Sequence record: OM982647
Reading direction: 5' to 3' (one strand)
Origin: Escherichia phage ST2
Length of the DNA stretch: 64,000 nt
Below are positions 1-64,000 of this stretch, one piece after another (within the stretch, counting starts at the first letter, position 1; every line of letters starts with the position of its first letter). Position numbers and translations under genes: made by a program. The notes below the pieces were generated by a model. That model was given only the letters and a program-made list of their open reading frames with translations, did no database searches and was not told where the DNA came from.

Positions 1-710
1 AGAAATCCTTTAACATAATCAAAATCACGTTCAAACACATGGGCACTTACCATGGTATGAGTATAATCACCAACTTCTACACCACATTCGTTAGCGATAT
101 AATGAAGTAATTTTCCTTGGAGATAAAAATCCAGCTGCATAACAACAGCACAGTTCTGGGAACGCATATGACAGTGGGTATAAAGCTTACCATCGCGAAT
201 ATAATAAGTCACTGAGTCAGTACATGGATATTCAAGCGTTTCGTCCGAATCAAGCAAAGCCTGATCAGAACTTTCTAGAATTTGGAACACAACTCTTCGA
301 GAGTTAGGCTTCTCTTTAAGTTCTTTTAGAAGAGCTGGTAATTGGGCCGCAATGCGAGGACCATAGAAAGTGTTGAAGTTCGCCGGCAAAACATCTGATT
401 TTGGTTTAGAAATAAATTTAGCGACATTAGGATATGCCTTAAACGCTTCTTCTGCGTTGGTACCACCAGAAATCATAAACTTCCAGAAGTCTTCGGCATA
501 TTCATAAGAGATGCGGTTAATACGTGGATCGGTCATTTTGAATGATGATGGAGTGTCAACAACTACTGTCATAGACCCAATTTCATTACAACGTCCAATA
601 CGAGAATCAGTTACGAATTCCGGGTTTTCTAAAATTTCACGATTGACTGCTTTAAATGCGGCTTGAAAATCTGCGGCTTTGATATATTTCATTGTGTTAT
701 GTTTTCCCAT
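1..710 (-). CDS. 42: dCMP hydroxymethylase-like enzyme (thymidylate synthase fold), N-terminal part; gene continues past window start
   Basis: Minus-strand ORF open to position 1, ATG at 708-710; TS/dCMP-HMase-like motifs (NSRRVVFQI, YPCTDSV, MRSQN); position matches T4 gene 42. Confidence 0.75.
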   Translation of the reverse strand, partial: MGKHNTMKYIKAADFQAAFKAVNREILENPEFVTDSRIGRCNEIGSMTVVVDTPSSFKMTDPRINRISYEYAEDFWKFMISGGTNAEEAFKAYPNVAKFISKPKSDVLPANFNTFYGPRIAAQLPALLKELKEKPNSRRVVFQILESSDQALLDSDETLEYPCTDSVTYYIRDGKLYTHCHMRSQNCAVVMQLDFYLQGKLLHYIANECGVEVGDYTHTMVSAHVFERDFDYVKGF

Positions 711-751
711 GTTTACCTCAATACAGTTATTATATACTCAATTCATAAAGC

Positions 752-991
752 TTATTTGAATTTCTTAGCGATGTTGATATAACGTAGAGCTTCGGCATCG
801 ATACTTCTAAGAACACTATGAAGAAATGCATCAGCGTAGTATTCCAATTGAACAGGTTCTTTAATCACTTTAGCCGCTTTGGTTTCAAACAGGCCCATCA
901 GGGCCTTTTTAAGAATTTGTTCGTTAGTGTTCAGTTTTATAGTCAAAATCTCTTCGTTAAGTTTATAATTAAAACTTTTTCTAGAAATCAT
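752..991 (-). CDS. hypothetical protein (79 aa)
   Basis: Track ORF in same-strand array; start overlaps stop of upstream gene. Confidence 0.45.
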   Translation of the reverse strand: MISRKSFNYKLNEEILTIKLNTNEQILKKALMGLFETKAAKVIKEPVQLEYYADAFLHSVLRSIDAEALRYINIAKKFK

Positions 992-2157
992 TCCGGGTAC
1001 CTCAAAGCGTCATCAGAGTTAGTTATATCAATAATAGATATGGAGTTTTCTGCTAACCCGTTTTTAGATAATTGACGTTTATAATACCTTTCACAATATG
1101 TACACGTTGACCCACAGATTTCATTAGCACAATCAAAATCTGGATGTCTGAACCACCTTTTTTCTAAAAAGCCATCTAACAAAGAGGTTTCAATATTTAC
1201 TGTATGTGAAAACTCAGTCTCATTTTCAAGAGTGAAAATAGTCTCTAAAGGCTTCCACAGTTCTAACAAATTACCTTCAAACTTTTCAGAAGCGTATGCT
1301 TCAAGAACTTTCAAAATGTAGTCTGTGCTACCTGTACGTCCTGAAACTTTGAATTGAGTGATACCAATATCATTATAAAGTTTCAAATCTTGAGGACGAA
1401 CAAAACGAGTTCTCAACCAGTTAAATGGGTCTGTATCACGAGCTTTAATACAGTGCTGCATTGGATATCCATTTAAGGATTTAGCATCATCAGCTGTAAC
1501 ATCAGTACTATGGAAAATATAGCAAGAGTCACGATAGCTACAATGTGTTGTATACCCTTTACCAGCATTAGAACAGAACTCATTTACAAGAACTTCAAAT
1601 ATTATATTATTCTTATTGCAAAACTCTGCTGCACGCTTCAGGAAAGAAACTGAACGGTTCTTATGAATTCCGCAACAGACCTTTTTGATATTATATTGGT
1701 CATGCAAGTATTTGATTTGAGTTACAGCATCGACATGTAGAATTGTTGAAACTTCAATCTCAATGTCTTTATTGACTTCACGAACAATTTCCATAACAAC
1801 AGGGTTAGCGATAGTAATACGCCATACGCCTATTGACCAAAGATACTGAACATAATCCTGAATAGCTTTCTTCTTCCACTCAACTAGTTCTCTTTTTGAA
1901 CCAGGATTTATCGTGTTGAGTGTATAGTTAAAGCAAATACCTAATTCGTTACAACGTTTAACGTAATCTTCTAACATCTTTTTGTCAACGTCAGGAAGCC
2001 TAAAATCAGGTCTGGCTGCTACAAAAGCCATTTCTCTTGTAGAGCCGTATACTTCGTTTATCAAGCTATTAGGATAAGTGTTATTGAGCTCTACGATTTT
2101 ATCAAGAAGAGCTAAATCAAAATTCGTTCCAATTTTAAAAGTATTCATTTTTTGCAT
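988..2157 (-). CDS. peptidase-U32-family-like protein with Cys cluster
   Basis: 389 aa; TIM-barrel-like N-terminus; motifs EFCSNAGKGYTTHCSY and NGYPMQHCIKAR resemble U32 Cys signature; C-terminal CANEICGSTCTYC cluster. Confidence 0.5.
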   Translation of the reverse strand: MQKMNTFKIGTNFDLALLDKIVELNNTYPNSLINEVYGSTREMAFVAARPDFRLPDVDKKMLEDYVKRCNELGICFNYTLNTINPGSKRELVEWKKKAIQDYVQYLWSIGVWRITIANPVVMEIVREVNKDIEIEVSTILHVDAVTQIKYLHDQYNIKKVCCGIHKNRSVSFLKRAAEFCNKNNIIFEVLVNEFCSNAGKGYTTHCSYRDSCYIFHSTDVTADDAKSLNGYPMQHCIKARDTDPFNWLRTRFVRPQDLKLYNDIGITQFKVSGRTGSTDYILKVLEAYASEKFEGNLLELWKPLETIFTLENETEFSHTVNIETSLLDGFLEKRWFRHPDFDCANEICGSTCTYCERYYKRQLSKNGLAENSISIIDITNSDDALRYPE

Positions 2158-2203
2158 CTCACGTTAATTGATGCGATGGTTTTTGCAGGTCTTACTTAAA
2201 TTA

Positions 2204-2590
2204 TTATAGATTCGGTTTATATGATTTAAATGTTTCGAATTCGCCTTTATTCATAAGAGCTTTGAATTCGTCAGGACGCATAGCTTTGTCGTCGATAATC
2301 CAATCATATACTGGTTTATGTGTTAGCAAATTATGGTACTTCAAGCCAATGTTTGCCAAGTTCTGAATCAGACTTGGGAGAATGTCAATTGCTATACGAC
2401 CAGGACCTACTGACTTCATACCGCGAGCAGTGTAAAGCGTTATGGTATGCCCTGCATCATACAGGGCATTAATGGCAGACACCATTTCGACGTCTGGTTT
2501 GAAGTTCACGTAATCACGATTGTTATTCCACTCTGTTATACAATCATCGACATCAAAATAAAGATTAAGCATGTTTTCTACACGGTGCAT
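2204..2590 (-). CDS. HAD-superfamily phosphatase (putative sugar-phosphate phosphatase)
   Basis: HAD motif I FDVDDCIT, motif II LYTARG; ATG at 2588-2590 overlaps upstream stop (TAATG). Confidence 0.6.
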   Translation of the reverse strand: MHRVENMLNLYFDVDDCITEWNNNRDYVNFKPDVEMVSAINALYDAGHTITLYTARGMKSVGPGRIAIDILPSLIQNLANIGLKYHNLLTHKPVYDWIIDDKAMRPDEFKALMNKGEFETFKSYKPNL

Positions 2591-4275
2591 TAGATTCGTT
2601 CCCATTGATGAGTGATATCGCCACCGATTGGACGATAAGAAACGCCAGTTTCTTTATCAGTTAGTACCCATTTACCAGGATTTTTTGTAATCAGAGTAGC
2701 CGTTACAGGTTCTGCTACGTCATAACTAATAGAGCCGTCCTGAAGTACACGGCCCATGTTACGTAATTGCTTAGTCAGAAGTTCCATACCTTTATAATAT
2801 GCGGCTACCGCTTTAAGTGGATTATTCTTGAAATAACCACCTAATGCAATCCAGATAATTGCCACTGCCAAATGATGATACTCGTTAAACGAACTCATCT
2901 TTCCATATTTGTAAACTAATGGATTGATGTTAATAGTCACATTACAAGTTGTTTCATCAATAGTAAACTGTCCCCAGGTCGGATTAGCGTTGAATTCATC
3001 ATAACCAGAAACAGCATAAAGCACTTTAGCTTCATCATACAATTTTGGCCCGTAAATCTTGGTTTCGCCAAAATATCCACGAGGGTCGATAAACTTGACT
3101 TCACCGTTATCAGTAATCATAGTATTACTGAAGTTCGGGTCACCATGAATAACAGAGTACTGACCCTGAGAACGGTTATGATAACGAATAAGGTGTTCTA
3201 AAGCTTGTTTCAGCATTGGCTTCAGACGCCCAATCTTAGTGTAGTTCACGTGTGTGATTTTACCAAATGAATCAATCAATGGTTGAATGCTTTCACAACG
3301 ATCAATAACTTTCGTATAGAATTCTTTAGTGAAATCACGACGAACAGTTTCAGGACTTACAAAATAAGTGTCTGTGCTGAATTTCAGTGCATCTAAAATT
3401 GCATCAACAATTTGTGGACGAGCAAGACTTGATTTGGATTTAATATATTCAAATGCCGGCTTACCTTTAATGCGTTCCATTTCAAAGTTATTTTCATTAA
3501 CAGAAACTAACTGAGGGACTGAATCTGATTTCACTTTAAGATACCATGAAATCTCATCTTTTTGAAGAGCTCGACCCTGTTCGGTTAATGCGAATTTAGT
3601 TACAGTTTCTTCACCAATTTCAACTGCATTAAAACTACGATTAAGTTCACGAACTTCATGAGCTTTTTCAAGTTTAGGCATATCACCTAAATCAATTAGA
3701 TTCATAAGCTCTGATTTATTGAATGCGCTGCCGTAAAGGAATTCTACGAAATCACGTCCTTTGCAGTATTCATGAATTTCCTCATCGGTAGAACCCATAT
3801 AGAATTCCCAGTCTTTGAACTGATAAATTCCTACAACATTACCACCTGTTGAACCTACGTTAATGATATTTTCACCGTCGAAATTATATCGACATTCGTC
3901 ACCCTTAACATAGATTGCGTTAACATTCCAAGACCATGAACCAAAATCAGGAATAATATCACACCAGTTAACAATTACATTATGGCCGTCTAAATCTTTG
4001 TGTAATTTAGCAAGAGCATAAGCAGATCCATACGCTTCATCAACTGTGCGAATAGTCACATTGAACCCTTCTTGCTCACAATAAGCTCGAACAGTTTCAG
4101 CAAATTTTGAATGAACTACTACAATAATTTCATCTGCGCCAAGGTCAGAATAAATTGTATACAAATTGCTCAGAATAGTGTCTTGTTTATAGTTAACAAG
4201 CACCTTAGGAATATGATGCGTTATTGGATATAAACGAGTTGCCAATCCAGCACCAAGAATAACAGCTTTTTTCAT
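2590..4275 (-). CDS. bifunctional sugar-1-phosphate nucleotidyltransferase / APH-fold anomeric sugar kinase
   Basis: 561 aa; N-terminal MKKAVILGAGLATRL (NTP-transferase G-x-G-x-R); C-terminal HGDPNFSNTMI ... KFIDPRG (kinase catalytic loop and metal-binding motif). Confidence 0.7.
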   Translation of the reverse strand: MKKAVILGAGLATRLYPITHHIPKVLVNYKQDTILSNLYTIYSDLGADEIIVVVHSKFAETVRAYCEQEGFNVTIRTVDEAYGSAYALAKLHKDLDGHNVIVNWCDIIPDFGSWSWNVNAIYVKGDECRYNFDGENIINVGSTGGNVVGIYQFKDWEFYMGSTDEEIHEYCKGRDFVEFLYGSAFNKSELMNLIDLGDMPKLEKAHEVRELNRSFNAVEIGEETVTKFALTEQGRALQKDEISWYLKVKSDSVPQLVSVNENNFEMERIKGKPAFEYIKSKSSLARPQIVDAILDALKFSTDTYFVSPETVRRDFTKEFYTKVIDRCESIQPLIDSFGKITHVNYTKIGRLKPMLKQALEHLIRYHNRSQGQYSVIHGDPNFSNTMITDNGEVKFIDPRGYFGETKIYGPKLYDEAKVLYAVSGYDEFNANPTWGQFTIDETTCNVTININPLVYKYGKMSSFNEYHHLAVAIIWIALGGYFKNNPLKAVAAYYKGMELLTKQLRNMGRVLQDGSISYDVAEPVTATLITKNPGKWVLTDKETGVSYRPIGGDITHQWERI

Positions 4276-4316
4276 GTTGAAGTCCTCATTGGTAAGTAGG
4301 AGTATTGTACACTATT

Positions 4317-4460
4317 CTAGTTAAAGCATTCATACTTTGCTTGTAGTCCAATCATAATCCATCCAATTACAAGTGTTGGAATCATTACTGGAGCCGTTAA
4401 GCTCCAGTAGATAGTCATGACAAACATCAATAGTAAAAGTCCTATTGTTATTGATTTCAT
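4317..4460 (-). CDS. small hydrophobic membrane peptide (47 aa), not in ORF track
   Basis: ATG at 4458-4460 overlaps stop of SIS gene (ATGA); translation MKSITIGLLLLMFVMTIYWSLTAPVMIPTLVIGWIMIGLQAKYECFN; occupies imm position. Confidence 0.35.
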   Translation of the reverse strand: MKSITIGLLLLMFVMTIYWSLTAPVMIPTLVIGWIMIGLQAKYECFN

Positions 4461-5092
4461 TGTTCGCCTCGTAACATGGCACCTAGTGCACCGCCAGGGT
4501 GGAACTTAAGGAAGTCATTAGAGGTAAATCCACGTTCAGACGAAAGGTTGATAGCAAACGTATCGATAAGCGCTAACAACAATGTAGTGGACATAGTCGG
4601 AGCTAAAGAGTTCTCGTCAACTTCTACCGCGATACCGGTACAGAACGTATAATCAAAAAGAGCTTCGTATTCTTGTGGAATGTCAGGGTTACAATGTAAC
4701 AGAATCTGTTTAACCTGAGGACGAATCATACGAAGATGCTTAGCCACGCCTATCATTTCTTCAGTTTTACCAGAACGACTAATATGAATCAACACATCAT
4801 TAGGCGCAATGAATCCTGCATCACCGTGAGAATAATGCCCGGTGTTCAAGTACATACTCGGGATACCGAGTGAAGCAAATGTCTCAGAAGCTTTAGTTGC
4901 AATATTAGCATTCTTACCAACACCTGTAATAATTACTCGGCTTTCATAATTACTAAGTCCCGGGCGTCGAAGAGTTTCTAGAATAGCATTATAACGAGCA
5001 GGGTTTTGACTAATTACTTTGGCCATAGCGGCCAAAGAAGAAGCTTGTTTTATGATTGCGTCAATAGCGATAGTAATAGGAGTAGTTTTCAT
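4457..5092 (-). CDS. SIS-domain sugar-phosphate isomerase (arabinose-5-phosphate isomerase KdsD/GutQ-like, no CBS domains)
   Basis: 211 aa; SIS motifs VIITGVGKNANIA, HISRSGKT, C-terminal RGFTSNDFLKFHPGGALG typical of KdsD. Confidence 0.7.
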   Translation of the reverse strand: MKTTPITIAIDAIIKQASSLAAMAKVISQNPARYNAILETLRRPGLSNYESRVIITGVGKNANIATKASETFASLGIPSMYLNTGHYSHGDAGFIAPNDVLIHISRSGKTEEMIGVAKHLRMIRPQVKQILLHCNPDIPQEYEALFDYTFCTGIAVEVDENSLAPTMSTTLLLALIDTFAINLSSERGFTSNDFLKFHPGGALGAMLRGEQ

Positions 5093-5132
5093 ATTTCTCT
5101 CATTTAATTAGTTTACCGTCCATGACATTATA

Positions 5133-7844
5133 TCAAAAATCGAACATATCGAACAGAGATGCTTTCTTCTCGTAATCGAGTTTCGCTGCTGATGTGAATC
5201 CTTCAAGTGGTTTAATAAATGTCTTCTCAAGGAGAACAGTGTAGTCCATCCAATGAAGTACATCGTCTTTAATTAAATCTGTGATTTCAGTACCAGAAGG
5301 CCATGCGATACATTTATCACCGAATGGGTTTCCTTCGCGTAAAGGCAGAACATATACTTTTTCACCTTCTACAACTTGTGGAGCATCGATATTACCTTTG
5401 ATAGCTCGGTTATATGTCAGAATTCCACGAATATGGAACGGGCATTTGGGACCAGGGAATCCACCAACGTCATATTTAGCAATGTTATTCGCAGAAGATA
5501 CCGACGCGATGCTAATATAATTCAATTGACGGAATTCTTTTTCAAACTCTTTAAAATATTCTTGTAATGATTCTTCACCTTCTTGAAGCATACGACGAAT
5601 ACATTCTTTAAGAGCTTTCTGTACTGCTTTAGGGGTCGAAGATTTCTGAGTCTCTAGACCCATGATTTTGAGTTTAGGCTCAGCGTAACGAGTACCTTCC
5701 ATATCCCACACGTTTAATGCATAACGTTTCTTACCGGTCCAGAATCCACCAATACCTTTAGAACCGAGCGGAGGACCAGCGATAGCTTCTCGGTCCATGA
5801 ACATTAAGTGTTGTTTATTGTTCATGTATTCACACATTTCACGGAAACCTCTATCAATAGCTGGTTCCATACGTTCACGTGCAAACTTATCTAAGAAGTC
5901 TACCCAATGGTTAGTATCACGGAATTTAGATTCGCCAACCTTATCAATAATTTTATCTGCAGATACATAAATGGAGTCTGTATCACCATATAGAACGAAA
6001 GCTTCGCCTTCTGTACCACAAACTTCATTCAGATATTCATTAACTTTACGTTCAATCCACTGTAAAGCCATTTGACCAAATGTTGTGATTGCAGTTGCAT
6101 TACGCAAATCGTAATAACGGAACCAAACGTTTCCAAGTGCACCATAAAGAGAGTTGATGAGCAATTTACGGTTAATCTGTGCAGTCATACCTGCAACTTC
6201 AGTACGTTGAGCTCTAAACAACATTTCATTAAGAGATTTAGCAGACAACTTTTTAATCTTTTCTTTAATCTCGTCAGTGAAGTCGAAACGATAATCAACA
6301 TCTAATGGTTCATCAACAGAAAGATTAGGATTATGCAAGGCCTCTTTAATTATTTCACCATTACGTTGAGCTGCAAGCATGTAACCTTTATGTTCTTTAC
6401 GTTGATTAAAGACCTTAGTGATTTCAGTTGGAACTACACCATCACGGTCTTTATAATACATCATGCCGTTAGGAGAACAACTGTACACATCAGAAGGACG
6501 TTCAGCAACAGCGTTAATATAATCATGCAGCGGAGCTACTTTAAACGTTCCTGCTATTGTTTCCGGGCTAATATTCACTTGGCGAATAATACTTGGATAC
6601 AGAGATGTAAGGTCGAAACTCATTACATATTTGTATCGATTTGGAATAGGTTCCTTAACAAAAGCGCCAGGATAAGGTTGAACCGGGTGAGAACGACCTT
6701 GTGGAATCACCTTGTTCTGCTCTTTAAGGCTATTAAAAATAATAGCATCCCATGTTTTAATTGGACTGAACACAGATTGAATCTGAATTTTAGCATAATA
6801 ACCCATGTCCAAACTCAAGTTGATGAACTGACGCTTAGCATCGATTTGCAATACACGATACACGTCGATAATGTTATAAGAAATATATCGTTGGTGATTG
6901 CTTTCACGAAGCTTAGAAATAGGGCCGTCATATTTCAGTTTACCGACATTCAATTCAAATTCTGAAATGTAATCCAGAGAATACGACGGTTGGTTTGTGA
7001 AAGAGAATTTTTTGTAAAGGTCAATGTAATCAAGAACAGAGATACCGAACAATGTAATGATTTCACGAGAACCATACATGTTTTCGATAACTTTAACACG
7101 AGTTTTACGATGTGGTGACAACCGTTTCGCAGTAGATTCGCCAAAAATATTCTTGATTCTGTTATACACATATGGAATATCAAATGACTCAACGTTCCAT
7201 CCAGTCAAAATGACAGGAGTTTTCTGTTGCCAGAAGTTGAGATATTCCATCAATAATTCTTTTTCATTATCAAACGGCATATAAACGATTTTGTCGATAA
7301 TTTCGGATGGAACTTCATCACCACCTTGTTCTTGAAGCTTAGCCGCAATTTCGATAGACCATTCTTCTACATTACCATATGGAGAATTCAATAGATCAAA
7401 TACGTAGAACCTGTCGTCAATTGAGTCATAATGGGTGATAGCATCAATAGGATGTTTTGCTTGTGACGGCTCAGGGAACCCGTCCGGAGATGTTACTTCG
7501 ATGTCGAAGTTAGCCACACGAATTTTTGTATGGTCGTATTTGATTTCATAGTTATAAGTGTCAGACAAATACGCCAATTTAAAATCGTCCATGCCAAGTG
7601 CTTCAAGTCCGATATCTTCCATGCGTTTAATCCATTGGGAGGCATCACGCATATTAGCGAACAACTTACGAGTACACGGTTTACCGTAGATATCGAAATA
7701 TTTCGTAGCCTGACTTTCTGGACAATGAGCAAACAGTGATGGTTTATATTCTACTTCACGAGTACGTTCACGGCCATTAGAATCGATGTAACGTTCAAAA
7801 ATTGAATCACCAATCTGTTCAACCGTTAAGTAAAATTCTTTCAT
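5133..7844 (-). CDS. 43: DNA polymerase (B family) gp43
   Basis: 903 aa; exonuclease motif ANFDIEV and polymerase motif YGDTDS; T4 gp43 size and position. Confidence 0.97.
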   Translation of the reverse strand: MKEFYLTVEQIGDSIFERYIDSNGRERTREVEYKPSLFAHCPESQATKYFDIYGKPCTRKLFANMRDASQWIKRMEDIGLEALGMDDFKLAYLSDTYNYEIKYDHTKIRVANFDIEVTSPDGFPEPSQAKHPIDAITHYDSIDDRFYVFDLLNSPYGNVEEWSIEIAAKLQEQGGDEVPSEIIDKIVYMPFDNEKELLMEYLNFWQQKTPVILTGWNVESFDIPYVYNRIKNIFGESTAKRLSPHRKTRVKVIENMYGSREIITLFGISVLDYIDLYKKFSFTNQPSYSLDYISEFELNVGKLKYDGPISKLRESNHQRYISYNIIDVYRVLQIDAKRQFINLSLDMGYYAKIQIQSVFSPIKTWDAIIFNSLKEQNKVIPQGRSHPVQPYPGAFVKEPIPNRYKYVMSFDLTSLYPSIIRQVNISPETIAGTFKVAPLHDYINAVAERPSDVYSCSPNGMMYYKDRDGVVPTEITKVFNQRKEHKGYMLAAQRNGEIIKEALHNPNLSVDEPLDVDYRFDFTDEIKEKIKKLSAKSLNEMLFRAQRTEVAGMTAQINRKLLINSLYGALGNVWFRYYDLRNATAITTFGQMALQWIERKVNEYLNEVCGTEGEAFVLYGDTDSIYVSADKIIDKVGESKFRDTNHWVDFLDKFARERMEPAIDRGFREMCEYMNNKQHLMFMDREAIAGPPLGSKGIGGFWTGKKRYALNVWDMEGTRYAEPKLKIMGLETQKSSTPKAVQKALKECIRRMLQEGEESLQEYFKEFEKEFRQLNYISIASVSSANNIAKYDVGGFPGPKCPFHIRGILTYNRAIKGNIDAPQVVEGEKVYVLPLREGNPFGDKCIAWPSGTEITDLIKDDVLHWMDYTVLLEKTFIKPLEGFTSAAKLDYEKKASLFDMFDF

Positions 7845-7891
7845 TTAATTTCCTTTAGACGAGTTATTGTCTTTTGTTTGTTGATGAACTT

Positions 7892-7919
7892 ATTATACTC
7901 CAAATGGGACCGAAGTCCC
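7892..7919 (-). promoter_or_regulatory. stem-loop (GGGACTTCGGTCCC) followed by TATAAT-like -10 upstream of gene 43; regA terminator / gene 43 promoter composite
   Basis: Hairpin 7906-7919 sits 7 nt after regA stop; TATAAT (minus) at 7892-7897, about 48 nt before gene 43 ATG. Confidence 0.4.
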
Positions 7920-7925
7920 ATTGCT

Positions 7926-8294
7926 TTAATTACCAATTGTATATTTTGCTTTCAAAGTCCAGTCATCTTTCTGTTTAAAAGAGATAACTCGGAAGTTATT
8001 AGTCAGGCTAAATAGATCTTCACGAGCAGAGTCTTCAATAACAATCAATCCCCAGTCTTCAAGCAACTGAGCAATCGAATCGCGTCGTTGGTAGTCTTCA
8101 CCATCGATATCAACCTGACGTCCGTCCATACGCAACATTTCTTTAAAGTGGACGATGTAGTATTTACCTTGCTTTTGGAGGATATGACAAGACTGGTAAA
8201 GGACTTTATCCTTATTATTAGCGATCCCCATACGGGTCAAAGTCTCTTTGACTTTCAGAAAATCTTCTGGGTTCTTCAATTTAATTTCGATCAT
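7926..8294 (-). CDS. regA: translational repressor RegA
   Basis: Matches T4 RegA from MIEIKLK (ATG 8292-8294); upstream in-frame Met likely not used. Confidence 0.9.
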   Translation of the reverse strand: MIEIKLKNPEDFLKVKETLTRMGIANNKDKVLYQSCHILQKQGKYYIVHFKEMLRMDGRQVDIDGEDYQRRDSIAQLLEDWGLIVIEDSAREDLFSLTNNFRVISFKQKDDWTLKAKYTIGN

Positions 8295-8296
8295 TT

Positions 8297-8860
8297 TTAC
8301 CATTCCAATGCTAATTTTTTAAATTGTTTTTGTTCTTTCACATTTTTTGTAACTTCTTTGAGAAACTCATCAGTGACCATGGCCTTCAGTTCTTTAAGGA
8401 CTATTGGCAACTTGTTATTTTTTTCAAGGAGCCGCTTATACTCGGTAGCATCATTCATGTTGATTGTGTAACGTTTCATCAACAGTTTGATAACTAGTAA
8501 CTCTGAAGTGTCTTCGACTAGTTTAGCCCATTTAGAGAATCGACGACCACGCGGAATTGCCGCCATCATGTAGTTGAAGTGCGCTTCATCACTTAATTCA
8601 GAACCGACTAAGTTCATCATGTAAACAGCTGGCATACATTCCGGGAACTGGGATAATGAGTTCTCAACCATAAATTTTGAGTAGTCGACCTGAGCAATTA
8701 ACATAGATTTCTTTTCATTAATAGCATTAATGATTTTAAAGAATTCATTCTCAGGTTTTTCTTTAAACATGTCAGCACATTTTTGAATCGCATCAGCGTC
8801 ATTAGACTTCCATGCGATTTGGTGCTCGTTAAGTTGGACTTCATCATCAAATAAGTTCAT
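8297..8860 (-). CDS. 62: clamp loader small subunit gp62
   Basis: 187 aa, T4 gp62-like sequence and position. Confidence 0.93.
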
Positions 8861-8861
8861 A

Positions 8862-9824
8862 TTATTTCCAAGTCAGTTCGCAGGTCAGTTGAAGAAGCAT
8901 ATACATAACATGTAATTCAATATTACTTGCTAATCCATGAAACTTATTATTTTCGCCTGCAATTTCGTAAAGCGAAATAATACTTTTACCGGGTGCAACT
9001 TGGTCATAACATTCTGAAACTAATTTATCGATGAACCATGAATAATCTGCAGCATATTTTGGAGCTAATGCACGAAGCTGTTTGATATCTTTGTTCTTCA
9101 TTGCTTCGATAACATCAGAGACTGTGCCACGGTCATTAGTTACGATAGACAGAATACCTGCATCAAGAACACCTTTAGACGAGTACTGGTCTAATTGTCC
9201 AATTGTACGACGAAAGTCCGGGAAGTTCTTTTTAACCAGAGCTGCAACAACTTTCATATCAGCGATTTCGATATTTTCATTCTTACAGATTTCAACCATA
9301 CGGTGAATCATTTTCTTCATCATCGAGATTTTATCTTCTTCGGTTGGACGACCGAATTCGATAACTCGACAACGACTACGTAACGGTTCGATAATTCCAT
9401 CGATGTTGTTGGCAGTAATAATAATAGAACAGTTACTAGAGAATTCTTCCATAAACGTACGAAGGTGGCGTTGTGATTCGGCGAGGCCACTACGGTCAAA
9501 TTCATCGATAACGATAACTTTCGGCTTGCCTTCCATTGAGACTGAACGAGCGAATGCAGTTAACGGACCGCGTACAAAATCAATCTTACAATCAGAACCG
9601 TTGACGAACATCATTTCGGCATTGATATCATTACATAATGCTTTTGCTACGGTTGTTTTACCTGTGCCAGGAGAAGGAGAGTGCAAAATAATATGAGGAA
9701 GTTTTCCTTTAGATACTAAAGACTTGAATGTTTCATGGTCATACGCAGGCAGAATACATTCGTCAATGGAAGAAGGACGATATTTCTGTTCTAGAATGTG
9801 TTCTTTGGAATTGATAGTAATCAT
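8862..9824 (-). CDS. 44: clamp loader large subunit gp44 (AAA+)
   Basis: 320 aa; Walker [11 protein letters not shown]; T4 order 45-44-62-regA-43. Confidence 0.95.
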
Positions 9825-9899
9825 GTAATTTTCCTCATTATCATTAAACTGGAGGATTTCTCCTCCATAATCGTATTACATTAAACGTAAAGCTTTGAC

Positions 9900-10586
9900 T
9901 TAGAAGTCGTGAGTAGAATCGGCTTCCATCGCAATAACATAACTCACTTGAGAGCTTTCAAACTTGGCTGCAACTTTATCACCAGCTCCCCACAACATTA
10001 CTTTATAGTTACCTGGCTGGATTTTCATATTAGCCATATTGATTACGAAGTTAAAGTTGTTAGAACCATCATAATCGGTAAGAGTCAAAGAATACTTAGG
10101 ACGAGTTAGTCCTGAATCTTCAACTTTATTATAGCCATTGATAACAATTTTACCATCTTTATTTGTAATAGCAATTGTATCAATCTGAAGACCACGTGAA
10201 ACTCGAAGCAATTGTTGAAGGTCTTCAGCTTTAATTTCGGTAATCACAGAAGCCACTGGGAATTGAATTGGCTTATTAGGAAAAACAATGGTGCTCTTGT
10301 CAGCGGCAGGCCAATAAACCGTGGAACGTGTATCTGCAATTTTAATATTGCCATCAGTGTGCATTGAAATTTCAGCATCGTCAGACACTAGACTCAAAAT
10401 GCTTAAGAAGCTATTCAAATCATAAAGTGCTACGTCAAAATCAATTTCATCAGAGATATTTGCTTCCGCATAAGTGGTGCCATTAACTGCACGAGTCATA
10501 ATAAATTTACCTTGACTCAACAGAATGCCGGAGTTAATAGAGGCAAAGTTTTTCAGAATAGCGATAGTATCTTTAGACAGTTTCAT
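9900..10586 (-). CDS. 45: sliding clamp gp45
   Basis: T4 gp45-like from MKLSKDT (ATG 10584-10586); 228 aa. Confidence 0.95.
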   Translation of the reverse strand: MKLSKDTIAILKNFASINSGILLSQGKFIMTRAVNGTTYAEANISDEIDFDVALYDLNSFLSILSLVSDDAEISMHTDGNIKIADTRSTVYWPAADKSTIVFPNKPIQFPVASVITEIKAEDLQQLLRVSRGLQIDTIAITNKDGKIVINGYNKVEDSGLTRPKYSLTLTDYDGSNNFNFVINMANMKIQPGNYKVMLWGAGDKVAAKFESSQVSYVIAMEADSTHDF

Positions 10587-10628
10587 TTTATTTCCTTTCA
10601 AGACAATTCAAAGTTTATAACAAATTTA

Positions 10629-11045
10629 TTATGCAGCAACCATCTGCTTTTTAATAGCTTCAGGCAGTGATTCAATATATTCTGGAATTTTAGAAGCAAC
10701 AATTTCGCCAGCTGCAATTAGTTGTTCGTCGGCATCAACACAGTAAAAATCTTCAAGGCGTTCAGAACCGTCTTTATCAAGAACGATTTTAGCACCTGCT
10801 TCGATAGAATCTTTATAGTGCTTACGCATCAAATGAATCCACATATCAGACACATCGTTATCAATAAAACCATAAATCATAAAACGAGTTTCTTGTGGCA
10901 AAGATTGGAGTTTTTTAGCACTTGCGTCATCACAATGCAGGACCCATGCTTTACGAACACGATTATGGTTATGCGGGTTAGCGTCAGTACGGATAGAAGT
11001 AACTTTCAGATCAGCAGCGGTAAAACCTTTAGCAGTAGTAAACAT
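10629..11045 (-). CDS. rpbA: RNA polymerase binding protein RpbA-like
   Basis: 138 aa ORF at the rpbA position between genes 45 and 46. Confidence 0.6.
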   Translation of the reverse strand: MFTTAKGFTAADLKVTSIRTDANPHNHNRVRKAWVLHCDDASAKKLQSLPQETRFMIYGFIDNDVSDMWIHLMRKHYKDSIEAGAKIVLDKDGSERLEDFYCVDADEQLIAAGEIVASKIPEYIESLPEAIKKQMVAA

Positions 11046-11057
11046 ATTATTTCTCTC

Positions 11058-11258
11058 TTATTCGTAGAAGTCGGTAACTGTCCATGCGGAATTGCGATTA
11101 GACATTATTTTATTATACTCATCTTTAAAAGCAGATTTGAGCATTTGTTCAGTAACAATATGTTCTTCACCTGAAAACGTATTGGTCAAAACATATTTTT
11201 TAATTTCAGGGACAACAAGAAGATGTTGGCCGGTTGAATACTCCATGTTGTTCTCCAT
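11058..11258 (-). CDS. hypothetical protein (45.2-like position)
   Basis: 66 aa track ORF in same-strand array. Confidence 0.5.
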   Translation of the reverse strand: MENNMEYSTGQHLLVVPEIKKYVLTNTFSGEEHIVTEQMLKSAFKDEYNKIMSNRNSAWTVTDFYE

Positions 11259-11300
11259 TTAATTTGATGTGGTCATTATAACCACATCGTGTTAAAGCGT

Positions 11301-12989
11301 TTATGAAACAGTCATCACAGTAAATCGTCCAACTTTACTCATCTGAAGATGTTGTCCATAACGTTGAGGGTCGTGGTCTCGATGAGAGATAATGAACACG
11401 TTAGTATTTTGTAAACTTCCAAGAATGGTATCTATAGCCTTAACAGCTTCAGAATCTACAGCGCCGTCAAAAACCTCATCAAGAATCAGAGTGTTGATTT
11501 TAACACCGGAGACCTTTTCAGCAATATCTCGCCATGTAAACAACAATGCGATATCGATACGTGCCTTTTCACCTTGACTAAATGAAGCATAACTAAAATC
11601 TTCACGACCACGTGATTTTATAGATTCATTGAATTCTTCATCAATAGAAAACACGTAATCAGCTTCCATGATTTTAAGATAATGGTTAATCTGCTTGTTG
11701 AACAGAGGCACGTATTTTTTAATGATAGCACCTTTAATACCAGAATCTTTTAACATATCTGTGATAATACCACGATGGTATTTTTCAAGAACGATATCCG
11801 ATTTTGTTTTAATGATTTTATCAAGTTCTTTTTGAAGCAAAGCTATCTCATCGGCATGGTCGATAAATTCCGCCGAGGCTTGTTCTATTGCAGCTTTAAC
11901 TTTCTTAGCTTTATCAATAGTGGCAATCATTGCTTGTTTCTTGGTACGAATATCAGATGCAAGGTCCTGTTTAGTCTTAACATTAGCTCTATATTCGTCC
12001 ACTAGGACACTCAGATTATCTCTGTGACAGGTAAGTTGCTCGAATGAGTGATTACATTCATGAAGCTTATCGGTAATCTTAGAGACAATAGGATCACCCT
12101 GGTGCAACTGTGATGCACAAGTAGGACATGTACCGCCATCATTATACATCTTAATAACTTTGTTATATGAGTCAATTTTAGATTTAATCAAGAATGCTTC
12201 TTGTCCTATCTTGTTGAATGCCTCAGTAGGGTCTTCATCAAGAACGATATTAAGTAGCCGCTCATTAGCTTCTTCGATTTCCGCTTTTAATGAACGTGCT
12301 TCTTTGGCTAGGTCGTCATACATATTCTGTAGACGCGCTACATTATCACCAGATAATTTCTTTTGACGTTCGATATTCTCGTTATAAATCTTAATTTGTT
12401 GGATAACACCATCTTTCTTAGCATCGAGAACTTGTCCCTGGGAATTAAGTTCTCGAACTTGAGACTTATTGATTTTATCCATTTCAGCGAGTGTGCCGAC
12501 TTCTAAAAGGTCTTCGACAAGTTTTCTACGAGCAGGGGTGCTAAGAGCCATGAAAGGGGTATACCCTGCCGTCCCAAGCACAACGATTTGTTTAAAAGAC
12601 GCGTATGACATTCCGATGCTACGTTCAAATTCTTCTTGGAAGTCACGACTGCTGGCAGATTCATCAAGACGAACACCGTCAACGGAGATTTCGAAAATAT
12701 TGGGCTTTTGGCCACGTTTAATGAAGTATTTTTTATCATCGAATTCCATCCAAAGCTCAACTAAGAGCTCTTTCTTGTTCGTGCTATTAATGATTTGTCC
12801 TTTCTTAACATCACGAAATGGTTTACCGAAAAGTCCGAAAGTAATGGCTTCTAACATCGTAGATTTACCACCGCCATTTTTACCAGTGATTAATGTCTTT
12901 TGAACTTTATCTAATTGGATATCAATAGGATTCCCACCTACCGACATGATGTTTTGATAACGAACACGATTTAATTTAAATGATTTCAT
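11301..12989 (-). CDS. 46: recombination endonuclease subunit gp46 (SbcC/Rad50-like)
   Basis: 562 aa; Walker A GKNGGGKST; coiled-coil middle; signature and Walker B at C-terminus. Confidence 0.95.
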   Translation of the reverse strand: MKSFKLNRVRYQNIMSVGGNPIDIQLDKVQKTLITGKNGGGKSTMLEAITFGLFGKPFRDVKKGQIINSTNKKELLVELWMEFDDKKYFIKRGQKPNIFEISVDGVRLDESASSRDFQEEFERSIGMSYASFKQIVVLGTAGYTPFMALSTPARRKLVEDLLEVGTLAEMDKINKSQVRELNSQGQVLDAKKDGVIQQIKIYNENIERQKKLSGDNVARLQNMYDDLAKEARSLKAEIEEANERLLNIVLDEDPTEAFNKIGQEAFLIKSKIDSYNKVIKMYNDGGTCPTCASQLHQGDPIVSKITDKLHECNHSFEQLTCHRDNLSVLVDEYRANVKTKQDLASDIRTKKQAMIATIDKAKKVKAAIEQASAEFIDHADEIALLQKELDKIIKTKSDIVLEKYHRGIITDMLKDSGIKGAIIKKYVPLFNKQINHYLKIMEADYVFSIDEEFNESIKSRGREDFSYASFSQGEKARIDIALLFTWRDIAEKVSGVKINTLILDEVFDGAVDSEAVKAIDTILGSLQNTNVFIISHRDHDPQRYGQHLQMSKVGRFTVMTVS

Positions 12990-13240
12990 ATGTATTCTCT
13001 TCGAATGAAGTCCTCTACATATTTTAACATGTCATCTCTATCAGCAAAATATTCATCTAGTTCTGCATACATAACAACACCTGGTGCGTACTCACAGGTA
13101 ACATACATTGTTCCAAAGAAACGAGGAGTTGATTCCTCGTAATTCTCGGTCCATTCAACTATACCAATATAACCGTCACCAATACTAAATTCATGACGAT
13201 GGATTTCATAATCAGTCTTCGTCATTATACGCATCCTCAA
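12986..13240 (-). CDS. hypothetical protein (46.1-like)
   Basis: 84 aa ORF coupled to neighbours. Confidence 0.55.
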   Translation of the reverse strand: MRMRIMTKTDYEIHRHEFSIGDGYIGIVEWTENYEESTPRFFGTMYVTCEYAPGVVMYAELDEYFADRDDMLKYVEDFIRREYI

Positions 13241-13469
13241 TACACGCTTCAGCCATTTTAAGAATAGAGCCGGGAGTATCGTTGTCCATTATATTAAAGC
13301 TAAATTCAATAGCCCAGTCGGTGCAGACATGAACTGCTTTAACTTCATTGCCTTCAACGCGTAATGGCTCAATCCAATACTTGATAGTGTTCTCGAATCC
13401 ATCGTCATCTTTAACGTCCATTTCAACTTCAAGCCTGAGTCCAGCATTGTTAAATTCATCTAAAGTCAT
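13212..13469 (-). CDS. hypothetical protein (46.2-like)
   Basis: 85 aa ORF coupled to neighbours. Confidence 0.55.
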   Translation of the reverse strand: MTLDEFNNAGLRLEVEMDVKDDDGFENTIKYWIEPLRVEGNEVKAVHVCTDWAIEFSFNIMDNDTPGSILKMAEACIEDAYNDED

Positions 13470-14485
13470 TGTGTTGCCTCAATATAAAGTTCGTTAGAAT
13501 ATTTGACCAGCGCTTCTCTGTCTTCGTCTGAGATATCTGGAATCGCGTCAATATATTCTTTAATGATATCTTGAAGTGATTTAATCTCGATTTCCTGGTC
13601 GTCATCAGATTCAACACTATTATCAACTTTAGAAACCATACGAAGAGAGTGAACTACTTTTTCAAGTTCAGATTCAAACTTAGTCAACTCTGAATCAATT
13701 TCTGATACTATAACACGTACGGCCAGATTAGTATAATCAGAATAATTGATTTTGCCTTTAAACGGATAAGTGATTCGTCGATGCCATGTTGTTTCATTAG
13801 GAATAAATTCCATACGTTCAACATCAGTGTCAAATACCCAGAATCCGCGCGGGTCGTTCTCATCACCTGCAGTAAGGGTCCATGGTGTCCCAATATATTT
13901 GACGTTAGCAGCTTCAGAGATTGTGTGGAAGTGGCCGGACCAGACTTGTTTATAAGTCTTTAAGAAATCAGGTTCAAGCCCATGAGACTTCATTCCTTTA
14001 TAGAAATAAAAGCCATTCAGTTCCCAGTGCCCAACACAATACGCTGCAGAAGAAGTCTTGATGTGCTCTAAGATTTCACCTGTATTTTCTTCACACATCC
14101 ATGGAACGATATCAATCAGACATCCGTCAAAATCTACAGTAGTTGGATGCTCATAAATAGTAAAGTTTTCAAATTGAGTTAACAATTCAGAAACAGTGTT
14201 AGGTGTTATTGTATTCTTAAACGCCATGTCATGGTTTCCTATCGTGACATGAACGTGAATGCCTGCTTTAGAAATCATATCAACGATTTCACGATTGAAT
14301 TCCATTGTACGATGTGTTATTGCTTTACGGACGTCAAACCAATCACCGTACTGGATCCAAGTTTTAATCCCGTGTTTCTTAGAGTATTCAATTGCTTGAC
14401 GAATACCATCACGTTGAATATCTTGAACCCATGGGTCGTCTTGTTTGACTCCGATATGGAAGTCGCCTAAGTGCAAAATTTTCAT
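13466..14485 (-). CDS. 47: recombination endonuclease subunit gp47 (SbcD/Mre11-like)
   Basis: 339 aa; phosphoesterase motifs LHLGDFH, GNHD. Confidence 0.95.
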   Translation of the reverse strand: MKILHLGDFHIGVKQDDPWVQDIQRDGIRQAIEYSKKHGIKTWIQYGDWFDVRKAITHRTMEFNREIVDMISKAGIHVHVTIGNHDMAFKNTITPNTVSELLTQFENFTIYEHPTTVDFDGCLIDIVPWMCEENTGEILEHIKTSSAAYCVGHWELNGFYFYKGMKSHGLEPDFLKTYKQVWSGHFHTISEAANVKYIGTPWTLTAGDENDPRGFWVFDTDVERMEFIPNETTWHRRITYPFKGKINYSDYTNLAVRVIVSEIDSELTKFESELEKVVHSLRMVSKVDNSVESDDDQEIEIKSLQDIIKEYIDAIPDISDEDREALVKYSNELYIEATQ

Positions 14486-14529
14486 ATTATTTCCTCATTA
14501 GTTAATTCATTCTATCATCCGTTTATAAA

Positions 14530-14555
14530 GCAAAAAAGGAACTCCGAAGAGTTCC
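14530..14555 (-). terminator. rho-independent terminator
   Basis: Minus strand GGAACTCTTCGGAGTTCC followed by T6. Confidence 0.6.
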
Positions 14556-14728
14556 TATCCACATAGTACACCGTACAGAGGCTCATTTGAACTTTTAAAT
14601 CGAATGGGCTTGTATGTAATAGTTCCTTCGGCTTTAGCTTTATCATAAGACTCTTTAAAACGTCTCATTCTTTCTGCTTTGCCTTTACGGATTTTATCGA
14701 AATTTTCAGAGGTCAGGTCGTTCGTCAT
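14555..14728 (-). CDS. small hypothetical protein (57 aa), not in ORF track
   Basis: ATG 14726-14728 after GAGAGG; stop adjacent to terminator hairpin. Confidence 0.35.
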   Translation of the reverse strand: MTNDLTSENFDKIRKGKAERMRRFKESYDKAKAEGTITYKPIRFKSSNEPLYGVLCG

Positions 14729-14767
14729 GCATAATCGCCTCTCAGAAAATACCTAAATCGATTTCTC

Positions 14768-14989
14768 TCATCGTTTCCACCATTTCTTAACTTGAAATGA
14801 ATCGACCCACACGAGTTGTTTTGGGTCTGCCTTTACAATAGGCGGACAAATTTCTGTAATAGAACCGTCGTGATATTCCTTTTCAGAAATTTTAACACAA
14901 AGAGGACCTCCCAATTTAAGGGTGAACCCTGCGTTCAGCTTCAGACGTTTAAACTTTGTTTGAACTAGCGCCATTAATGATGTCCTCAA
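14768..14989 (-). CDS. hypothetical protein
   Basis: 73 aa track ORF, same-strand array. Confidence 0.5.
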   Translation of the reverse strand: MRTSLMALVQTKFKRLKLNAGFTLKLGGPLCVKISEKEYHDGSITEICPPIVKADPKQLVWVDSFQVKKWWKR

Positions 14990-15272
14990 TAGCCTGACGA
15001 GTAGTAACCCACTGGATTTTAATTAACTTGTCATTATATGGTTGTCGTAGAATATCCCGAGATTTCTTAATAGCATATTCGTAAGCTTCGAAGTTGTTTT
15101 GAATTGCTGCTTCTTGAGCATGAGCATAAAGACGGTTTAGTTCAAAACGATTCTTTTTAAGAATCTTTTCGGATTTTTTACGTGCTTCAGCTTCATTTTT
15201 CTTTTGGATTTCTTGTAGCATTTTAGCTACTGCATCTTCTGCTTCTTTATTTTCAATAATCTCGGTAGTCAT
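14949..15272 (-). CDS. hypothetical protein
   Basis: 107 aa track ORF. Confidence 0.5.
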   Translation of the reverse strand: MTTEIIENKEAEDAVAKMLQEIQKKNEAEARKKSEKILKKNRFELNRLYAHAQEAAIQNNFEAYEYAIKKSRDILRQPYNDKLIKIQWVTTRQAIEDIINGASSNKV

Positions 15273-15273
15273 A

Positions 15274-15483
15274 TTATCTCATTAAATTAAAATAAAAACG
15301 TCCATCCTCTTCAATACAGAACTCATACTCAACCGGAGTCCCATTTATCGAAAATGACACGTCATGTGGGTTCAAAGGGTCGATGTCAAAATTAATTTTA
15401 AATTCACGACCCAACAGTTTTACCAAATAAGGGATTGCTTCGTCAAAAGGTTCTTCTAAGTAGTTAGAGATGTCAATTGTCAT
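15274..15483 (-). CDS. hypothetical protein (69 aa)
   Basis: ATG at 15481-15483 overlaps the last codons of gene 55 (different frame). Confidence 0.5.
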
Positions 15484-16030
15484 CCTCATATAAAAAATCC
15501 AAACTAGGCGAATCGCTAACAACTTCCTTCTTTTCAGCCCCAGGAGCTTTATAAGCGGATTCTTCATAATGCGTCATTTTATCGTAGATGTCTTGAATAA
15601 ACGTTTCATCTACCAACGCTACCATATCATCGTCATGACTGTCGTAGACATTATGAACGAAGTAACTATATTTCTTTGCAACTTCCTTACGTTCTTTTTT
15701 GATACGTTGGACAAAAGCATTAAAACAAGCTCGAGTTATGTATGCATGTGGGTTATTGTACTTAGTTTCGTCGAAATTATGAAGTCCCTTAATAGAGGCT
15801 TCAATCCCATCTGCAATCATCTCCTGCTTCCAAGACTGGGTATATCCTGAAAAGTTGAAACGTTTGGACAGGCCTTCGGCGATAAGCATAATTGCTAAAC
15901 CGATGGTATCATTCTGACGAATAATTTTGTTTGGGTCTTTATTATTTAAAAGCTCCTTTTTCCACTCGATTATAGCGGCGAGAAGCTCTTTATTATTCAC
16001 ATAGTTATTTTTAGGTTTTTGTTCAGTCAT
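15473..16030 (-). CDS. 55: late-transcription sigma factor gp55
   Basis: 185 aa; T4 gp55-like sequence and size. Confidence 0.93.
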
Positions 16031-16080
16031 AAGTACCTCTTAGCTCAATTCATAGGTCTATTATATCATAATATTTAGAG
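16031..16080 (-). promoter_or_regulatory. promoter with stem-loop upstream of gene 55
   Basis: Minus strand TAGGTCT ... TATAAT ... AGACCTA inverted repeat around -10 (approximate span). Confidence 0.4.
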
Positions 16081-16102
16081 ACCTATCTTAAAGCACGAGA
16101 TA

Positions 16103-16372
16103 CTATCGGAGCAAACAATAAGCCTGAAACACTTTTTCCATTAAACGTTTGAACTCATGGATATCGATATAAAGCTCAGTAAGACCGGCATTATAAAGAA
16201 AATCTAAAAAGTTCTCATGTGTTTCGTTATAGTCGCCTTCGTTTAATTGAGATACATGAGTTTCCCAAAAACCAACACCTTTAACGAATGGAAAATACGT
16301 GACTTTCATGTATTCGTCAACATAAAATTCGCCCAGCTTTTCTTCAGTTATACTGATTCGAGTTAATTTCAT
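16103..16372 (-). CDS. hypothetical protein
   Basis: 89 aa track ORF. Confidence 0.5.
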   Translation of the reverse strand: MKLTRISITEEKLGEFYVDEYMKVTYFPFVKGVGFWETHVSQLNEGDYNETHENFLDFLYNAGLTELYIDIHEFKRLMEKVFQAYCLLR

Positions 16373-16596
16373 TCTAGTTCCTTTGCTGCTTCAAGAGCAG
16401 CATCCAGCGAATCAAATTGGTCAACGAAATCAATATTCAACGCATCGTCAACCGTAGCATATAACCACCATTGTTTGAATTCATATTCTAGAATAAATCC
16501 AGGACCTTCAATCTGAGGAAGACCTAGGCTATTTGTACTAACTTCGTAACCAGCTAGACGCAGGTCATTAATCAAAGTTTCTGTTAATACGCTCAT
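16369..16596 (-). CDS. hypothetical protein
   Basis: 75 aa track ORF, overlapping start/stop. Confidence 0.5.
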   Translation of the reverse strand: MSVLTETLINDLRLAGYEVSTNSLGLPQIEGPGFILEYEFKQWWLYATVDDALNIDFVDQFDSLDAALEAAKELE

Positions 16597-16925
16597 TTTA
16601 CCGCCTTAACAATTTTCAGGTCAACAAATTTTTTCTTACGTTGATTTTTCATACGACGGATAGTCTTTTCAGAGATTTCATGTTTCTGATAAGCTTTAGA
16701 TTCAACACCAAATGCAGCAACGTCAAATTCAGAAAGAATATATTGTACTAGAATTTCACGAATAGAATTACGTCCAATTTTCTGGTCGTGTTTTTGCATG
16801 ATTTCATAAAGACGGAATTCCCATGCGTCAAGAACTTGAGGAGTAACAATATTGCCGGATTCCAGAAGAGCAACAACTTTATCGAAAGCGAAAGAATTAA
16901 CTACGTTTTTGATTTTAGTAGACAT
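16593..16925 (-). CDS. hypothetical protein (110 aa)
   Basis: Start moved to ATG 16923-16925 (MSTKIK) after GAGGAAA; upstream in-frame codons lie in promoter. Confidence 0.5.
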   Translation of the reverse strand: MSTKIKNVVNSFAFDKVVALLESGNIVTPQVLDAWEFRLYEIMQKHDQKIGRNSIREILVQYILSEFDVAAFGVESKAYQKHEISEKTIRRMKNQRKKKFVDLKIVKAVK

Positions 16926-16962
16926 ATTATTTTCCTCGGTTATTTTATTATCCAACGAGAGA

Positions 16963-16992
16963 ATTATACTCATCTCTCAAGAGTTTGTATAC
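16963..16992 (-). promoter_or_regulatory. early promoter with inverted repeat flanking -10
   Basis: Minus strand GTATAC ... GAGAGA-TGAG-TATAAT-TCTCTC. Confidence 0.5.
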
Positions 16993-17231
16993 TATTTTTT
17001 AAGCATGAAAAGTAAGTAATTTGTATCACGTGGAGTAATATCAACACCCATATCAAAGATGCCTTTATAGATTGGGTATTTGTTTTCGGTTGTATCGAAG
17101 CTGAAACTATTTCCATCACAACTAACAGTAATAGCATCTGTTAAAATGTCATACTCAATCCTAACAATTGAATCCCCAATTTTAATGTCGAGGTGTTTTT
17201 TGAATTTGATAAAATCTAATTCTTGGGCCAT
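16992..17231 (-). CDS. hypothetical protein
   Basis: 79 aa track ORF. Confidence 0.5.
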   Translation of the reverse strand: MAQELDFIKFKKHLDIKIGDSIVRIEYDILTDAITVSCDGNSFSFDTTENKYPIYKGIFDMGVDITPRDTNYLLFMLKK

Positions 17232-17294
17232 GATATTTTCCTCATTTTAAGAGGATAGGAAGACATGTTATTATCTTCCTACCATCGTAAACTA

Positions 17295-17495
17295 TTAACC
17301 GAACTTTTTAGCGCCTTTCCAGCCTTCGTACATAACTGCGCAAGTCAATAGCACAGCATGTTGGCATTCTTTGTATTTGTAAATCCAGAACCAGCGTAAA
17401 AAGTCTTCATCCTCAACACCGTTGAGTTTCATATTGGCAAAGAATTCGGCACGTTCTTCACGAAGTTGCCATGACACAATATTTTCAGGATTCAT
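17295..17495 (-). CDS. hypothetical protein
   Basis: 66 aa track ORF. Confidence 0.45.
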   Translation of the reverse strand: MNPENIVSWQLREERAEFFANMKLNGVEDEDFLRWFWIYKYKECQHAVLLTCAVMYEGWKGAKKFG

Positions 17496-17627
17496 TTAAA
17501 TTTCCCAATTGCCATTTTCATCAATAAATTTAATCCAGTCAGTTACTGACCACTTAGTTGTATCGCCTTTTGGAGTAGCATTTAAAGTGTAGAACCCTTG
17601 CTTAAAAAGCCAGCGTTTGATATTCAT
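17496..17627 (-). CDS. hypothetical protein (43 aa)
   Basis: ATG 17625-17627 after GAGGAAA; longer track ORF overlaps upstream gene. Confidence 0.4.
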   Translation of the reverse strand: MNIKRWLFKQGFYTLNATPKGDTTKWSVTDWIKFIDENGNWEI

Positions 17628-17634
17628 AATTTCC

Positions 17635-17928
17635 TCAACTGTAACGATAACATTCGTTAGCTTTACGTTTGGCTTCAGTATGAGAAGTATTATAATCATA
17701 ATCTTCTTTACTGTAAACATCTTTTTTCAACTTACGAACTTCTTTGCGGAGTTGTCGATTCATTTCATTCTTGACTTCAGAATCAACGCCTTTCATACGT
17801 TTCCATTTATCTGAGCGGAAAATGTTTTCAACCATGTTTTTGTGGCTAACACCGTCAGGAGCTTTACGCTTACCAAAATAGTCGTAATCACGAACTTTCA
17901 AATCTTTACGACGATATGTTTTACCCAT
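17635..17928 (-). CDS. hypothetical basic protein (97 aa)
   Basis: ATG 17926-17928 after GAGG; Lys/Arg-rich. Confidence 0.5.
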   Translation of the reverse strand: MGKTYRRKDLKVRDYDYFGKRKAPDGVSHKNMVENIFRSDKWKRMKGVDSEVKNEMNRQLRKEVRKLKKDVYSKEDYDYNTSHTEAKRKANECYRYS

Positions 17929-17935
17929 AAGTACC

Positions 17936-18184
17936 TCAGAGGTTGATTGATACAACACGTTTGATAAAATTCACTTCACTTACTGAAAGGTCTTTAAGAC
18001 CGATTGATTCTAAACGCTGAGTAAGCGTCAACATCGGGATATAATCCCATTGAGTTTTATTTGCTTGATAAGTACGAACGCCATTAGCAATTTCAACATG
18101 TAAATCGGAAATGGTAACGAATACCGGTCGCTCGTCATTAACTTTAAGGGTTAGAACAACTTTCTTTGAATCTAAACTAATCAT
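17936..18184 (-). CDS. hypothetical protein
   Basis: 82 aa track ORF. Confidence 0.5.
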   Translation of the reverse strand: MISLDSKKVVLTLKVNDERPVFVTISDLHVEIANGVRTYQANKTQWDYIPMLTLTQRLESIGLKDLSVSEVNFIKRVVSINL

Positions 18185-18363
18185 GGCTTAATTTCCTTCG
18201 CAATTGAACAGAAGATACCACGGTCACAAAGCATTTCGCCAATTTCTGGATATTTGATTGAACGGTACCAAACATCCAGGCTTGAAACTCTGGTTATCTG
18301 TATTGCATTACCGTTGACAGAATAGTACTGGCCAACCTTAATTTCTTTATCTTCAATTGTCAT
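18181..18363 (-). CDS. hypothetical protein (60 aa)
   Basis: ATG 18361-18363 after GGA; upstream part of track ORF is probably untranslated. Confidence 0.4.
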   Translation of the reverse strand: MTIEDKEIKVGQYYSVNGNAIQITRVSSLDVWYRSIKYPEIGEMLCDRGIFCSIAKEIKP

Positions 18364-18528
18364 TTTATTTTCCTCTATAGTAGATGGTTTAATCTTAACA
18401 CATCTATTGAGGATGTAAACTGTTTTATGAAAATATTTTCGATTTGAGAGGGGCACAAGGAGATAGTGAAGTGAAGATTCCAATGGATTATATTAGAAAT
18501 GAGATAAAGAAGACCAGGCGGCACCTGG

Positions 18529-18852
18529 TCAATCTTCTATGATATCAGAGTCATATCCTAATGAAATCAAGGACTTTTTAAACTCTGAAATATTCTTTTG
18601 TTTCTTATCATTTAAAAATATGACAGGATAACGAATATTAAGTGAAGTGAATCCTGCACGTTTAGCAAGAGATACGATTAAAGGACGGTCATATTCAATC
18701 TTACCATTATTAGTGAGGACTTTATAAAATGTGTAAGGAGCATTGAGCTCCTTTAAAAGTTTTGTAACAGTATAACATCCTGGACAACGTCCAACTTCTT
18801 CAGGGATGCCATAAATTTCAATCTTGTTCTTTAAGTTCGAGTTTTGTTCCAC
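18529..18852 (-). CDS. nrdH: glutaredoxin-like protein (NrdH-like), start uncertain
   Basis: CPGC active-site motif; no in-frame ATG near upstream stop, possible GTG start at 18850-18852. Confidence 0.5.
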   Translation of the reverse strand: MEQNSNLKNKIEIYGIPEEVGRCPGCYTVTKLLKELNAPYTFYKVLTNNGKIEYDRPLIVSLAKRAGFTSLNIRYPVIFLNDKKQKNISEFKKSLISLGYDSDIIED

Positions 18853-19135
18853 GAGAAATAATTCCTTGGTAAGCCCAATAAGGAGGATTAACAGAATCCT
18901 CGCCAGAGTTTTCTTCAGGAAAATAAACCTGGATAACGAAGCCGGATTCATCAAAGGTAAAATAAACCGTAGGCAGTTCACCTAACAAATCGGCACGAGC
19001 GTTGATTTCTTCGAGGTCTTGTTCACGTCCAGCCCAGAAGCTTGGGTTCAGACTACATTCATAGAAATAATAGTCATTACCGAACATATCAAAACCATTC
19101 CAACTCTCTACTACATACCGCTCAAAACTAATCAT
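18818..19135 (-). CDS. hypothetical protein
   Basis: 105 aa track ORF. Confidence 0.5.
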   Translation of the reverse strand: MISFERYVVESWNGFDMFGNDYYFYECSLNPSFWAGREQDLEEINARADLLGELPTVYFTFDESGFVIQVYFPEENSGEDSVNPPYWAYQGIISRGTKLELKEQD

Positions 19136-19137
19136 AA

Positions 19138-19353
19138 TTAAGCCTTTTTATCAAGAACAGAATTCAGTTTATTAGTAATTTTGTCCAAACGTTCATTGAA
19201 TTCGCTGGAGGATAAACCCTTTTCTGGAGAAATTAAACTAATCACGAAAAATACACCAGTAAAAGGAATAAGAAAAATAGCTCCAACTACCATAAACAAA
19301 AAGAACGTTACAGTTGTAAGAAAATCAGCTAAACCTTTACGAAATTTGTACAT
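19138..19353 (-). CDS. hypothetical membrane protein
   Basis: 71 aa with one hydrophobic helix. Confidence 0.5.
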   Translation of the reverse strand: MYKFRKGLADFLTTVTFFLFMVVGAIFLIPFTGVFFVISLISPEKGLSSSEFNERLDKITNKLNSVLDKKA

Positions 19354-19463
19354 ATTTACCCTTAATTAACTAAGCATTGATAATCATTAAACTATATTGC
19401 GAATAAAATTCTGGACCAAAACGAAAAATCATATCATTTATAGTATCCATAATGTAATTCAAT

Positions 19464-19934
19464 TTAATCATGTTTCCACACCCCATCGGTATTTGACCAA
19501 AGTCGCTGATTATCTGATCCTCGCCATAGCTTTTTAGTCGGAAGATTTTTCTCATACTTCCCATCAATAATAACATCAACATATTTAAGCATTTCTAGTT
19601 GTTTAATATCTTCAAACTTATATCCTGTCCACAACCAAATGCTTTTATTGGGATAAAGATTTTTTACTGTTTGAACAATGCAATGAATAACATCTCGGTT
19701 ATCAGGATAGAGAGGGTCTCCTCCAGTTATAGTTAATCCTTCTATATAATCATTATTCAAACATTCAATCAATTGTTCTAGTGTTTCACCAGTGAATGGA
19801 ATACCATTTCTAGCGTTCCATGTTGATTTATTATAACACCCTTCACATTTATGCAAACAACCTGTAACGAAAAGAACGACCCTGCAACCAGGGCCATTCA
19901 CAAAATCGCAAGGATAAAATCTATCATAATTCAT
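19464..19934 (-). CDS. nrdG: anaerobic ribonucleotide reductase activating protein NrdG (radical SAM)
   Basis: 156 aa; CLHKCEGC motif. Confidence 0.92.
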   Translation of the reverse strand: MNYDRFYPCDFVNGPGCRVVLFVTGCLHKCEGCYNKSTWNARNGIPFTGETLEQLIECLNNDYIEGLTITGGDPLYPDNRDVIHCIVQTVKNLYPNKSIWLWTGYKFEDIKQLEMLKYVDVIIDGKYEKNLPTKKLWRGSDNQRLWSNTDGVWKHD

Positions 19935-21748
19935 TGGTGTTTAACCCTATGCATGATTTCTTTATTTTTACCGAGATTAAATCCGCGTTCGTTCGGATTT
20001 CCAAGATATCCGCATGTTCTTCTTATAGTGTTCATCTTTTTAGGATCAGTTTCTCCACAAACTGAACAAACAAATCCGTTTTCAGTAGGAGTCATTTCAT
20101 GGGTACTTCCACATGTAAAACATTTATCTACTGGCATATTAACACCAAAATAATCTAAATGTTGTGCAGCATAATCCCACACGGCCTCAAGTCCTTTTAA
20201 GTTATTTTTCATATCAGGAAGTTCAACATAAGAAATGTGACCACCTGTCGCAATGAAATGATATGGCGCTTCACGAGAAATCTTTTCAAACGGAGTAATA
20301 TTTTCTTCTACTGAAACATGGAAACTGTTAGTGTACCAACCTTTATCAGTAACATCTTTTACGCTTCCATATTTTTCTGTATCAAGTTTACAGAAGCGAT
20401 AACAAAGGTTTTCAGCAGGAGTCGAATATAAACTAAAAGCAAATCCAGTTCTTTCAGTCCACTGTTTAAGATGAGCATTCATTTTAGTTAAAATTTCTTG
20501 TCCAATATCACGACCAACAAGAATATTCAATTCATGAATACCGATGTATCCTAAAGACACTGAACTTCTGCCGTTTTTAAATAACTCAATTATGTCGTCA
20601 TCAGGTTTAAGACGAACCCCGAATGCACCTTCTTGGTAAAGAATAGGAGCAACAGTTGCTTTAACTCCTTTTAAAGAACTAATTCTACACATCAAAGCTT
20701 CAAAACACAGATCCATTCGTTCATTAAATAGCTCAACAAATTTCTGATCATTGAACTGTGTTCCAATATAAGAATCTAATGCGATACGAGGAAGATTCAG
20801 TGTTACAACACCGAGATTATTACGTCCATCAAGAATTTCATTACCGGTCGAATCTTTCCATACGCTCAAGAAACTACGACAACCCATTGGAGAAACAGGA
20901 ACTGAAGAACCGGTAATAGCTTTATTATTCTTAACCGAAATAATATCAGGATACATTCTTTTGCTTGCGCACTCTAGAGCAAGCTGCTTAATATCATAGT
21001 TCGGATCGTCTTTATAAAGATTAACACCTTCTTCAACAAACATAACAAGTTTAGGAAAAATAGGAGTTATCCCATCACGACCAAGGCCTTTAATACGATT
21101 TTTTAGAATTGCTTTCTGAATCATTCGTTCAGTCCAGTCAGTTCCTGTACCAAATGTAATTGTCACAAAAGGCGTTTGTCCGTTTGAGCTAAAAAGAGTA
21201 TTTACTTCATATTCATAAGCTTGAAATGCATCATAGACATCTTTTTCTGTTTTGGATTGAGCATAATTCAGAATGTCTGGTATTTGCCATTTTTCTGCAT
21301 CTTCGACATGTTTAGCGTATGTGCGTTTAACATAAGGAGAAAGAACTTTATCGACATTCGCAAATGTAGTTCCGCCATACTGGTGAGAAGCAACTTGTGC
21401 AGTAATTTGTGCCATAATTGCAGTAGCAACACCAATCGATTTAGGCGTTTCAATTTGAGCATTGCCTAATTTAAATCCGTTCTCGAGCATCCCCTTTAAA
21501 TCGACTAAACAGCAATTAGTAAACGGAAGAGCAGGAGAATAATCAATATCATGCATGTGAATGATTCCACTTTCATGCGCATGCATAATAAAAGACGGGA
21601 CCATATTTTTGGCAATGTGCTTAGACACAATACCGGCCATAAGGTCCCGTTGAGTTGGAAAAACACGAGAATCTTTATTAGCATTCTCGTTCAAAAGATC
21701 TTTATTAGTTTTATGAATTAATCCTTCAATTTCTTTTTCAATTTTCAT
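19931..21748 (-). CDS. nrdD: anaerobic ribonucleoside-triphosphate reductase NrdD
   Basis: 605 aa; C-terminal glycyl-radical motif RRTCGYLG and Zn ribbon CFTCGS...CSVCG; contiguous, no intron. Confidence 0.95.
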   Translation of the reverse strand: MKIEKEIEGLIHKTNKDLLNENANKDSRVFPTQRDLMAGIVSKHIAKNMVPSFIMHAHESGIIHMHDIDYSPALPFTNCCLVDLKGMLENGFKLGNAQIETPKSIGVATAIMAQITAQVASHQYGGTTFANVDKVLSPYVKRTYAKHVEDAEKWQIPDILNYAQSKTEKDVYDAFQAYEYEVNTLFSSNGQTPFVTITFGTGTDWTERMIQKAILKNRIKGLGRDGITPIFPKLVMFVEEGVNLYKDDPNYDIKQLALECASKRMYPDIISVKNNKAITGSSVPVSPMGCRSFLSVWKDSTGNEILDGRNNLGVVTLNLPRIALDSYIGTQFNDQKFVELFNERMDLCFEALMCRISSLKGVKATVAPILYQEGAFGVRLKPDDDIIELFKNGRSSVSLGYIGIHELNILVGRDIGQEILTKMNAHLKQWTERTGFAFSLYSTPAENLCYRFCKLDTEKYGSVKDVTDKGWYTNSFHVSVEENITPFEKISREAPYHFIATGGHISYVELPDMKNNLKGLEAVWDYAAQHLDYFGVNMPVDKCFTCGSTHEMTPTENGFVCSVCGETDPKKMNTIRRTCGYLGNPNERGFNLGKNKEIMHRVKHQ

Positions 21749-22218
21749 TTTAAACTCTTTCTAAGCTGCTTCTTAAATGAAGCTATTAACTGTGTTTTGG
21801 TGTCAGATTCATTATATTCAAATCCTCTTTGAAGCATCTCAGCCATCATTTCCTCTTTACCTAGTCTTGAGAACTCTTTAGTTTTGTCTGGAACAAAATT
21901 AGGATGGATATTATTATCAGAATAATCTTGTTTCAAATAAGCAAGAAGAGCTTCAAGCCATTCGAGGTAATCAACGTTTTGACCTTTAAGACCAGAACGG
22001 TTGAACTTATGCTTCATTTGACCTTCTGCTGCGTTGCACAGGTTACATAGTAAACCACGAACCTTACCTGCTTTTGGCCCGTTTAATTCGTGGTCGTGGT
22101 CAAGATGGTTACCTTGAACATCAGGGTCTAATTCACGGTGGCAAATAGGACACTTACCGTTCTGTGCATCATAAAATTTTTGTTTTTCTTCTTTATATTT
22201 TGCGCCTGATAATAACAT
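21745..22218 (-). CDS. 49: endonuclease VII (Holliday junction resolvase) gp49
   Basis: 157 aa; Zn-binding Cys cluster and HDHELNGPKAGKVRGLLCNLCN. Confidence 0.93.
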   Translation of the reverse strand: MLLSGAKYKEEKQKFYDAQNGKCPICHRELDPDVQGNHLDHDHELNGPKAGKVRGLLCNLCNAAEGQMKHKFNRSGLKGQNVDYLEWLEALLAYLKQDYSDNNIHPNFVPDKTKEFSRLGKEEMMAEMLQRGFEYNESDTKTQLIASFKKQLRKSLK

Positions 22219-22253
22219 GATAAACCCTTACCTTAAATAGATAAGGGTATTTA

Positions 22254-22667
22254 TTAACTTAAACGTCTTTCTAAATATTCAATGTATTCTGCGGCTGCTT
22301 GCATCAGGTTACCTTCATAGCCGTCGTTATTTTCTTGTCCGGCTAATTTAGCTAATGCATAAGAAATTCGTTCACCTTCGAATTCGCCAAGTCCACCATC
22401 ACAAACTACTTGGTCAATTTCTTCGAGTTCATCTATTGAATGGGATTCCCAGAAGCACCAAAGAGAAGTATCACGGTCATAGATGCAAAGTTTCTCACCT
22501 GTGTTCAACATCACTTCGATAATGCCATGGTCGCCATAACCATCTTCGGTAGTAGTACCAATTACCTTGATGATCGTATCTTTCTTTAATTCAGGAAACT
22601 TGACTTGTAGTTCTTCATCTTCTTTAACAATCTTAAACCATTTACCGCGAGTTTCAGAAATATTCAT
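22254..22667 (-). CDS. hypothetical protein (137 aa)
   Basis: Start at ATG 22665-22667 (MNISETRGKW). Confidence 0.5.
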   Translation of the reverse strand: MNISETRGKWFKIVKEDEELQVKFPELKKDTIIKVIGTTTEDGYGDHGIIEVMLNTGEKLCIYDRDTSLWCFWESHSIDELEEIDQVVCDGGLGEFEGERISYALAKLAGQENNDGYEGNLMQAAAEYIEYLERRLS

Positions 22668-22668
22668 A

Positions 22669-22866
22669 TCAATATTCTCTATAAAAGTTACGATGAGAAC
22701 GTTTAGCTTTGCGAAGCTGATGTTTAGTAGGACGAACTGTAAATGGTTGACCAGAGAAAAAATTCGGATCGGTTTTAATAAGCAAATACCAATCATGCTT
22801 GCCATTTTTTAATAAACGGTACAATAATTTAACTTGCATAATAATCTCTTCCCATTTCCATATCAA
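22669..22866 (-). CDS. hypothetical protein
   Basis: 65 aa basic ORF. Confidence 0.4.
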   Translation of the reverse strand: MIWKWEEIIMQVKLLYRLLKNGKHDWYLLIKTDPNFFSGQPFTVRPTKHQLRKAKRSHRNFYREY

Positions 22867-22967
22867 TTAATTCATTTATTGAAGGTTCATCATAACATGG
22901 TTCTTCGTCGTTGTAAACTGTTTCGACGTCTGGCTCGACAGTCTCCCATCGAGCAGAATACCACGGT

Positions 22968-23324
22968 TTAACCCCGGAGTTTATTGAGCTCTTCATAATC
23001 AATCCAGGATTCTAGCCCTGACGGCAGGTCACATTCAATGTTCCACAGAAGCTCTTCAATGGCTTGCAGGCGATTATATTCTTCAACGGTAATGGTAACC
23101 ATTGGTGCAACCGGTTCTGCCTTTTTAACCATCATATCGTTCATCAGGACGTAAAGGTCATCACGAACGACAGTGTCGTTCCAACCCCATGATTTGGCTT
23201 CGTAAGCTAATGATGAAGGGAGCACATTTAAAACTTCAATAATAGTTGGAGCATCAGGACCAAGTTCATTGGCACAAACTTCGTATACATCTTGGAAATC
23301 TTTAAGATTTAATGAATATGTCAT
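22968..23324 (-). CDS. hypothetical protein
   Basis: 118 aa track ORF. Confidence 0.5.
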   Translation of the reverse strand: MTYSLNLKDFQDVYEVCANELGPDAPTIIEVLNVLPSSLAYEAKSWGWNDTVVRDDLYVLMNDMMVKKAEPVAPMVTITVEEYNRLQAIEELLWNIECDLPSGLESWIDYEELNKLRG

Positions 23325-23584
23325 TTAAAATATTCTCGTAGTTGGTCAAAGCCACCGATCGAAGTTCCATCAGGAGCAAACACCTGAGGCATCGTCAATC
23401 CAACATGTGTTTCACGTCCAAGCTTAGCCAGAAGCTCAGCAATTTTCTCATCATCAAAAACACCTTTTTCTGGCATAACATTAATGAATTCGAATGGCTG
23501 TTTCTTAACAGTCAGCAATCGTTTCGCATTATCACAATAAATGCATTTATGAATAGTAGAGTCATACCCGTACACTTTAAACAT
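23321..23584 (-). CDS. nrdC: glutaredoxin/thioredoxin NrdC
   Basis: 87 aa; CIYC redox motif; T4 NrdC-like. Confidence 0.9.
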   Translation of the reverse strand: MFKVYGYDSTIHKCIYCDNAKRLLTVKKQPFEFINVMPEKGVFDDEKIAELLAKLGRETHVGLTMPQVFAPDGTSIGGFDQLREYFK

Positions 23585-23990
23585 TATTTTTCCTTTCGTC
23601 GATTAAATATGCAACGCCAAATACAAAACATGTAATAAAACCTGTGATACAGATAGAAACCAACAACACTGTACCAAAGAACCAAATCAGGTTATCTTTA
23701 GTAGTTTGTTTGATATCCATCTCACGAATTTCTATAGCTATCGTATCACCTTTATTCAGAAGCGTATAAAATGATGGAGATACACGCCTGTCAAAAACTC
23801 GTCCTTGCTCATCTTTATAGACTGCAATAAATTCTAATTTAGAATATTTTCCTGTAGATTGACCTGAGATTAATTCCACTACCTCCACAGGAATTACTTT
23901 AGTTTCCATGTAAGTATTCTGGCTGTTCCAAATGAATGGAATAACAGCAAAAACTAAAGCTGCGATAAAACAACGAAGGCTATATCTCAT
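23577..23990 (-). CDS. hypothetical membrane protein
   Basis: 137 aa with N- and C-terminal hydrophobic helices. Confidence 0.5.
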   Translation of the reverse strand: MRYSLRCFIAALVFAVIPFIWNSQNTYMETKVIPVEVVELISGQSTGKYSKLEFIAVYKDEQGRVFDRRVSPSFYTLLNKGDTIAIEIREMDIKQTTKDNLIWFFGTVLLVSICITGFITCFVFGVAYLIDERKNNV

Positions 23991-24295
23991 TATAATGTTC
24001 TCTCAAATTTGTGGAAGCATTTACGGCATTTCAATTTCAAGTTATCAGTGGTCCAGTTAACCAGTTGGACTTGGATAGTTCCACATTCCGGGCATGGATG
24101 TTTTGCTGCCGATTTGGCAGCATTTTCACGTCGTTCAACCATTTTCATTATTTCGTTCCATGCCGGAGGAACGAACTCTTCTTCACCGTGGATTTTATCT
24201 CGTTGAACAAATTCAATCTTTGAACTATCGTCAATAAACTTAACCAAGCTGTGATTAGTGCTCATATCAATATCCTCTAAAAGACGTAGTTTCAT
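23990..24295 (-). CDS. zinc-ribbon protein
   Basis: 101 aa; CPEC ... CRKC. Confidence 0.5.
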   Translation of the reverse strand: MKLRLLEDIDMSTNHSLVKFIDDSSKIEFVQRDKIHGEEEFVPPAWNEIMKMVERRENAAKSAAKHPCPECGTIQVQLVNWTTDNLKLKCRKCFHKFERTL

Positions 24296-25245
24296 TATAA
24301 CACCTCAATGGCATTTCGTAAACCATCCGCTTTTGCATTCAGAGCTTTTAATGATTTAGTTTGTTCTGCAATCTGGGCTTCGACTTCTTTCAGACGAGAT
24401 TTGAGATATTCGCGTTCTTCTCTTAAGTTATCAACTTTTTCTGCTTTAGGCTCTTTAATAGGCTTAGGCTTATACTCGTTAGGGTTCTTCAACTTAATTT
24501 GAATGCGAGAACTGTATAACATTGAGCCATTATCTTCGGTTTCATCATACATTTCCACTACATCCATAATTTTTAGCATCATACGAAGTTTATAAGACAG
24601 CGAACGAACGGTTTTGTTGCGCTTATTAATTTCTTCGGCTTTCATAGTACCGAGATTACGTGAGTAGTAATAAGGAACCTGGATATCAATTGACAATGAT
24701 GCGTTACCATTACCAGTTGGTTTGAATACTGCAGTAACCCAATCTTTAACATGAACTTTATTTGTACGGTCATCGCCGCCTGTGAATAATTTACATGAAT
24801 GTTTAAAAAGCATATTCACTTGGTTATTGAATTCACAAGCAAATTTATCAGCAAATTTAGTTTCAGGAATGGTAGAGAACCAATCAGCCAAATGAGTCTT
24901 TTTAACATCATTAACAATAGTGAATTCAACCAAATCGGTTTTAGATGTCACAGATTTAATAAAGCTCGGTTTCATAAAGTTTTTAATGTTATCGCGAGCT
25001 ACAGTAGAAGATAATAAACGAGAACGTTTGAACCATTGAAGCAGCGTCCCTAATGAATGAGAATACGCATTCTGAGTATCTTTACAGATATGATTTTCTT
25101 GACCTGTGTATGTACCAAAATCTCGAAGAATGCCACTTACTACAACTCGGTGTGGAACATCAAATCCTAATGAACCAGAAGCACGTTGGGCATGAACGTT
25201 AGCGATAAGGCCTGCAAAGTATTCAATGTAATGTGAACGTGTCAT
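24295..25245 (-). CDS. hypothetical protein with C-terminal coiled coil
   Basis: 316 aa; heptad-like C-terminus. Confidence 0.55.
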   Translation of the reverse strand: MTRSHYIEYFAGLIANVHAQRASGSLGFDVPHRVVVSGILRDFGTYTGQENHICKDTQNAYSHSLGTLLQWFKRSRLLSSTVARDNIKNFMKPSFIKSVTSKTDLVEFTIVNDVKKTHLADWFSTIPETKFADKFACEFNNQVNMLFKHSCKLFTGGDDRTNKVHVKDWVTAVFKPTGNGNASLSIDIQVPYYYSRNLGTMKAEEINKRNKTVRSLSYKLRMMLKIMDVVEMYDETEDNGSMLYSSRIQIKLKNPNEYKPKPIKEPKAEKVDNLREEREYLKSRLKEVEAQIAEQTKSLKALNAKADGLRNAIEVL

Positions 25246-25273
25246 AATATTTTCCTCTCGTTAAGATAGAAAG

Positions 25274-25303
25274 ATTATACTCCAACCATCCTTGGTTGTA
25301 AAC
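25274..25303 (-). promoter_or_regulatory. early promoter GTTTAC-N18-TATAAT with spacer hairpin
   Basis: Minus strand GTTTACAACCAAGGATGGTTGGAGTATAAT. Confidence 0.55.
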
Positions 25304-25307
25304 TGAT

Positions 25308-26240
25308 TTATGATTTTAATGCATTCATTGCGTTAAAAAGTTTAGAGTACTGCAACTGGAGCTTGGTAACTACTTGTTGAGCATCACGAAGCTTAGCTTG
25401 TGCTTTGTCAAGTTCAACAGACAGTTGGTCCACAGTGGCCTTGATTTGATTATAATAGTAATCTTCGGCAGGAAGAAGACCGTTAGAGATTTCCAGTTTA
25501 GTCGACGGTGTGCCGTTAAACATAACAGGTTGTGCTGAAGCTGCATTAATCTTACCGATAGTCGGGTCGACAATAATTGACGCTTCGAACATTGCATTTT
25601 CCTTTTTAAGATTTTTATAATATTCAGAGTCTTTGTGCCACCATGGCGCAGGAACCTTTTTACCAATAGATACACGGGCCTGGATAGCGATATGGCCCTT
25701 ATTCTTGATAAGGTCGATAATATTAAGCTCACGAGAATAAATCGCTTTAATCTGGTGGATATTATCACCTAAAACTTCCAACGCTTGGTGGAATACACGA
25801 GCAACGTTATCATTCTTAGGTTTATACGTAAGAGTAAACTCATTCTCACTGATAACCATGATTTCTAACTTATCGTAAGTATATTTCAAATGTTTCATGT
25901 TAATTGCTTGAGGACGAATACGAGAAGCAATGGCCATCAGATTGTTAAGGTTATTTCTGAACTGTTTAGCAAAATATTGCCCGGTGCCGCCGATACAAAA
26001 ATTACGAAGTTTCTGTTTGGCTAATAAACGGCTGAACTCACCATTTTTAATGAACTCTTTAACGGGTGTGTTGGTAACGCATTCAAATTGAGTAAACTTA
26101 CGAGAAGTAATCCCATAATATGAACAGATTTCCTCAATCTCTTCAGGAGTCTTTACAGGCATACGGATAGGATTAGGTCCTGGAGTATATGCGTTCGAGG
26201 TAAATTCTTTGATAAGTTCTCTACGTGTAATAGAAGCCAT
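25308..26240 (-). CDS. hypothetical protein with C-terminal coiled coil
   Basis: 310 aa. Confidence 0.55.
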   Translation of the reverse strand: MASITRRELIKEFTSNAYTPGPNPIRMPVKTPEEIEEICSYYGITSRKFTQFECVTNTPVKEFIKNGEFSRLLAKQKLRNFCIGGTGQYFAKQFRNNLNNLMAIASRIRPQAINMKHLKYTYDKLEIMVISENEFTLTYKPKNDNVARVFHQALEVLGDNIHQIKAIYSRELNIIDLIKNKGHIAIQARVSIGKKVPAPWWHKDSEYYKNLKKENAMFEASIIVDPTIGKINAASAQPVMFNGTPSTKLEISNGLLPAEDYYYNQIKATVDQLSVELDKAQAKLRDAQQVVTKLQLQYSKLFNAMNALKS

Positions 26241-26266
26241 TTTATATTCCTCATGTTGAAAAATTT

Positions 26267-26296
26267 ATTATACTCCAACCATCCTTGGTTGTACAT
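26267..26296 (-). promoter_or_regulatory. early promoter, near-duplicate of 25274-25303
   Basis: Minus strand TGTACAACCAAGGATGGTTGGAGTATAAT. Confidence 0.55.
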
Positions 26297-27294
26297 CATT
26301 CCTTAAGAAGTTTTACTACTTGAATAAGATTAGCTCGTTCTGTTTTATTTTTACCGTTTAAGCCTGCTAATCGTGAGATCTCATCGTCAGTCTGTTGAAT
26401 AGTTACATTAAGTTCGTTAATCAAAGCTTCAAAGTATTTGATTTGCTCAGCATGTTTTGATTCAAATTTCTGAACCGGAATAACGTCTTGGTTTAGTTCA
26501 TCAATAAGGTCTTTAAGAGCATCTTCTTGGTTGATATCATATTCAACTTCTTTTATTTCTTCAACGAGCTCGTCTTTATATCTAACGTCTTTTAGTCCTG
26601 GTGCGGGCCCGGAAATCTCTTCTTTAAGAGTACAAACATACCCAATATGGTATCCAATACCCAGGAACGGCTTGATATCAACTTCGTCGATAAATCCACA
26701 ATGTTTAAGACCAGAGCCGATTAGGTCAAAATATCCTTGACGTCGTCCTTCAAACGTTACACGAACTACTAAGACGGTTTTACCTGCAACCTTTTGAAGC
26801 TCACATTTATAAAAGTCAGTTGAACCTGAATAACGTGGATGAGTTTTAAAGTTCATCTGACGATCTAGGCCCATTTGTAAACGTGCTGTTACGGCCATAA
26901 AACGTGTTTGGTTCTCGTTAAGATGAGCAACAATCTGTTTCAAAGGCATTTTACCCTGTTCACGACCGAACAAATCAGTACGTCCTAAATTACGCAAGAT
27001 GTTGTTAGAGTTAATCATCGACAGAACGTTAAGTTTATTCAGCGCGCTGAAGATTCCATCAACCATTGATTTTCCGTAACCTTTACACGCTTTAATAAGC
27101 GCTCGCGGTAGATTAGTATAGATTTCAGACGGCATATGAAAATCAAATTTTCTAACCAGTAATTGATGAACTTGGATAGCAATTTGCTCATAATTAAGTG
27201 CTCTGCGATCGTTATGGTCTTTAAACCACACTTTAATCTGTGAAGCACATAAACCGTTAATTTCATGTTTTACCGCATCAGATGTAATGCTCAT
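26296..27294 (-). CDS. hypothetical protein with C-terminal coiled coil
   Basis: 332 aa. Confidence 0.55.
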   Translation of the reverse strand: MSITSDAVKHEINGLCASQIKVWFKDHNDRRALNYEQIAIQVHQLLVRKFDFHMPSEIYTNLPRALIKACKGYGKSMVDGIFSALNKLNVLSMINSNNILRNLGRTDLFGREQGKMPLKQIVAHLNENQTRFMAVTARLQMGLDRQMNFKTHPRYSGSTDFYKCELQKVAGKTVLVVRVTFEGRRQGYFDLIGSGLKHCGFIDEVDIKPFLGIGYHIGYVCTLKEEISGPAPGLKDVRYKDELVEEIKEVEYDINQEDALKDLIDELNQDVIPVQKFESKHAEQIKYFEALINELNVTIQQTDDEISRLAGLNGKNKTERANLIQVVKLLKE

Positions 27295-27329
27295 AACTAT
27301 TTCCTCAGATTGAATTGGAACTCAAAACC

Positions 27330-27353
27330 ATTATAACCCGTCCTTGGGTAAAG
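27330..27353 (-). promoter_or_regulatory. early promoter CTTTAC-N-TATAAT
   Basis: Minus strand CTTTACCCAAGGACGGGTTATAAT. Confidence 0.45.
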
Positions 27354-27356
27354 CGT

Positions 27357-27884
27357 TTATGCGTGAACCGTCTTTAAACGTTCTTTAAATTTCCGAAGAG
27401 TACTAATACGTTCTGCTTTCTGTTTTGTATAGTTTGCAATACGTTCTGAAGTGAGAGCGTATCGTTCGTTTACTGTTTCTTTCATGAAGTCAGGGATTTC
27501 ACGAGAAGCTTTAATTTCATCAAACTTATCGAGTACCGCCTGGTCTTCAGCGATTAAATTTTCGTACATCTCGATATCTTTCTTGATAAACTCGATATCT
27601 TCCTGGGTTACTTTGGATAAACGAGATGCTTTATCCTTTTTGTACTGCTCGTTAGTTTCACGAGACCAGAATAATGTACGTTTTTTGTTAGTGTTTTTGT
27701 AGACTTCCACAATTCCAACTGAATCGATGATAACAATCCAATTCCAGCGAGATTTGAAAATCTGACCTCCGTCCACGGTAATCTCGTTACCATAAGCAAC
27801 GTCATTAAAGAACTTGCTTTGTGCTTCAGATTTAAATTTACCGTCGTTATAATTTATCAGGTTGAAAATATCTTTAGCGTTCAT
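27357..27884 (-). CDS. hypothetical protein
   Basis: 175 aa. Confidence 0.55.
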   Translation of the reverse strand: MNAKDIFNLINYNDGKFKSEAQSKFFNDVAYGNEITVDGGQIFKSRWNWIVIIDSVGIVEVYKNTNKKRTLFWSRETNEQYKKDKASRLSKVTQEDIEFIKKDIEMYENLIAEDQAVLDKFDEIKASREIPDFMKETVNERYALTSERIANYTKQKAERISTLRKFKERLKTVHA

Positions 27885-27911
27885 GTTTTACCTCCAGTAG
27901 TTGATAGGTCT

Positions 27912-27940
27912 ATAATAACATAACCATAGACCTTGTAAAC
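27912..27940 (-). promoter_or_regulatory. early promoter/stem-loop cassette
   Basis: Minus strand GTTTAC-N17-TATTAT with AGACCTAT inverted repeat. Confidence 0.45.
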
Positions 27941-27942
27941 AA

Positions 27943-28230
27943 CTAAAAGAAACTTTTTTCGGTATTTTTTCCACTGAACCAAACAGACTTCGGGATTTTT
28001 TGTAATTTTTCAGATTTAAGTTTCTCTTCCAGTTCTTTCTTATATACACCCTTGTCATACTGGAGCATCTCTATGGCATTCTTTTGCAAATGATCTAAGG
28101 TAATTAAGGCTTTAGTTTTTCCTTTCAAGGAAGAGTCCTGGCGAACATCCTCGCTATATTGCATCGTAGAACTAACCATACGATGAGCATACAGTTCTAC
28201 TGCGGCTTTAATTTTTTGCATAAAATCCAT
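27943..28230 (-). CDS. hypothetical protein
   Basis: 95 aa. Confidence 0.5.
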   Translation of the reverse strand: MDFMQKIKAAVELYAHRMVSSTMQYSEDVRQDSSLKGKTKALITLDHLQKNAIEMLQYDKGVYKKELEEKLKSEKLQKIPKSVWFSGKNTEKSFF

Positions 28231-28368
28231 AACATATCCTCTTTGATTTGTACATCGTTATTTTTAAATATTTCTATGCCCTCAGTAGGTTCCTGGTGTC
28301 CTTCTTTGAGGTAAGCCATATGATTATTCATCTTTATGGCTTTTGTTACCTCAGAACTTCCTATAAGC

Positions 28369-29370
28369 TTATTTCAGTAAAGTTACTTCAGAGATTTCCT
28401 CCCAACCATCTTTATCAGTTGAAATAAAATCTGCTACATAAAGAGCCGTACGTAATGATACATTGCGAAGACGAGATACGTTAGCCTTCATCCAAGACAA
28501 TGCTTTATACGTTTCTGCATCAGTCAGACCACGTTTCTGCATCATGTCAGTAGATAATATTACATCTTCAACTCGAACCATAATCTCTTCATTAGAGTGT
28601 ACTCCAAGGTCGAGATACACTGAACGAGATACTAAAGCTTGAAGGTGTGGAGCAAGTTTAGAACCGCGTTCTAACTCTTTATCGATATCAACATTTGTAA
28701 TGAAAACGATAGTACCTTCAAACTCAAATTCTTTATCAATACCCTTATCATCGAGATAAGATGACGCAGTGCTCCAGCAAACTTTGCGTTTATCACCGGT
28801 ATCTAATGCTGCTTTAAGAAGGTTCAAGATGTCCATATCTGAGAATACGTCAACGTCGTCGATTAAGAGAACGCTGTCTGCATCACGGTTGAGCCAAAGT
28901 TGTTCGTAAAGACCAATACCAGAGATTTTACCATTAATGCTTTTGTATTTGATGAAACCATTATCATTAGCATTATTAAGTGCTTTATCCAGAGAATACG
29001 TCTTACCAATACCAGCTGCACCTGAAATAATGAGTGAACGAATTTTGCCATCGATAATGCCATTCGTCATCATGTTCATTACTTTAAAGCGTTTGTTGAT
29101 ACGAGTTTTCATATCTTCAGTGCTTTCAACAACTGCAACTGGTGATGTCTCAACTCCTTCCATTACGATGTCTGATTTGAAGACCCATACTCCACGTTCA
29201 GAACCATCAATCATAACGAAAATTTTACCATCACCTAAGTGGGAACATTCAGGATTAAGCTTTGCCGGGAACCAGGTCTTTGTGGCAACATAAGAACCAG
29301 AGATTTCGTTATTACGATAGATACCTTTTTTGATTTGAACGTTGAACATTTTATTCTCCAATTTACTCAT
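28369..29370 (-). CDS. AAA+/P-loop ATPase
   Basis: 333 aa; Walker A GAAGIGKT, Walker B LLIDDVD. Confidence 0.7.
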   Translation of the reverse strand: MSKLENKMFNVQIKKGIYRNNEISGSYVATKTWFPAKLNPECSHLGDGKIFVMIDGSERGVWVFKSDIVMEGVETSPVAVVESTEDMKTRINKRFKVMNMMTNGIIDGKIRSLIISGAAGIGKTYSLDKALNNANDNGFIKYKSINGKISGIGLYEQLWLNRDADSVLLIDDVDVFSDMDILNLLKAALDTGDKRKVCWSTASSYLDDKGIDKEFEFEGTIVFITNVDIDKELERGSKLAPHLQALVSRSVYLDLGVHSNEEIMVRVEDVILSTDMMQKRGLTDAETYKALSWMKANVSRLRNVSLRTALYVADFISTDKDGWEEISEVTLLK

Positions 29371-29379
29371 TTTGTTTCG

Positions 29380-29418
29380 ATAGGTCTATAATAACATGTT
29401 TAAAGCAAAAGTAAACAA
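29380..29418 (-). promoter_or_regulatory. early promoter/stem-loop cassette
   Basis: Minus strand GTTTAC-N17-TATTATAGACCTATC. Confidence 0.45.
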
Positions 29419-29637
29419 TTATTTGCGACGAGATTTTTTGGTAAGAGGTTTAAAGAACACTGCTTTACCGGCTGGGGTTAAGGTGACTCGTAATGCATTA
29501 CCTATTCCTAAGGATGCTTTAACCAAACCTTTAGCTTTCAGTTCACCGAATGCTTGACGTTGGTCTGCATCACGAGTGTTAACCATAAGACCTTTATCAC
29601 CTGCTTCACGAATCATTTCTAACATTTTGGTTTTCAT
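29419..29637 (-). CDS. hypothetical protein (72 aa, possible winged helix)
   Basis: ATG 29635-29637 (MKTKMLEM) after GAGGAGAA. Confidence 0.5.
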   Translation of the reverse strand: MKTKMLEMIREAGDKGLMVNTRDADQRQAFGELKAKGLVKASLGIGNALRVTLTPAGKAVFFKPLTKKSRRK

Positions 29638-29649
29638 TTTGTTCTCCTC

Positions 29650-29692
29650 TTGTTTTGATAGGTCTATAATAACATATCCTAAAAGTATGTAC
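29650..29692 (-). promoter_or_regulatory. early promoter/stem-loop cassette
   Basis: Minus strand TGTACA ... TATTATAGACCTATC. Confidence 0.4.
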
Positions 29693-29700
29693 ACTACTTT

Positions 29701-29738
29701 TTAAAAATATTTTTACCCCCTAAAGGGCCCGAAGGCCC
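29701..29738 (-). terminator. terminator-like hairpin
   Basis: GGGCCTTCGGGCCC followed by T-rich tract just after stop of 29742-30731. Confidence 0.4.
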
Positions 29739-29741
29739 TTA

Positions 29742-30731
29742 TCATTTATAGTATGAATTGTGGTTTTCTAAATAGACTTGCTCAAGGAAATCATCCCAGA
29801 AACTCATATCTACTTTTTGTTGCATACCGTTCTTAGCGGCTTGTTCCGATGCTTGTTCAACTTGGCCAACGATATCTTCTAGGAATTCTTGTACAGTTTT
29901 AAACGTATGTTTACCAAGCTTAACATCGAGAATAAATGGAGCATCCTGAAGTGGGTAAACCAGGTCGCCGGTTTTGTAAATTTCCAATAGTTGAAGTCCA
30001 CCACGACATGCATGACTCAATGCTTTCCAGTCAATACCTTCGTTAGCTTCTGCCTTACGAGCACGTTCGCCATAGTTCTCTTCTAGTTTAACCAGGATGG
30101 CATTGAACTCTTTATTGGTTAATGTGTCTTGGAATTTACGGTCTAACAGATTATAGAATGTTTGCTTACCTGTTTTCTCGTTTTCGGTTTCAACCCATGA
30201 AGCAAATTCACCTATAGGCAGAACATTCTTCATATGTGATAAACGAATTACTGCACCGTTATCAAAGTATTGTCCCCATTCATTAGAACGTTTAAGGGCT
30301 TGACGAAGAACAGCCAGTCGAGAACCCTTGACACCATATTTAGAAGCTTGCTTACGGACATACCCTAAATAAGATTTCATGTTAGTGGTATAGAAACGAG
30401 ACCTGTTATCTTGAATATACTTCCATACATCAGGCAAATCAGATTTAACTACTAGACTTTGTGGAGTGTGAAGCATATCTAATGCGACGGTTTCACCAAC
30501 CGCAGCTAGTTTAAAGAAATATTTGAGACTATATAACTCATGGTCCACGTCGTCTTTTGTGTTCTTCGAAGCAGTGTTGTTAGTGTTCTTGCTCATATGT
30601 TCTTTAACGTTACCAGTCAAGATATCACGAGCATGAGGGACATAAATTTCTTTAAAATCGACGTCAGATTCAGGAGTAGACGTTCCATAAAGGTGGCTAC
30701 CAAAGTAGCCTTTCATAATTGTTTTCATCAT
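29742..30731 (-). CDS. nucleotidyltransferase-fold protein
   Basis: 329 aa; GSHLYGTSTPESDVD (GS-x9-13-DxD pattern). Confidence 0.55.
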   Translation of the reverse strand: MMKTIMKGYFGSHLYGTSTPESDVDFKEIYVPHARDILTGNVKEHMSKNTNNTASKNTKDDVDHELYSLKYFFKLAAVGETVALDMLHTPQSLVVKSDLPDVWKYIQDNRSRFYTTNMKSYLGYVRKQASKYGVKGSRLAVLRQALKRSNEWGQYFDNGAVIRLSHMKNVLPIGEFASWVETENEKTGKQTFYNLLDRKFQDTLTNKEFNAILVKLEENYGERARKAEANEGIDWKALSHACRGGLQLLEIYKTGDLVYPLQDAPFILDVKLGKHTFKTVQEFLEDIVGQVEQASEQAAKNGMQQKVDMSFWDDFLEQVYLENHNSYYK

Positions 30732-31201
30732 TTAGCCTTATATTCAAGAGTAGGACAGACTTTTTCTTTACGGGCTTTAAGGTATTCACCTATTAATGAT
30801 TTCTTACGTTCAATAGGCTCAAGTCCATTTTTAATTCGTTCTTGGTTTTGTGCAATGAGCTCAACTTCTTTATAATACTTCCGCTCTCTGTATAAGTCGA
30901 TTAGCCACGGTATGCCTAATACTAAAACTATAGAAATACCAACACATAATGCAATGAATAAAACACCTACACCAATTGAGGCCGGAACTAATGTCCATAA
31001 ACTACTAAAGACAAAGAATTTAGTTAAAATTTCCTGGCCAACGATTGTGGCCGCTGCTAAAATCGCAAATCCAATAATCGAAACAAACAATACCGGGAGA
31101 AACGTTTTCCAAAAATAAGCACACAACGTTTTCGGACGATTCCATGTACTATTAAACGCGGCATAAATTTTAAAGTGCCAAGAGTTTTCATTGATAATCA
31201 T
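30728..31201 (-). CDS. hypothetical membrane protein
   Basis: 157 aa with three hydrophobic segments. Confidence 0.55.
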   Translation of the reverse strand: MIINENSWHFKIYAAFNSTWNRPKTLCAYFWKTFLPVLFVSIIGFAILAAATIVGQEILTKFFVFSSLWTLVPASIGVGVLFIALCVGISIVLVLGIPWLIDLYRERKYYKEVELIAQNQERIKNGLEPIERKKSLIGEYLKARKEKVCPTLEYKAK

Positions 31202-31210
31202 AATAATTCC

Positions 31211-31741
31211 TTATTTCAAAGTTGGGATAATAGAATCGAGATAAGCTTTAAGGGCAACTGCTTCATCTTTGTCTAATGTAATGATATGTTGACGAAGGTC
31301 ATCAATTTGGCGAATAACTACGACATCACCGTCTTCATAAGAAGGATTAACTCCTAGGACTGTTGTATAGTCAGGGCGGTCCTGATTTGTAATAAAAGCA
31401 TTACGGCATTTAGCCCATTGAAGTTTGGCCTTTTTGGCCGTTTCAGATTCCACGAATTCTTTCACCTTAGTGACGAATGTTTTCCAATTATTAATAGAAA
31501 AACATTCGTCTTCAGTTTCGATATTAACCCCACTATAAAGTCCATGATAAAAACGAACTTGAAGGTCTTCGTTAATGTTAATTACAGATGCATGGCCTGG
31601 TGGATTGAGTTTCAAAATTTTGTCCAGTTCCATAGGAAGAATAGTAACTGCATCATCTTCTTGTGTCAGAACGTAAGCATAACCACGTTTTTCGATACAT
31701 AAATCACCAAACAACTCAGTCATTTCAATTACAGTTTTCAT
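31211..31741 (-). CDS. hypothetical protein (176 aa)
   Basis: Start at ATG 31739-31741 (MKTVIEM); track start is a TTG. Confidence 0.5.
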   Translation of the reverse strand: MKTVIEMTELFGDLCIEKRGYAYVLTQEDDAVTILPMELDKILKLNPPGHASVININEDLQVRFYHGLYSGVNIETEDECFSINNWKTFVTKVKEFVESETAKKAKLQWAKCRNAFITNQDRPDYTTVLGVNPSYEDGDVVVIRQIDDLRQHIITLDKDEAVALKAYLDSIIPTLK

Positions 31742-31742
31742 A

Positions 31743-31922
31743 TTATTCACCAATTAAAGTTTCAACAAAATTCACCAAAGCATTCTGGCAAGCGTCAACC
31801 TGATTTTCATAAAAGTCTCCGTTATCATTTACCGCATTATAAGCTACATCATTCAAATCTGAATCGGCTTCACGTAAGTCACGGATAAGGTCCATCAATT
31901 TATTAGCTTGTTCACGGGTCAT
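31743..31922 (-). CDS. small hypothetical protein (59 aa), not in ORF track
   Basis: ATG overlaps stop of upstream micro-ORF; stop abuts next ATG. Confidence 0.3.
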   Translation of the reverse strand: MTREQANKLMDLIRDLREADSDLNDVAYNAVNDNGDFYENQVDACQNALVNFVETLIGE

Positions 31923-32029
31923 TTTACCATACTCGTTTCAATAAGATTCACTATGCCGTTTACCATGTTATAAGTAAACATCGGATAATTATATTGTACT
32001 ACAACATAAGCGATAAGCAAAAGTTTCAT
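31919..32029 (-). CDS. small hydrophobic peptide (36 aa), not in ORF track
   Basis: MKLLLIAYVVVQYNYPMF...; downstream of promoter 32040-32085. Confidence 0.25.
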   Translation of the reverse strand: MKLLLIAYVVVQYNYPMFTYNMVNGIVNLIETSMVK

Positions 32030-32039
32030 TTTGGACTCC

Positions 32040-32085
32040 GTTCGTTTTGATAGGACCACTATAACATAGTCCTACCAAGACGTAA
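32040..32085 (-). promoter_or_regulatory. early promoter/stem-loop cassette
   Basis: Minus strand GTTTAC-N18-TATAGT inside TAGGACTA/TGGTCCTA inverted repeat. Confidence 0.5.
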
Positions 32086-32086
32086 A

Positions 32087-32320
32087 CTACCGATTGTGTT
32101 TTAAATGTTGATAAAGCTCTTCAACTTGTTTAGGGTCCAAAACAATTAAGTCATTTTCTTGGCGAAGATAAATCCATCCCTTATCCCCAGGACCATTTTT
32201 ACAAAACATCACCACCATATCATCATCTTCAGCGCTTTCAGGTAAAAGTTCAAGTACACCGTCTTCAGATTTTCCAGTATAATCGTAAAGCATAATATCC
32301 TCACATAATCTCGTTAACAT
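32087..32320 (-). CDS. hypothetical protein
   Basis: 77 aa. Confidence 0.5.
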   Translation of the reverse strand: MLTRLCEDIMLYDYTGKSEDGVLELLPESAEDDDMVVMFCKNGPGDKGWIYLRQENDLIVLDPKQVEELYQHLKHNR

Positions 32321-32480
32321 ACATTTGCAATTCGGTGTGGGCGTCAGCCATCTTTTTCATAGCTCTGTTAATGTCGATGTCTCCATCTTCACAACCATGA
32401 GCATTTTCCCAATCAGATACCGCATTAGCGTACTCTTCAATCAAAAACATTAACTTAGAAATTTTTTCTTTACGTGTCAT
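32301..32480 (-). CDS. hypothetical protein (59 aa)
   Basis: ATG 32478-32480 after GGAG. Confidence 0.45.
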   Translation of the reverse strand: MTRKEKISKLMFLIEEYANAVSDWENAHGCEDGDIDINRAMKKMADAHTELQMYVNEIM

Positions 32481-32496
32481 AGCGTTCTCCTCTAGT

Positions 32497-32535
32497 AAGT
32501 AAGGTCTACTATAACACAACCTGAGGAGAAGTAAA
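32497..32535 (-). promoter_or_regulatory. early promoter GTTTAC-N17-TATAGT
   Basis: Minus strand AGTTTACTTCTCCTCAGGTTGTGTTATAGT. Confidence 0.45.
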
Positions 32536-32545
32536 CTGATAGATG

Positions 32546-32575
32546 CCAAAAAGCCCCAACCTTTCGGAAGGGGCT
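32546..32575 (-). terminator. rho-independent terminator (copy 1 of 3 identical hairpins)
   Basis: Minus strand AGCCCCTTCCGAAAGGTTGGGGCT plus T5. Confidence 0.7.
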
Positions 32576-32581
32576 AGTAAA

Positions 32582-32884
32582 TTAGATAGATGTAGGCTCT
32601 AATTTTATTTTCATGAACTCGGCAAATTGTCTGGCAGTTTTTATGCCTTGTTCATGACATTCAAATGCATCATCACAGGGGCTATTTTTGTAATGCTTTG
32701 CCATATACTTATAGAATTTTTCAGAATTCTCGACATTTTGAATTTCAAACAAAGTATATACGTTTTTAATCCCTGATTCCATAAAGTTATCAAAATATGG
32801 GTCAACATATGCAGTACCAACGATAGGAGTTGTTGCTGCAAAAAACCCCAGCATCGCCACAATGGCTATCGCTCTTAAGGCCAT
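32582..32884 (-). CDS. rI: lysis inhibition regulator RI-like (secreted antiholin)
   Basis: 100 aa; N-terminal signal/SAR-like segment; FDNFMESGIKNVYTLFE resembles T4 RI; adjacent to tk. Confidence 0.7.
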   Translation of the reverse strand: MALRAIAIVAMLGFFAATTPIVGTAYVDPYFDNFMESGIKNVYTLFEIQNVENSEKFYKYMAKHYKNSPCDDAFECHEQGIKTARQFAEFMKIKLEPTSI

Positions 32885-32896
32885 ATAGGCCTCCTG

Positions 32897-33109
32897 TTAA
32901 TTTTGGCCAGTATTTATTTTTCGCCTTTGGACGGCCTTAACATCTGCGAGGTATTTTTCCAGCTTGCGCTTGCGTGTATAATCAGCTTTAGAACCAGTTT
33001 GTCGGATATCCTCGTTTAAATGAGAAATAGAATGTCCTAATTCTCTTCGGATTTCATCCAATTGGGTTACAGTAAGATTACGAAGTTGTCTTTCGTTTAA
33101 TTGCTGCAT
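32897..33109 (-). CDS. hypothetical protein
   Basis: 70 aa. Confidence 0.5.
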
Positions 33110-33136
33110 ATATACCTCTTGGTTAGATATTAGTAT

Positions 33137-33718
33137 TTATAACAACCCTGTCAAATCATTCCAATGCTTCCGGCATAATGACACATATCTATCGGTGTCA
33201 CCAATTTCAATTTGACTGCCGTCTGTAATTGGAAGTCCGTCTTCCGTGACTCTAGCTACCATTGTGGCCTTTTTACCGCAATGACAGACACCTTTAAGTT
33301 CAACAAGCTTATCGGCGATAGCCATTAATGCTTGAGAACCTTCAAATAGATTACCTTTAAAATCTGTTCGTAGTCCATATGCCATTACCGGCACATTGTA
33401 TACGTCAACAATACGACTAAGTTGATACACCTTTTCAGTAGTTAAGAACTGAGCTTCGTCAACAAATACACAGTGAATATCCTTTTGTGCTGCAGCCCAT
33501 TTATAAAATTCAAAGATATCCATGTCTTTTGTAATTATATTGGCATCCTGACGAATACCAATGCGAGAGACTATTTCACCTTTTGAATCACGAGTATCAA
33601 TAGCCGGTTTAAGAACTAATACACCCATGCCACGTTCTTTATAGTTGTGTGCGGCAGTAAGTAATGAAGCAGACTTACCAGCGTTCATAGCGGCATATGT
33701 AAAAATTAAACTAGCCAT
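33137..33718 (-). CDS. tk: thymidine kinase
   Basis: 193 aa; P-loop AAMNAGKS; C-terminal Zn-binding Cys pair. Confidence 0.93.
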   Translation of the reverse strand: MASLIFTYAAMNAGKSASLLTAAHNYKERGMGVLVLKPAIDTRDSKGEIVSRIGIRQDANIITKDMDIFEFYKWAAAQKDIHCVFVDEAQFLTTEKVYQLSRIVDVYNVPVMAYGLRTDFKGNLFEGSQALMAIADKLVELKGVCHCGKKATMVARVTEDGLPITDGSQIEIGDTDRYVSLCRKHWNDLTGLL

Positions 33719-33727
33719 AAGAGTCCC

Positions 33728-33910
33728 TTATAGTGAATTCACGTAGTCAATGAGTTCTTGTTCTTTCCTGTCAAATGATTCCATCAATGCTTGATATTCT
33801 TCATCTGTTAAAGGAGCATATTCATCGTACGCATTGGTGGCTGCTTGCTCATCTAATAGGTCATGGATAAGTTCGAACAGTTTAGTTTTCTCTTCTTTGG
33901 ACAATTTCAT
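33728..33910 (-). CDS. hypothetical protein
   Basis: 60 aa acidic ORF. Confidence 0.45.
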   Translation of the reverse strand: MKLSKEEKTKLFELIHDLLDEQAATNAYDEYAPLTDEEYQALMESFDRKEQELIDYVNSL

Positions 33911-34134
33911 TTAGGTTCACCTTCTTTAACGAAATCTGGGTAAGGGTAAAATCCTGAGTAAAACCCTTCACCTTTATGATTGCTACAACCTTTGTTCGAA
34001 CAGTAACACCAATAATCAAAATCACAAGCCATTTCGTCATTGCATAAAGCAAAAACTACAGGCCATTCGCATTTTTCGCATTTAGCACCTGTAAGAATTT
34101 TTGTTTGACTCATAGCCATGTCACCTTTAAGCAA
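33907..34134 (-). CDS. Cys-rich zinc-finger-like protein
   Basis: 75 aa; CEKCEW ... CNDEMAC ... CYCSNKGC. Confidence 0.5.
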   Translation of the reverse strand: MLKGDMAMSQTKILTGAKCEKCEWPVVFALCNDEMACDFDYWCYCSNKGCSNHKGEGFYSGFYPYPDFVKEGEPK

Positions 34135-34337
34135 TATTCTTCTACATGTTGTTTACGGCCTTTCTTATCAATAAAGGTATATTCAACGAATGTTCCGATG
34201 TAGTCTTTATCTACATCATGTGGACTATTAATTGGACATTTTGTACGGCAAATGCGTTCCCATTGACGAATAATTACTGCCTTATTCTTTGGGTCATACG
34301 GATGTGGATAATGTATATTCATAACAATGGTTCCCAA
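34110..34337 (-). CDS. hypothetical protein
   Basis: 75 aa. Confidence 0.45.
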   Translation of the reverse strand: MGTIVMNIHYPHPYDPKNKAVIIRQWERICRTKCPINSPHDVDKDYIGTFVEYTFIDKKGRKQHVEEYCLKVTWL

Positions 34338-34816
34338 TCAACAATCACAATTTCTAGTTTAGTGGAATATGTATCTAAAATCTCTTCGATGACATCCCAG
34401 TTTCCACCACCGATACCTGCACCAATTCTTGGCATATAAATTACAGGCTTTGTTATCTTATTCTTTCCGAATTTATTTAATTCTATTATACAATTCATTA
34501 AAGCAGAGTACTCAAAATTAGGTCCAGGCTCAAACTGTGTATAAAGATTAAAACAATAAGCTTTATGGGTCTTAAAATATTTTTCATAAACCGAATAAGA
34601 CCCGAGTTTAGATTCATCTCCGAATTCGGTTTGAAGTTTATCGGCTTCCAGAATTTTTGGATAAGCCTTTGCTAATTGTCCTGCTACACCAGCGCCCATT
34701 GTATGAAAACAATTACACCCATGAGCAATATTATTACCTTTAGAAAACAGGGCGACAATATCGCCCTTGATATAGTTTTTAATCACTTGCTGCAAGTCCT
34801 CTAGTATAAGAGTCAA
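34319..34816 (-). CDS. macro-domain protein (ADP-ribose binding/processing)
   Basis: 165 aa; NIAHGCNCFHTMGAGVAGQLA and later GAGIGGG glycine-rich loops. Confidence 0.65.
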   Translation of the reverse strand: MTLILEDLQQVIKNYIKGDIVALFSKGNNIAHGCNCFHTMGAGVAGQLAKAYPKILEADKLQTEFGDESKLGSYSVYEKYFKTHKAYCFNLYTQFEPGPNFEYSALMNCIIELNKFGKNKITKPVIYMPRIGAGIGGGNWDVIEEILDTYSTKLEIVIVDWEPLL

Positions 34817-35126
34817 CTAGACGGTCCACCATAGAATTGCATGCCGCCTTATCTTTAGGTTCCGCCACCGAGCATTCTAATATTTGCCATTTTTTATGAT
34901 ATCGTTTAATTAAGGTAGACGCCTTGAACCTACTAGACGCCCCATCTTTTTCTCCGTCTTTATACGCATATAACAATTTTTGTGAAAAATCTACTTTACA
35001 CTCTTGACTTTTACCACAATAATCGGACGCCGTTCTGTTTGTATACTCCGTTACATCAGTATATGTAGTATTAGCAAGAGCGTTAAATGAAACCAAGCCA
35101 ACTATTAAAGCCAACATTTTGGTCAT
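34779..35126 (-). CDS. secreted hypothetical protein
   Basis: 115 aa; N-terminal signal peptide; paired cysteines. Confidence 0.5.
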   Translation of the reverse strand: MTKMLALIVGLVSFNALANTTYTDVTEYTNRTASDYCGKSQECKVDFSQKLLYAYKDGEKDGASSRFKASTLIKRYHKKWQILECSVAEPKDKAACNSMVDRLVDSYTRGLAASD

Positions 35127-35665
35127 TCTTTTATTTCCAGTAGTTTATTTGATTTAAGGTAATTAGCCTTTTCTAGGACTTCAGAAGCATATTTACTTCC
35201 AGCACTTGTCTTCCATCCCGCATTATATGAGGATATAGCTTTTCTTATATCCCCATTATGTATATTTAACCAATAAGAAAATTCGATATAAGCCCATCTG
35301 GCTGAATTAGACCGCTTAGATAGCATTTTCTTAATTTGGGCATCAGTCATATTATAACCAAGCTGGTTAATTCTTGCCCTCATTGTTGGTAGATAATTTT
35401 GGAACATTCCATACGCATGGTGACCTTTCTTATCTTTAAGATTAATACCGGCAGATGATTCCTGCCATAGTATTGCGGCCATTATGTATCCAAGTCCTTT
35501 CTTATGCATATTTTCATGCGTTTTAAATTTTCCGTCCTTAGAAAACTGTTCCCCAAACTGATAAGCATAATTCAAGTTATCGAGTTGGACATTACTAAAA
35601 GTATGCTCGGAGCTATGTGCTGATAATGAAAGAGCAAATAGACCAGCGAGTAGTGCTTTTCTCAT
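35123..35665 (-). CDS. secreted lytic-transglycosylase-like (SLT domain) protein
   Basis: 180 aa; signal peptide; ILWQESS ... YGMFQ motif. Confidence 0.6.
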   Translation of the reverse strand: MRKALLAGLFALSLSAHSSEHTFSNVQLDNLNYAYQFGEQFSKDGKFKTHENMHKKGLGYIMAAILWQESSAGINLKDKKGHHAYGMFQNYLPTMRARINQLGYNMTDAQIKKMLSKRSNSARWAYIEFSYWLNIHNGDIRKAISSYNAGWKTSAGSKYASEVLEKANYLKSNKLLEIKE

Positions 35666-35673
35666 GTTTACCT

Positions 35674-36132
35674 CTAGATTTTAATCACTGCTTTAGAAGC
35701 TTTTCCTGGTAGTCGTTTATTGTTAATAATAGCCATTCTGCATTGAAGAGTCTTCATTTTGAATGCTGGATTTTCGCGACAAACTGTAAGTCCTAACCAA
35801 AGATTTCCATCAGTTATTTCTAAACGGCCTGGGCGATATTCGACACCTTCGACAAAATCTTCATCAACATCTGGACGTGCCGGCATTGATAAAAATTCTG
35901 TAACTTCTTTAACATGATTTTTTACTTTACGAAATAATTCAAAAACGTAATTCTCATCTATTTCTCTTTGGATGGCACGATCTAAGAGATGTTGAGAATA
36001 CTTGATATGAAAGCCTGGTAGTCCAAGAGACTTTGCAGCATCTTTTATACCGGCATTGATTTGACGAAACTCCGTTTCAAAGATTCGACGGAGTTTATTG
36101 CGGCGGATAAAAACGTCTGAATTGATAGTCAT
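35674..36132 (-). CDS. regB: endoribonuclease RegB-like
   Basis: 152 aa; size and position relative to denV/e as for T4 regB. Confidence 0.6.
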   Translation of the reverse strand: MTINSDVFIRRNKLRRIFETEFRQINAGIKDAAKSLGLPGFHIKYSQHLLDRAIQREIDENYVFELFRKVKNHVKEVTEFLSMPARPDVDEDFVEGVEYRPGRLEITDGNLWLGLTVCRENPAFKMKTLQCRMAIINNKRLPGKASKAVIKI

Positions 36133-36147
36133 TTTGATTTCTCCTCT

Positions 36148-36190
36148 AGTTGACAGGTCTATAGTAACACAACTAGAGGAGAAGTAAACT
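36148..36190 (-). promoter_or_regulatory. early promoter/stem-loop cassette
   Basis: Minus strand GTTTAC ... TATAGACCTGTC. Confidence 0.4.
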
Positions 36191-36193
36191 ACT

Positions 36194-36409
36194 TTATTGA
36201 TAAAATGGAGTTAAAGCCCAAGATTCTTTAGATACCATATTGGCGAAATGCCTCATCTCTTCGATTTGGCGACGACGCTGGTCAGCATAGTCTTCTTCGC
36301 CTTCTTCCTTACAATCTTCAAGGTCTTCTTCAAGATACTTTAAGTATTCACTACAAATTTTGTTGACCTTTTCTTGGAAGTCCAATAACCCGGTAATAGT
36401 AGAAGCCAT
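36194..36409 (-). CDS. hypothetical protein
   Basis: 71 aa acidic ORF. Confidence 0.5.
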   Translation of the reverse strand: MASTITGLLDFQEKVNKICSEYLKYLEEDLEDCKEEGEEDYADQRRRQIEEMRHFANMVSKESWALTPFYQ

Positions 36410-36654
36410 TAGTATTTTTCCTCAGGCTGAAATACCGCGCGACAAGCCCACATACTAGCTTCCTTTAGACGCTCTTTAGCGCAGTTAAGTTGGGACAAAG
36501 CCGTCAGAGCTTCAGGAGTATTTGCTGATAATGCTTCTTCTGCCAGGGCGTCCAGAATAAGTCCTAAACGAACTTCGGCATCTTTAATAGCGTTCACTTT
36601 ACCGATTTTATCATCGGTATGTGGCTTGTAGCCTTTGATGTCTTCAATCGACAT
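36409..36654 (-). CDS. hypothetical protein (81 aa)
   Basis: ATG 36652-36654 overlaps upstream stop. Confidence 0.45.
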   Translation of the reverse strand: MSIEDIKGYKPHTDDKIGKVNAIKDAEVRLGLILDALAEEALSANTPEALTALSQLNCAKERLKEASMWACRAVFQPEEKY

Positions 36655-36868
36655 AAGGAATTTCCTCATCGGTGGCAAGGTCATATTCGACCAATTGGAT
36701 AGGCTCATTAATACCATATCCACGTACAGTGATATCGGTTGTCGGATATTTTCCAGTAATATCACCCGTTCTAAATGCTTCAATGAATGATTGCTCGCCT
36801 GAGCAACTAAACCAGGCGGCAAAACATTTTAAAACATCTTCAGACCCTTCTATAACCAATTTAGCCAT
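36644..36868 (-). CDS. hypothetical protein
   Basis: 74 aa. Confidence 0.5.
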   Translation of the reverse strand: MAKLVIEGSEDVLKCFAAWFSCSGEQSFIEAFRTGDITGKYPTTDITVRGYGINEPIQLVEYDLATDEEIPYVD

Positions 36869-37230
36869 TATAGACTCTCAGTAAAGGTACGAGCGATAAC
36901 GTCGCGCTGTTGTTCCGGAGTCAGAGAGTTAAAGCGAACTGCATATCCGGATACACGGATGGTCAGCTGCGGATATTTTTCCGGATGCTTAACTGCATCT
37001 TCCAGAGTTTCACGACGCAGAACGTTAACGTTCAGGTGTTGACCACCTTCAATTTTAACTTTAGGTTGATGTTCAATTTCAATTTCACGAGCATGCAAAC
37101 CGTAGAAAATTTCTGGGTCTACAATAGCGTCTTCTTTAAAAGTCTTAGAGACAATAATCCGGGCTTGAGTACCGTCTTCAAAATAAATAGTGCCTTTATG
37201 TGCACCTTCAAGAATTTGATATGCTTTCAT
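36868..37230 (-). CDS. hypothetical protein
   Basis: 120 aa. Confidence 0.55.
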
Positions 37231-37236
37231 ATAACC

Positions 37237-37545
37237 TCAATTAGAAAATAAATTTATCCAAGATTTTTCTTTAATCAAAAATGGGTCGGAATTAAACGCC
37301 ATTAAACTTTGAGTGATTAATCCCTTAAATGGCCCATCAATAAATTCCATTTTGAAATGCGGAATACTAGTCATCATCCGTGCATTAGGAGCAGTACAAA
37401 GAACCTGCTGCCCGGCGAACGGACCTTTAGTCAAACGATATCGTTTAGGTTTAAAATGGTAAATCTCGTAATTTTCTACAAGAGCCCTTTTATTGCATAC
37501 TGGGCTGTTATAACAATACTCAAAAACTTCAATAGTGGTCATCAT
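37237..37545 (-). CDS. hypothetical protein
   Basis: 102 aa. Confidence 0.5.
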   Translation of the reverse strand: MMTTIEVFEYCYNSPVCNKRALVENYEIYHFKPKRYRLTKGPFAGQQVLCTAPNARMMTSIPHFKMEFIDGPFKGLITQSLMAFNSDPFLIKEKSWINLFSN

Positions 37546-38081
37546 TGCATTCCAATCACAAAAAATTGAGGACGAGCATTACCGCCGATGCAATATTTGC
37601 TTTTGCAGCAGTGCTGTACTGTTTTAATGTGGACATTGTAAATCTTATCCATATCAGGAGCTTTAATAGGTTCGTCAATTATATACAGAATACGAGAAAG
37701 CGTTAATCCACGGAATTTAGAACCTTCATTGCCAATAAAACTACGAACAGAATCAGTAAATAAACGGAATCGAATATCATCGCTAGAATAACGAGAAAAT
37801 TCTTTTTTAATGTCGCCAGCAGAAATTTTAGCATAAGCTGAAGTATTAGAAAGAACAATAACTGTTCCGCCATCATATAACCAATTAGCAGCAAAGTTAG
37901 TCACAGCAATTGATTTACCTGATTGTCTGCCACCGTCTAAACGAAGTGTACAGTACTGCTTGAGTACGTCTTCAAATGGTGGGACATAACCATTCTTACA
38001 AATTTCTTCTACTCTAGCATCAGAATGGTGTGTAAAAGCATTCATCAGGGATAGATAAGGACCGGTTAAAAATGTTCTCAT
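37542..38081 (-). CDS. P-loop NTPase
   Basis: 179 aa; Walker A GGRQSGKS, Walker B ILYIIDEP. Confidence 0.55.
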   Translation of the reverse strand: MRTFLTGPYLSLMNAFTHHSDARVEEICKNGYVPPFEDVLKQYCTLRLDGGRQSGKSIAVTNFAANWLYDGGTVIVLSNTSAYAKISAGDIKKEFSRYSSDDIRFRLFTDSVRSFIGNEGSKFRGLTLSRILYIIDEPIKAPDMDKIYNVHIKTVQHCCKSKYCIGGNARPQFFVIGMQ

Positions 38082-38255
38082 TTAGTTTCTCTTTTAGGTT
38101 GGGGCCATTCCGTGGCACATGTTAGGTCCTTCGACTCGCTATGTAAACCCATTACCGCACTTGGGCTCGACCTTATTACAGGTTGGAAAAGGTACATCAC
38201 TCAGAGGACTCGACGTTCATAAGGAGAGGTTGCGTTTCCCTTTATTAGGCAAGAA

Positions 38256-38585
38256 TTATACTCTAGGCTTTTGAGCTTGTTTGGTATTGGATTCCCATGC
38301 GGCTTTGGTAATTTTGTTAGCGGCATAACCAAAGGCATTAGATAGAACACCTTTAGAGTTGAATACATCCAATCCAATAAGTACACCGGCTGTGTTAAAT
38401 TTAGGAGCAAAGTACGCATTAGTTTTAGAAAGAGCTTTTTTCAATTCAGGGTCTTGAACCAAGCTATCAAAAACGCCTTTACTATTTACTTTATATGTTA
38501 CTTTGGGATTTTTACCTTCTTCGATAGCAGCTTTCTGTTCCGCAGATAATGTAACTTCAGTGATAAACTCTTGATATGTTTTCAT
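38256..38585 (-). CDS. internal (capsid-packaged) protein candidate with CTS leader
   Basis: N-terminus MKTYQEFITE (capsid targeting sequence ending in Glu). Confidence 0.65.
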   Translation of the reverse strand: MKTYQEFITEVTLSAEQKAAIEEGKNPKVTYKVNSKGVFDSLVQDPELKKALSKTNAYFAPKFNTAGVLIGLDVFNSKGVLSNAFGYAANKITKAAWESNTKQAQKPRV

Positions 38586-38610
38586 TTTGTTCCTATTGTT
38601 TTAATTTATG

Positions 38611-38925
38611 TTATTCTTTAGGGAAGTTTTTAGAGTATGCATCATAAAGTTTATTACCAATACGGCGGAAGACTTTAGCTGCAAAACGGTTTTCAGGGTT
38701 TTTAATCATGATTTGCATCATGTAAGTTCCTGCATCCGAAAGAGCTTCTTCGTAGTACCCATTAATTTCTTTAAGAGTCCTACGTTTACCACCAGGACCA
38801 TCAACAGTAATTTTCCATTTACCTGTAGAAGTGCGGCTCGGTGGCTCAACTTGTTCAATCCAAATATAACCACCTTCAACGCGTTGGTTGGCGGATTCTG
38901 CAATAAATTCTTTATACGTTTTCAT
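38611..38925 (-). CDS. internal protein candidate with CTS leader
   Basis: N-terminus MKTYKEFIAE. Confidence 0.65.
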   Translation of the reverse strand: MKTYKEFIAESANQRVEGGYIWIEQVEPPSRTSTGKWKITVDGPGGKRRTLKEINGYYEEALSDAGTYMMQIMIKNPENRFAAKVFRRIGNKLYDAYSKNFPKE

Positions 38926-38939
38926 TTTTTGTTTCCTTG

Positions 38940-38987
38940 TTTGTTTTGATAGAGTAATTATACCATATTAATACTTAAGCGTAAACA
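38940..38987 (-). promoter_or_regulatory. early promoter GTTTAC-N18-TATAAT
   Basis: Minus strand GTTTACGCTTAAGTATTAATATGGTATAAT. Confidence 0.5.
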
Positions 38988-38989
38988 AT

Positions 38990-39250
38990 TTAAGCTTTAC
39001 CGCCAGAAATAATTCCGAAGTTGTTAAAATCGTATCCAATATCGTCAACATCTACTTTAGGACTTACTACAACATAAGCAATTTCACTACGTTTTGCATA
39101 GGTGTTGATTTCTTTACCATCGCCACCTAAGAAAGAATACCCATTACGTTTTAATGAGCCAAAGTCTTCCGCATCACCAATGAAAGCTTTAACTTTAAAT
39201 TTAGGACCTTTGGCGTCTGCTTCAATGATAAATTCTTGATACATTTTCAT
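38990..39250 (-). CDS. internal protein candidate with CTS leader
   Basis: N-terminus MKMYQEFIIE. Confidence 0.6.
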   Translation of the reverse strand: MKMYQEFIIEADAKGPKFKVKAFIGDAEDFGSLKRNGYSFLGGDGKEINTYAKRSEIAYVVVSPKVDVDDIGYDFNNFGIISGGKA

Positions 39251-39256
39251 TTTTCC

Positions 39257-39670
39257 TTAGTAAATTGATTTACCATAGTATTTGTACCAAGTCGGACGTT
39301 GAGCAATTTTTTCATCTAAGCGTGCTTGACTTATCGCAATGGACGCTTCGGACGGGACATAATTATTACGAAATTCGGCAGGGATGTCAGAAATATCCTG
39401 GACAGTCGTGTCCTTGATTTTGAAACCACGTTTCAAGCATTCGGCGATTAGCTCGATTTGACGTAAACGTAAAAATTCGAGTTTGTCATAAAAGAACGTT
39501 ACGTGACCTGTGCCTAAGATAAATGTTGGAGAGATTTTAAAATCCTTTACACGTTTACCGTTTTGAACATGTTTACGGACTGCACCAAATACGCGTGGTA
39601 ATTCACGATACTCAGCCATAAGATGTTGGTCGGTCAGTTCAGAAACAAGTGTTAAATTGATACGGGTCAT
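39257..39670 (-). CDS. denV: pyrimidine dimer DNA glycosylase (endonuclease V) DenV
   Basis: T4 DenV-like from [12 protein letters not shown] (ATG 39668-39670). Confidence 0.9.
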
Positions 39671-39682
39671 AATTTCCTCCAA

Positions 39683-39727
39683 GTAGTTGATGAATGTATA
39701 GTATCAAAGTCCTTGGAGGAAGTAAAC
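39683..39727 (-). promoter_or_regulatory. early promoter GTTTAC-N18-TACTAT
   Basis: Minus strand GTTTACTTCCTCCAAGGACTTTGATACTAT. Confidence 0.45.
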
Positions 39728-39728
39728 A

Positions 39729-40010
39729 CTATTTTTCTGAAGCGCCTGAAATATATTTTTCAAGACGTTGTTTCATCAGCGAGCCGTTCTTAGCGATTTC
39801 TTCCGGTTTATCGCACATACGCAACAAGGCTTCAAGCTTAACGATATCACTGGTACGTTCAAATTTGCGAGTATCTATCTTACTGGCAAGTTCAGAAATA
39901 CGTGCTAATAGACTTTCGGCTTCAACCAAAGCTGCACCTAGCTTAGTTGCAAACGTGTCAGTAGCTTCATTAAGAATAGATTCTGATAAAAATTCACTAT
40001 ATGTTTTCAT
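39729..40010 (-). CDS. internal protein candidate with CTS leader
   Basis: ATG 40008-40010 overlaps lysozyme stop; N-terminus [10 protein letters not shown]. Confidence 0.6.
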
Positions 40011-40495
40011 ATATACGCTTTCCAAGTTCCTGTTTTAAATGTTGAGATTACGCGTTTCGCGCGATTAGGTGTCTGGCGATACCATTTAGATTTGGCTAGA
40101 TTTACTGCCGCTTCATCCCAACGTTTCTGTTGAAGCATACGAAGAGAATTAGTAAAACCAGCGACGCCTGCTACACCCATTTGGAAGACCATATTGACCA
40201 ATGCACATCGACGAACCGCGTCTAAAGAATCATACACCGGTTTAAGTTTAGCATTACCCAAGATTCCGCGAACGGCTTTATCAACGTCTTCATTAAATAG
40301 CTTTTCGGCCTCATCAAGGGTAATTGTACCGTTGCATTTACGTCCGACCATTCTGTCAAGTTCAGCTTTAGCTACGGCTAAAGAAGGGTTCTTTGTTACT
40401 AAATGGCCTATGCCAATCGTCCAAAAGCCTTCAGTGTCTTTGTATAAAGTCAGCCTAAGACCTTCGTCATTACGAAGCATTTCAAATATATTCAT
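40007..40495 (-). CDS. e: lysozyme (endolysin) e
   Basis: T4 lysozyme-like from [15 protein letters not shown] (ATG 40493-40495). Confidence 0.95.
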
Positions 40496-40529
40496 AATAC
40501 CTCCCACGTTTATAGGAGGTATTTATTAC

Positions 40530-40988
40530 TTATAGGAGGGTAGTGAGCACCTTATATAATGATTTGCCCATTACATATTCCCATTGAGAAGGTTTAATTA
40601 AAGCGAATGCATCAAATTCAGGAATCTGTCGTCCGTCTGGGAATGTATGATAGGAATTACAAACACTGTTTCTGAATTGCTCGTGCTCTACAGGGATGGT
40701 ATATTGGAACAGATGAATATTCTTACTGTCTGAGTAATGATGTTCACCTAGGTCTTTCAGGAAGGCAGGGTCATATTGTGTAAACCCAGTTTCTTCTTCG
40801 CATTCACGAATAGCGGCTTCAATAGGAGATTCGCCAGGTTCGACACGGCCTTTAGGAATATCCCACCGATGAGCTAATGCACCTTTAGGACGAGAACCAG
40901 TTACACGGCCCATGAATAACTCTTTATCTTTTGTCATGAAGATAATACCGGCTGATAGTTCTTTCACTTTATTTTTCTTACTCATCAT
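40530..40988 (-). CDS. nudE: Nudix hydrolase NudE
   Basis: 152 aa; Nudix box GRVEPGESPIEAAIRECEEETG. Confidence 0.85.
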   Translation of the reverse strand: MMSKKNKVKELSAGIIFMTKDKELFMGRVTGSRPKGALAHRWDIPKGRVEPGESPIEAAIRECEEETGFTQYDPAFLKDLGEHHYSDSKNIHLFQYTIPVEHEQFRNSVCNSYHTFPDGRQIPEFDAFALIKPSQWEYVMGKSLYKVLTTLL

Positions 40989-41229
40989 CTCGGTCCCATG
41001 ATTTGGCCATCAATTCGGACATAAATTCTTCAATGCGCGTTTCTTTAGACGGACTTTCACTATTAGAGACCGCAAGTTTGTAATCTGCAATAGGACGGAA
41101 CAAATCAAGGTCCATATTAAGATCGTCTTTGATTTTTTCTTCTGACACATCTTTATCGTATGTGTACAGATAACTATCACATGATTCTGATTTAATGTAA
41201 ATTGCTATACTCATCTCAAATTCCTGCAT
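40978..41229 (-). CDS. hypothetical protein
   Basis: 83 aa acidic ORF. Confidence 0.5.
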   Translation of the reverse strand: MQEFEMSIAIYIKSESCDSYLYTYDKDVSEEKIKDDLNMDLDLFRPIADYKLAVSNSESPSKETRIEEFMSELMAKSWDRDDE

Positions 41230-41702
41230 TCGGTAATAAAACGTTCAACTTCATTATTCTTGGCTTTTATCTTGTCTTTATGTTCTTGTAAACTACTTTT
41301 AATAAGATTAATAATGATGGCAGCGGTACCACCGCCAATGATGCCACCAACAACACTTATGATACTAGATGCTAATAAGATAGCAATAATATCAACAAAA
41401 CCGAAAGAACTCACCTTAGTACTAAAAAACCACACTGACGGTACAAATATAATCCATCCTGTTATCCATTGGCACTTATTGAAAAACTTTTCAAGCTCAG
41501 CTTGAGTTGTTCGTATTACTTCATCGATAGGTTGATATCCGTTAATGTATCTGTTCACAATAATACCTGCTGGCTGGTCGATTTTAAATTCTTGGCAAAT
41601 ATGTTTCACTAAGTAGGATGGACATCCTGTCCAATCTACTGAATAGTATGAAATACCTTCATTGCCATCGTCTATATTAGACCAATATGTTTTGTTAATC
41701 AT
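41211..41702 (-). CDS. hypothetical membrane protein
   Basis: 163 aa; two hydrophobic helices with Gly-rich segment. Confidence 0.5.
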   Translation of the reverse strand: MINKTYWSNIDDGNEGISYYSVDWTGCPSYLVKHICQEFKIDQPAGIIVNRYINGYQPIDEVIRTTQAELEKFFNKCQWITGWIIFVPSVWFFSTKVSSFGFVDIIAILLASSIISVVGGIIGGGTAAIIINLIKSSLQEHKDKIKAKNNEVERFITECRNLR

Positions 41703-42388
41703 TACCAGCCTTCCATAGGGAATTCCAGATAAACTTGGGCGTTGACACGAATTTCATTGGTAATCTTTTTAACTCGGTCTGTATTACGAGATACACGTCC
41801 GAACCAACGCCATCCATTACTAATTGCACGAGAACCAGTGTGCCATGTTTGCCAATCAAACTGAAGAAGAGTACGATCTGGAGCTTCCCATTTCTCTAGT
41901 TCGCCTTTTTCGATTTTTTCGAGGACTTCTTTGTGCCACTGACGATAGATAAGTTCGCCATCAGGAATCTGACTGAACTCTGCAGTTCCTGTTGCAAAAT
42001 GAGTAGGACACACATCAGCGTTAACAAGACCAAGAATATGTTCAGAATGGTAACGAGGGTTGTCATAGTCAGGTTGTCCTGCAGTAATAAAGTGTTGACC
42101 AACTGGAATATCAGGGCGTGGTACGTCATCATGGTGATAGCCTGGGATTGCAGGATACCAACCAGGCATCAGCATGTGGACTCGTGAATCAAATACAACC
42201 TGGTCGGTGTTCCAATCATCAGGCAAGTTCATAATGAAAGAGCGAGTAATAGGACCGCCGTTATTATAAGCAAATTCTAAACTACAGTTGAAGAACATAG
42301 GCTCGTTCTTGATTTTATCATTAGAAATGCTACCGGCAAAACCACCTACTGCACGAGCTTGACTATTAAACACTTTAGAACTATTCAT
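41702..42388 (-). CDS. hypothetical protein (His-rich motifs)
   Basis: 228 aa; GYHHDD and HSEH motifs, fold not assigned. Confidence 0.5.
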   Translation of the reverse strand: MNSSKVFNSQARAVGGFAGSISNDKIKNEPMFFNCSLEFAYNNGGPITRSFIMNLPDDWNTDQVVFDSRVHMLMPGWYPAIPGYHHDDVPRPDIPVGQHFITAGQPDYDNPRYHSEHILGLVNADVCPTHFATGTAEFSQIPDGELIYRQWHKEVLEKIEKGELEKWEAPDRTLLQFDWQTWHTGSRAISNGWRWFGRVSRNTDRVKKITNEIRVNAQVYLEFPMEGW

Positions 42389-42389
42389 A

Positions 42390-42695
42390 TTATTTTCCTC
42401 GACATTCTTTAATGAAATTTTCTAGATTGGTAGATTCAATAGCTTTTTTACGAGCTTCTGCGTGTTCTTCTTCAGACAATTTACGTTTATAATTGACCCA
42501 GACATTATGGTCTAAACCAGTTGTGGCATATAATATCAAAGCTCCGACGAATAATAAAAACGGCGATAAAAATATACAACCAGGAACACCATCCATACTG
42601 TAAGCCTTTTGTAATACTGCAACAGAAAGAGTTGCGTAAAAAAGTGATGCAAATATTGTAAAAAGACCAATTCGGTTGGTTTCGCCTAATTTCAT
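42390..42695 (-). CDS. hypothetical membrane protein
   Basis: 101 aa; two hydrophobic helices. Confidence 0.5.
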   Translation of the reverse strand: MKLGETNRIGLFTIFASLFYATLSVAVLQKAYSMDGVPGCIFLSPFLLFVGALILYATTGLDHNVWVNYKRKLSEEEHAEARKKAIESTNLENFIKECRGK

Positions 42696-42702
42696 AATAT
42701 TC

Positions 42703-42752
42703 TCCTCATGTTTTAATAGGACTACTATAACATAGCCCTATAATTGTGTAAA
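42703..42752 (-). promoter_or_regulatory. early promoter/stem-loop cassette (near-identical copy A)
   Basis: Minus strand GTTTAC-N18-TATAGT inside ATAGGGCTA/TAGTCCTAT inverted repeat. Confidence 0.5.
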
Positions 42753-42766
42753 CAGTTTTTGTGAAG

Positions 42767-43723
42767 TTATTTGAAAGGTTTTACTATATGGAAATTTTGT
42801 TTGAAACGTTTTACGTAATCGTCGTGTCCTAAGCTTTGGTACATACTTACAACTTTGCTGTAGTTTTCCCAGGCGTATTCACGGAACCAACCGGAGGTGA
42901 TGCTTGTGCAGACTTTTTCTAATGCCATCATGAAACTGGCTTCAGGGTTAATTTCAAAGTTATTAGGAATCTGAGAACGTTCTAACGCTAGTACACATGA
43001 TTCTTCGTATACACCGGCCAATTTGACCATTTCCGGTAATGATTCGAACTTCTCGCGTGAGGTCATGACTTCAGAACCATCTTTCATATAAAATGTATAC
43101 GCTGGGCGGTCTGTTAGTGCAATGGCTTCATGAATAGTATCATGGTCATATGTATAGATGTCATCTTTAAAGAACGCACTTTTAGAAGTGTCAAGAACCG
43201 GGTGAGCATAGTTCAAAGTTTCTTTCTGGCGTTTCAGCATAATTTCAGTAAGTTCATCGTTCAGTGTAACACCTTTACCACGAAGATACTGAATATGGTT
43301 CGTAGTCTTTAAAAAGAATGGATTATTTTTCTTGAAACGATGAGACATCTTAATTGCAAGGCACATCTCAGGAGTTGCCCAGTAAAACCCGTTCAAACGG
43401 TCTTTAGACAAATTTTTCTCGGCGTATTTTAAAAGGTCATAAGAAGACGTGAAATCTTCAGGAGTGAGTTCACCGACTAATTCACGGACATTAGTGATTG
43501 CCGGAACAATATATGCTTCAAAATGAGTTTCGCGCCCATTATGGAAGCATTTGAAAACTTGGACATCAGGGTTATCTTGGTGAACATATACACCCATCAT
43601 TTGATTTTTGAATGCATTCCAAGAACCTTGGTCCGCAATAAAGTCCCAATCGCTATTTTTGATAGCGCTAGAATCAATAAGACCATGATAGTGAAGTGCA
43701 CGAGAACCAATAACTAACATCAT
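42767..43723 (-). CDS. hypothetical protein, possible nucleotidyltransferase fold
   Basis: 318 aa; IGSRALHYHG...SDWDF resembles GS-x-DxD pattern. Confidence 0.45.
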   Translation of the reverse strand: MMLVIGSRALHYHGLIDSSAIKNSDWDFIADQGSWNAFKNQMMGVYVHQDNPDVQVFKCFHNGRETHFEAYIVPAITNVRELVGELTPEDFTSSYDLLKYAEKNLSKDRLNGFYWATPEMCLAIKMSHRFKKNNPFFLKTTNHIQYLRGKGVTLNDELTEIMLKRQKETLNYAHPVLDTSKSAFFKDDIYTYDHDTIHEAIALTDRPAYTFYMKDGSEVMTSREKFESLPEMVKLAGVYEESCVLALERSQIPNNFEINPEASFMMALEKVCTSITSGWFREYAWENYSKVVSMYQSLGHDDYVKRFKQNFHIVKPFK

Positions 43724-43751
43724 AATATTTTCCTCGGATTAATTCATCAAC

Positions 43752-44003
43752 TTAAATTTCACGACATGCGATATTATATTCATCCCATAGGTCATCATGT
43801 GAAGCCTCTACCAATGGAACGATTGTACCGTTTATGTCTTCATTATAAGGGCAAATTGTACAGTGCGCATCTTCGAATCGGATGCCTTTGTGTTCAGATT
43901 TTTTATAACGCATATCGAATATCTTTGCAAACTTTTCACGAGTAATAGTTTTAGCAACTACTTCGGTTCCAATACTTTCGTAATAAATCATTGTGGTCTC
44001 CAT
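43752..44003 (-). CDS. hypothetical protein
   Basis: 83 aa with Cys/His residues. Confidence 0.5.
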   Translation of the reverse strand: METTMIYYESIGTEVVAKTITREKFAKIFDMRYKKSEHKGIRFEDAHCTICPYNEDINGTIVPLVEASHDDLWDEYNIACREI

Positions 44004-44010
44004 TTAATTT

Positions 44011-44052
44011 GATAGGACTACTATAACATAGCCCTATCTTGTTGTAAACTGT
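44011..44052 (-). promoter_or_regulatory. early promoter/stem-loop cassette (near-identical copy B)
   Basis: Same about 40-bp element as 42703-42752 and 51769-51812. Confidence 0.5.
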
Positions 44053-44053
44053 T

Positions 44054-44251
44054 TTAGCAAGAATAACTAGATGATACCCAGCCTTGAACAGTAATGCTAT
44101 TATTAGATAATGAGATTGCGTTCTGGAGATTCAGACCTGCGTTATCTTCAATCCATAATGTAACTTCTTCGCGTTCTTCTGTTGCAATTTGGAACAGGTT
44201 TTCTAGAGCAGCTACTGCGGTACGTACAGCACAATCTAATTCACGAGACAT
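44054..44251 (-). CDS. small protein, paralog family with C-terminal GWVSSS..C motif
   Basis: 65 aa ending QGWVSSSYSC. Confidence 0.5.
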   Translation of the reverse strand: MSRELDCAVRTAVAALENLFQIATEEREEVTLWIEDNAGLNLQNAISLSNNSITVQGWVSSSYSC

Positions 44252-44260
44252 ATGGTTTCC

Positions 44261-44533
44261 TTAGCAAGTGTGAGAAGATGCAACCCAACCGCCATCTTCA
44301 AGGCTCAGGTTGTAGTCGTATTGGTAAACGTCAGCCCATTCAGCATAGCCGTTTTTTGTACAACGTTCAAGATCGGCTTTAAGATGTCCGGGCGAATGAT
44401 AGGTTCCACCCATACCATAAGCTGGATACAAGTCGAATGTTGTGTTTTGTTTATCAGCAATTTCTTTGGCAGCATCAATAGCTTCATAGATTTTTGCTAC
44501 GGCTTCAGCCAGTTCGGTTTGTTCTTTAGACAT
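44261..44533 (-). CDS. small protein, paralog family with C-terminal GWVASS..C motif
   Basis: 90 aa ending DGGWVASSHTC. Confidence 0.55.
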   Translation of the reverse strand: MSKEQTELAEAVAKIYEAIDAAKEIADKQNTTFDLYPAYGMGGTYHSPGHLKADLERCTKNGYAEWADVYQYDYNLSLEDGGWVASSHTC

Positions 44534-44542
44534 AATGATTCC

Positions 44543-44848
44543 TTAGCACAATGCAGAAGACGAAACCCAAGCACCTTCAGTAATAATGTAACCATTACCT
44601 TCACGCTTAACATCGCCGCCATTATTTTCAATTTCATCTTTCATCCACTGGGATACGATTTCACCCTTAGGATAATAAGTACGTCCGCTACCATAATCAC
44701 CTACAGAAAATGATACGGCATATTGGTCTGCGATCTTTGTTGCTTCTTCTTCGATACGTTCAGCTTGATTCAGAAGTTTATAAATTGCATCTGAAGCGGA
44801 TTTGGCATCATTAAACTCTGGTACTTTAATTTCAATAATCTTACTCAT
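44543..44848 (-). CDS. small protein, paralog family with C-terminal AWVSSS..C motif
   Basis: 101 aa ending EGAWVSSSALC. Confidence 0.55.
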   Translation of the reverse strand: MSKIIEIKVPEFNDAKSASDAIYKLLNQAERIEEEATKIADQYAVSFSVGDYGSGRTYYPKGEIVSQWMKDEIENNGGDVKREGNGYIITEGAWVSSSALC

Positions 44849-45204
44849 TTTCTACATTCCTTAATAAAGTTTTCGATTGTTTCATTTTCACGTCTAGCTA
44901 AGAGTTCATTATAACTAATCATTTGAGAAGCGTAAACCTTTTTATTTTTCTTATTATGGTTTATAAAATCGTAGTAAAAATAGACTACAGTACAAAAGGA
45001 TGCGATGGATGCAAAGGCTTGGGTATACCGTAAGTCCTGCCATTGGTCTGTGAATCCACCGGTATTCCCTATAAATCCTAACACAACGCCGTCAATAAGA
45101 AATCCAACTAATCCAAAGGCAAATCCCATGCCAATACTCATAATAAAAATTAGAATGTTCTCACCAAGAGACGGCCATACAGTTAAGAGTTGAGGCTTTT
45201 GCAT
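44845..45204 (-). CDS. hypothetical membrane protein
   Basis: 119 aa; multiple hydrophobic helices. Confidence 0.5.
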   Translation of the reverse strand: MQKPQLLTVWPSLGENILIFIMSIGMGFAFGLVGFLIDGVVLGFIGNTGGFTDQWQDLRYTQAFASIASFCTVVYFYYDFINHNKKNKKVYASQMISYNELLARRENETIENFIKECRK

Positions 45205-45608
45205 CTTATTTCCTTAACGAATTCCATAGCTTCTTCATATTCATATTTTTTAACAGCTTCATCATACTGAGCTTGGGCTTTTGCGCACTGAACTTTCCAT
45301 TCTCTTAATCGAGCTCTATAATGACGTCCTTGGTACCAATATCCCACCCAGTTAATAGGCATTAATAAAAATGGCACAATAAACGACCCGGCTATAATAA
45401 GTAAAAACACTGCATCAGACGATATAACTTCACTAGAATCTAAAATAGCTCCTATAATCATAAAGATTAAAAATGCTAAAGCTAAAATAGGGCCAAATAG
45501 TACTTCGTTTGGGATTAATTTACGTTTGTATTCGTATGCCCAGGGCTTAATTGGCATGTACAGGGTTGGCTTTGACATATTCTCTACATTCCATAATAAA
45601 TTGCTCAA
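45183..45608 (-). CDS. hypothetical membrane protein
   Basis: 141 aa; two hydrophobic helices. Confidence 0.5.
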   Translation of the reverse strand: MSNLLWNVENMSKPTLYMPIKPWAYEYKRKLIPNEVLFGPILALAFLIFMIIGAILDSSEVISSDAVFLLIIAGSFIVPFLLMPINWVGYWYQGRHYRARLREWKVQCAKAQAQYDEAVKKYEYEEAMEFVKEIRCKSLNS

Positions 45609-46170
45609 GGATTAAATTGTTAGTGAAATTAGGACTAACAACCATAGTTTCATAAAGCGCATCAATAGCACTTAAAGCATCAACTCTTTTAAGCAAAGGC
45701 TTGCCTTCATACATAGTTTCAGAATCGACGATTAACGTAAAGTAATATTTTTTATTATCGACTAGAACTTCTGTGTCGATATAAAACATATTAGACCTCA
45801 GAAGCTTATCTCTAAAACCATAATAATCTTCTGAACGTTCGCTGATATATTCCCATTCAGTGTTTAAACAACAAACAGACCACGTAGGAGCAACGAAATC
45901 AGTGAATCTAATATCATGGTCTGCAACTAGTTTAGCAATAGCTCCGATATCATGAATCATAATACCTGGGGCTAATAAAGATTTTCTGCTATGGCTAGCC
46001 GTTTTCTCAGTAGTCTCATAAGAAGACGACCAGTACCATTTACGTCCAGTTGCAACATATCGTAATGAATCAACTAAAGACGTAGGTGGATTTACCTTAT
46101 CTCGGAACTCTTCGAACATTGAGTCAATATCATTATTTTGGTTTCGCATGTTAACTCCTTTATTATCCAA
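45547..46170 (-). CDS. hypothetical protein
   Basis: 207 aa; exact start uncertain. Confidence 0.5.
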   Translation of the reverse strand: MDNKGVNMRNQNNDIDSMFEEFRDKVNPPTSLVDSLRYVATGRKWYWSSSYETTEKTASHSRKSLLAPGIMIHDIGAIAKLVADHDIRFTDFVAPTWSVCCLNTEWEYISERSEDYYGFRDKLLRSNMFYIDTEVLVDNKKYYFTLIVDSETMYEGKPLLKRVDALSAIDALYETMVVSPNFTNNLILEQFIMECREYVKANPVHAN

Positions 46171-46198
46171 AAGGAGGACCGGAGTCCTCCGTATTATT

Positions 46199-46792
46199 TT
46201 ATTTCAAAGAGTTAATATATTCTTGTACATCAGCAGAAGTGGTTTCGACACCGGCTGGAGTGCCATTGAACGTTTCAACACGAGTCAGAGTGTCTTCGAT
46301 ATCAACCTTAGTCAGTGCAGCGATTTCAATTACATCATCGGCCGTAGAGATACCAAGGGCATTGGCTGCTCGAGTTTCACGAATGTATTCGAGTTTGATT
46401 GCCAGGTTCTGACGAGCATCGTCAAGTTCAACCACCTTACGAGCAATTTCAATTCGCATAGCGGCGTACCCGTCAGCTTTTGTATTAAGTTGTTCGGCAG
46501 TTCGACGATACAGAAGACCAAGCTTAGCATGCATGGTAACATCTTGTCCTTCGGCCAAGAGCTTACGAATTTCACGTTCCTTAGAAGCGGCTTGCTTGTT
46601 CTTTTCATTAACAAGTTCGCGAATACGTTTTTCTTCATTAATAGATTTAACAGAAGCCGTTTTTAGTTCTTTGATTTGGGTAATCAACTTATCTGCAGCT
46701 GCGTTATACTGTTCTTCGACAGTCAGATTTTTAGCCATAGCAGTACCCAGTTTAGTGCGGATGAATTCAACAAGTTTCTTCAGTGTGTTCAT
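46199..46792 (-). CDS. coiled-coil protein (PspA/IM30-like?)
   Basis: ATG 46790-46792 (MNTLKKL) after AAAGG; long helical heptads. Confidence 0.5.
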
Positions 46793-46833
46793 ATTATTAC
46801 CTTTCAATTGGTGGTTTATTATCCAACGAGAGC

Positions 46834-46862
46834 ATTATACTCTGCTCTCAAGAGTTTGTAAA
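46834..46862 (-). promoter_or_regulatory. early promoter with inverted repeat flanking -10
   Basis: Minus strand TTTACA ... GAGAGC-AGAG-TATAAT-GCTCTC; paralog of 16963-16992. Confidence 0.5.
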
Positions 46863-47090
46863 TTATTTTTTAATCAAATTGACATAAAACTTGGCGTCTT
46901 CCGGGTGCATGCCTTCGCAGTATTCTTCAACCATGAACTTCTTAATAGCTTCATAAGGACCACTCAGATTAAGCTCAGTTGTCCAGAACTTGGAATCTTG
47001 GACTGAATCGATACGAACTTCAGGGTGTCGGTTGCGAATAACTTCTTCGGTGTATTCGTAATCAACGACATCAATACTAACTGTAGCCAT
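46863..47090 (-). CDS. hypothetical protein
   Basis: 75 aa. Confidence 0.5.
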   Translation of the reverse strand: MATVSIDVVDYEYTEEVIRNRHPEVRIDSVQDSKFWTTELNLSGPYEAIKKFMVEEYCEGMHPEDAKFYVNLIKK

Positions 47091-47137
47091 TTTGTTTCTC
47101 CTCTTGATTTGATGTGATTACTATATCATAAACTTAC

Positions 47138-47302
47138 TTAGATGTAAATTATTTCAACGTCACCTTTAGCTGCTTTATAACCTTCAGCCCAAGATACAAC
47201 AGAGTTTTTATCCGAGGATTCAAATTCAGGCATTGGACTTTCACCAATATTCACACAGTATGTTTCTTCATTTTCGTCGAACCAAATAATTAAAGTAGTC
47301 AT
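47138..47302 (-). CDS. small hypothetical protein (54 aa), not in ORF track
   Basis: ATG 47300-47302 after GAGGAG, downstream of promoter 47320-47365. Confidence 0.4.
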   Translation of the reverse strand: MTTLIIWFDENEETYCVNIGESPMPEFESSDKNSVVSWAEGYKAAKGDVEIIYI

Positions 47303-47319
47303 TTTGTTTACTCCTCTGT

Positions 47320-47365
47320 AGTTGATAAGTCTATAGTATCACCGTCCTTGGCGTTTGTACATCAT
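47320..47365 (-). promoter_or_regulatory. early promoter/stem-loop cassette
   Basis: Minus strand TGTACAAACGCCAAGGACGGTGATACTATAGAC. Confidence 0.4.
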
Positions 47366-47369
47366 TATT

Positions 47370-47702
47370 TTATTTTTTCCAACTTAACAACTTGTAGTGT
47401 CCTTCACTCGTACGAGGTTTATCCCAAGAAATACTAATATATGATTCGCTGTCAATAGAAGTCGCCGGGTTTTTCTCTACCGTAAGACCTTCACTTTCCA
47501 GCCATTCAATAGTATTTGCGCATAAATCAGAAGAACACCTAATCGGAAACCGGCAAGATTTTTCACCTTTAGCTGCAGTGTTATACATCTTTTCTAAAAT
47601 ACGCTTTTGCACGTTTTTAAAAATAGTTTCAGCAGATTCTTCAGATTTTTTATTCAGTTCAGTATAAAGACTCATAACATTCTTCTCATTAATAGGGCTC
47701 AT
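47370..47702 (-). CDS. hypothetical protein
   Basis: 110 aa. Confidence 0.5.
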   Translation of the reverse strand: MSPINEKNVMSLYTELNKKSEESAETIFKNVQKRILEKMYNTAAKGEKSCRFPIRCSSDLCANTIEWLESEGLTVEKNPATSIDSESYISISWDKPRTSEGHYKLLSWKK

Positions 47703-47732
47703 AATATCTTAATCATGAGCCCATGTACACAT

Positions 47733-48008
47733 TTATTTCATATTATTGAAATAATCTTCCGCATCAAAATCGTTATCATGGTAAACTTTGGTAGACGATT
47801 TGGCGTAGCCTTCGGCCGAGAACATATTAATCACAACTTTAATTGTATACCACTGTCCGTCTTCATTACCCATTACTGCGTAAGTTTCAAACATCGGATG
47901 GTCAGGTCCAATAACTTTAATATCATTCACCGTACGTCCGAAATCTTCTGGAACACATTTCATAAAGAAGTTGAACAGTTCACCGTAATTATCCATTTCA
48001 TTCTCCAA
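47733..48008 (-). CDS. hypothetical protein
   Basis: 91 aa. Confidence 0.5.
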   Translation of the reverse strand: MENEMDNYGELFNFFMKCVPEDFGRTVNDIKVIGPDHPMFETYAVMGNEDGQWYTIKVVINMFSAEGYAKSSTKVYHDNDFDAEDYFNNMK

Positions 48009-48029
48009 GTTTTTTCTGTATCGGTAGTT

Positions 48030-48075
48030 GATAGTTGTATAGTACCACGGAAGAACAGGGATGTAAACAGTTTTG
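48030..48075 (-). promoter_or_regulatory. early promoter GTTTAC-N18-TACTAT
   Basis: Minus strand GTTTACATCCCTGTTCTTCCGTGGTACTAT. Confidence 0.45.
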
Positions 48076-48136
48076 TGAAAAAATTTTTAAAAAGTTCTGG
48101 GGAATTCTAGGGCAGGGAGAGGAAAGGCCTAGATAC

Positions 48137-48163
48137 CAAAAAGCCCTATCATTTAGATAGGGC
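48137..48163 (-). terminator. rho-independent terminator
   Basis: Minus strand GCCCTATCTAAATGATAGGGC plus T5, after stop of 48171-48734. Confidence 0.65.
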
Positions 48164-48170
48164 TTTAAAA

Positions 48171-48734
48171 TTATTTACCTAGTTTAGTTATTATAGCTTC
48201 GGCAGCAGCTTTTAGCTTAGATGCAGTGTTAATACGATTTTTAATTTCAGTATACGCATCGCCAAGAACATCAAGGCTATCAGAATAAACACTTACACTA
48301 TTGCGTTCGCTATTTGAAATAGAACCTTTAGTTTTACGATCAAAATCAGTGTACACGTCTTGAAGATCACGGGCTGCCTTCTTTGCATCATCCAATGCAT
48401 CAAGAGCTTTATTCAAAGCATTGACATATTTTTTAGTGTCAAACATATTCTTAGAAATTTTAACAGGTGCACGTTCAGGAGTAGCTAAGGCGGATTTAGG
48501 AACCTGCGTGCCAGATGCCAGTTTCTTAGAAATTTTGAAAAACGCTTTATTGAAACTATTTTCTTGACTCATCGTAAAAGAACTAGTATCGATGTTATAC
48601 ATTTCAATAGCTTTAGCTTTCCACTTAAGAAAATCGCCACGGTCTTTTGGATCCAAGTGGAAGAATACTTTAGTAAGATCTGCTTCAGATGGTAATTTTG
48701 CTGCTTCGGTTAAAAATTCGGCATAGGTTTTCAT
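48171..48734 (-). CDS. internal protein candidate with CTS leader (187 aa)
   Basis: N-terminus MKTYAEFLTE. Confidence 0.65.
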   Translation of the reverse strand: MKTYAEFLTEAAKLPSEADLTKVFFHLDPKDRGDFLKWKAKAIEMYNIDTSSFTMSQENSFNKAFFKISKKLASGTQVPKSALATPERAPVKISKNMFDTKKYVNALNKALDALDDAKKAARDLQDVYTDFDRKTKGSISNSERNSVSVYSDSLDVLGDAYTEIKNRINTASKLKAAAEAIITKLGK

Positions 48735-48824
48735 TTAAAATCCTTGAAATAATTTATCGGTTTGTTATTAATTATTTATTACTTTGGTATTATCAGTAAC
48801 AGCATTCTCCGAGTGAGTCAAACT

Positions 48825-48851
48825 AAAAAGCCCCAACCTTTCGGAAGGGGC
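48825..48851 (-). terminator. rho-independent terminator (copy 2 of 3)
   Basis: Same GCCCCTTCCGAAAGGTTGGGGC hairpin plus T-run. Confidence 0.7.
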
Positions 48852-48857
48852 ATTCTA

Positions 48858-49322
48858 TTATTTAATTTGTTTAGCAGACCAGATACGGTCTTTAATAAGT
48901 TTTTGGATATCTTCAACATACTCAAGGCTATGAGCGTGAGGATTATCTTTGAAGCTATGTGCTCGTGCCAGTTTCTGGCCTTCTGTTTTGATTACTAAAA
49001 GCTCTTTAAGAATTGCTTCATACTTAGAAATAATTCCTTTGGCGATATTTTTTTCTTGAGCGGCTTTAGGGTCCGCTTTTGGCACAGGTGCTTTACCTGT
49101 AGCTTTCTGGAACAATTCACCTGATGCAGCTAGGCTTTTAAAAACTCGGCTAACAGTATTAGCATTAGTAAAACCTTCGGCTTTAAAATCTCTAATAAAA
49201 CGGAAACGTTCTTCATCAGAGGCGTCTTTGTAAGAATATTTACCTGCTTGAATTGCTGCAATCGCAGCGGCTTTTACATCTGAACTAGATTGTTCAGTCA
49301 AAAATTCAGCGTATGATTTCAT
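48858..49322 (-). CDS. internal protein candidate with CTS leader (154 aa)
   Basis: N-terminus MKSYAEFLTE. Confidence 0.65.
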   Translation of the reverse strand: MKSYAEFLTEQSSSDVKAAAIAAIQAGKYSYKDASDEERFRFIRDFKAEGFTNANTVSRVFKSLAASGELFQKATGKAPVPKADPKAAQEKNIAKGIISKYEAILKELLVIKTEGQKLARAHSFKDNPHAHSLEYVEDIQKLIKDRIWSAKQIK

Positions 49323-49367
49323 GTTGCTTTTCCTAAGTTAATTAACTTATCTATTTATTATTATGCC

Positions 49368-49397
49368 AAAAAAAAGCCCCAACCTTTCGGAAGGGGC
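49368..49397 (-). terminator. rho-independent terminator (copy 3 of 3), ends tRNA/small-RNA transcript
   Basis: Hairpin plus T8 on minus strand. Confidence 0.7.
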
Positions 49398-49700
49398 TAT
49401 GCCTTGCGGCAACCTTGTCGGGGTTCCACCTGCTAAGGCAAGTGTTTGTACGAAACGCCGGGATTCGAACCCGGTTATTAAGTAGTTGACGCTACTCAAT
49501 ATTTTTAAAAGGCCATATCTCGACCATATCCGAACGTTCCGTCAAAAACGCTACTCGGCTTACGGCAAAGATATTTCCTCGAATCGATAATTCGGTGCGC
49601 CGTTTCTGCTGTGATGTAAGGGGATATTAACAAATCGTAAAGATTTATTAAGACCAGTCCTTACGCAGGGAACATCAGTCCGACGACTTACCGGTAGCGA
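49398..49700 (-). ncRNA. candidate small stable RNA(s) downstream of tRNA cluster (T4 rnaC/rnaD-like position)
   Basis: About 300 nt non-coding; tRNA-like T-arm CCGGGTTCGAATCCCGG on minus strand near 49458-49474; ends at terminator. Confidence 0.35.
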
Positions 49701-49709
49701 CCCGGCTTC

Positions 49710-50054
49710 TTATTTTGACATATCATCAATTTGCTCTCGACGCCGACGCCATAGATTAATCACTTCATTAACACATTCGGCGTTTGGTATATGACGGCAA
49801 TAATATAATGATTCGCGTTTCTGGAACCGATGTTGCAATGGGATTTCGTTTAAAAGGTCTTTACGGTCAAAGTATTCAAAACTAGTTAACCCAGAACGAT
49901 TTTTAATGAACTTCCAATGTCCAAATTCATTTTGAACATAGATGTAATCGGCATGCTGATACAACGAATTAATCAATCGGTCTGAAATAACTGTATCATG
50001 TTCGTTAAAATAAAACGTTAAATCATGAACTACTAAGTAAACATTACCTTTCAT
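49710..50054 (-). CDS. hypothetical protein
   Basis: 114 aa between tRNA cluster and small-RNA region. Confidence 0.5.
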   Translation of the reverse strand: MKGNVYLVVHDLTFYFNEHDTVISDRLINSLYQHADYIYVQNEFGHWKFIKNRSGLTSFEYFDRKDLLNEIPLQHRFQKRESLYYCRHIPNAECVNEVINLWRRRREQIDDMSK

Positions 50055-50073
50055 ATTTTCCTCACTTATTAAA

Positions 50074-50149
50074 TGGTCGAGACAGTAGGGATCGAACCTA
50101 CGACCTAGGACTTAGAAGGTCCTTGCTCTTCCTTCTGAGCTATGCCTCG
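50074..50149 (-). tRNA. tRNA-Arg (anticodon UCU)
   Basis: Manual cloverleaf: acceptor CGAGGCA/TGTCTCG, D-arm GCTC..GAGC, anticodon loop CTTCTAA, T-arm GTAGGTTCGATCCCTAC, encoded CCA. Confidence 0.8.
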
Positions 50150-50153
50150 TATT

Positions 50154-50228
50154 TGGCGGACGTGCATGGATTCGAACCATGGGCCAATTGATTAACAGTC
50201 AACTGCTCTACCACTGAGCTACACATCC
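50154..50228 (-). tRNA. tRNA-Asn (anticodon GUU)
   Basis: Acceptor GGATGTG/CACGTCC, anticodon loop CTGTTAA, T-arm CCATGGTTCGAATCCATG, encoded CCA. Confidence 0.8.
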
Positions 50229-50232
50229 AAAT

Positions 50233-50307
50233 TGGTGGCCCTGGCTGGTTTCGATCCAGCTACCTATCAGTTATGAGCTGACAGCTCTCCCATTGAGCTA
50301 CAGGGCC
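50233..50307 (-). tRNA. tRNA with CAU anticodon (Met or Ile)
   Basis: Acceptor GGCCCTG/CAGGGCC, anticodon loop CTCATAA, T-arm GCTGGATCGAAACCAGC, encoded CCA. Confidence 0.75.
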
Positions 50308-50386
50308 TAAATAACTTTCTATTACCAAAGGCACTTTAGAGTGCCTTTGGTAATAGAGGGTATGAATTAATAATAACACATAATTC

Positions 50387-50902
50387 TTAAAGCAAATCAA
50401 TCATTTTAACAGTTGGCAAAACGATTTCTTCTTCAATATAAGCAAATTCAACACATTCAACTACACGCAAGAAATCATAATCATAATATTCAGAAGCATG
50501 GCCAAGAATACCAGTGAGACCTTCTGATACTAAATATCCGTTCTCACAGAAAAGGTCGAATACACGCGATTCGTCTTCTTCAGATTTATTACCAAGGTCG
50601 ACTTCAATATCAAAGACCTTTTTAATGAATTCTGGATAAAGCTGGTCTGAGAACAGTCCTTCAACCAAGTATTCATAGATTAAAAGCGAGCAATCACTGA
50701 ATAGTGTATTACCACAGTAACGTTCAGCTTTAGTGCTAGAATGACGACTCTTAAATTTCTTCAAAAGATATTTAAACTGTTGGAGCTCATGCTCTTCCAC
50801 TTCAAACAATGTTTTGGTTTTATAGTTGTCACCATCATTTTCGTAGGTAGTGACGTCAATTACGTAGCCCTTAGGAATTGTACTGCCTAAACAAATATTC
50901 AT
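50387..50902 (-). CDS. hypothetical protein
   Basis: 171 aa acidic ORF. Confidence 0.5.
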   Translation of the reverse strand: MNICLGSTIPKGYVIDVTTYENDGDNYKTKTLFEVEEHELQQFKYLLKKFKSRHSSTKAERYCGNTLFSDCSLLIYEYLVEGLFSDQLYPEFIKKVFDIEVDLGNKSEEDESRVFDLFCENGYLVSEGLTGILGHASEYYDYDFLRVVECVEFAYIEEEIVLPTVKMIDLL

Positions 50903-50906
50903 TTAC

Positions 50907-51197
50907 TCACCGTACCATATTAATGTAATTATATTCAATGCAACGTAATTTCAAAGGATTCTTGAAAATATCATATTCAAGAGGGCCTTTTTCTGTTTCA
51001 ATAAAGAAATCAAAGTTAACTGTGTTAAATTTATCATCTTCACAGAGTAATTTAACTTGCGAAGATGAACGGTCGATATAAACCTTTTCAACCTCAAAGT
51101 TAGTCAGAATACCATAGTCATTAACTAGTGCTTTAGCTGCACGTTGATCGCTTTCATATCCATTCTCGACAGATTTTACTTTAGCATAAAGAATCAT
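50907..51197 (-). CDS. hypothetical protein
   Basis: 96 aa. Confidence 0.5.
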   Translation of the reverse strand: MILYAKVKSVENGYESDQRAAKALVNDYGILTNFEVEKVYIDRSSSQVKLLCEDDKFNTVNFDFFIETEKGPLEYDIFKNPLKLRCIEYNYINMVR

Positions 51198-51556
51198 GAG
51201 TGTTCCACCACTTCAAAGGTATGAGCATCAACAATATGATACCAGTCAAAATTTTCTTCTGCGTTTTTATAAATTTCGCGAAGAGCCTCAACAGTTTTTC
51301 CTGTAGCAACAAGGTCGTCAATACCACCAAGAGGATAACAGTCATAACCAGCAAACAGAAGGAAATTAATAGTTTCTGTAGGTTCTGGATGCAGAACTCC
51401 GTTATCGTCTACCACTTCAAAGAAAGTGTAAGAAGGAGTACAAGTTTTAATCCAGGCCCATGCTTGAGCCGCTGAATCAAATGGTCTGCGTATCAAACGA
51501 CAATCAGGGTCTTTAGAAGGATTTGCTTCAAAATCTGCATATACATGATATTTCAT
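51194..51556 (-). CDS. hypothetical protein
   Basis: 120 aa. Confidence 0.5.
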   Translation of the reverse strand: MKYHVYADFEANPSKDPDCRLIRRPFDSAAQAWAWIKTCTPSYTFFEVVDDNGVLHPEPTETINFLLFAGYDCYPLGGIDDLVATGKTVEALREIYKNAEENFDWYHIVDAHTFEVVEHS

Positions 51557-51763
51557 TTACTCACCTTTTGCAATTTTATCCATAACAATAGCGATTAAAC
51601 CGATTAGAAATGCTACTACCAATGAGATAGAGTTTTCAGTTGTTGTCAGTAGTCCACAAATGAATCCTACAAACATCGAAAAACTAAAAGCCATTGAAGC
51701 AATTACTACAGCAACATTACGAATCAGTTCAGCGCGTTTCATTTTATTTCTCCATTTACTCAT
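51557..51763 (-). CDS. hypothetical membrane protein
   Basis: 68 aa; two hydrophobic helices. Confidence 0.5.
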   Translation of the reverse strand: MSKWRNKMKRAELIRNVAVVIASMAFSFSMFVGFICGLLTTTENSISLVVAFLIGLIAIVMDKIAKGE

Positions 51764-51768
51764 TTGTT

Positions 51769-51812
51769 TTGATAGGACTACTATAACATAGTCCTATCGT
51801 GTTGTAAACTAC
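51769..51812 (-). promoter_or_regulatory. early promoter/stem-loop cassette (near-identical copy C)
   Basis: Minus strand GTTTACAACACGATAGGACTATGTTATAGTAGTCCTATC. Confidence 0.5.
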
Positions 51813-52100
51813 TTACAGAAGAGTTTTTGCAATAATTTTAAGCTGAGCTACAGAAATATGCTTAGCTTTAAACAGTGCGGTCTCTTCAGCCGGAGAGATA
51901 ACAATAGTAGCGCCGTCTTTCTTAGCAGACCATCCGTCCCCTAAGTAAACAGTACCTTTTACTTCTTCACCGTCAACCAGACTAATCATTGGTTTACCCT
52001 CACGTCCTTTATTTGTTTTAATAACTTCAGAAGTAAGGGATGCTTCGGTCAGAGTAGAAATGTTAGCAACAGGTGATATAAATTCTTTATAGGTTTTCAT
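51813..52100 (-). CDS. internal protein candidate at the IPI locus with CTS-like leader
   Basis: N-terminus MKTYKEFISP...; adjacent to 57B as T4 ipI. Confidence 0.6.
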   Translation of the reverse strand: MKTYKEFISPVANISTLTEASLTSEVIKTNKGREGKPMISLVDGEEVKGTVYLGDGWSAKKDGATIVISPAEETALFKAKHISVAQLKIIAKTLL

Positions 52101-52121
52101 TTTATTTCCTTGAGGCTGTTT

Positions 52122-52165
52122 ATTTGATAGGATGATAGTATCACACCATCATCCTTATGTAAACC
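52122..52165 (-). promoter_or_regulatory. early promoter GTTTAC-N18-TACTAT with AGGATGAT/ATCATCCT inverted repeat
   Basis: Minus strand GTTTACATAAGGATGATGGTGTGATACTATCATCCT. Confidence 0.45.
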
Positions 52166-52177
52166 GTTTTGTGAAAA

Positions 52178-52863
<686 letters not shown>

Positions 52864-52867
52864 TTTA

Positions 52868-53602
52868 TTACCTTAAGATTTTTTCAATTTTAGAATAAAG
52901 CTCTTCTAAAGAGCCGTCGTTTGTAATAACTAAATCGCCTTCTTCAATAGGCAACCCAGCTTCTGTAATATGTTTATCAGTGGATTCCGTACCAGAGCGA
53001 ACCACATGAATAACTGTAGCACCCATCGCTCTAGCGGTTTCCATTTCATGGACTTGGCGTGTATCGGTCACAACGTAGTAATCGAAATCACTTCCAATAT
53101 AATCCATATAGTTTAATGCAAAAAGCTTAACCCAATACATACGGTCAAATAAATTAACGACAACATCCGTACCGAGGGCTTGCATAAGACGGCGGATCGA
53201 CCACGTGTCGTTGATATTATTTATAGCTTCACGCAGGGCTTCGTACGGTTTAATATCTAGATATGAGTATCCACCTTCTAGTGATAATAATACGTTAACA
53301 CCATTAATCGGCAGGTATTGTCGTTGTAAATAAATCAGCGTTTCTTCCATTAATTCAATAACATCCAATTTATTGAGATTTAATGGTGTTTCACGGTCGT
53401 ATCCAATGCCTTCAAAGTATTCATATTTCAACTCGGTGAATACATCCGGGTTTTCGGCATGTTTACGCTCCCAAGCTATTGCTAGAGCGTCTTTAATTGG
53501 ATATGCTAATTGATATTTTATGGATTTAAAGTTTGAATTGATGTAATCAGCAGTAGTGTCTTTACCACTACGTTTGATGCCGCTTAAAAAGATTAGCTCC
53601 AT
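52868..53602 (-). CDS. 1: deoxynucleoside monophosphate kinase gp1
   Basis: 244 aa; P-loop GIKRSGKDT. Confidence 0.9.
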   Translation of the reverse strand: MELIFLSGIKRSGKDTTADYINSNFKSIKYQLAYPIKDALAIAWERKHAENPDVFTELKYEYFEGIGYDRETPLNLNKLDVIELMEETLIYLQRQYLPINGVNVLLSLEGGYSYLDIKPYEALREAINNINDTWSIRRLMQALGTDVVVNLFDRMYWVKLFALNYMDYIGSDFDYYVVTDTRQVHEMETARAMGATVIHVVRSGTESTDKHITEAGLPIEEGDLVITNDGSLEELYSKIEKILR

Positions 53603-53656
53603 AGGTTTTTCCTCATATAATTTATGAACGATTATAACATATGGAGCTAGAAGCGA

Positions 53657-54247
53657 TTAGCGCAAGGAAGGGTGTCTAGAAATGGATTTAGATTCGGCAG
53701 CTTGACGTGGTTGTTGAGATACAATGACTTCACCGTCTTTTTCTATCGTCATATACGCGTAATGAATAGTTGCTACGCAAGTAACGGCAGGGTCAGAGTC
53801 TTCAGTGTAACTAAATTCAATTTCGCTCAAATCAGAAATCCATGGTTTATAGAAATTTGCCGTCAAAACTACTTCGGTCTTATTGTTGTTTAAAATGTGC
53901 AAAGTAACAAACTCAGGACCATCAGAGTGGGCCGTATTATGTCCGGTTATATAGTTATTAGTGCTGAGCATCCATTTATACATGTTCATCCAGGACGTCA
54001 TGTCTTCATCAACTATAAATCGTACAACAAAAGGGTCATATTCAAATGTGGTGCCTGCACGCATTGCACGTCCTAACCCCATTGTGCCTGTCACAGTTTC
54101 AACAACAGGAATTCTCACACCTGGCAATGGTGCCGTTTGGGCATTGAGCACAAAACCTGAAGTTCGTGTACTATCCGGGATATCCACAACAAAGTTTGTT
54201 ATATTTGTTTGGTTAAAAATCTGTCTCGTTGGACGAGTCATAAGCAC
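53657..54247 (-). CDS. 3: tail completion/sheath stabilizer gp3
   Basis: Position between genes 1 and 2 as in T4; exact start uncertain. Confidence 0.75.
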   Translation of the reverse strand: MLMTRPTRQIFNQTNITNFVVDIPDSTRTSGFVLNAQTAPLPGVRIPVVETVTGTMGLGRAMRAGTTFEYDPFVVRFIVDEDMTSWMNMYKWMLSTNNYITGHNTAHSDGPEFVTLHILNNNKTEVVLTANFYKPWISDLSEIEFSYTEDSDPAVTCVATIHYAYMTIEKDGEVIVSQQPRQAAESKSISRHPSLR

Positions 54248-54343
54248 CTCAAAAACGCTTTAATAAAAATGCAGTATAATGGTTTTAGGTCTCTTCCATT
54301 AATCCGGTTCAACAGAATATCAGACGAACGGAAGAGAATAGAA

Positions 54344-55165
54344 TTAAGATTTCCAAACAGTATTCGCAGAGAAACGTTTTCCTTTTGACATAAATTGCTG
54401 AGTAGGTAACATGATTATGTTAGCCCAGTCTTTAGGAGCTATTTCTGTTATTGTTCCTCTAATGTGGCCTGGCAGGTATGCTTTAATCATTTTGTCAGCA
54501 CCTTGAAATCCTTTCACCTTGCTCCAGTCTATCTTCAACTTTGTGTTATTAGTAATAGTAGTTGTGCTAGCATATTGCTTCAGCAATTCTTCAAGAAACT
54601 GTTGACGTGCTTTAGGTGGGATATAGTGCAAGTTTAGCCCATACATCAAATTATGTTTACCTAATCCTAAATAAATAATCAAAGGATATCTGTCCCAATA
54701 TGGCAGAGTATCTTTATGTTTAGCATCATACACGTAAGTATAAATTTTGCCTGGCGTAGGCTTGACTACTTTATGACCTTTTACACTTTTCTTAATTGTT
54801 TCAACAAACCACTTAGATGATTTGTTGTTTACTGCTGCGCCTTCATTTCTAATCTTTTCTCGTACTGAACTGCGAAACGAGTTTATCATCAGAAGTTGAC
54901 GTTCTTGCTTATTGAGTTTATTTTTAGGTTTAGATTCAAGCGTTTCAATTTTCTGTGCAGTCTTAATAGATGATGCATATCTAGACATTGCAGATGTAAA
55001 CGATGAGTATTTTATTCCTTTTGATTCTGCAAATGCTTTTGCAGTGATTCCTTTCTCTTTAGCTTTCTTGTATTCTAATCCTATCTCAATCCATTTTCTT
55101 TCATTCATAGACTGAGCAATCTTAGGGGCTTGTACGCCTTCAGATATAATTTGGAATATGCTCAT
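54344..55165 (-). CDS. 2: DNA end protector protein gp2
   Basis: 273 aa; T4 gp2 size and position. Confidence 0.85.
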
Positions 55166-55167
55166 AA

Positions 55168-55617
55168 TTACCCCTTGTATCCGAGTTTCCTAAGTCCGTC
55201 TTCGGTTAGAACTCGAAATTTTATATTTCTCTTTTCAGCAACAGCTGAGGCAGCTTTCCATTTGTCACAGTTCACAGACCAGGTATATATTTCATTCATA
55301 TAACGTTTCTTTGCTGCAGTCGTAAGATTTGCAGGCTTAATAGGCGGCTGAGTTTCTTTCTTTGGTTTTATTTCTACAAAGAACTCTTGACCTGATGCAT
55401 CTTTCATCCATATATCCATAAAGTATCTACGTTTTTTACCTTCTGCGTTACAGAAATATGGAATTACTGCTGTTTCGCTGCCCCATGCAATAATTTCTGG
55501 ATTTTTATCTAACCATTCGAAAAAGAATTTTTCCCAGTTTGAACGATACGTTATTTTGGTATGGTCTCCACGGTATTTTTTTAAATTTTTTGGGACCCAT
55601 TTACCAGAGTAGGCCAT
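55168..55617 (-). CDS. 4: head completion protein gp4
   Basis: Start at ATG 55615-55617 (MAYSGKWVP), 149 aa; upstream in-frame ORF extends into late-promoter region. Confidence 0.85.
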
Positions 55618-55628
55618 GTTGTCCTCCT

Positions 55629-55636
55629 TATAAATA
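55629..55636 (+). promoter_or_regulatory. late promoter TATAAATA for gene 53
   Basis: Exact TATAAATA about 43 nt upstream of gene 53 start. Confidence 0.7.
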
Positions 55637-55643
55637 GTATTAT

Positions 55644-55651
55644 TATTTATA
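55644..55651 (-). promoter_or_regulatory. late promoter TATAAATA (minus strand) for gene 4
   Basis: Plus-strand TATTTATA; divergent with gene 53 promoter. Confidence 0.65.
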
Positions 55652-55678
55652 CCAATTTCATATTGGAAGGAGACTATC

Positions 55679-56254
55679 TTGTTATTTACATTCTTCGACC
55701 CAATAGGATATAGTGCTAAAACCATTAATAAGAATGCACCTACTATTCCTATGACAGACATATTTCGTAACTATAAAGAGTACTTTAAGCGTGTTGCTGC
55801 CAATTATAGATTACGTTCTTATTATATTAAAGGCTCTCCGCGTCCTGAAGAACTAGCAAACATAATTTATGGAAACCCTCAATTATACTGGGTCCTTTTG
55901 ATGTGTAATGATAACTATGATCCGTATTATGGTTGGATTACATCTCAGGAAGCAGCGTATCAAGCTTCTATTCAGAAATATGCAAATGCCGGCGGAGACC
56001 AAATTCTTTATCATATTAACGAAAAACGCGAGAAATTTTATAACTTAGTTTCATATCCAGATGAGCCATTAGTATGGTATGATAAAGGCGATAAAGCTCG
56101 TAAGTATCCACAATATAAAGGACCTTTAGCTGCAGTAGATACTTATGAAGCGGCAGTATTAGATAATGAAAAACTTCGTAAAATAAAAATTGTTGCAAAA
56201 GAAGATATAAACTCGTTTATCACAGATTTGATTCGTGAGATGGAGATTGCATAA
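55679..56254 (+). CDS. 53: baseplate wedge protein gp53
   Basis: 191 aa; apparent TTG start after AAGGAG; T4 gp53-like. Confidence 0.85.
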   Translation: MLFTFFDPIGYSAKTINKNAPTIPMTDIFRNYKEYFKRVAANYRLRSYYIKGSPRPEELANIIYGNPQLYWVLLMCNDNYDPYYGWITSQEAAYQASIQKYANAGGDQILYHINEKREKFYNLVSYPDEPLVWYDKGDKARKYPQYKGPLAAVDTYEAAVLDNEKLRKIKIVAKEDINSFITDLIREMEIA

Positions 56255-57987
56255 TGGAAATGATTAGCAGTAGCCTTAATTGGTTCGTGGGTGTTGTCGA
56301 GGACAGAATGGACCCATTAAAACAAGGGCGAGTTCGAGTGCGAGTAGTTGGTCTTCATCCGGCACAGAGAGCACAAGGTGATGTACAAGGTATTCCTACA
56401 GAAAAACTTCCATGGATGACTGTTATTCAACCTATTACGTCTGCATCAATGTCTGGTATTGGCGGATCTGTTACAGGCCCTGTCGAAGGAACTCGAGTAT
56501 ATGGTCATTTCTTAGACAAATGGAAAACAAACGGTATTGTACTTGGTACATATGGTGGAATTGTACGTGAAAAGCCTAATAGACTCGAAGGTTTTTCAGA
56601 CCCTACAGGTCAATATCCGCGACGTTTAGGTAATGATACGAACGTATTAAACCAAGGCGGTGAAGCTGGTTATTATTCAAACTCTAACGTAATTCAAGAT
56701 AACAACTTAGATTATGGTATAAACCCAGACGATACAGATTTAGCAAATATTCCAGAAGATGACGACCCTAATTTTACAATAACAGAAATGTTACGTCGTG
56801 ACGAAGGTCTTCGTGATAAAGTGTATTGGGACCATCTCGGATATCCTACAGTAGGTATTGGACACCTTATCGTAATGGAAAAGACTCGAGATATGTCTCG
56901 AATTAATAAATTGTTATCTGATCAAGTAGGGCGTGAAGTAACAGGAAATCCGGGAACTATTACATTAGAAGAAGCAACAGCGTTATTTGAGAAAGACCTT
57001 GCTAAGATGCAGAAAGACATCCGTTCTAATTCTAAAGTAGGTCCTGTTTATGCTAAAATGAACAGATCTCGCCAAATGGCATTAGAAAACATGTGCTTCC
57101 AAATGGGCGTTGGTGGTGTAGCAAAATTCAATACTATGCTTAAAGCAATGGCCGAAGGTGATTGGAAAACTGCATACAAATCTGGGCGCGATTCATTATG
57201 GTTCCAACAGACTAAAGGACGCGCTTCACGTGTAACAACAATTATTTTAACCGGTAACATGGAATCATATGGTGTTCCTGTTAAAACACCGCCTTCACCA
57301 GGAGTTGGTGCTGATTTAGTTACTAGAAATACCGATCCAGAAGACCCGGCAGGTCCTCCTGTTCCGTTAGATTCACGTATCCTTTTTAAAGAACCGGAAT
57401 CAAGTTATCGTGGTGAATACCCGTATGTTCATGCTATGGAAACAGAAAGCGGTCATATCCAAGAGTTTGACGACACTCCAGGTAACGAACGTTATCGCTT
57501 AGTTCATCCAACAGGGTCATATGAGGAAGTTTCTCCGTCAGGGCGCCGTACTCGTAAAACTGTAGAAGACCTTTTTGACATCACTAATGGTGATGGGAAC
57601 TTCTTGATTTCTGGCGATAAGCTTGTTAACGTTGGTGCTAATGAAATATATTATAACATGGCAGACCGCCTCCATCAAATAGACGGCAATGACACAATCT
57701 TTATTCGCGGTAACCAATCTAAAACTGTTGAAGGCGATGGAACTCTTTACGTTAAGGGTAATATCAAAATAGTTGTTGACGGAAATGCAGATATTCTTGT
57801 TAAAGGTGATGCCAAAACTCAGGTCGAAGGGAATCATGATTACACCGTCAACGGAAACGTTAAATGGACTGTTAATGGTAATGTTGATATGACTGTTGCT
57901 GGCAATTGGTCGGAGACAATGACTACAATGAGCTCAATAGCTTCAGGACAATATACTGTTGACGGATCTCGTATTGATATCGGGTAA
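56254..57987 (+). CDS. 5: baseplate hub / tail-associated lysozyme gp5
   Basis: 577 aa; lysozyme domain DEGLRDKVYWDHLGYPTVGIGHL and C-terminal beta-helix repeats. Confidence 0.95.
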   Translation: MEMISSSLNWFVGVVEDRMDPLKQGRVRVRVVGLHPAQRAQGDVQGIPTEKLPWMTVIQPITSASMSGIGGSVTGPVEGTRVYGHFLDKWKTNGIVLGTYGGIVREKPNRLEGFSDPTGQYPRRLGNDTNVLNQGGEAGYYSNSNVIQDNNLDYGINPDDTDLANIPEDDDPNFTITEMLRRDEGLRDKVYWDHLGYPTVGIGHLIVMEKTRDMSRINKLLSDQVGREVTGNPGTITLEEATALFEKDLAKMQKDIRSNSKVGPVYAKMNRSRQMALENMCFQMGVGGVAKFNTMLKAMAEGDWKTAYKSGRDSLWFQQTKGRASRVTTIILTGNMESYGVPVKTPPSPGVGADLVTRNTDPEDPAGPPVPLDSRILFKEPESSYRGEYPYVHAMETESGHIQEFDDTPGNERYRLVHPTGSYEEVSPSGRRTRKTVEDLFDITNGDGNFLISGDKLVNVGANEIYYNMADRLHQIDGNDTIFIRGNQSKTVEGDGTLYVKGNIKIVVDGNADILVKGDAKTQVEGNHDYTVNGNVKWTVNGNVDMTVAGNWSETMTTMSSIASGQYTVDGSRIDIG

Positions 57988-57990
57988 TAT

Positions 57991-58506
57991 ATGGCACAAA
58001 TACTTCCTTTAAATACCGACTTAGGAGAAGACATGGAAGGGGCGTCTATTGACGTCCTTTTTACTCCACAGTTAGAAACAACCGAAACTTTAGTGTCAAT
58101 AAATATAACAGATTATGAACCGACACAAGGCATTACGGTAGATGGTAATCGTTTATATGGAACATATGAAAGTGTGTTTAGCTTTTCTTCGGATGCATTG
58201 AAATACCGATTAAATGATGATTTTGAAACCGCATCTTCATGGGACGATTTACCAAAAGATGAGTCCACACAGTTATATTTGTGGAGAGCTCCTCAGAATC
58301 TTCGTAAAGTGTTTAGTTATACGGTTGAAATGATTTATAACTACCAAGAAGAAAATTCATCAGGCGGTTCTAGAAGTGACTCTGGCACAGAACCTCCACC
58401 GGCTCCAGTACAAAAAACTCTTACTAAGGTTTATACAAAAACTATAGTAGGAAATTGGAGCAAATGGGCTCAACAATTACGAAACTATGTTTATGTGAGG
58501 CCGTGA
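57991..58506 (+). CDS. 5.1: gp5.1-like protein
   Basis: 171 aa ORF after gene 5. Confidence 0.7.
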
Positions 58507-58508
58507 AA

Positions 58509-58802
58509 ATGTCTGGCTTAAGTTACGACAAGTGCGTTACAGCAGGTCATGAAGCATGGCCTCCTACTGTAATAAATGCTTCCCAATCTAAAGTATTCAC
58601 CGGCGGTATTCCTGTTCTTGTGGCAGGAGACCAAATAACACCTCATACAGAAATTAAAAAACCATACGAGACTCATGGAGGTGTTACTGAACCTCGTACA
58701 TCTAAAGTATACGTCACCGGTAAAAAGGCTGTTCAAATGGCTGACCCAATTTCATGCGGGGATACTGTTTCTCAGGCCTCGTCAAAAGTCTTTATAAAAT
58801 AG
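58509..58802 (+). CDS. 5.4: PAAR-like baseplate spike tip gp5.4
   Basis: ATG 58509-58511 (MSGLSYDKC); about 97 aa. Confidence 0.75.
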
Positions 58803-58810
58803 GAATTAAA

Positions 58811-60781
58811 ATGGCAAACACTCCTGTAAATTATCAATTAACCCGAACAGCGAATGCTATTCCCGAGATTTTTATCGGGGGCACATTTGCCGAAATCAAA
58901 CAGAACATTATTGAATGGCTCAATGGACAGAATGAATTTCTTGATTATGATTTTGAAGGTTCACGCTTAAACGTATTGTGCGACCTTTTAGCATATAACA
59001 CTCTTTATATCCAACAGTTCAGTAATAGTGCAGTGTATGAAAGCTTTATGCGTACTGCTAACTTGCGCAGTTCCGTTGTACAAGCGGCGCAGGATAATGG
59101 ATATCTGCCTGCATCTAAATCAGCAGCACAAACAGAAATTATGCTCACATGTACGGATGCATTAAATAGAAACTATATCACTATTCCACGTGGTACTCGT
59201 TTCCTGGCGTATGCTAAAGGTACTTCTGTAAATCCATATAACTTTGTTTCCACCGAAGACGTCATTGTAGTTAAAGACAAAAATAATCAATATTTCCCAC
59301 GTCTTAGGTTAGCTCAGGGACGTATTGTTCGTACTGAATTAACATTTGATAAATTAAAACCTATCATTATTCGTGATAAGAACATTGACCGTAATTTGGT
59401 TAAATTGTATGTTGACGGAGCAGAATGGATTAACTGGACTCGCAAATCGATGGTTCATGCTGGTTCTACTTCAACCATTTATTATATGCGAGAAACTGTT
59501 GACGGGAACACTGAATTTTATTTTGGTGAAGGTGAAATCTCTATTAACACATCAGAAGGTGCTTTAACATCCAACTACATTGGTGGCCTTAAACCTGTCC
59601 AGGGTTCTAAAATCGTAATTGAGTATATTTCTACTAATGGCGCAGATGCTAATGGTGCTGTAGGATTCTCTTATGCTGATACATTAGCTAATATCACAGT
59701 TATTGGAATTAATGAAAACCCAAGTAATAACCCTGACTTCGTTGGTGCGGATGGCGGTGGCGACCCTGAAGATATTGAACGTATCCGTGAATTAGGTACA
59801 ATTAAACGCGAAACTCAACAACGATGTGTGACTGCGACTGATTACGACACATTCGTCTCTGAACGATTTGGTTCTATTATTCAAGCGGTTCAGACATTTA
59901 CGGATTCATCTAAGCCTGGGTACGCATTTATTGCTGCTAAACCTAAGTCTGGGTTATATTTGACTTCAGTCCAACGAGACGATATTAAAAATTATCTTAA
60001 TGAGTATAACTTAGGGACGATAACTCCTGTTGTTATTTCTCCTGATTATTTGTTTATTAAAATGAATATTCGCGTTACGTATGCATTGAACAAATTACAG
60101 GAATCTGAACAATGGTTAGAAGGCCAAATTATTAATAAAATCGACCGTTATTATATTGAAGACGTGGAAATTTTTAACTCGTCATTCGCAAAATCTAAAA
60201 TGTTAACGTATGTCGATGACGCAGATATTTCTATCATTGGTTCGTCTGCGACTATTCAAATGGTTCGCGAGGTACAGAACTTCTACAAAACACCTGAAAC
60301 AGGTATTAAATACAATAACCAGATTAAAGATAGAACATTAGAATCTAACGTGTTTTCATTTGATAGTTTACGCGTTGACCCTGAAACGGAAGCTACTATT
60401 AAATATGACGTTCGCATTGTAGGTTCAGATAGAAATGACCGTGGCATTGGACAAGTTATTATTGGCCCGTTTGCAGATGGCGACGTTATAGAAAACGCTT
60501 ATATTCAACCATATACTGGTGACGATTTTAATAAACTTCATGTTACGGACGGAAGAAACAAATATTACTCTATAGGTGAAGTAAATTATCCGGCTGATTC
60601 AATTTATTGGAATATAGCTAAAATTGATTTAACTTCTGATAGGTTTGAAGTTCAAACTATTGAACTCTATTCAGACCCAGCTGATGATGTTATCTTTACT
60701 AAAGACGGGTCGTTAATTGTATTTGAAAATGACTTACGTCCGCAATATTTAACCATAGATTTGGAGCCTATTTCACAATGA
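58811..60781 (+). CDS. 6: baseplate wedge protein gp6
   Basis: Start at ATG 58811 (MANTPVNYQ) after AGGA; about 656 aa. Confidence 0.93.
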   Translation: MANTPVNYQLTRTANAIPEIFIGGTFAEIKQNIIEWLNGQNEFLDYDFEGSRLNVLCDLLAYNTLYIQQFSNSAVYESFMRTANLRSSVVQAAQDNGYLPASKSAAQTEIMLTCTDALNRNYITIPRGTRFLAYAKGTSVNPYNFVSTEDVIVVKDKNNQYFPRLRLAQGRIVRTELTFDKLKPIIIRDKNIDRNLVKLYVDGAEWINWTRKSMVHAGSTSTIYYMRETVDGNTEFYFGEGEISINTSEGALTSNYIGGLKPVQGSKIVIEYISTNGADANGAVGFSYADTLANITVIGINENPSNNPDFVGADGGGDPEDIERIRELGTIKRETQQRCVTATDYDTFVSERFGSIIQAVQTFTDSSKPGYAFIAAKPKSGLYLTSVQRDDIKNYLNEYNLGTITPVVISPDYLFIKMNIRVTYALNKLQESEQWLEGQIINKIDRYYIEDVEIFNSSFAKSKMLTYVDDADISIIGSSATIQMVREVQNFYKTPETGIKYNNQIKDRTLESNVFSFDSLRVDPETEATIKYDVRIVGSDRNDRGIGQVIIGPFADGDVIENAYIQPYTGDDFNKLHVTDGRNKYYSIGEVNYPADSIYWNIAKIDLTSDRFEVQTIELYSDPADDVIFTKDGSLIVFENDLRPQYLTIDLEPISQ

Positions 60782-63700
60782 CAGTAAAAGCGCCAGCAGT
60801 CACGAGTCTCAGATTATCTAAATTGTCCGCAAACCAAGTTCAAATTCGCTGGGATGAGGTTGGCGCTAATTTCTACTATTTTGTGGAAATAGCTGAGACC
60901 AAAACAGCTAATGGGGAAGCAATTCCCCGTAATAGCTATAGATGGACTAATTTAGGATATACCGCTGATAACAATTTCTTTGAGTCTGGTTTAAATTCAT
61001 TAACAACATATATGATGCGTGTGGCTACAGCAGCGGAGGGATTTGAGCAGTCTGATTGGAGATACACCGAAGAGTTTGAAACATTTGAAATAAACGCTTA
61101 CACATTCCAACATATGATTGAAATGCAATTAGCTAACGAGTTTATTTCTGAAAAATTTACAAAAAATAATACAAACTACGTTGATTTTAATAATGACACG
61201 ATCATGGCAGCACTGATGAGCGAGTCGTTCCAATTTAGTCCTGCATACACCGATGTGTCATCGATTAGAAATTTTATAATTGGTGAAAATCAGTATCATG
61301 AAATCCAGGGGCATATCCAGGACGTATGTAAAGATATAAATCGAGTATATCTAATGGAATCTGAAGGAATTCTTTACCTTTTTGAAAGATTCCAACCTAT
61401 TGTAAAAGTGTCTAATGATAAAGGCCAAACATGGAAAGCGGTTAAATTGCTTAATGACCGTGTAGGATATCCACTTTCACGAACTGTATATTACCAATCA
61501 GAATATACGACGTATTTGCTCGGCTATGATAAGATTTTTTACGGGCGTAAATCATCCGATATTCGTTGGTCTGCTGATGATGTTCGTTTCAGTTCACAAG
61601 ATGTAACATTTGCTAAAATCGGGGACCGATTAAATTTAGGTTTTGATGTAGAGATTTTCGGTACATACGCGTCATTACCAGGAAACGTATCACGTATTGC
61701 AGAAGCTATTACTTGTAATGACGACTATGTTTATATTGCGGCCAGAGATAAAGTTCGCTTCGTTAAAACCAGTAACGCTCCTATTGATTCAGATCCATTA
61801 TCTCCGACCTATTCCGAACGGTTGTTTGAACCTGAGACGTTTACAATAACAGGCAACCCTAAAGCAGTTTGTTATAAAATGGATTCTGTTGGTGGAAGAA
61901 TATTCGCTCTTATTATTGGTGAAGTCGAAAATGTTAATGACGACCCAAGAACAAAGCCTATTTTGGATTCCGTTGATAAAGGTGTATACGTTTTAGACCA
62001 TGACGCTGGAACATTTAAAAGGATATTTGGTAATACCGAAGAAGAACGCCGTCGTATAGAACCGGCTTTCACTAATATGTCTACTGATGGTGTTGAGCTT
62101 TATATCTCTTCTAGTAATTTTAAATTTTTAGAATCTGATATTGTTGACGACCCAGAAACGCAATCTAAGTATGGACTTTTAAGAGCAGTTAAGTATGAAT
62201 ATCCTAGAGAATGGCTCGCAGATAAACATTACCATATGATGATTTTCGCATCAAACGAAGAAAGTAATTGGGAAACTTTTTCACCAACTCCTATGCAGTA
62301 TTATGCAGAACCTTTCTTTAGTTATTCTAGAAAATCAGGCACACGTTCTTGGATTAATAACTCTGATAGAGCGGTAGTGATTTATTCTGATTTGCTTTAC
62401 ACAAAGGTAGTGGAAAGCCACCCTAGCACTTCACCTGATCGTAAAGTTCATGAATACTGGAATGATGGCGATTGTAAGATTGTTATGCCGAATATAGAAT
62501 TCACTGGATTTAAAAAATACGCATCTGGTATGTTGTTTTATAAATCATCAGGTGAAATAATTTCATATTACGATTTTAGTTATCGTGTTAGAGATAACGT
62601 TTCTATAATTTGGAAGCCCACTAACGTATTCTTGACCGCCTCATTACAAAACCAAGAAAAAGAAACTTCTTGGGTTCCTGTTGAAGAGACAGGTCTAGCT
62701 GACCCGGATTTACGCCCATTACTCACTACAATGATGCCAGAGTCTTATCTGTTGGATAATACAAACTTTGAAGCATTTTGTGAAGCGTATATTCAATATC
62801 TTTCTGATGGATACGGGACTCATTATAATAACTTATTGAATTTGATTAAAAATAAATACCCACGAGAAGAACACGCATGGGAATATCTTTGGTCCGAAAT
62901 TTATAAACGGAACATTTATTTGAATGCTGAGAAACGTGATTTAGTTTCTAGGTTCTTTGAGTCCAGAAGTTATGATTTTTATTCTACTAAAGGAACTGAA
63001 GCGTCGTATAAGTTTTTGTTTAAAGTTCTTTATAACGAAGACGTTGAAGTGGAAATTGAGTCATCTGCCGGAACAGAGTACGATATCATAATTCAATCTG
63101 ATTCTATAAGTGAAGATTTGGTTGGACAAACTATATACACCGCTACAGGTAGATGTAATGTTACATATTTAGAAAGAAGCTATTCTAAAGGTAGATTACA
63201 ATGGACTGTGACTATTCATAACCTTTTAGGTAGGCTTTTAGTCGGCCAAGAAGTAAAAGCCGAAAGACTAGCAGATTTTGAAGGTGAAATAGTTCGCGGT
63301 ATTAAAGGTAAAGAACTTGCCCAAAACACTATCGATTATTTTAATCGTGGTAGAGCTTATTACGTCATGAAAATAAAGTCAAATCTTCCGTCCTCTCGTT
63401 GGAAATCTGACGTACTACGTTTTGTACATCCGGTAGGATTTGGATTTATTGCAATAACCTTATTAACAATGTTTATTAATACAGGATTAACGCTTAAACA
63501 TGTTGAAACTATTATTAATAAATATAAAAATTATAAGTGGGATTCCGGACTGCCTACGGAATATGCAGACCGCGTCGCTCGTTTAGACCCTCAAGGTAAT
63601 GTAGAATTCAATCCTGTTACAGGTGAAGTAATTTATGATGCTGGACCTTATGCCGGTATCGAATACCCTTTACCTGCAAATTATAACGAAGAAAATGATA

Positions 63701-63876
63701 ACTCTATTTTCCAAGGACAATTACCGTCCGAACGACGCAAGCCAATGAGCCCATTATTTGATGCATCAGGTACAACGTTCTCTAGATTTAGAGAGCTTGT
63801 TAATGAAAGATTGTTAGATAACGTGGGAAATCCTAGAGACCCGATTAATCCACCACAGGTTAAATTAGATGAATGA
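60778..63876 (+). CDS. 7: baseplate wedge protein gp7
   Basis: 1032 aa, same size as T4 gp7; start overlaps gp6 stop. Confidence 0.93.
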   Translation: MTVKAPAVTSLRLSKLSANQVQIRWDEVGANFYYFVEIAETKTANGEAIPRNSYRWTNLGYTADNNFFESGLNSLTTYMMRVATAAEGFEQSDWRYTEEFETFEINAYTFQHMIEMQLANEFISEKFTKNNTNYVDFNNDTIMAALMSESFQFSPAYTDVSSIRNFIIGENQYHEIQGHIQDVCKDINRVYLMESEGILYLFERFQPIVKVSNDKGQTWKAVKLLNDRVGYPLSRTVYYQSEYTTYLLGYDKIFYGRKSSDIRWSADDVRFSSQDVTFAKIGDRLNLGFDVEIFGTYASLPGNVSRIAEAITCNDDYVYIAARDKVRFVKTSNAPIDSDPLSPTYSERLFEPETFTITGNPKAVCYKMDSVGGRIFALIIGEVENVNDDPRTKPILDSVDKGVYVLDHDAGTFKRIFGNTEEERRRIEPAFTNMSTDGVELYISSSNFKFLESDIVDDPETQSKYGLLRAVKYEYPREWLADKHYHMMIFASNEESNWETFSPTPMQYYAEPFFSYSRKSGTRSWINNSDRAVVIYSDLLYTKVVESHPSTSPDRKVHEYWNDGDCKIVMPNIEFTGFKKYASGMLFYKSSGEIISYYDFSYRVRDNVSIIWKPTNVFLTASLQNQEKETSWVPVEETGLADPDLRPLLTTMMPESYLLDNTNFEAFCEAYIQYLSDGYGTHYNNLLNLIKNKYPREEHAWEYLWSEIYKRNIYLNAEKRDLVSRFFESRSYDFYSTKGTEASYKFLFKVLYNEDVEVEIESSAGTEYDIIIQSDSISEDLVGQTIYTATGRCNVTYLERSYSKGRLQWTVTIHNLLGRLLVGQEVKAERLADFEGEIVRGIKGKELAQNTIDYFNRGRAYYVMKIKSNLPSSRWKSDVLRFVHPVGFGFIAITLLTMFINTGLTLKHVETIINKYKNYKWDSGLPTEYADRVARLDPQGNVEFNPVTGEVIYDAGPYAGIEYPLPANYNEENDNSIFQGQLPSERRKPMSPLFDASGTTFSRFRELVNERLLDNVGNPRDPINPPQVKLDE

Positions 63877-64000
63877 TTCAAGTGTTGTCTATCGTGCGAT
63901 AGTTACTTCAAAATTTAGAACTGAAAAAATGTTGAATTTCTACAATTCAATAGGTGATGGTGATAATAAAAACACCATCTTTATAACGTTTGGTCGGTCT
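63869..64000 (+). CDS. 8: baseplate wedge protein gp8, N-terminal fragment (runs past window end)
   Basis: ATG 63869 overlaps gp7 stop (ATGAATGA); MNDSSVVYRAIVTSKFRTEKM. Confidence 0.8.
   Translation, partial: MNDSSVVYRAIVTSKFRTEKMLNFYNSIGDGDNKNTIFITFGRS

What the first reader, a model, noticed from the sequence alone, without database searches (positions are those of the whole stretch)
42767..43723. Second putative nucleotidyltransferase-fold protein
The 318-aa protein begins MMLVIGSRALHYHG...SDWDF, matching the GS-x(n)-[DE]x[DE] pattern of Pol-beta-superfamily nucleotidyltransferases. It is flanked by membrane proteins and a His-motif protein (41702-42388).
Basis: inference. Interest (0 to 1): 0.4.

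Follow-up and report, generated by a model that had tools for sequence, protein, structure and literature searches.

The report
Phage nucleotidyltransferase with tailed small-protein partners
A T4-like phage gene does encode a nucleotidyltransferase-fold enzyme, fused to a new and highly conserved helical domain. It almost always sits just downstream of tandem small acidic proteins that end in the same Trp-x-Ser-Ser-Ser-x-x-Cys tail, which suggests an uncharacterised virus-only enzyme-partner module.

Summary

The most likely function is an active NMP-transferase with a composite active site acting on, or controlled by, these tail proteins. That last step is inferred, not shown. A MenT-like tRNA-directed activity is the main rival. 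Verdict: new variant of a known kind.

The parts
42767..43723 (-). Gene for the 318-aa enzyme (homologue of RB69ORF134c): DUF7277 (aa 2-101) plus DUF7275 (aa 120-305); the stop codon is at 42767-42769
   Evidence: ORF list. Pfam DUF7277 E 9.6e-28 and DUF7275 E 7.2e-78. phrog_2141 E 3e-149. 97.5% identical to JS09_047, annotated as similar to RB69ORF134c.
43412..43723 (-). N-terminal Pol-beta-type nucleotidyltransferase domain (aa 1-104), with G6-S7, D25-x-D27 and E69
42770..43411 (-). C-terminal all-helical domain (aa 105-318, DUF7275). K125, H128, K139, T140, H194, D195, H198, E240, E241, E248, R249, S277, G278 and R281 are invariant in 262 homologues
44054..44251 (-). Small acidic tail-motif protein, 65 aa, ending ...VQGWVSSSYSC-stop (RB69ORF136c-like; phrog_4882)
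   Evidence: pI 4.1.
44261..44533 (-). Small acidic tail-motif protein, 90 aa, with internal AYGMGGTY and ending ...GGWVASSHTC-stop (RB69ORF137c-like; phrog_899)
   Evidence: pI 4.6.
44543..44848 (-). Small acidic tail-motif protein, 101 aa, with internal DYGSGRTYYP and ending ...GAWVSSSALC-stop (RB69ORF139c-like; phrog_899)
   Evidence: pI 4.6.
43752..44003 (-). 83-aa ORF between the tail proteins and the enzyme (RB69ORF135c-like; phrog_3723). Function unknown, and not conserved outside T-even-like phages
44020..44048 (-). Sigma-70/T4-early-like promoter match (TTTACA-17-TATAGT with TG) just upstream of ORF135c and the enzyme. Pattern match only
   Evidence: Similar matches at 44936-44908 and 42752-42724. 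No terminator-like site on the minus strand between 44936 and 42767.
41702..44848 (-). Block present here and in RB69/JS09 but absent from T4, where e.2 directly abuts e.3. It holds ORF132c, ORF133c, the enzyme, ORF135c and the three tail proteins
   Evidence: JS09 annotation compared with T4 annotation. T4 has no enzyme and no tail ORF anywhere.

Best explanation
The gene encodes an active, probably early-expressed phage nucleotidyltransferase. Its N-terminal Pol-beta-type domain belongs to the AbiEii/MenT and ANT(2'')/LnuA structural neighbourhood and supplies the GS loop and the D25/D27/E69 metal-binding carboxylates that hold NTP and Mg2+. The much more conserved helical DUF7275 domain packs against it and supplies the rest of a composite active site, including K125 and probably the H128, H194-D195, H198, E240-E241 and E248-R249 cluster. 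That part would provide nucleotide and acceptor recognition. The enzyme transfers an NMP to a hydroxyl or thiol acceptor. The most likely acceptor, or else the direct regulator, is the invariant C-terminal tail W-x-S-S-S-x-x-C-COOH of the small acidic proteins encoded in tandem immediately upstream. Shown here: the fold, the conserved triad, the novelty and conservation of the C-domain, the virus-restricted distribution, and the two-way genomic linkage with the tail proteins. Inferred: catalytic activity, the composite site, and above all the identity of the acceptor.
Confidence: 0.55

Rival explanations
1. It is a MenT-like RNA 3'-end nucleotidyltransferase. The enzyme would add nucleotides to tRNA acceptor ends or other RNA 3' ends, either to shut down host translation or to repair or protect tRNAs. 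The upstream small proteins would be protein inhibitors or regulators, comparable to the short MenA1 antitoxin encoded upstream of MenT1.
Against: The enzyme family is acidic (median pI 5.96), which is unusual for a tRNA-binding enzyme. tRNA genes lie within 6-8 kb in only 8 of 60 diverse loci, mostly T-even-like. An inhibitor would not be expected to occur as 2-5 divergent paralogues that share only an invariant 8-residue C-terminal tail. No MenT motif IV equivalent was identified. The window protein itself does not match PF08843.
Confidence: 0.22
2. The conserved DUF7275 domain is the real catalytic unit, for example a metal-dependent hydrolase or phosphoesterase using its His/Asp/Glu cluster. 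The N-terminal NTase-like part would be a degenerate ligand-binding or structural remnant.
For: DUF7275 is far more conserved than the N-domain. It has 3 invariant His and 4 invariant acidic residues. The short subfamily lacks most of the NTase beta-sheet and the third carboxylate. A calcineurin-like phosphoesterase lies directly downstream in 16 loci, which hints at phosphoester chemistry in the neighbourhood.
Confidence: 0.13
3. It is a small-molecule nucleotidyltransferase like ANT(2'') or LnuA. It would modify a metabolite, antibiotic or immune signalling nucleotide, and the small proteins would be linked only by shared residence in a hyperplastic genome region.
Against: The two-way, strand-specific and order-specific linkage with the tail proteins spans phages that are only about 40% identical and otherwise lack shared synteny. 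That is not expected from chance co-residence.
Confidence: 0.1

Closest known systems
AbiEii / MenT (DUF1814, Pfam PF08843) nucleotidyltransferase toxins, e.g. M. tuberculosis MenT1 (PDB 8an4), MenT3/TglT (6j7n), MenT4 (6y56)
   Different: The window protein has no PF08843 match. Its helical part is about 215 aa, roughly three times larger than the MenT C-lobe, with its own invariant His/Asp/Glu/Arg set and no structural relative. It is virus-encoded, acidic and not in a two-gene toxin-antitoxin locus. Its partners are 1-5 paralogous proteins with an invariant C-terminal tail.
ANT(2'')-Ia (AadB, 4xje) and lincosamide nucleotidyltransferase LnuA (4wh5)
   Different: Those are about 160-180-aa resistance enzymes of bacteria and plasmids with small-molecule substrates. 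There is no sequence similarity to them, no DUF7275 equivalent, and a different genomic context.
MntA-HepT (MNT/HEPN), where a minimal NTase poly-adenylylates its partner protein
   Same: Precedent for a small Pol-beta NTase that covalently nucleotidylylates a protein encoded next to it (PMC7641770, listed).
T4 NrdC.11 / RlaP-type nucleotidyltransferase, the other NTase in this window (29742-30731, minus strand)
   Same: Also a phage-encoded Pol-beta-superfamily protein with an N-terminal hGS...DxD motif.
   Different: No detectable relationship by hhalign (probability 0.1). Different Pfam family (RlaP). Present in T4, whereas the DUF7277-DUF7275 gene is not.

Membership tests
Pol-beta nucleotidyltransferase superfamily | Core alpha/beta fold with hG[GS] before a helix, [DE]h[DE]h on the next strand and a third carboxylate on a later strand | tested here: met
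AbiEii/MenT (DUF1814, PF08843) | Match to the family profile at Pfam's gathering score | tested here: not met
   The window protein and 67 close relatives have no PF08843 hit even at E<=1. In the short subfamily, 20 of 117 members hit at E<=1 and at least one (P0360) exceeds the cut-off (25.1 vs 22.5 bits). It is therefore a distant relative, not a member.
AbiEii/MenT (DUF1814, PF08843) | Motif III Lys and motif IV Asp in the helical C-lobe (MenT1 K137, D152; PMC10435456) | tested here: inconclusive
AbiEii/MenT (DUF1814, PF08843) | tRNA 3'-end nucleotidyl transfer and growth toxicity neutralised by a cognate antitoxin | not testable with these tools
   Needs biochemistry and genetics. Context gives little support: tRNA genes are near the enzyme in 8 of 60 loci.
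MNT-HEPN modules | Adjacent or fused HEPN domain with an Rx4-6H motif | tested here: not met
HD-domain phosphohydrolases (considered for DUF7275) | HD fold with an H...HD...D metal site | tested here: not met
RiPP / lanthipeptide-type systems (considered for the module) | Known modifying-enzyme domains (LanB/LanM/LanKC/LanC, YcaO, rSAM, RRE) next to precursor peptides | tested here: not met
   None of these domains appears in the enzyme or its neighbours. The only resemblance is tandem precursor-like genes with a variable helical N-part and an invariant Ser/Cys C-terminal segment.

The most novel reading that the evidence does not exclude
The enzyme and the tail proteins form a new virus-specific post-translational modification system. 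The NTase would nucleotidylylate a Ser, or the terminal Cys, of the invariant W-x-S-S-S-x-x-C-COOH tail. The product could be a stable protein-nucleotide conjugate. Alternatively the nucleotide could act as a leaving group for dehydration and Cys cross-linking, giving a lanthionine-like ring. Either way a set of modified small acidic effector proteins would be made early in infection. This would be the first RiPP-like or protein-NMPylation cassette common to T4-like, jumbo and other phages, and it would use an enzyme class not known for this chemistry.
Probability: 0.2. Interest if true: 0.85.

Novelty: new variant of a known kind. Interest (0 to 1): 0.6.

Why it matters
DUF7275/DUF7277 proteins occur in about 1.4% of sequenced phage genomes (733 of 50,697 records). 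They also form about 1,600 clusters at 50% identity in metagenomes, and they are present in giant viruses and actinobacterial prophages. No function is known for any of them. This work gives the family a testable biochemical identity: an AbiEii/MenT-related nucleotidyltransferase with a composite active site. It also names a concrete candidate substrate or partner with a sharply defined eight-residue motif. That turns an anonymous hypervariable-region gene of RB69-type phages into a simple experiment: co-expression, mass spectrometry and radiolabelling. MenT/AbiEii enzymes are bacterial toxins and abortive-infection effectors, so a phage-borne derivative may reveal a new host-takeover or counter-defence mechanism, or a new kind of protein modification.

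Tried and rejected
1. Sequence searches of the PDB found nothing relevant. I used the protein, its family profile and the short-subfamily profile.
2. NCBIfam and PADLOC gave only chance-level hits.
3. hhalign against the window's RlaP-type NTase showed no relationship.
BFVD returned only unnamed family members, though it showed giant-virus homologues.
5. An apparent fusion of small protein and enzyme in L107/L108 was rejected. The small ORF is in another frame and ends about 20 bp before the enzyme ATG.
6. A tRNA or RNA-repair neighbourhood was rejected as a general feature (8 of 60 loci).
7. Other neighbour clusters (ribonucleotide reductase, DNA ligase, NAMPT, calcineurin-like phosphoesterase) each occur in 5 or fewer of the 15 lineage groups.
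8. The annotation 'sulfurtransferase' near the small proteins in phage F31 belongs to the e.3 membrane protein and appears to be an annotation artefact.
9. Two source names for homologues, 'prohead assembly scaffold protein' and 'HNS-dependent expression A', have no support from fold or context.
10. The hypothesis that the tail is a conserved DNA element was rejected on codon evidence.
11. Homology between ORF132c and the DSS3_VP1 protein next to the enzyme is marginal (BLASTP E 0.064, no Pfam hit) and was left open.
12. Literature searches for the DUF names, RB69ORF134c, phage RiPPs with nucleotidyltransferases, and C-terminal-Cys small proteins found nothing on this family.

Full report
OBSERVATION. 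The ORF exists at 42767-43723 but on the minus strand. It starts with ATG, encodes 318 aa, and begins MMLVIGSRALHYHGLIDSSAIKNSDWDF. A GAGGA ribosome-binding site lies 8 nt upstream. The window comes from an RB69/JS09-type T-even phage (Mosigvirus): T4-type lysozyme, NudE and DenV genes lie just downstream. The protein is 97.5% identical to JS09_047, annotated 'similar to RB69ORF134c hypothetical protein'.

The GS-x17-DxD pattern alone carries little weight. Of 87 window ORFs of at least 100 aa, 13 contain the loose pattern and 5 the stricter hG[GS]...[DE]h[DE]h form. What matters is its conservation. In 262 homologues drawn from clusters at 50% identity, G6 is 99%, S7 97%, D25 98% and D27 100% conserved. 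A third carboxylate, E69, is 92% E plus 6% D.

WHAT THE PROTEIN IS. Pfam splits it into two domains of unknown function: DUF7277 (aa 2-101, E 1e-27) and DUF7275 (aa 120-305, E 7e-78). PHROGs places it in phrog_2141, function unknown. NCBIfam, PADLOC and PDB sequence searches give nothing.

An AlphaFold2 model built on 67 diverse homologues is confident (mean pLDDT 93.3, pTM 0.87). Its N-terminal part has the order strand, GS-helix, strand (DxD), helix, three strands (E69 on the last). The rest is all helical.

A sequence-level link emerged later, in a short (about 250-270 aa) subfamily from actinophages and actinobacterial prophages. There, 20 of 117 members match Pfam AbiEii (PF08843) over the GS...DxD stretch. 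The best match is E 2e-5 at 25.1 bits, above the 22.5-bit gathering score. Three members match DUF2204, another NTase family. The nearest known relatives are AbiEii/MenT and ANT(2'')/LnuA-type enzymes.

THE C-TERMINAL DOMAIN. DUF7275 makes up two thirds of the protein and is much better conserved than the NTase part. K125, H128, K139, T140, H194, D195, H198, E240, E241, E248, R249, S277, G278 and R281 are 100% invariant in the 262 sequences.

The short subfamily is instructive. Streptomyces phage Beuffert gp203 and Gordonia phage Bachita gp17 have lost most of the beta-sheet, including E69. They still keep 'LVGSRAL...NDVDYF' joined directly to the C-domain, with K125, H128, HD..H, EE and ER intact. 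This retention argues that the GS/DxD element and the C-domain cluster form one composite active site. That is an inference, because coordinates could not be inspected.

DISTRIBUTION. The protein matches 733 of 50,697 phage records. These include T-even relatives of Escherichia, Klebsiella, Enterobacter, Serratia, Yersinia, Aeromonas and Acinetobacter, plus phAPEC8-like, Otagovirus, Stenotrophomonas, Vibrio, roseophage, Streptomyces and Gordonia phages. It also matches 2,220 clusters at 90% identity and 1,585 clusters at 50% identity.

Foldseek against BFVD adds giant viruses (Sylvanvirus, Satyrvirus) with longer proteins. Among one genome each of 185,579 prokaryotic species, only five loci were found, all on MAG contigs. 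The actinobacterial genome copies sit among SSB, DnaB, WhiB, Prim-Pol and endonuclease VII genes, which marks them as prophages. The family is thus essentially viral. Phage T4 lacks it entirely.

THE NEIGHBOURHOOD: A CONSERVED PARTNER. I clustered all ORFs in 80 viral loci found with the enzyme. Only one neighbour family is broadly conserved: small proteins of 60-125 aa, in one to five tandem copies, immediately upstream on the same strand.

They share three features:
- an amphipathic N-terminal helix
- often a 'YG(M/S)GGTYYP' motif
- an almost invariant extreme C-terminus, W-x-[SA]-S-S-x-x-C-stop, with a shorter variant W-x-x-S-S-C-stop

In the window these are 44054-44251 (...VQGWVSSSYSC), 44261-44533 (...GGWVASSHTC) and 44543-44848 (...GAWVSSSALC). 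They belong to phrog_899 and phrog_4882, have no Pfam family, no named homologue and no PDB relative. They are strongly acidic: the median pI of 54 non-redundant members is 4.4.

The linkage holds on every test run:
- Forward: 75 of 80 loci, and all 15 lineage groups, have a tail ORF ending at most 2.5 kb upstream. There are 199 tail ORFs on the enzyme's strand against 1 on the other strand, and only one lies downstream.
- Spacing: in several lineages the last small ORF ends about 10-50 bp before the enzyme's start codon.
- Reverse: a search with the small protein found 37 loci. Of these, 34 carry the enzyme 0-1.6 kb downstream, and two of the three exceptions are contigs that end right after the match.
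- Co-absence: the complete T4 genome contains neither the enzyme nor a single tail ORF. In T4, e.2 directly abuts e.3, exactly where this window carries ORF132c, ORF133c, the enzyme, ORF135c and the three tail proteins.
- Protein-level selection: the tail Ser positions use both TCN and AGY codons, and Cys uses both TGC and TGT, across 109 distinct tail DNA sequences.

Limits of this linkage:
- Five of the 80 loci lack tail ORFs.
- The roseophage and all examined actinophage and prophage members lack them.
- The actinobacterial subfamily instead has its own family of one to three tandem small proteins directly downstream, with the motif RYFRxxGYxDSYxG...EVxP. This rests on four loci only.
- In the window an unrelated 83-aa ORF and a T4-early-like promoter match lie between the tail genes and the enzyme. 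No terminator-like site separates them.

MECHANISM. Most likely the protein is an active NMP-transferase. D25, D27 and E69 would bind Mg2+ and the NTP, as in other Pol-beta enzymes. K125 would play the role of the C-lobe lysine of AbiEii/MenT (motif III; PMC10435456). The invariant His/Asp/Glu/Arg surface of DUF7275 would bind the base and the acceptor.

I judge the tail proteins the best candidate for the acceptor or the direct regulator, for four reasons. The gene linkage runs both ways. The small proteins are paralogous. An invariant eight-residue tail parallels an invariant enzyme domain. The enzyme is acidic (family median pI 5.96), which fits a protein substrate better than tRNA. MntA-HepT gives a precedent for a minimal NTase that nucleotidylylates its gene neighbour (PMC7641770, listed). 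The acceptor assignment is inference only.

RIVALS.
- A MenT-like tRNA or RNA 3'-end transferase, with the small proteins as MenA1-like inhibitors. The structural neighbours and the upstream position of MenA1 support it. The acidic enzyme, the rarity of nearby tRNA genes (8 of 60 loci) and the multi-paralogue invariant tail weaken it.
- DUF7275 as the true catalytic unit, with the NTase part a remnant. The domain's conservation and the truncated forms support it. Retention of GS/DxD and the absence of any hydrolase fold weaken it.
- A small-molecule NTase like ANT(2'') or LnuA, with only coincidental linkage to the small proteins.

COMPARISON AND NOVELTY. The protein works like, and is distantly related to, AbiEii/MenT-type nucleotidyltransferases. 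It fails the family's profile test and carries a large domain with no known relative, so it should not be filed as a member.

The two Pfam DUF entries show the family has been catalogued. Literature searches found nothing on its function, its fold assignment or the tail-protein partnership. I rate it a new variant of a known kind.

The most novel reading not excluded is a virus-specific protein-tail modification system, either NMPylation or a nucleotidyl-activated Ser/Cys cross-link. I give this about 20% probability.

VERDICT. The added value is a composite-site model, a virus-restricted distribution, and a sharply defined candidate partner that makes the function directly testable.

Noticed in passing
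window 44054-44251, 44261-44533, 44543-44848 (minus strand); loci L005-L121: Family of small acidic proteins (phrog_899/phrog_4882, no Pfam) with an invariant extreme C-terminus W-x-[SA]-S-S-x-x-C-stop and often an internal YG(M/S)GGTYYP motif. They occur in 1-5 tandem copies upstream of the enzyme in 75 of 80 loci. T4 has none. This became part of the main explanation.
   Followed up: yes
window 29742-30731 (minus strand): A second, unrelated Pol-beta-superfamily protein (329 aa, FGSHLYGTSTPESDVDF at residue 10). It matches Pfam RlaP, 'RNA repair pathway DNA polymerase beta family' (E 1.7e-12), and by motif and Pfam family appears to correspond to T4 NrdC.11, which the T4 record annotates as a nucleotidyltransferase (no direct comparison was run). 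hhalign finds no relationship to the target.
   Followed up: partly
window 41211-41702, 42390-42695, 44845-45204, 45183-45608, 45547-46170 (all minus strand); also L026: Five neighbouring proteins, most of them small and hydrophobic (e.2, RB69ORF133c, e.3, e.4, e.5), end in a shared C-terminal motif: (E)NFIxECR(K/G), e.g. ERFITECRNLR, ENFIKECRGK, ENFIKECRK, EFVKEIRCK, EQFIMECRE. The same ending recurs in a related phage locus. They may be a paralogous family, or a recombination or regulatory cassette at gene ends.
   Followed up: no
L134:5801-6797, L135:5770-6858, L003:5630-5965, L128:4600-4887: In the short actinophage/prophage subfamily the enzyme is followed directly by 1-3 tandem small proteins (about 95-125 aa) of a different family, with the motif RYFRxxGYxDSYxG...EVxP (alignment A8). 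A second case of tandem small proteins attached to this enzyme family; only four loci were examined.
   Followed up: partly
window 41702-42388 (minus strand) and L129:3099-3755: The 228-aa 'His-motif' protein (RB69ORF132c, phrog_1843) has no Pfam or PDB match. It shows marginal similarity (BLASTP E 0.064 over 103 aa) to the 218-aa protein encoded just upstream of the enzyme in roseophage DSS3_VP1. In the 80 viral loci it co-occurs with the enzyme in only 2 of 15 lineage groups.
   Followed up: partly
window 41702-44848 compared with T4 67652-68319 (L131): Relative to T4, where e.2 abuts e.3, the window carries a 3.1-kb insertion holding ORF132c, ORF133c, the enzyme, ORF135c and the three tail proteins. 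T4-early-like promoter matches (TTTACA-17-TATAGT/TATAAT) lie on the minus strand at 42752, 44048, 44936, 46862 and 47148.
   Followed up: partly
L050:5788-6714 (and L074): In one metagenomic lineage that lacks tail ORFs nearby, the enzyme gene appears split into a 55-aa N-terminal ORF and a 209-aa C-terminal ORF. This may be a frameshift, a pseudogene or an assembly error. Its close relatives L047 and L048 have an intact gene.
   Followed up: no
L084:8275-9015 and 15 other loci: A calcineurin-like metallophosphoesterase (Pfam Metallophos, E 3e-15) lies about 0.3 kb downstream of the enzyme in 16 loci from 3 lineage groups, mostly jumbo-phage contigs.
   Followed up: no
BFVD hits A0A3G5AJ90 (Sylvanvirus, 508 aa) and A0A3G5AE53 (Satyrvirus, 571 aa): Giant viruses of eukaryotes encode longer DUF7275 proteins that match the whole model (Foldseek E 1e-14 and 1e-11). 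Their extra 200-250 residues were not examined.
   Followed up: no
window 50074-50307 (minus strand): Three tRNA genes (Arg-TCT, Asn-GTT, Met-CAT) lie about 6.3 kb upstream of the enzyme, at the position of the T4 tRNA cluster. Proximity to tRNA genes is not conserved outside T-even-like phages.
   Followed up: yes

Follow-up and report, generated by a model that had tools for sequence, protein, structure and literature searches.

Three small genes that lie side by side on the minus strand of Escherichia phage ST2 (sequence record OM982647) encode proteins of 101, 90 and 65 aa, referred to here as paralogs A, B and C, each of which ends in a tryptophan, a serine pair and a terminal cysteine. 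The question that this locus raises is what such a tail is for, and with which partner, if any, the proteins that carry it might act. The stretch that was analysed (hereafter, the window) comprises 64,000 nucleotides and shares approximately 98% identity with Mosigvirus phages of the RB69 type. RB69ORF136c-139c are the counterparts of the trio, which belongs to a block inserted between the homologs of e.2 and e.3; at the syntenic position of T4, e.2 and e.3 overlap directly and the block is absent. Indeed, both of our HMMs found nothing in 76 kb of T4 that included this site. That the block is missing from this site in T4, the model phage, may be one of the reasons why it has been so little studied. 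The first-pass annotation knew of no characterised T4 protein family with this C-terminus; no characterised family with it was found, but the genome is that of an RB69-like Mosigvirus and not of T4.

The ORF calls and pairwise BLASTP comparisons (A vs. B, E=4e-6; B vs. C, E=5e-4; A vs. C, E=1e-3) bear out the initial description of three adjacent minus-strand paralogs. All three ORFs share the same reading frame, and each intergenic gap, first given as about 10 nt, measures exactly 9 nt and reads TAAGGAAnCAT, followed by the next ATG; thus, within the trio, a Shine-Dalgarno sequence (AAGGA) overlaps the preceding stop codon. The start codon of paralog A, in turn, overlaps the stop codon of the upstream e.3 homolog (ATGA). 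The stop-adjacent C-termini read ...EGAWVSSSALC (A), ...DGGWVASSHTC (B) and ...VQGWVSSSYSC (C), so the strictly C-terminal cysteine motif reported earlier stands in all three, with the tail of A reading GAWVSSSALC. Apart from these three, none of the 164 ORFs that the window contains with a length of 60 aa or more ends in cysteine, and a six-frame scan of the 64 kb yielded no tail motif outside the trio. The YGxGxTY core, which had been ascribed to the two longer copies only, was confirmed in A and B, is nearly invariant among their homologs, and is lacking in C. The N-terminal helix that had been proposed is likewise predicted with high confidence in the AF2 model of paralog A (residues 15-43; pLDDT 89.8), where the tail appears partly ordered, with a strand at 93-96 and a turn at 97-100. 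Promoter-like sites lie on both sides of the trio (Table 1), although the promoter and terminator calls are consensus matches and the scan overall did not exceed the expectation from shuffled sequence. In a homologous record, a T4-type middle promoter is annotated at the position of the site 5' of the trio, and the site on the 3' side is a possible early promoter for the 83-aa gene and the 318-aa gene downstream. The latter site is overlapped by a 10-bp hairpin (GATAGGGCTA...TAGTCCTATC) located between the 65-aa and 83-aa genes, which is annotated as a rho-independent terminator in a related record, yet the U-run is absent after the hairpin.

Table 1. Features of the trio and its surroundings; positions are those of the window.
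Feature	Position	Strand	Remarks
Paralog A, 101 aa, RB69ORF139c type	44543..44848	minus	PHROG 899, E=3.5e-22; family HMM, E=2e-23; AF2 pLDDT 89.8
Paralog B, 90 aa	44261..44533	minus	PHROG 899, E=3.1e-19; own family HMM, E=1e-23
Paralog C, 65 aa	44054..44251	minus	PHROG 4882, E=1.7e-36; own family HMM, E=6e-4
Tail motif, paralog A: W94-V-S-S-S-A-L-C101	44546..44569	minus	Family-wide invariant W, S, S, C
Tail motif, paralog B: W83-V-A-S-S-H-T-C90	44264..44287	minus	Family-wide invariant W, S, S, C
Tail motif, paralog C: W58-V-S-S-S-Y-S-C65	44057..44080	minus	Family-wide invariant W, S, S, C
Promoter-like TTTACA-17-TATAGT with TG	44020..44048	minus	Just 3' of the trio; consensus scan
Promoter-like TTTACG-17-TATAAT	44908..44936	minus	Within the e.3 homolog, 5' of the trio; consensus scan
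Hairpin, 10 bp	44012..44053	minus	
Intervening gene, 83 aa	43752..44003	minus	PHROG 3723, unknown function; between trio and partner gene
Partner gene, 318-aa nucleotidyltransferase-like protein	42767..43723	minus	N-terminal DUF7277, C-terminal helical DUF7275
Gene with second cysteine motif	41211..41702	minus	
Gene with second cysteine motif	42390..42695	minus	
Gene with second cysteine motif	44845..45204	minus	
Gene with second cysteine motif	45183..45608	minus	
Gene with second cysteine motif	45547..46170	minus	
tRNA-Arg/Asn/Met cluster	50074..50307		

Existing classifications say little about these proteins. By HMM score, A and B fall into PHROG 899 and C into PHROG 4882, both of 'unknown function', whereas the 318-aa protein belongs to PHROG 2141 and to Pfam DUF7275/DUF7277. 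These bins are uncharacterised, PHROG splits off the 65-aa paralog, and neither the tail motif nor the linkage described below is recorded in them. Comparison of the trio with Pfam, NCBIfam, PADLOC and PDB sequences gave no meaningful match, the weak Pfam scores of the 101-aa protein (Peptidase_S78_2, E=0.006; E217_Gp32, E=0.012) being below the cut-offs. In the sequence records, the trio and the 318-aa protein carry no annotation beyond 'hypothetical protein' or DUF, and the literature search returned no paper that mentions DUF7275, DUF7277, the RB69 ORF names or a phage MenT-like module.

The family is nonetheless large. When 1.84 billion cluster representatives were searched with a profile, 573 clusters (50% identity) scored at E<=1e-3, and tblastn found the 101-aa type, which is the most widespread subtype in the family, in 395 phage records from many genera. 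Word-indexed searches added relatives in Dhakavirus, Aeromonas phages and metagenomic contigs of approx. 360-370 kb, all of which have kept the tail; homologs of paralog B occur in jumbo-phage contigs of approx. 370 kb. Conservation of the motif in homologs was the test by which the initial observation was to stand or fall, and the motif proved to be kept: among the best 146 of the 573 cluster representatives, 136 end exactly in cysteine and a further eight extend a single residue beyond it. Among the 136, tryptophan at -8, serine at -5 and cysteine at -1 occur without exception (136/136 each) and serine at -4 almost so (133/136), whereas position -6 is occupied by serine (92), alanine (29) or proline (13); glycine is usual at -9 and -10. 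Since a few members carry one to three residues past the cysteine, its free carboxylate is not essential. Outside the tail, sequence identity between members falls to about 27%, and it is this divergence of the bodies next to an invariant tail that makes the tail the hallmark of the family. Its members can be described as acidic, cytoplasmic proteins of about 40-170 aa with a long N-terminal helix, a small beta-sheet and the tail W-x-[S/A/P]-S-S-x-x-C. Their median pI is 4.4, and the pI is below 5 in 90% of them vs. 28% of neighbouring ORFs; 73 of the 162 unique members contain a single cysteine.

The order of the subtypes (101>90>65) is preserved across genera, and thus the duplications must be old and each copy must have been maintained. 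Together with conservation at the protein level down to about 27% identity, the ordered paralog groups show that the trio consists of real genes. Sequence comparison assigns the three to a large family confined to phages, within which they are paralogs that diverged long ago. Disrupted copies were also seen. For example, in the RB69 reference (NC_004928, 69737-70040), the 101-aa gene is broken into two ORFs, ORF139c (71 aa) and ORF138c, and in phage mar005P1 the 90-aa paralog (protein P0018) is frameshifted to 75 aa and has lost its tail; these cases reflect either sequencing errors or the dispensability of single paralogs.

The observation that is key to the interpretation of the trio was absent from the first-pass annotation and concerns the gene for the 318-aa protein, which begins 330 nt beyond the end of the trio on the same strand, so that the trio lies upstream of it. 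The linkage was surveyed from both sides. Starting from the enzyme, 80 viral-contig loci were collected with a DUF7275 alignment; family members, identified by HMM or motif, were present in 72 of them, and four more had degenerate W..SS..C-terminal ORFs directly upstream (76/80), leaving four core-clade loci without family members. All 181 members at the surveyed loci are encoded on the strand of the enzyme gene, a count that is inflated by the long co-directional early gene blocks of T4-like phages, and 180 of them lie upstream and one downstream. Co-directional early blocks do not explain this 180:1 bias, nor do they explain linkage across phage families. There are one to six members per locus, at a median distance of 880 nt from the start codon of the enzyme gene. 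Starting from the tail, a DNA pattern that is independent of the enzyme (GWx[S/A]SSxxC-TAA) gave 46 matches, of which 34 were family members; the enzyme gene was found downstream in 22 of 22 informative loci, the other 12 having too little sequence downstream, and there were no counterexamples.

The same arrangement recurs in unrelated phage groups, namely Mosigvirus, Dhakavirus, jumbo contigs of approx. 370 kb, Phapecoctavirus, Otagovirus, Ralstonia RSP15 and Acinetobacter Acj9. Four members precede the enzyme gene in Dhakavirus, four with the tail in Otagovirus phiPsa374 and three in Ralstonia phage RSP15, and the order of member(s) followed by enzyme is also seen in Phapecoctavirus phiWec190 and Acinetobacter phage Acj9. 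On one metagenomic contig of approx. 370 kb, which also carries the T4-type RNA-repair genes Rnl1 and Pnkp, two tandem members stand before the DUF7275 gene. Among 185,579 bacterial and archaeal species genomes (one per species), the module is virtually absent: only five loci were found, all on MAG contigs, and three of them again have members upstream. The module is thus essentially phage-only. The dependence is asymmetric, as the enzyme is also found without the small proteins: in Gordonia, Streptomyces, Brevibacillus and Vibrio phages, the distant DUF7275 homologs stand without any family member close by. Because of these homologs and the four core-clade loci that lack the family, the enzyme must have another substrate, at least there. 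The 83-aa gene that separates the trio from the enzyme gene is not kept in the module beyond close relatives, other phages carrying different intervening genes, and its membership in the module is therefore uncertain. The genes just 3' of the enzyme vary as well (Acj9, 6783-9437; phiWec190, 8224-9027; RSP15, 6006-7028) and include PRPP synthetase with nicotinate phosphoribosyltransferase, a CobB-like NAD-dependent deacylase and an RNA ligase. These nucleotide, NAD and RNA-repair functions may or may not be related to the module.

The partner itself is a widespread protein: it forms over 2,200 clusters at 90% identity and is matched in 733 phage records. It carries the signature of pol-beta nucleotidyltransferases (G6 S7, D25xD27 and E69), which is invariant in 35 aligned homologs that are 46-75% identical to the window protein. 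In the helical half, K125, H128, H174, H194, D195, H198, C243, C272 and a SITSG.FR segment are invariant in the same 35 homologs. The enzyme has the minimal nucleotidyltransferase fold of the MenT type, with MenT1 as its best fold match and TM1012, JHP933 and LnuA next; an independent Foldseek search also placed MenT1 first (probability 1.00, 182 columns). The C-terminal approx. 170 residues, i.e., the helical DUF7275, gave no structural match. Searches of NCBIfam, PADLOC and PDB sequences returned nothing meaningful for the enzyme, and in Pfam only DUF7275 and DUF7277 were matched, with no DUF1814/AbiEii hit even at E<=5 over the 35 homologs. With respect to motifs I-III of the MenT/AbiEii toxins (hG[GS]; [DE]h[DE]h; h[DE]h), G6-S7, D25-x-D27 and E69 are the candidate residues, and the invariant K125...R129 stretch (KMSHR) might perhaps represent the DUF1814-specific motif IV. 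Given the invariant G6, S7, D25, D27 and E69 and the predicted nucleotidyltransferase fold, the enzyme is very probably active. In the window, a tRNA-Arg/Asn/Met cluster lies about 5.2 kb from the module, which is not tight enough to count as evidence of linkage to tRNA genes. In Gordonia phage Lozinak, a distant DUF7275 homolog (3809-4600) lies approx. 1.2 kb from a tRNA cluster (from 5850). Taken together, the tRNA genes near these two loci give a weak hint that the role of the enzyme may be connected with tRNA.

The genomic linkage shows that the small proteins and the downstream nucleotidyltransferase form a coupled module, a conclusion that we hold with considerable confidence. The first-pass annotation had suggested that the terminal cysteine serves as a covalent adduct, a metal site or a recognition tag, and each of these is consistent with the results; however, the near-obligate linkage to a nucleotidyltransferase gene favours a recognition or modification tag for the enzyme over a free-standing metal site. 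It is most likely that the trio comprises cognate partners of the enzyme that act via the tail, either as clients that are modified or as regulators similar to MenA1. In the reading that we prefer, the tail would be the handle by which the enzyme recognises diversified client proteins, and one of the invariant serines in the tail would receive a nucleotide (NMP) from the enzyme. The terminal cysteine might aid docking, e.g., by completing a metal site with the invariant cysteines and histidines of the enzyme, and the variable bodies of the paralogs would reach different host or phage targets in early infection. The client reading is favoured because three invariant nucleophiles (Ser, Ser, Cys) and a tryptophan are borne on diverged bodies, and because multiple old paralogs are combined with a one-way dependence. 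Indeed, an invariant tail, diverged bodies and ordered paralog groups are what one would expect if a single enzyme acted on several clients. We infer the physical interaction through the tail, the site and chemistry of the modification, and the targets; taken as a whole, with all of its steps, the mechanism is a tentative one and has slightly less than an even chance of being correct.

Nucleotidyltransferase-fold enzymes are known to nucleotidylate protein hydroxyls, as GlnD does on PII, GlnE on glutamine synthetase and MntA on HepT. The MenT fold, for its part, phosphorylates Thr/Ser residues of its own (PMC11375011). By analogy with these pairs, the phage module may also join an enzyme of this fold to a protein partner with conserved hydroxyls, but in the phage proteins the conserved site is the C-terminal Ser-Ser-x-x-Cys tail. 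A Tyr-rich hairpin, Y-G-x-G-x-T-Y, is conserved in the paralogs as well. Database-wide searches of Pfam, NCBIfam and PDB sequences found no relation to enzymes of the GlnD/MntA/GlnE type.

Several points count against the client reading. The loci in which the enzyme stands without the family, and the members with residues past the cysteine, are among them. Moreover, the prediction shows a partly ordered tail rather than a free peptide. Finally, MenT1 modifies tRNA and not protein, and the small protein encoded upstream of it is an inhibitor, which favours a different view: the acidic proteins may bind the nucleotidyltransferase and block, time or retarget nucleotidyl transfer to RNA (the tRNA 3' end), the long helix and/or the cysteine tail being inserted into the active site and the paralogs themselves staying unmodified. 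On this view, phages would carry their own counterpart of the MenAT1 or AbiE toxin-antitoxin pair. MenT toxins extend tRNAs at the 3' end by adding nucleotides, and MenT1 is blocked by MenA1, a 68-aa long-helix protein whose gene lies directly upstream (PMC10435456). MenA antitoxins also induce auto-phosphorylation of the toxin (PMC11375011). An inhibitor or adaptor role agrees with the fold match and the gene order as well as with the helix and acidity of the small proteins, whereas the number of paralogs speaks against it, and neither in sequence nor in fold does the trio resemble any known MenA/AbiEi (COG5340) antitoxin. There are further differences from MenAT1 of M. tuberculosis and AbiEi/AbiEii. 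The phage enzyme has no DUF1814/AbiEii Pfam match and possesses the extra helical DUF7275 of approx. 170 aa; the phage small proteins are unrelated to MenA1/AbiEi, occur as one to six paralogs and bear the invariant W-x-S-S-S-x-x-C tail; and the module resides in lytic phages rather than in bacterial chromosomes. We consider an inhibitor or adaptor role somewhat less likely than the client reading.

A more far-reaching version of tail modification is that a MenT-fold nucleotidyltransferase fused to a Cys/His-rich helical domain covalently modifies the invariant Ser-Ser-x-x-Cys tails of an entire family of small effectors in a phage-specific manner, either by nucleotidylation or by nucleotidylation-driven dehydration with closure of a thioether ring. 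Such a modification would arm or switch the effectors in early infection and would amount to novel post-translational chemistry and to a new class of phage effectors; we consider this version unlikely.

It could also be argued that the small proteins are independent effectors, i.e., binders of host or anti-phage defence components (e.g., nucleic-acid mimics) whose tail provides their own metal site or an oligomerisation element, with the enzyme as a co-inherited and co-regulated neighbour in a related but separate role. Small acidic products of the early region are typical of phage counter-defence genes, the enzyme is present without the small proteins in some loci, and both the variable number of paralogs and the disruption of single ones in RB69 and mar005P1 suggest accessory, partly redundant roles. 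However, the linkage is too tight and too wide for hitch-hiking (22/22 and 72-76/80), and the upstream orientation is fixed while the surrounding genes differ. Moreover, a self-contained metal site normally needs more than one Cys/His, and nearly half of the unique members are the single-cysteine proteins mentioned above (73/162). Independent action thus appears improbable.

A further possibility borrows from ribosomally synthesised peptides (RiPPs): the tail serine would be AMPylated by the enzyme, rather than phosphorylated or glutamylated, and then eliminated to dehydroalanine, to which the cysteine would add, giving an S-x-x-C thioether ring on a folded protein that is lanthionine-like or, if decarboxylated, AviCys-like. 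Several lanthionine and AviCys rings (nisin ring B, epidermin) are closed across an S-x-x-C spacing, and Ser(-4) in 133/136 and Cys(-1) in 136/136 give exactly this spacing at the C-terminus, as in lanthipeptide/AviCys precursors. Tandem, diversified 'precursor' genes with one shared element, followed by a single enzyme gene, recall multi-precursor loci such as those of prochlorosins, and the invariant Cys243, Cys272 and several histidines of the helical domain could hold a thiol-activating metal. Nonetheless, this is the least probable of the readings by far, since no LanB/C, LanM, LanKC/L or HFCD decarboxylase (LanD) domain was found in the enzyme, the scanned neighbours or the annotated neighbourhoods; the proteins, of 65-170 aa, are predicted to be folded and have no leader/core organisation, their conserved element being C-terminal instead of an N-terminal leader; some members have residues past the cysteine or shifted serine positions; and dehydration driven by a nucleotidyltransferase, for which we know of no precedent, is speculation.

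A nucleotidyltransferase with a small cognate protein is a known kind of system; what is new is the small-protein family, its cysteine tail, its multiplicity and the phage setting. With at least 573 clusters at 50% identity in the family, and both partners found widely among T4-like, jumbo, Phapecoctavirus, Otagovirus and other phages that infect Gram-negative bacteria, the strict linkage provides hundreds of early genes now listed as 'hypothetical' with a simple hypothesis. Should the enzyme act on tRNA as MenT does, phages would carry a toxin-like enzyme together with its own controllers, which would be relevant to the takeover of translation and to tRNA-targeting defence and counter-defence. 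If, instead, the tails are modified as in the client reading, this would represent a new protein modification. Under either outcome, the invariant eight-residue tail is an experimental target that can easily be mutated.

Several labels that might be transferred to the trio from other records were considered and rejected. A Dhakavirus homolog from phage ESCO10 is named 'inhibitor of prohead protease', but T4 Inh belongs to PHROG 1051 and not 899 and has no such tail. The product names in that record (GenBank OM386655, vB_EcoM_ESCO10) have slipped relative to the genes and are misleading; for example, 'head outer capsid protein' stands at an ORF of 117 aa, 'inhibitor of prohead protease' at one of 97 aa, and 'baseplate hub subunit' at the DUF7275 gene. 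The 'sulfurtransferase' label in related records applies to the e.4 homolog and not to the trio, and it has no Pfam support. The trio does not match the combination of C-terminal Gly-Gly and beta-grasp fold of ubiquitin-like or sulfur-carrier proteins (ThiS/MoaD type). Nor are these likely to be T4 internal proteins, as by inspection their N-termini show no MKTYQEFIAE-like capsid-targeting sequence and are variable among homologs.

A second cysteine motif, situated near the C-terminus, is present in predicted membrane proteins that flank the trio, namely the e.3, e.4 and e.5 homologs and two others, with the endings ...ENFIKECRGK, ...ENFIKECRK, ...EFVKEIRCKSLNS, ...QFIMECREYVKANPVHAN and ...RFITECRNLR. 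Synonymous sites differ among these genes, and thus the motif is conserved at the protein level.

Follow-up and report, generated by a model that had tools for sequence, protein, structure and literature searches.

Two genes with capsid-targeting leaders between rnaC and e.8 in a Mosigvirus genome are candidates for injected internal proteins

What do two adjacent small genes, placed between the small-RNA gene rnaC and e.8 and starting with the capsid-targeting leader (CTS) of internal head proteins, contribute to a T-even phage? The question arises from a 64,000-nucleotide stretch of Escherichia phage ST2 DNA (OM982647), referred to here as the window, which is a segment of a Mosigvirus (RB69-like T-even) genome. 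A first-pass annotation of the window had described ORFs of 187 and 154 aa, starting MKTYAEFLTE and MKSYAEFLTE, as internal-protein candidates. Both ORFs are present on the minus strand with these lengths and N-termini (Table 1), and their products are identical to PhAPEC2_133 and PhAPEC2_134 of Escherichia phage vB_EcoM_PhAPEC2, each annotated 'hypothetical protein'. Over positions 47700-50400, the window is 99.7% identical to this phage.

Leaders and predicted mature products

[quoted passage not shown] Y4, F7, L8 and E10 are intact in the leaders of both ORFs (compare MKTYQEFIAE in IPIII), and L8-T9-E10 is, as a sequence motif, a candidate gp21 site in each. The residue following the predicted cut, residue 11, is Ala in the 187-aa protein, as in the classical Glu-Ala bond, and Gln, not Ala, in the 154-aa protein.

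Removal of the 10 leader residues would leave mature products of 177 aa (19.6 kDa, pI 9.5) and 144 aa (16.0 kDa, pI 9.6). The first-pass annotation considered the two proteins larger than the T4 internal proteins, which is incorrect since the IPIII precursor has 193 aa. The mature form IPIII* (183 aa, 20.4 kDa, pI 9.65) is almost a twin of the predicted mature 187-aa protein in size and pI, and the pI of T4 IPII* and IPIII* (9.6) is near that of both predicted products.

The strict motif MK[ST]YxEF[IL]xE was seen five times in six-frame translation, compared to an expected 1e-5 and to none in 200 shuffles, which excludes chance as the origin of the leader motif. The window contains seven leader-bearing ORFs, as previously counted: four around denV, the two studied here and the IPI homolog.

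The window is a mosaic, in which the locus studied here is PhAPEC2-like (99.7%) and the ipII/ipIII locus (38200-40600) resembles Mosigviruses of the GADS24/JK36 type (98.6%). The latter locus is without the IPIII gene that PhAPEC2 has, and four small leader-bearing ORFs flank denV instead; the order is e, 93-aa ORF, denV, 86-aa, 104-aa and 109-aa ORFs. Two of the leader-bearing ORFs, 38256-38585 and 38611-38925, are adjacent paralogs (34% identity over 73 aa), and both match phrog_3966 ('unknown function'), whose members carry a head-targeting leader.

Table 1. Positions of the two cassettes and of related features in the window
Feature	Position	Strand	Details
Leader-bearing ORFs around denV	38256, 38611, 38990 (MKMYQEFIIE), 39729; span 38256-40010		four ORFs
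Terminator after 187-aa ORF	48138-48164	both	hairpin and T-run; -19.4 kcal/mol, z -3.7
Two-cassette insertion relative to T4	48143-49370	minus	1,228 bp; both ends terminator T-runs
187-aa precursor ORF	48171-48734	minus	start MKTYAEFLTE
Leader of 187-aa ORF, MKTYAEFLTE	48705-48734	minus	
Late-promoter motif AATAAATA	48773-48780	minus	38 nt upstream of 187-aa ORF ATG
Terminator after 154-aa ORF	48825-48851	minus	second copy of 27-nt repeat; -17.5 kcal/mol, z -3.9
154-aa precursor ORF	48858-49322	minus	start MKSYAEFLTE
Leader of 154-aa ORF, MKSYAEFLTE	49293-49322	minus	
Late-promoter motif AATAAATA	49352-49359	minus	29 nt upstream of 154-aa ORF ATG
rnaC terminator, upstream boundary	49371-49397	minus	GNRA-loop hairpin and T-run; -22.2 kcal/mol
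rnaC	49587-49449	minus	99.3% identity to T4 rnaC
rnaC and rnaD homologs	49449-49713		rnaD 49713-49594, 86.8% identity to T4
IPI homolog, leader-bearing	51813-52100		Pfam IPI_T4, 2.6e-49

Late cassettes at a polymorphic site

Each gene forms an insulated cassette consisting of a terminator, a (T/A)ATAAATA late promoter, a Shine-Dalgarno sequence, the ORF and a further terminator, a layout that is conserved across genera. The strong terminators reported after each ORF were recovered, the folding energy of each (Table 1) lying beyond all 200 shuffles. The rnaC terminator, which bounds the pair upstream, is an exact 27-nt direct repeat (100%) of the one that closes the 154-aa cassette. The hairpin that closes the 187-aa cassette differs from this repeat: it has a perfect 11-bp stem, reads as a terminator in either direction and is followed by GGTATCTAGGCC..., leading on to the e.8 early promoter.

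The motif AATAAATA precedes both genes, with a Shine-Dalgarno sequence between the motif and each ORF, and its sole difference from the T4 late-promoter consensus TATAAATA is at position -13, which is A or T in most T4-like phages studied (PMC1524935). It occurs five times on the minus strand of the 64 kb, two of these occurrences being in the short spacers considered here. Either TATAAATA or AATAAATA stands at the equivalent position in all homologous cassettes of 10 IMG/VR loci, RB32 and a Karamvirus, and a Marfavirus cassette has CATAAATA there. The late motif lies just after a terminator hairpin in every homologous cassette examined, and that of the 187-aa cassette is conserved in loci L010, L012 and L013. 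No sigma-70-like promoter site was found in either spacer. Since the late motif is conserved and sigma-70-like sites are absent from the spacers, we infer that the two genes are probably expressed essentially only late, as proheads are built. Such timing would depart from the T4 model, as T4 ipI, ipII and ipIII, together with the IPI gene of the window, have early-type promoters (GTTTAC...TAxxxT) directly upstream. A MotA-box interpretation of AATGCTGTTA, which lies upstream of the 187-aa ORF, was dropped because its spacing to any -10 element is wrong.

Comparison with T4 places both cassettes in a single insertion. The rnaC terminator of T4 is followed immediately by GGTATCTAAGCC, and the window thus carries an insertion of 1,228 bp (49370-48143) between the T-run of this terminator and GGTATCTA, which directly follows the terminator in T4. 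The T4 e.8-rnaC spacer aligns to window positions 49448-49371 (92%) and resumes at 48142/48122-47997. The small-RNA gene at the border is 99.3% identical to T4 rnaC across genera; no family in Rfam 15 detects rnaC or rnaD.

The occupants of the rnaC-e.8 site vary. The site is empty, with no ORF, in T4 and in Yersinia phage PST, the latter annotated with Ip names by the Krisch laboratory. RB32 (whose annotation notes a flanking 34-bp repeat) and many Mosigviruses carry the 153/154/157-aa type alone. The 154/157-aa and 187-aa types occur together in the window and in several other loci and phages, with only 19 records carrying both genes in near-identical form. Loci L004 and L006 combine the 157-aa type with a 184-aa membrane ORF (phrog_2143), and loci L005 and L007 combine the membrane ORF with a 205-aa type. 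The site is thus polymorphic, and its absence of ORFs in T4 and PST and its other occupants elsewhere indicate that the cassettes are accessory and dispensable.

The 184-aa predicted membrane protein (L004:3326-3880, L005:2636-3190, L006, L007) is without a head-targeting leader. Since its gene in L005 and L007 lies behind the same terminator and TATAAATA module, the late cassette also serves proteins other than leader-bearing ones. In RB69 (AY303349, 73431-73990) the 187-aa gene is split into RB69ORF148c/149c, which could reflect a frameshift pseudogene or a sequencing error.

The 5' module, comprising terminator, late promoter, untranslated leader and first codons, is near-verbatim in cassettes whose ORF bodies differ; for example, the 157-aa and 205-aa types have identical upstream sequence and the identical start MKTYNEFLNES. 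Divergence was compared between the window and Tequatrovirus-type loci. Nucleotide identity is 95.5% for the 187-aa gene (dS 0.17), 87% for e.8 (dS 0.59) and 75% for the 154-aa gene (dS 0.8-1.8), a sharp contrast showing that the 187-aa cassette recently moved between lineages. Of the 164 phage records with the 187-aa protein, 163 have it at >95% identity, which is atypical of an arms-race protein; the low dS of its gene relative to that of neighbouring e.8 speaks for recent spread and not for constraint.

Two Ip loci have been described (Silas et al. 2025, PMC12373910). The rnaC-e.8 site lies outside both of these loci, and its sequence organization makes it a third site, on the downstream side of the tRNA/small-RNA cluster, with cassettes of predicted late expression. 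Other features were observed within this cluster. A 114-aa ORF (RB69ORF150c type) at 49710-50054 sits between rnaD and tRNA-Arg, an interval that is empty in T4; in related loci it is only 72% identical or unalignable, making this another variable slot. The tRNA-Met call at 50233-50307 (anticodon CAT) may be a tRNA-Ile read after anticodon modification, and the RB32 record notes the same for T4 tRNA-Ile with its CAU anticodon. The terminator scan also gave a perfect 18-bp hairpin with a weak T-run on the minus strand at 50318-50357, just upstream of the tRNA cluster, overlapping the end of a 171-aa ORF region.

A divergent family of two-domain proteins

Both proteins match phrog_2280 of PHROGs v4 from end to end (187-aa protein, 1.6e-53, residues 1-181; 154-aa protein, 2.2e-53, residues 1-154), as does the 205-aa type, the alternative occupant of the rnaC-e.8 site (5.8e-60). 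The label of phrog_2280 is 'unknown function', and none of the family members examined has a functional name in public records, all being 'hypothetical'. The family is small: when 1.84 billion representative proteins were searched exhaustively with its profile, only 22 clusters were recovered.

BLASTP between the 187-aa and 154-aa proteins aligns the leader alone, and their hhalign score falls from 45% to 1.5% (not significant) when the leader is trimmed. The 205-aa type is closer to each, with scores of 95.7% (86% after trimming) against the 187-aa protein and 96.1% (44% after trimming) against the 154-aa protein. Two intermediates connect the three types. P0041 can be aligned over its full length with both the 205-aa type (1e-26) and the 187-aa protein (9e-13); for P0044, the alignment covers the full length with the 154-aa protein (9e-25) and the C-terminal half with the 205-aa type (1e-17). 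Although the direct comparison without leaders is not significant, these intermediates indicate that the 187-aa and 154-aa proteins are homologous, their genes being, on sequence grounds, divergent tandem paralogs of one small family.

The family plan consists of the leader, one of two N-domain types, a Pro/Lys/Ala linker and usually a helical hairpin. The 154-aa protein has an N-domain of type A (aa 11-67), a linker (aa 68-84) and a helical hairpin (aa 85-151); the 187-aa protein has an N-domain of type B (aa 11-73), a linker (aa 74-95) and a long helical hairpin (aa 101-186). The Pro/Lys/Ala richness of the linker is strong in the 205-aa subfamily. Some family members retain one N-domain type and have unrelated C-termini.

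Many relatives have a longer leader with two successive cleavage-type motifs, MKTYNEFLNE-SVLTE-A or MLNFKEFIAESDSDMITE-A (L004, L008, L009, L010, P0033-P0053), and one variant, MKTYAQFLMTE-A, breaks the L-x-E spacing. The genes in the window have the short, 10-residue form.

The bodies of the two proteins had been described as having no recognisable domain, and this holds for Pfam, NCBIfam and PADLOC (no match above cut-off for either ORF), for PDB sequences (keratin coiled-coil noise only with the family profile, E > 0.3) and for Foldseek against the PDB. Structure prediction, proposed in the first-pass annotation as a check, gave all-helical AlphaFold2 models with disordered leader and linker (pLDDT 75 for the 187-aa and 76 for the 154-aa protein) that matched no known fold: with both models, Foldseek found no PDB structure below E = 0.2, only generic helical bundles, and only the family itself among viral models. 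Neither ORF matches Pfam PF11634 (IPI_T4), the sole match in the window being the gene at 51813-52100. BLASTP against T4 IPI, IPII and IPIII aligns the leader only, with no similarity in the mature part, and homology to the other leader-bearing ORFs of the window is likewise confined to the leader.

Possible roles and comparison with known systems

By their sequences, both proteins belong to the known class of leader-bearing internal proteins of T-even phages, as new and so far uncharacterised members. The proposal that they are CTS-bearing internal-protein candidates agrees with the leader residues, the L-x-E ending at residue 10 and the basic mature products, and also with the late promoters, the polymorphic, dispensable locus and the purifying selection. 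The precedent for their function comes from T4 Ip1, Ip2 and Ip3, which have the leader alone in common and inhibit three different GmrSD enzymes, one each (Silas et al. 2025, PMC12373910), and from Bas37_0260, a non-homologous CTS protein at the ipI locus that blocks McrBC (bioRxiv 10.1101/2025.11.20.689424). All five CTS internal proteins for which we found an identified target in the literature inhibit type IV/modification-dependent restriction enzymes, and since they are all highly specific inhibitors, the leader would be a cheap and reliable flag for injected counter-defence.

We therefore hypothesize, by analogy and with a probability of roughly 55%, that the two proteins are synthesised late and packaged, that they are cut after Glu10 and injected, and that they block host defence nucleases. 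From leaders that are intact, cassettes of the late type, dispensable genes that are present in some phages and absent from others, and the Ip precedent, we infer packaging, cleavage, ejection and an anti-defence target. Two tandem genes of an accessory family, each insulated by terminators and having its own gp55-type late promoter, would supply the precursors during prohead assembly. The 10-residue CTS would bind the scaffolding core and carry the precursors into the prohead, where gp21 would cut after Glu10 (L-T-E). The basic mature proteins, of ~19.6 and 16.0 kDa, would remain among the packaged DNA and be ejected with it into the next host, and each would most likely bind and block one specific host defence nuclease. 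Candidate targets are GmrSD-like or McrBC-like restriction enzymes (type IV), which attack sugar-modified hydroxymethylcytosine DNA. The literature yielded neither virion proteomics nor genetics for any family member, and nothing usable in virion proteomes of carriers (PhAPEC2, fHe-Yen9-01, JS98, Mosigvirus).

A broader and more tentative reading, which we consider possible, is that the rnaC-e.8 site is an unrecognised third hotspot for injected anti-defence proteins, filled by a modular family in which either of two N-domain types is joined by a flexible linker to a helical hairpin or to some other C-domain. Late-only expression would mean that its members act only as pre-loaded cargo. Cassette exchange, mediated by terminator and leader, and domain shuffling would generate new specificities, and the tandem 154-aa and 187-aa proteins might each neutralise a different host system, not necessarily of type IV.

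The main rival is a physical job inside the head, either neutralisation of DNA charge or core/head assembly as for IPIII, with the lysines and the Pro/Lys/Ala linker binding condensed DNA. We regard it as unlikely overall, although the basic, IPIII*-like mature forms and the linkers, strongly Pro/Lys/Ala-rich in the 205-aa subfamily, fit it, and the lysine-rich composition would suit a DNA-associated head component equally well. In T4, lysines of the internal proteins are in contact with phosphates of the DNA (PMC3012670), head assembly in IPIII mutants runs at half the normal rate with a burst ~40% of normal (PMC9026906), and the phage of the window has no IPII or IPIII homolog. However, T4 and PST are without the cassettes altogether, an accessory, host-specific role accounts better for the variable presence and the swapping of cassettes, and IPIII itself is now shown to inhibit a GmrSD (PMC12373910). 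PhAPEC2, phiE142, phiC120, Shfl2 and EcNP1 have the 187-aa gene alongside IPIII, which also rules out the 187-aa protein as an IPIII substitute.

The proteins could alternatively be late cytoplasmic and unpackaged, the leader-like N-terminus being kept only as the recombination-site part of the 5' module. The near-verbatim 5' module between different ORF bodies would fit, and T4-type phages are documented to recombine between promoter/stem-loop motifs that are conserved (PMC2839356). However, in the most divergent phrog_2280 relatives the leader drifts (MLKFKDILTE, MITFNEFLNESEMINE, MNFKEFLKEEALNE) yet still has (L/I/V)-x-E at its end, with A, S or G as the next residue, which argues for selection on the peptide and not on the DNA alone, and 10 leader residues package GFP or beta-galactosidase in T4 (PMC9026906). 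We therefore think it improbable that the leader is a mere recombination scar.

That the ORFs are spurious, lying within a non-coding spacer beside small-RNA genes, is favoured by nothing beyond the annotation 'hypothetical protein' and is refuted by the conservation pattern. Full-length copies occur in 164 phage records for the 187-aa protein and in 511 for the 154-aa type; pairwise dN/dS values of 0.09 (187-aa gene) and 0.08-0.19 (154-aa gene) indicate purifying selection on both; each has a promoter, Shine-Dalgarno sequence and terminator of its own; and the AF2 models reach pLDDT 75-76.

Some 700 or more of the sequenced T4-type phages, including many candidates for phage therapy, carry the family, which is annotated as hypothetical only. 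If its members are injected inhibitors, they would add new phage/defence pairs and may help to explain host-range differences among near-identical therapeutic phages that differ only at the rnaC-e.8 site; the late-promoter/terminator cassette would then offer a natural means of loading cargo into T4-type heads. The two proteins are concrete, easily tested candidates for injected counter-defence and introduce no new principle.

The closest known systems are T4 IPI-III, which have a near-identical CTS leader with an L/I-x-E site and, as here, are small, basic and dispensable proteins from polymorphic hotspots with the leader alone in common. The sequence and fold of their mature parts are unlike those of the 187-aa and 154-aa proteins, which have two domains joined by a flexible linker and are predicted head proteins. 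The T4 genes lie at the ipI and ipII/ipIII loci and have early-type promoters, whereas the genes studied here lie at the third site and have a late promoter and flanking terminators. Bas37_0260 is, similarly, a non-homologous protein recognised only by its leader; it differs in locus (ipI) and is unrelated in sequence, and its function was shown by knockout, whereas that of the present proteins is proposed by analogy. The existing phrog_2280 entry does not record the head-targeting leader, the late-cassette layout or the locus. The cassettes also resemble PeSL elements, in which an early promoter is combined with a stem-loop and which take part in modular shuffling in T4-type phages (PMC2839356, PMC4122927). 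In both, an accessory ORF is bracketed by promoter and terminator motifs, indels occur exactly there, and terminators provide transcriptional insulation. The PeSL promoter is of the sigma-70-like early type, whereas the cassettes at the rnaC-e.8 site have repeated stem-loops and, just after the stem-loop, a gp55-type late motif instead.

Follow-up and report, generated by a model that had tools for sequence, protein, structure and literature searches.

The 3' end of the tRNA operon of Escherichia phage ST2 holds orthologs of T4 rnaC and rnaD, with a predicted tRNA-shaped fold for rnaC

Layout of the tRNA operon

The window analysed here, 64,000 nucleotides of Escherichia phage ST2 (OM982647), belongs to a Mosigvirus, an RB69-like relative of T4, and is 99.5% identical to PhAPEC2. 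Judged from its sequence, the minus-strand segment 49368-50396 is the Mosigvirus tRNA operon, laid out as in T4. In the direction of transcription, its features are:

50370..50396, minus strand: candidate MotA-type middle promoter (TTTGCTTTA, 12-nt spacer, TATTAT; scripted consensus match)
50318..50357, minus strand: perfect 18-bp hairpin, downstream of the candidate promoter and ahead of the first tRNA
50233..50307, minus strand: tRNA with anticodon CAU, most likely tRNA-Ile2 (ARAGORN and Rfam; CCA encoded)
50154..50228, minus strand: tRNA-Asn(GUU) (ARAGORN and Rfam, 74.6 bits; CCA encoded)
50074..50149, minus strand: tRNA-Arg(UCU), reading AGA (ARAGORN and Rfam, 66 bits; CCA encoded)
49710..50054, minus strand: gene of a 114-aa protein (RB69ORF150c-like, phrog_3355; E = 9e-51)
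49594..49713, minus strand: ortholog of rnaD (T4 species 2 RNA), 86.8% identical to T4 rnaD
49588..49593, minus strand: A/U-rich spacer GAAUUA from rnaD to rnaC
49449..49587, minus strand: ortholog of rnaC (T4 species 1 RNA), 138/139 identical (99.3%), with a predicted tRNA-shaped four-way junction
49399..49448, minus strand: conserved trailer with two hairpins and a near-invariant segment
49368..49398, minus strand: intrinsic terminator (AGCCCCUUCC-GAAA-GGUUGGGGCU, then U8)

Transcription would run from the candidate middle promoter through the hairpin, tRNA-Ile2(CAU), tRNA-Asn, tRNA-Arg(UCU) and the small protein gene into the rnaD-rnaC block. The tail would then comprise rnaD, rnaC, the conserved trailer and the intrinsic terminator. 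The MotA-box-like site is a promoter candidate by inference, and its relative position equals that of the T4 middle promoter. In T4, transcription from a middle promoter immediately before the tRNA cluster yields a single ~1.75 kb precursor, which contains the tRNAs, species I and II and the mRNA of segB, and which stops after species I (PMC2330249). For the 18-bp hairpin in ST2, two roles are conceivable, as a structure of the 5' leader or as the terminator of the gene upstream.

A sequence-only reading of this DNA had described three tRNAs packed 4 nt apart with encoded CCA ends, and had proposed ARAGORN and Rfam scans as a check. Both programs call all three on the minus strand, and RF00005 scores them at 62-75 bits, where the gathering score is 29. 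Neighbouring tRNA genes are separated by exactly 4 nt (50229-50232 and 50150-50153), and the discriminator plus CCA is encoded at the end of each gene. These tRNAs would supply decoding capacity, notably for AUA and AGA, codons often used by the phage; the long ORFs of the window contain 11.0 AUA and 8.6 AGA codons per 1000. The same reading had placed a non-coding stretch downstream of the tRNAs. The stretch does lie downstream, but not directly, as the 114-aa ORF stands between the tRNAs and rnaD, in the slot that segB occupies in T4. The strong terminator seen at the end of the stretch is borne out: a G+C-rich stem capped by a GAAA loop is followed by U8, and ARNold annotates it as a terminator in the 99.5%-identical PhAPEC2. 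The trailer before it contains two hairpins:

49427-49444, minus strand: trailer hairpin CACUUGCC..GCAGGUG
49400-49411, minus strand: trailer hairpin with a GCAA (GNRA-type) tetraloop

The trailer segment GAACCCCGACAAGGU is near-invariant, with one G variant in a single homolog (L108). In Dhakavirus, rnaC is lost and the trailer and terminator are still conserved together.

Identity of the CAU tRNA

Whether the CAU tRNA is a tRNA-Met or a lysidine-bearing tRNA-Ile had been left undetermined, and the balance now leans to the latter. From its sequence it is most likely tRNA-Ile2, carrying lysidine and reading AUA, because the TilS determinants C4-G69 and C5-G68 are present in its acceptor stem (GGCCCUG/CAGGGCC). 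These two pairs are required by E. coli TilS and are typical of tRNA-Ile(CAU) (PMC1635315). In addition, the acceptor stem and the first 18 nt are identical to those of T4 tRNA-Ile, and the E. coli relatives are all annotated as tRNA-Ile by PGAP. The D-stem, GCUC/GAGC, forms C11-G24 and U12-A23 and lacks the A11-U24 and G12-C23 pairs of initiator fMet (PMC1635315); therefore, the tRNA is no initiator. ARAGORN labels it tRNA-Met from the anticodon alone, which would make it an elongator tRNA-Met. We find this improbable in view of the TilS pairs, the match to T4 tRNA-Ile and the annotation of its sole E. coli relatives. The annotation should read tRNA-Ile2 rather than tRNA-Met, which bears on reasoning about codon use and tRNA supply in such phages.

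Orthologs of T4 rnaC and rnaD

The resemblance of the downstream stretch to the T4-type small RNAs rnaC and rnaD, suggested earlier, turns out to be true orthology. In a BLAST search against phage records, window positions 49371-49715 align to T4 70830-71173 with 93.1% identity, and this T4 interval holds rnaC, rnaD and the last base of tRNA-Arg in GenBank. Since the alignment covers the annotated T4 genes, at the identities listed above for each RNA, the two RNAs are therefore orthologs and not just look-alikes. In both phages the 3' part of the tRNA operon runs from rnaD through rnaC to the terminator, so that rnaC stands between rnaD and the terminator. Directly before rnaD stands the 114-aa ORF in ST2 and tRNA-Arg in T4. 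The flanking genes are not even homologous, yet rnaC is 99.3% identical. The element itself has been known from T4 since the 1970s. T4 RNAC (~140 nt) and RNAD (~120 nt) were detected as late-accumulating RNAs, RNAC by northern blot (PMC9697503), and published reviews state their roles as unknown (PMC3014915; PMC9697503).

The stretch matches 803 phage records. Among the matches listed, the region is mostly left blank in the annotation, and many others carry 'hypothetical protein' CDSs there; one Karamvirus record labels part of rnaC as tRNA-Met. Within 49368-49713, neither ARAGORN nor Rfam, whether at the gathering threshold or at E-value <=10, calls a canonical tRNA or a tmRNA. On the whole window at the gathering threshold, Rfam finds nothing past the three tRNAs, and at E-value <=10 over 49200-50450 the matches in the stretch are at chance level only (tRNA-Sec, 17 bits; isrK, 16 bits). 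The lone match to YrlA or bacterial Y RNA (RF02553), at 29.9 bits against a gathering score of 69, falls on the tRNAs at 50175-50294 and not on rnaC or rnaD. The RNAs have no Rfam family, and the alignments from the present analysis could seed such families. The stretch folds far more stably than shuffled sequences, with z = -5.13 (337 nt), and so does rnaC alone, with z = -4.56 (139 nt).

Predicted fold of rnaC

We describe here a fold for rnaC, newly modelled as a tRNA-shaped four-way junction. Its elements in the window are:

49580..49586, minus strand: P1 5' strand CGAUUCG, pairing with 49451-49457 (CGUUUCG)
49510..49579, minus strand: P2, a 70-nt irregular rod in the place of the D-arm, with terminal hairpin loop UUGACG at 49540-49545
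49476..49501, minus strand: P3, a hairpin of 10 bp that corresponds to the anticodon arm, with 6-nt loop CGUCAA at 49486-49491
49458..49474, minus strand: T-arm CCGGG-UUCGAAU-CCCGG, followed by the 3' acceptor strand, U at the discriminator position, and ACA

For the covariation analysis, 31 unique homologs were folded with RNAalifold, and the structure was tested against 500 shuffles and against slid partners. The single-sequence minimum free energy structure equals the centroid, and RNAalifold arrives independently at the same four-way junction. In the tested structure 90.1% of cells are paired, compared with 80.9% in the shuffles and 35-49% with slid partners. Both sides have changed in 23 pairs, spread over at least nine genera, and none of the 500 shuffles reaches the observed values. 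The covariance analysis across related phages that the sequence-only reading had called for thus supports the rnaC fold. Within the T4/Mosigvirus group, only 14 of 145 alignment columns are variable and the stem changes are mostly wobble-compatible, which speaks for selection.

P1 is a 7-bp acceptor-like stem formed from the RNA's own 5' and 3' ends. It includes two invariant U.U mismatches; its third pair (3-70) switches between GC (18 sequences) and AU (13), and the remaining four Watson-Crick pairs are invariant, so that just one of the seven pairs covaries. In P2, the terminal hairpin P2e is paired in 100% of cells and shows compensatory changes in four of its five pairs, and the rod keeps a length of 70-72 nt across two otherwise unalignable versions. 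P3 has double changes in all eight pairs of its tested 8-bp core. The perfect tRNA-like T-arm noticed earlier is located in the 17-mer CCGGGTTCGAATCCCGG (49458-49474, minus strand), and the middle pair of its stem is GC in 14 sequences, UA in 14, AU in one and UG in one. In four homologs, the T-loop is non-canonical (UGCAUNC); therefore, the canonical tRNA elbow is not universally kept in rnaC. The accompanying statement that the stretch lacks a full cloverleaf holds insofar as no canonical tRNA is called, but a cloverleaf-like fold appears once the 5' end of rnaC is included.

In T4-type copies of rnaC, the 3' strand could instead pair with either of two other segments, CGGAACG within rnaC or GAAACG in rnaD. 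An acceptor stem between the internal CGGAACG and the 3' CGUUUCG forms 7/7 pairs in the window. We rejected it, as it has an A.C mismatch in eight type-A homologs, is missing from all type-B homologs and takes the CGGAACG strand that is needed for the strongly covarying P2e hairpin.

Predicted kissing loop in rnaC

The P2 loop UUGACG and the P3 loop CGUCAA are complementary in 31/31 sequences, and in six Marfavirus-type sequences a loop pair has changed from A-U to G-C in a compensatory manner. This invariable complementarity, together with the joint change in the Marfavirus copies, suggests that the two loops form a kissing loop. The loop-loop covariation probably represents a single evolutionary event within one clade. 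The search for distant homologs covered IMG/VR with four patterns, metagenome contigs and bacterial genomes. Patterns specific for rnaC matched only in enterobacterial T4-like phages; the two loosest IMG/VR patterns gave mostly chance matches, among the matches listed. All real IMG/VR homologs from the loop-independent pattern still carry complementary loops, and the IMG/VR pattern searches found no rnaC homolog without them. A single bacterial-genome match to the rnaC pattern had the wrong length and was judged to be chance, on length rather than sequence.

Loop-loop contacts of this kind are known from L2-L3 of purine riboswitches and from TAR-TAR*. Like these, rnaC would bring together two hairpin loops of one RNA that are Watson-Crick complementary over 6 nt. 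Unlike these, its two arms are very unequal, 10 bp vs ~25 bp; therefore, the rod must fold back. In our model, the path would run ~20 bp out along the rod and ~21 bp back via P2e, the kissing helix and P3. Pairing of UUGACG with CGUCAA would keep the loop of the anticodon-arm equivalent occupied, so that no anticodon would be displayed and no decoding would take place.

Structure and variation of rnaD

In rnaD, the closing stem is GUCGUCG/CGGCG(C)AC, and a small hairpin lies near the 5' end:

49690-49706, minus strand: rnaD 5' hairpin GCCGG-GUCGCUA-CCGGU

The 5' module AGAARCCGGGUCGCUACCGG and the 3' module CGGCGCAC are common to 22/22 unique homologs. The long central hairpin differs in sequence among phages, and that of ST2 comes from a different sequence family than that of T4. 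The 3' end is encoded as ACCA in T4 and as ACCG in the ST2 window. We picture rnaD as a rod whose ends are invariant and whose tip can be exchanged; it would be released from the precursor that also yields rnaC. When a T4-like phage was evolved on host ECOR34, every line carried the same SNP in the rnaD region (PMC12685909).

Processing and genomic placement of rnaC

The placement of rnaC resembles that of a tRNA gene. In Karamvirus, Gelderlandvirus and Winklervirus, rnaC lies within tRNA arrays, separated from its neighbours on either side by ~5-10 nt, and is accompanied by neither rnaD nor the trailer. In Marfavirus-type copies, U73-CCA is encoded exactly after the acceptor strand; the ST2 window has U-ACA instead. 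The annotated T4 rnaC begins 1 nt before the predicted acceptor stem and ends 2 nt past its last base, and ARAGORN calls the PG7 copy a 95-nt tRNA.

The operon transcript would be cut by the tRNA machinery, with RNase P acting at the 5' end of the acceptor-like stem of rnaC. The 3' end would be trimmed to the discriminator U before CCA addition. This would release a stable rnaC of ~140 nt, and rnaD would be freed from the same precursor. We consider such a tRNA-type route for rnaC probable, with moderate confidence; the older literature on species 1 and 2 reportedly describes RNase P cleavage of a dimeric precursor and CCA addition. In ST2, the termini of the RNAs, their cleavage by RNase P, the addition of CCA and the kissing loop are all predicted features.

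Discussion

The finding itself is ordinary: an RB69-like phage carries, in the tail of its T4-type tRNA operon, the species 1 and 2 RNAs that have long been known. The joint description given here, of the identity of rnaC and rnaD, the fold and the operon layout, is very probably correct. The covariation-supported rnaC fold turns an old 'function unknown' into specific experiments.

Our best reading of rnaC is a putative non-decoding tRNA mimic. Such a mimic may serve as a decoy, occupying or titrating some factor that recognises tRNAs by their acceptor/T-arm half; a tRNA-directed enzyme of the host and a defence factor are candidates. We put this forward tentatively, as a possibility that falls well short of probable. 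More doubtful is the fuller version, in which a CCA-tailed non-decoding rnaC, with its anticodon-arm equivalent locked by the kissing loop, would be a putative decoy or sponge and rnaD its host-specific companion. The targets in view are host factors that recognise the acceptor/T-arm or the CCA end, for instance a tRNA-directed defence toxin or a tRNA-processing enzyme. If true, the decoy reading would assign a role to two T4 RNAs that have lacked one for ~50 years. T4 deletions of the tRNA region are viable on laboratory hosts.

Alternatively, rnaD, rnaC and the trailer may act only in cis, as a 3' module that punctuates, protects and terminates the operon transcript through RNase P and RNase E entry sites and a block to 3' exonucleases, the stable RNAs being by-products. 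T4-type phages always have the cassette at the operon 3' end, directly before the terminator, and Dhakavirus retains the trailer and terminator even without rnaC. In Karamvirus, Winklervirus and Gelderlandvirus, however, rnaC sits mid-array rather than at the 3' end, and the rod, the loop complementarity and the conserved unpaired nucleotides exceed by far what processing signals need. In addition, RNAC and RNAD accumulate in T4 (PMC9697503), and we regard a purely cis-acting module as rather unlikely. As small, abundant and late-accumulating RNAs (PMC9697503), rnaC and/or rnaD might also act in trans by base-pairing with phage or host mRNAs, with the variable rnaD tip as a targeting module, and the SNP shared by all ECOR34-evolved lines (PMC12685909) would fit such a role. 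Against this, nearly all conserved nucleotides of rnaC are tied up in intramolecular pairs, and no trans-acting RNA of T4 has been functionally characterised (PMC3014915); we give regulation of this kind, by rnaC and/or rnaD, a low probability.

The stretch might also have no function of its own and be the remnant of a decayed tRNA gene, as the T-arm, the acceptor-like stem, the location in a tRNA cluster and the loss of an anticodon loop could suggest. We strongly disfavour this, given that rnaC is nearly identical in T4 and ST2 between non-homologous flanking genes, that 23 pairs are maintained by compensatory changes across at least nine genera, that the P2 rod is held at 70-72 nt in both of its unalignable versions, and that the homologs do not diverge at a neutral rate. 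Coding of small proteins is scarcely credible. Short ORFs are present, such as those of 50 aa (49347-49499) and 42 aa (49505-49633), and many deposited genomes annotate 'hypothetical protein' CDSs there, but 1-nt indels occur within these ORFs between close relatives (L106, L083), the substitutions are paired stem changes without codon periodicity, and the T4 RNAs are established gene products (PMC9697503).

Comparison with known RNAs

The traits of rnaC that merit note are its tRNA-shaped junction, the predicted kissing loops, the tandem U.U acceptor mismatches and, in some lineages, U73-CCA. Read as a putative tRNA mimic, rnaC would share with canonical tRNA a 7-bp acceptor-type stem that is continuous with a 5-bp T-stem and UUCGAAU loop and is followed by a discriminator position. 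The predicted four-way junction, the gene-like placing in tRNA arrays and, in some homologs, the encoded CCA are further likenesses. Unlike canonical tRNA, rnaC is without a 7-nt anticodon loop (the P3 loop has 6 nt), carries a 70-nt rod for a D-arm and has two U.U mismatches in its acceptor stem. By the thresholds of ARAGORN and Rfam it is no canonical cloverleaf, its best Rfam match, tRNA-Sec, staying at 17 bits, far below the gathering score of 47.

The tRNA-like domain of tmRNA offers a second likeness. There, as in rnaC, the paired 5' and 3' ends form an acceptor stem beside the T-arm and a long helix leaves the junction. rnaC, however, has no mRNA-like ORF, no G3-U70 and no series of pseudoknots. 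A tmRNA-like reading, raised by the motif GAUUCGAGGA near the 5' end, was dropped, as ARAGORN called no tmRNA and Rfam gave no tmRNA match at E-value <=10.

Similar in their proposed logic are mascRNA from MALAT1 and the tRNA-like RNAs of murine gammaherpesvirus 68, eukaryotic tRNA mimics that are processed and CCA-tailed but not aminoacylated. Like these, rnaC would be a tRNA-shaped module that is excised by tRNA-processing enzymes, CCA-tailed and non-decoding. The parallel is one of analogy only, between RNAs of different hosts with no sequence relationship, and the CCA tail and lack of charging of rnaC are putative.

Results

The window belongs to a Mosigvirus (RB69-like), and its structured non-coding stretch, 99.5% identical to Escherichia phage PhAPEC2, matches 803 phage records. 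The T4 match to window 49371-49715 (93.1% identity) covers the annotated rnaD, rnaC and the last base of tRNA-Arg, and the limits of both RNAs in the window are the T4 annotated boundaries, transferred. By sequence and synteny alike, the element belongs to the T4 rnaC and rnaD families. The sequence-only reading had proposed stable small RNAs of the T4 type, processed together with tRNAs, and rightly so; the T4 alignment shows orthologs, not mere analogues. As a finding this is not new, and in a T4-like phage it is ordinary. As aligned, the rnaD-rnaC-trailer cassette is an island of conservation, since the genes on either side of it are non-homologous between T4 and the window.

Features of the tRNA and small-RNA region (window positions)
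50370-50396, minus: MotA-box-like middle promoter candidate (TTTGCTTTA, 12-nt spacer, TATTAT; consensus match only)
50318-50357, minus: perfect 18-bp hairpin with 4-nt loop, between the candidate promoter and the probable tRNA-Ile2
50233-50307, minus: CAU tRNA (ARAGORN; Rfam tRNA model, 62.4 bits)
50154-50228, minus: tRNA-Asn(GUU) (ARAGORN; Rfam tRNA model, 74.6 bits)
50074-50149, minus: tRNA-Arg(UCU) (ARAGORN; Rfam tRNA model, 66 bits)
49710-50054, minus: 114-aa ORF (phrog_3355, E = 9e-51; phage protein family without assigned function)
49594-49713, minus: rnaD ortholog ('species 2 RNA'), 86.8% identical to T4
49449-49587, minus: rnaC ortholog ('species 1 RNA'), 138/139 identical to T4
49368-49448, minus: trailer and terminator, 88.9% identical to T4
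49368-49398, minus: terminator (G+C-rich hairpin, GAAA loop, U8), annotated as such in PhAPEC2

Transcription of the T4 tRNA cluster from a middle promoter immediately ahead of it yields a single ~1.75 kb precursor (PMC2330249). The operon design in the window is the same. The candidate promoter, which overlaps the upstream ORF end and directly precedes the tRNA trio, has the relative position of that T4 promoter (PMC2330249), and the three tRNAs are followed by the 114-aa ORF, rnaD, rnaC and the trailer. The layout first read from the sequence stands, including its terminator at the end of the stretch (the G+C-rich hairpin and U8 at 49368-49398), except that it omitted the 114-aa ORF (49710-50054) between the tRNAs and the non-coding stretch, which here holds the slot of segB in T4. 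The hairpin at 50318-50357 lacks a clean U-run; rather than terminating transcription, it may serve as a 5' leader or in processing.

Three exact copies of the 22-nt terminator core GCCCCAACCTTTCGGAAGGGGC are present (32553-32574, 48830-48851 and 49376-49397; chance expectation, 0). Two paralogous genes, 48171-48734 and 48858-49322 (minus), both phrog_2280 with function unassigned, begin MK(T/S)YAEFLTE, and the repeated terminator comes after at least the second of them. Compared with T4, the two genes look like a tandem duplication inserted between e.8 and the rnaC terminator. The trailer (49399-49448, minus) is kept across four genera; its segment GGAACCCCGACAAGGU is near-invariant, with a single G variant in one homolog (L108). 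In Gaprivervirus TH41 the trailer lies ~600 nt from rnaD.

The three tight tRNAs had been recognized correctly: ARAGORN and Rfam scores of 62.4-74.6 bits (gathering score, 29 bits) agree, both spacers measure exactly 4 nt, and a discriminator with encoded CCA closes each gene. The acceptor stem of the CAU tRNA, GGCCCUG/CAGGGCC, contains the C4-G69 and C5-G68 pairs needed by E. coli TilS and typical of tRNA-Ile(CAU), and its D-stem has no initiator signature (PMC1635315). Over the first 18 nt it matches T4 tRNA-Ile exactly, and among 5,426 E. coli genomes only ten genes are related to it, which are prophage-borne and called tRNA-Ile by PGAP. For these reasons, it is very likely tRNA-Ile2 (lysidine). 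AUA and AGA, rare codons in E. coli, reach 11.0 and 8.6 per 1000 codons in the long ORFs of the window, so a role in codon supply would suit tRNA-Ile2 and tRNA-Arg(UCU).

The non-coding region has a far more stable fold than its shuffled versions (z = -5.13). We collected 31 unique rnaC homologs from GenBank phages, IMG/VR and metagenomes, in Tequatrovirus, Mosigvirus, Gaprivervirus, Karamvirus, Winklervirus, Gelderlandvirus, Kanagawavirus, Moonvirus and Marfavirus. Three independent approaches model rnaC as the same four-way junction. For the window copy, the minimum-free-energy and centroid structures coincide (z = -4.56), and RNAalifold returns the same junction from the MAFFT alignment A3. 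In the named structure, 90.1% of cells are paired, versus 80.9% in column shuffles and 35-49% with partners slid. Covariance analysis across related phages, which the sequence-only reading had suggested, finds changes on both sides in 23 pairs among the 31 homologs, and 0/500 shuffles reach the observed values.

Arms of the proposed rnaC fold
49580-49586 (5' CGAUUCG) with 49451-49457 (3' CGUUUCG), minus: P1, 7-bp acceptor-like stem joining the rnaC ends
49510-49579, minus: P2, 70-nt irregular rod in the D-arm position
49476-49501, minus: P3, 10-bp hairpin in the anticodon-arm position
49458-49474, minus: P4, T-arm, directly followed by the P1 3' strand, as in tRNA

At the third P1 pair, 18 sequences have G-C and 13 have A-U, and the two U.U mismatches of P1 are both invariant. 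P2, 70-72 nt long in two versions that are otherwise unalignable, ends in a hairpin with 100% of cells paired and covariation in 4/5 pairs. The 8-bp core of P3 covaries at 8/8 pairs, and RNAalifold adds two flanking pairs without double changes. P4 is the perfect tRNA-like T-arm noticed earlier, the 17-mer CCGGGTTCGAATCCCGG at 49458-49474. The loops UUGACG (49540-49545) and CGUCAA (49486-49491) are Watson-Crick complementary in 31/31 sequences, and six Marfavirus-type sequences alter both jointly, to UUGGCG and CGCCAA; an intramolecular kissing loop is therefore predicted. With P2a-d running out ~20 bp, and P2e, the kissing helix and P3 running back ~21 bp, the helix lengths would fit a closed two-helix body.

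An alternative acceptor stem via an internal CGGAACG, initially preferred, was ruled out by comparative data. In T4-type copies, CGUUUCG (49451-49457) also fits this CGGAACG (49533-49539, 7/7 pairs) and GAAACG near the rnaD 3' end (49601-49606, 6/6 pairs). These pairings may represent precursor conformers.

The 22 unique rnaD homologs have in common an invariant 5' module (hairpin RCCGG-GUCGCUA-CCGGY; closing pair A-U in 12, G-C in 5, G-U in 5), the closing stem GUCGUCG/CGGCG(C)AC and an invariant 3' module. Between invariant flanks, the long central hairpin (window ~49617-49666) comes in four or more unrelated sequence families, which looks like cassette exchange. rnaD occurs only in Tequatrovirus, Mosigvirus, Gaprivervirus and Dhakavirus. 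Dhakavirus retains rnaD, trailer and terminator: in EcWhh-1 (L132:700-903) and IME341 (L133:699-898), rnaD directly abuts trailer and terminator, so exactly rnaC is lost, as a unit. We found no defensible tRNA-like feature in rnaD.

No Rfam family matched rnaC or rnaD, and the bacterial genomes scanned contained no copy. Many T4-like records lay 'hypothetical protein' CDSs over rnaC and rnaD; among 60 matches listed, rnaC is named only in two T4 records and Kha5h.

Discussion

rnaC is probably treated like a tRNA. Its neighbours in Karamvirus and Gelderlandvirus are tRNA-Trp and tRNA-Gly, and in Winklervirus a tRNA-Phe-like gene and tRNA-Trp, with spacers of ~5-10 nt in these arrays. In Enterobacter phage PG7 (KJ101592, L003:1554-1648), the 3' 95 nt of rnaC are 'tRNA-Met' according to GenBank and ARAGORN. 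Directly after the P1 3' strand, Marfavirus-type copies encode U-CCA, and the others, the window included, U-ACA. The annotated T4 rnaC starts 1 nt ahead of the first P1 base and ends 2 nt past the last. In the simplest reading, RNase P would cut at the base of P1, after which the 3' end would be trimmed and CCA added. In older T4 work, RNase P reportedly acted on a dimeric species 2 - species 1 precursor, a lead rather than evidence.

The roles of RNAC and RNAD are stated to be unknown (PMC3014915; PMC9697503), and both accumulate late in T4 infection (PMC9697503). When a T4-like phage was evolved on the semi-permissive host ECOR34, every line shared a SNP in the rnaD region (PMC12685909), a hint that the effect is host-specific. 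The reading we favour, though only at low confidence, is that rnaC is a non-decoding tRNA mimic engaging a factor that reads the acceptor/T-arm half of tRNAs. Competing accounts are base-pairing sRNAs and a module for processing and stability that acts purely in cis. Two others, neutral tRNA relics and small ORFs, are contradicted by the conservation and compensatory changes. We did not find the rnaC fold with its predicted kissing loops, the lineage-specific encoded CCA or the modular rnaD in the accessible literature; together they open an old question to experiment.

Nor is rnaC a canonical tRNA: the 7-nt anticodon loop and the D-arm are both missing. ARAGORN and Rfam call no tRNA or tmRNA within 49368-49713 and place rnaC outside canonical tRNA, tmRNA and YrlA, its best Rfam score being 17 bits, against tRNA-Sec. 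In four rnaC homologs (L004, L130, L030 and L253; A3 columns 123-129), UGCAU(U/C/G)C takes the place of the T-loop UUCGAAU with the T-stem retained, which argues that the canonical loop is not essential to the family. Among known systems, rnaC resembles, by analogy only, processed and CCA-tailed tRNA mimics, mascRNA being one example.
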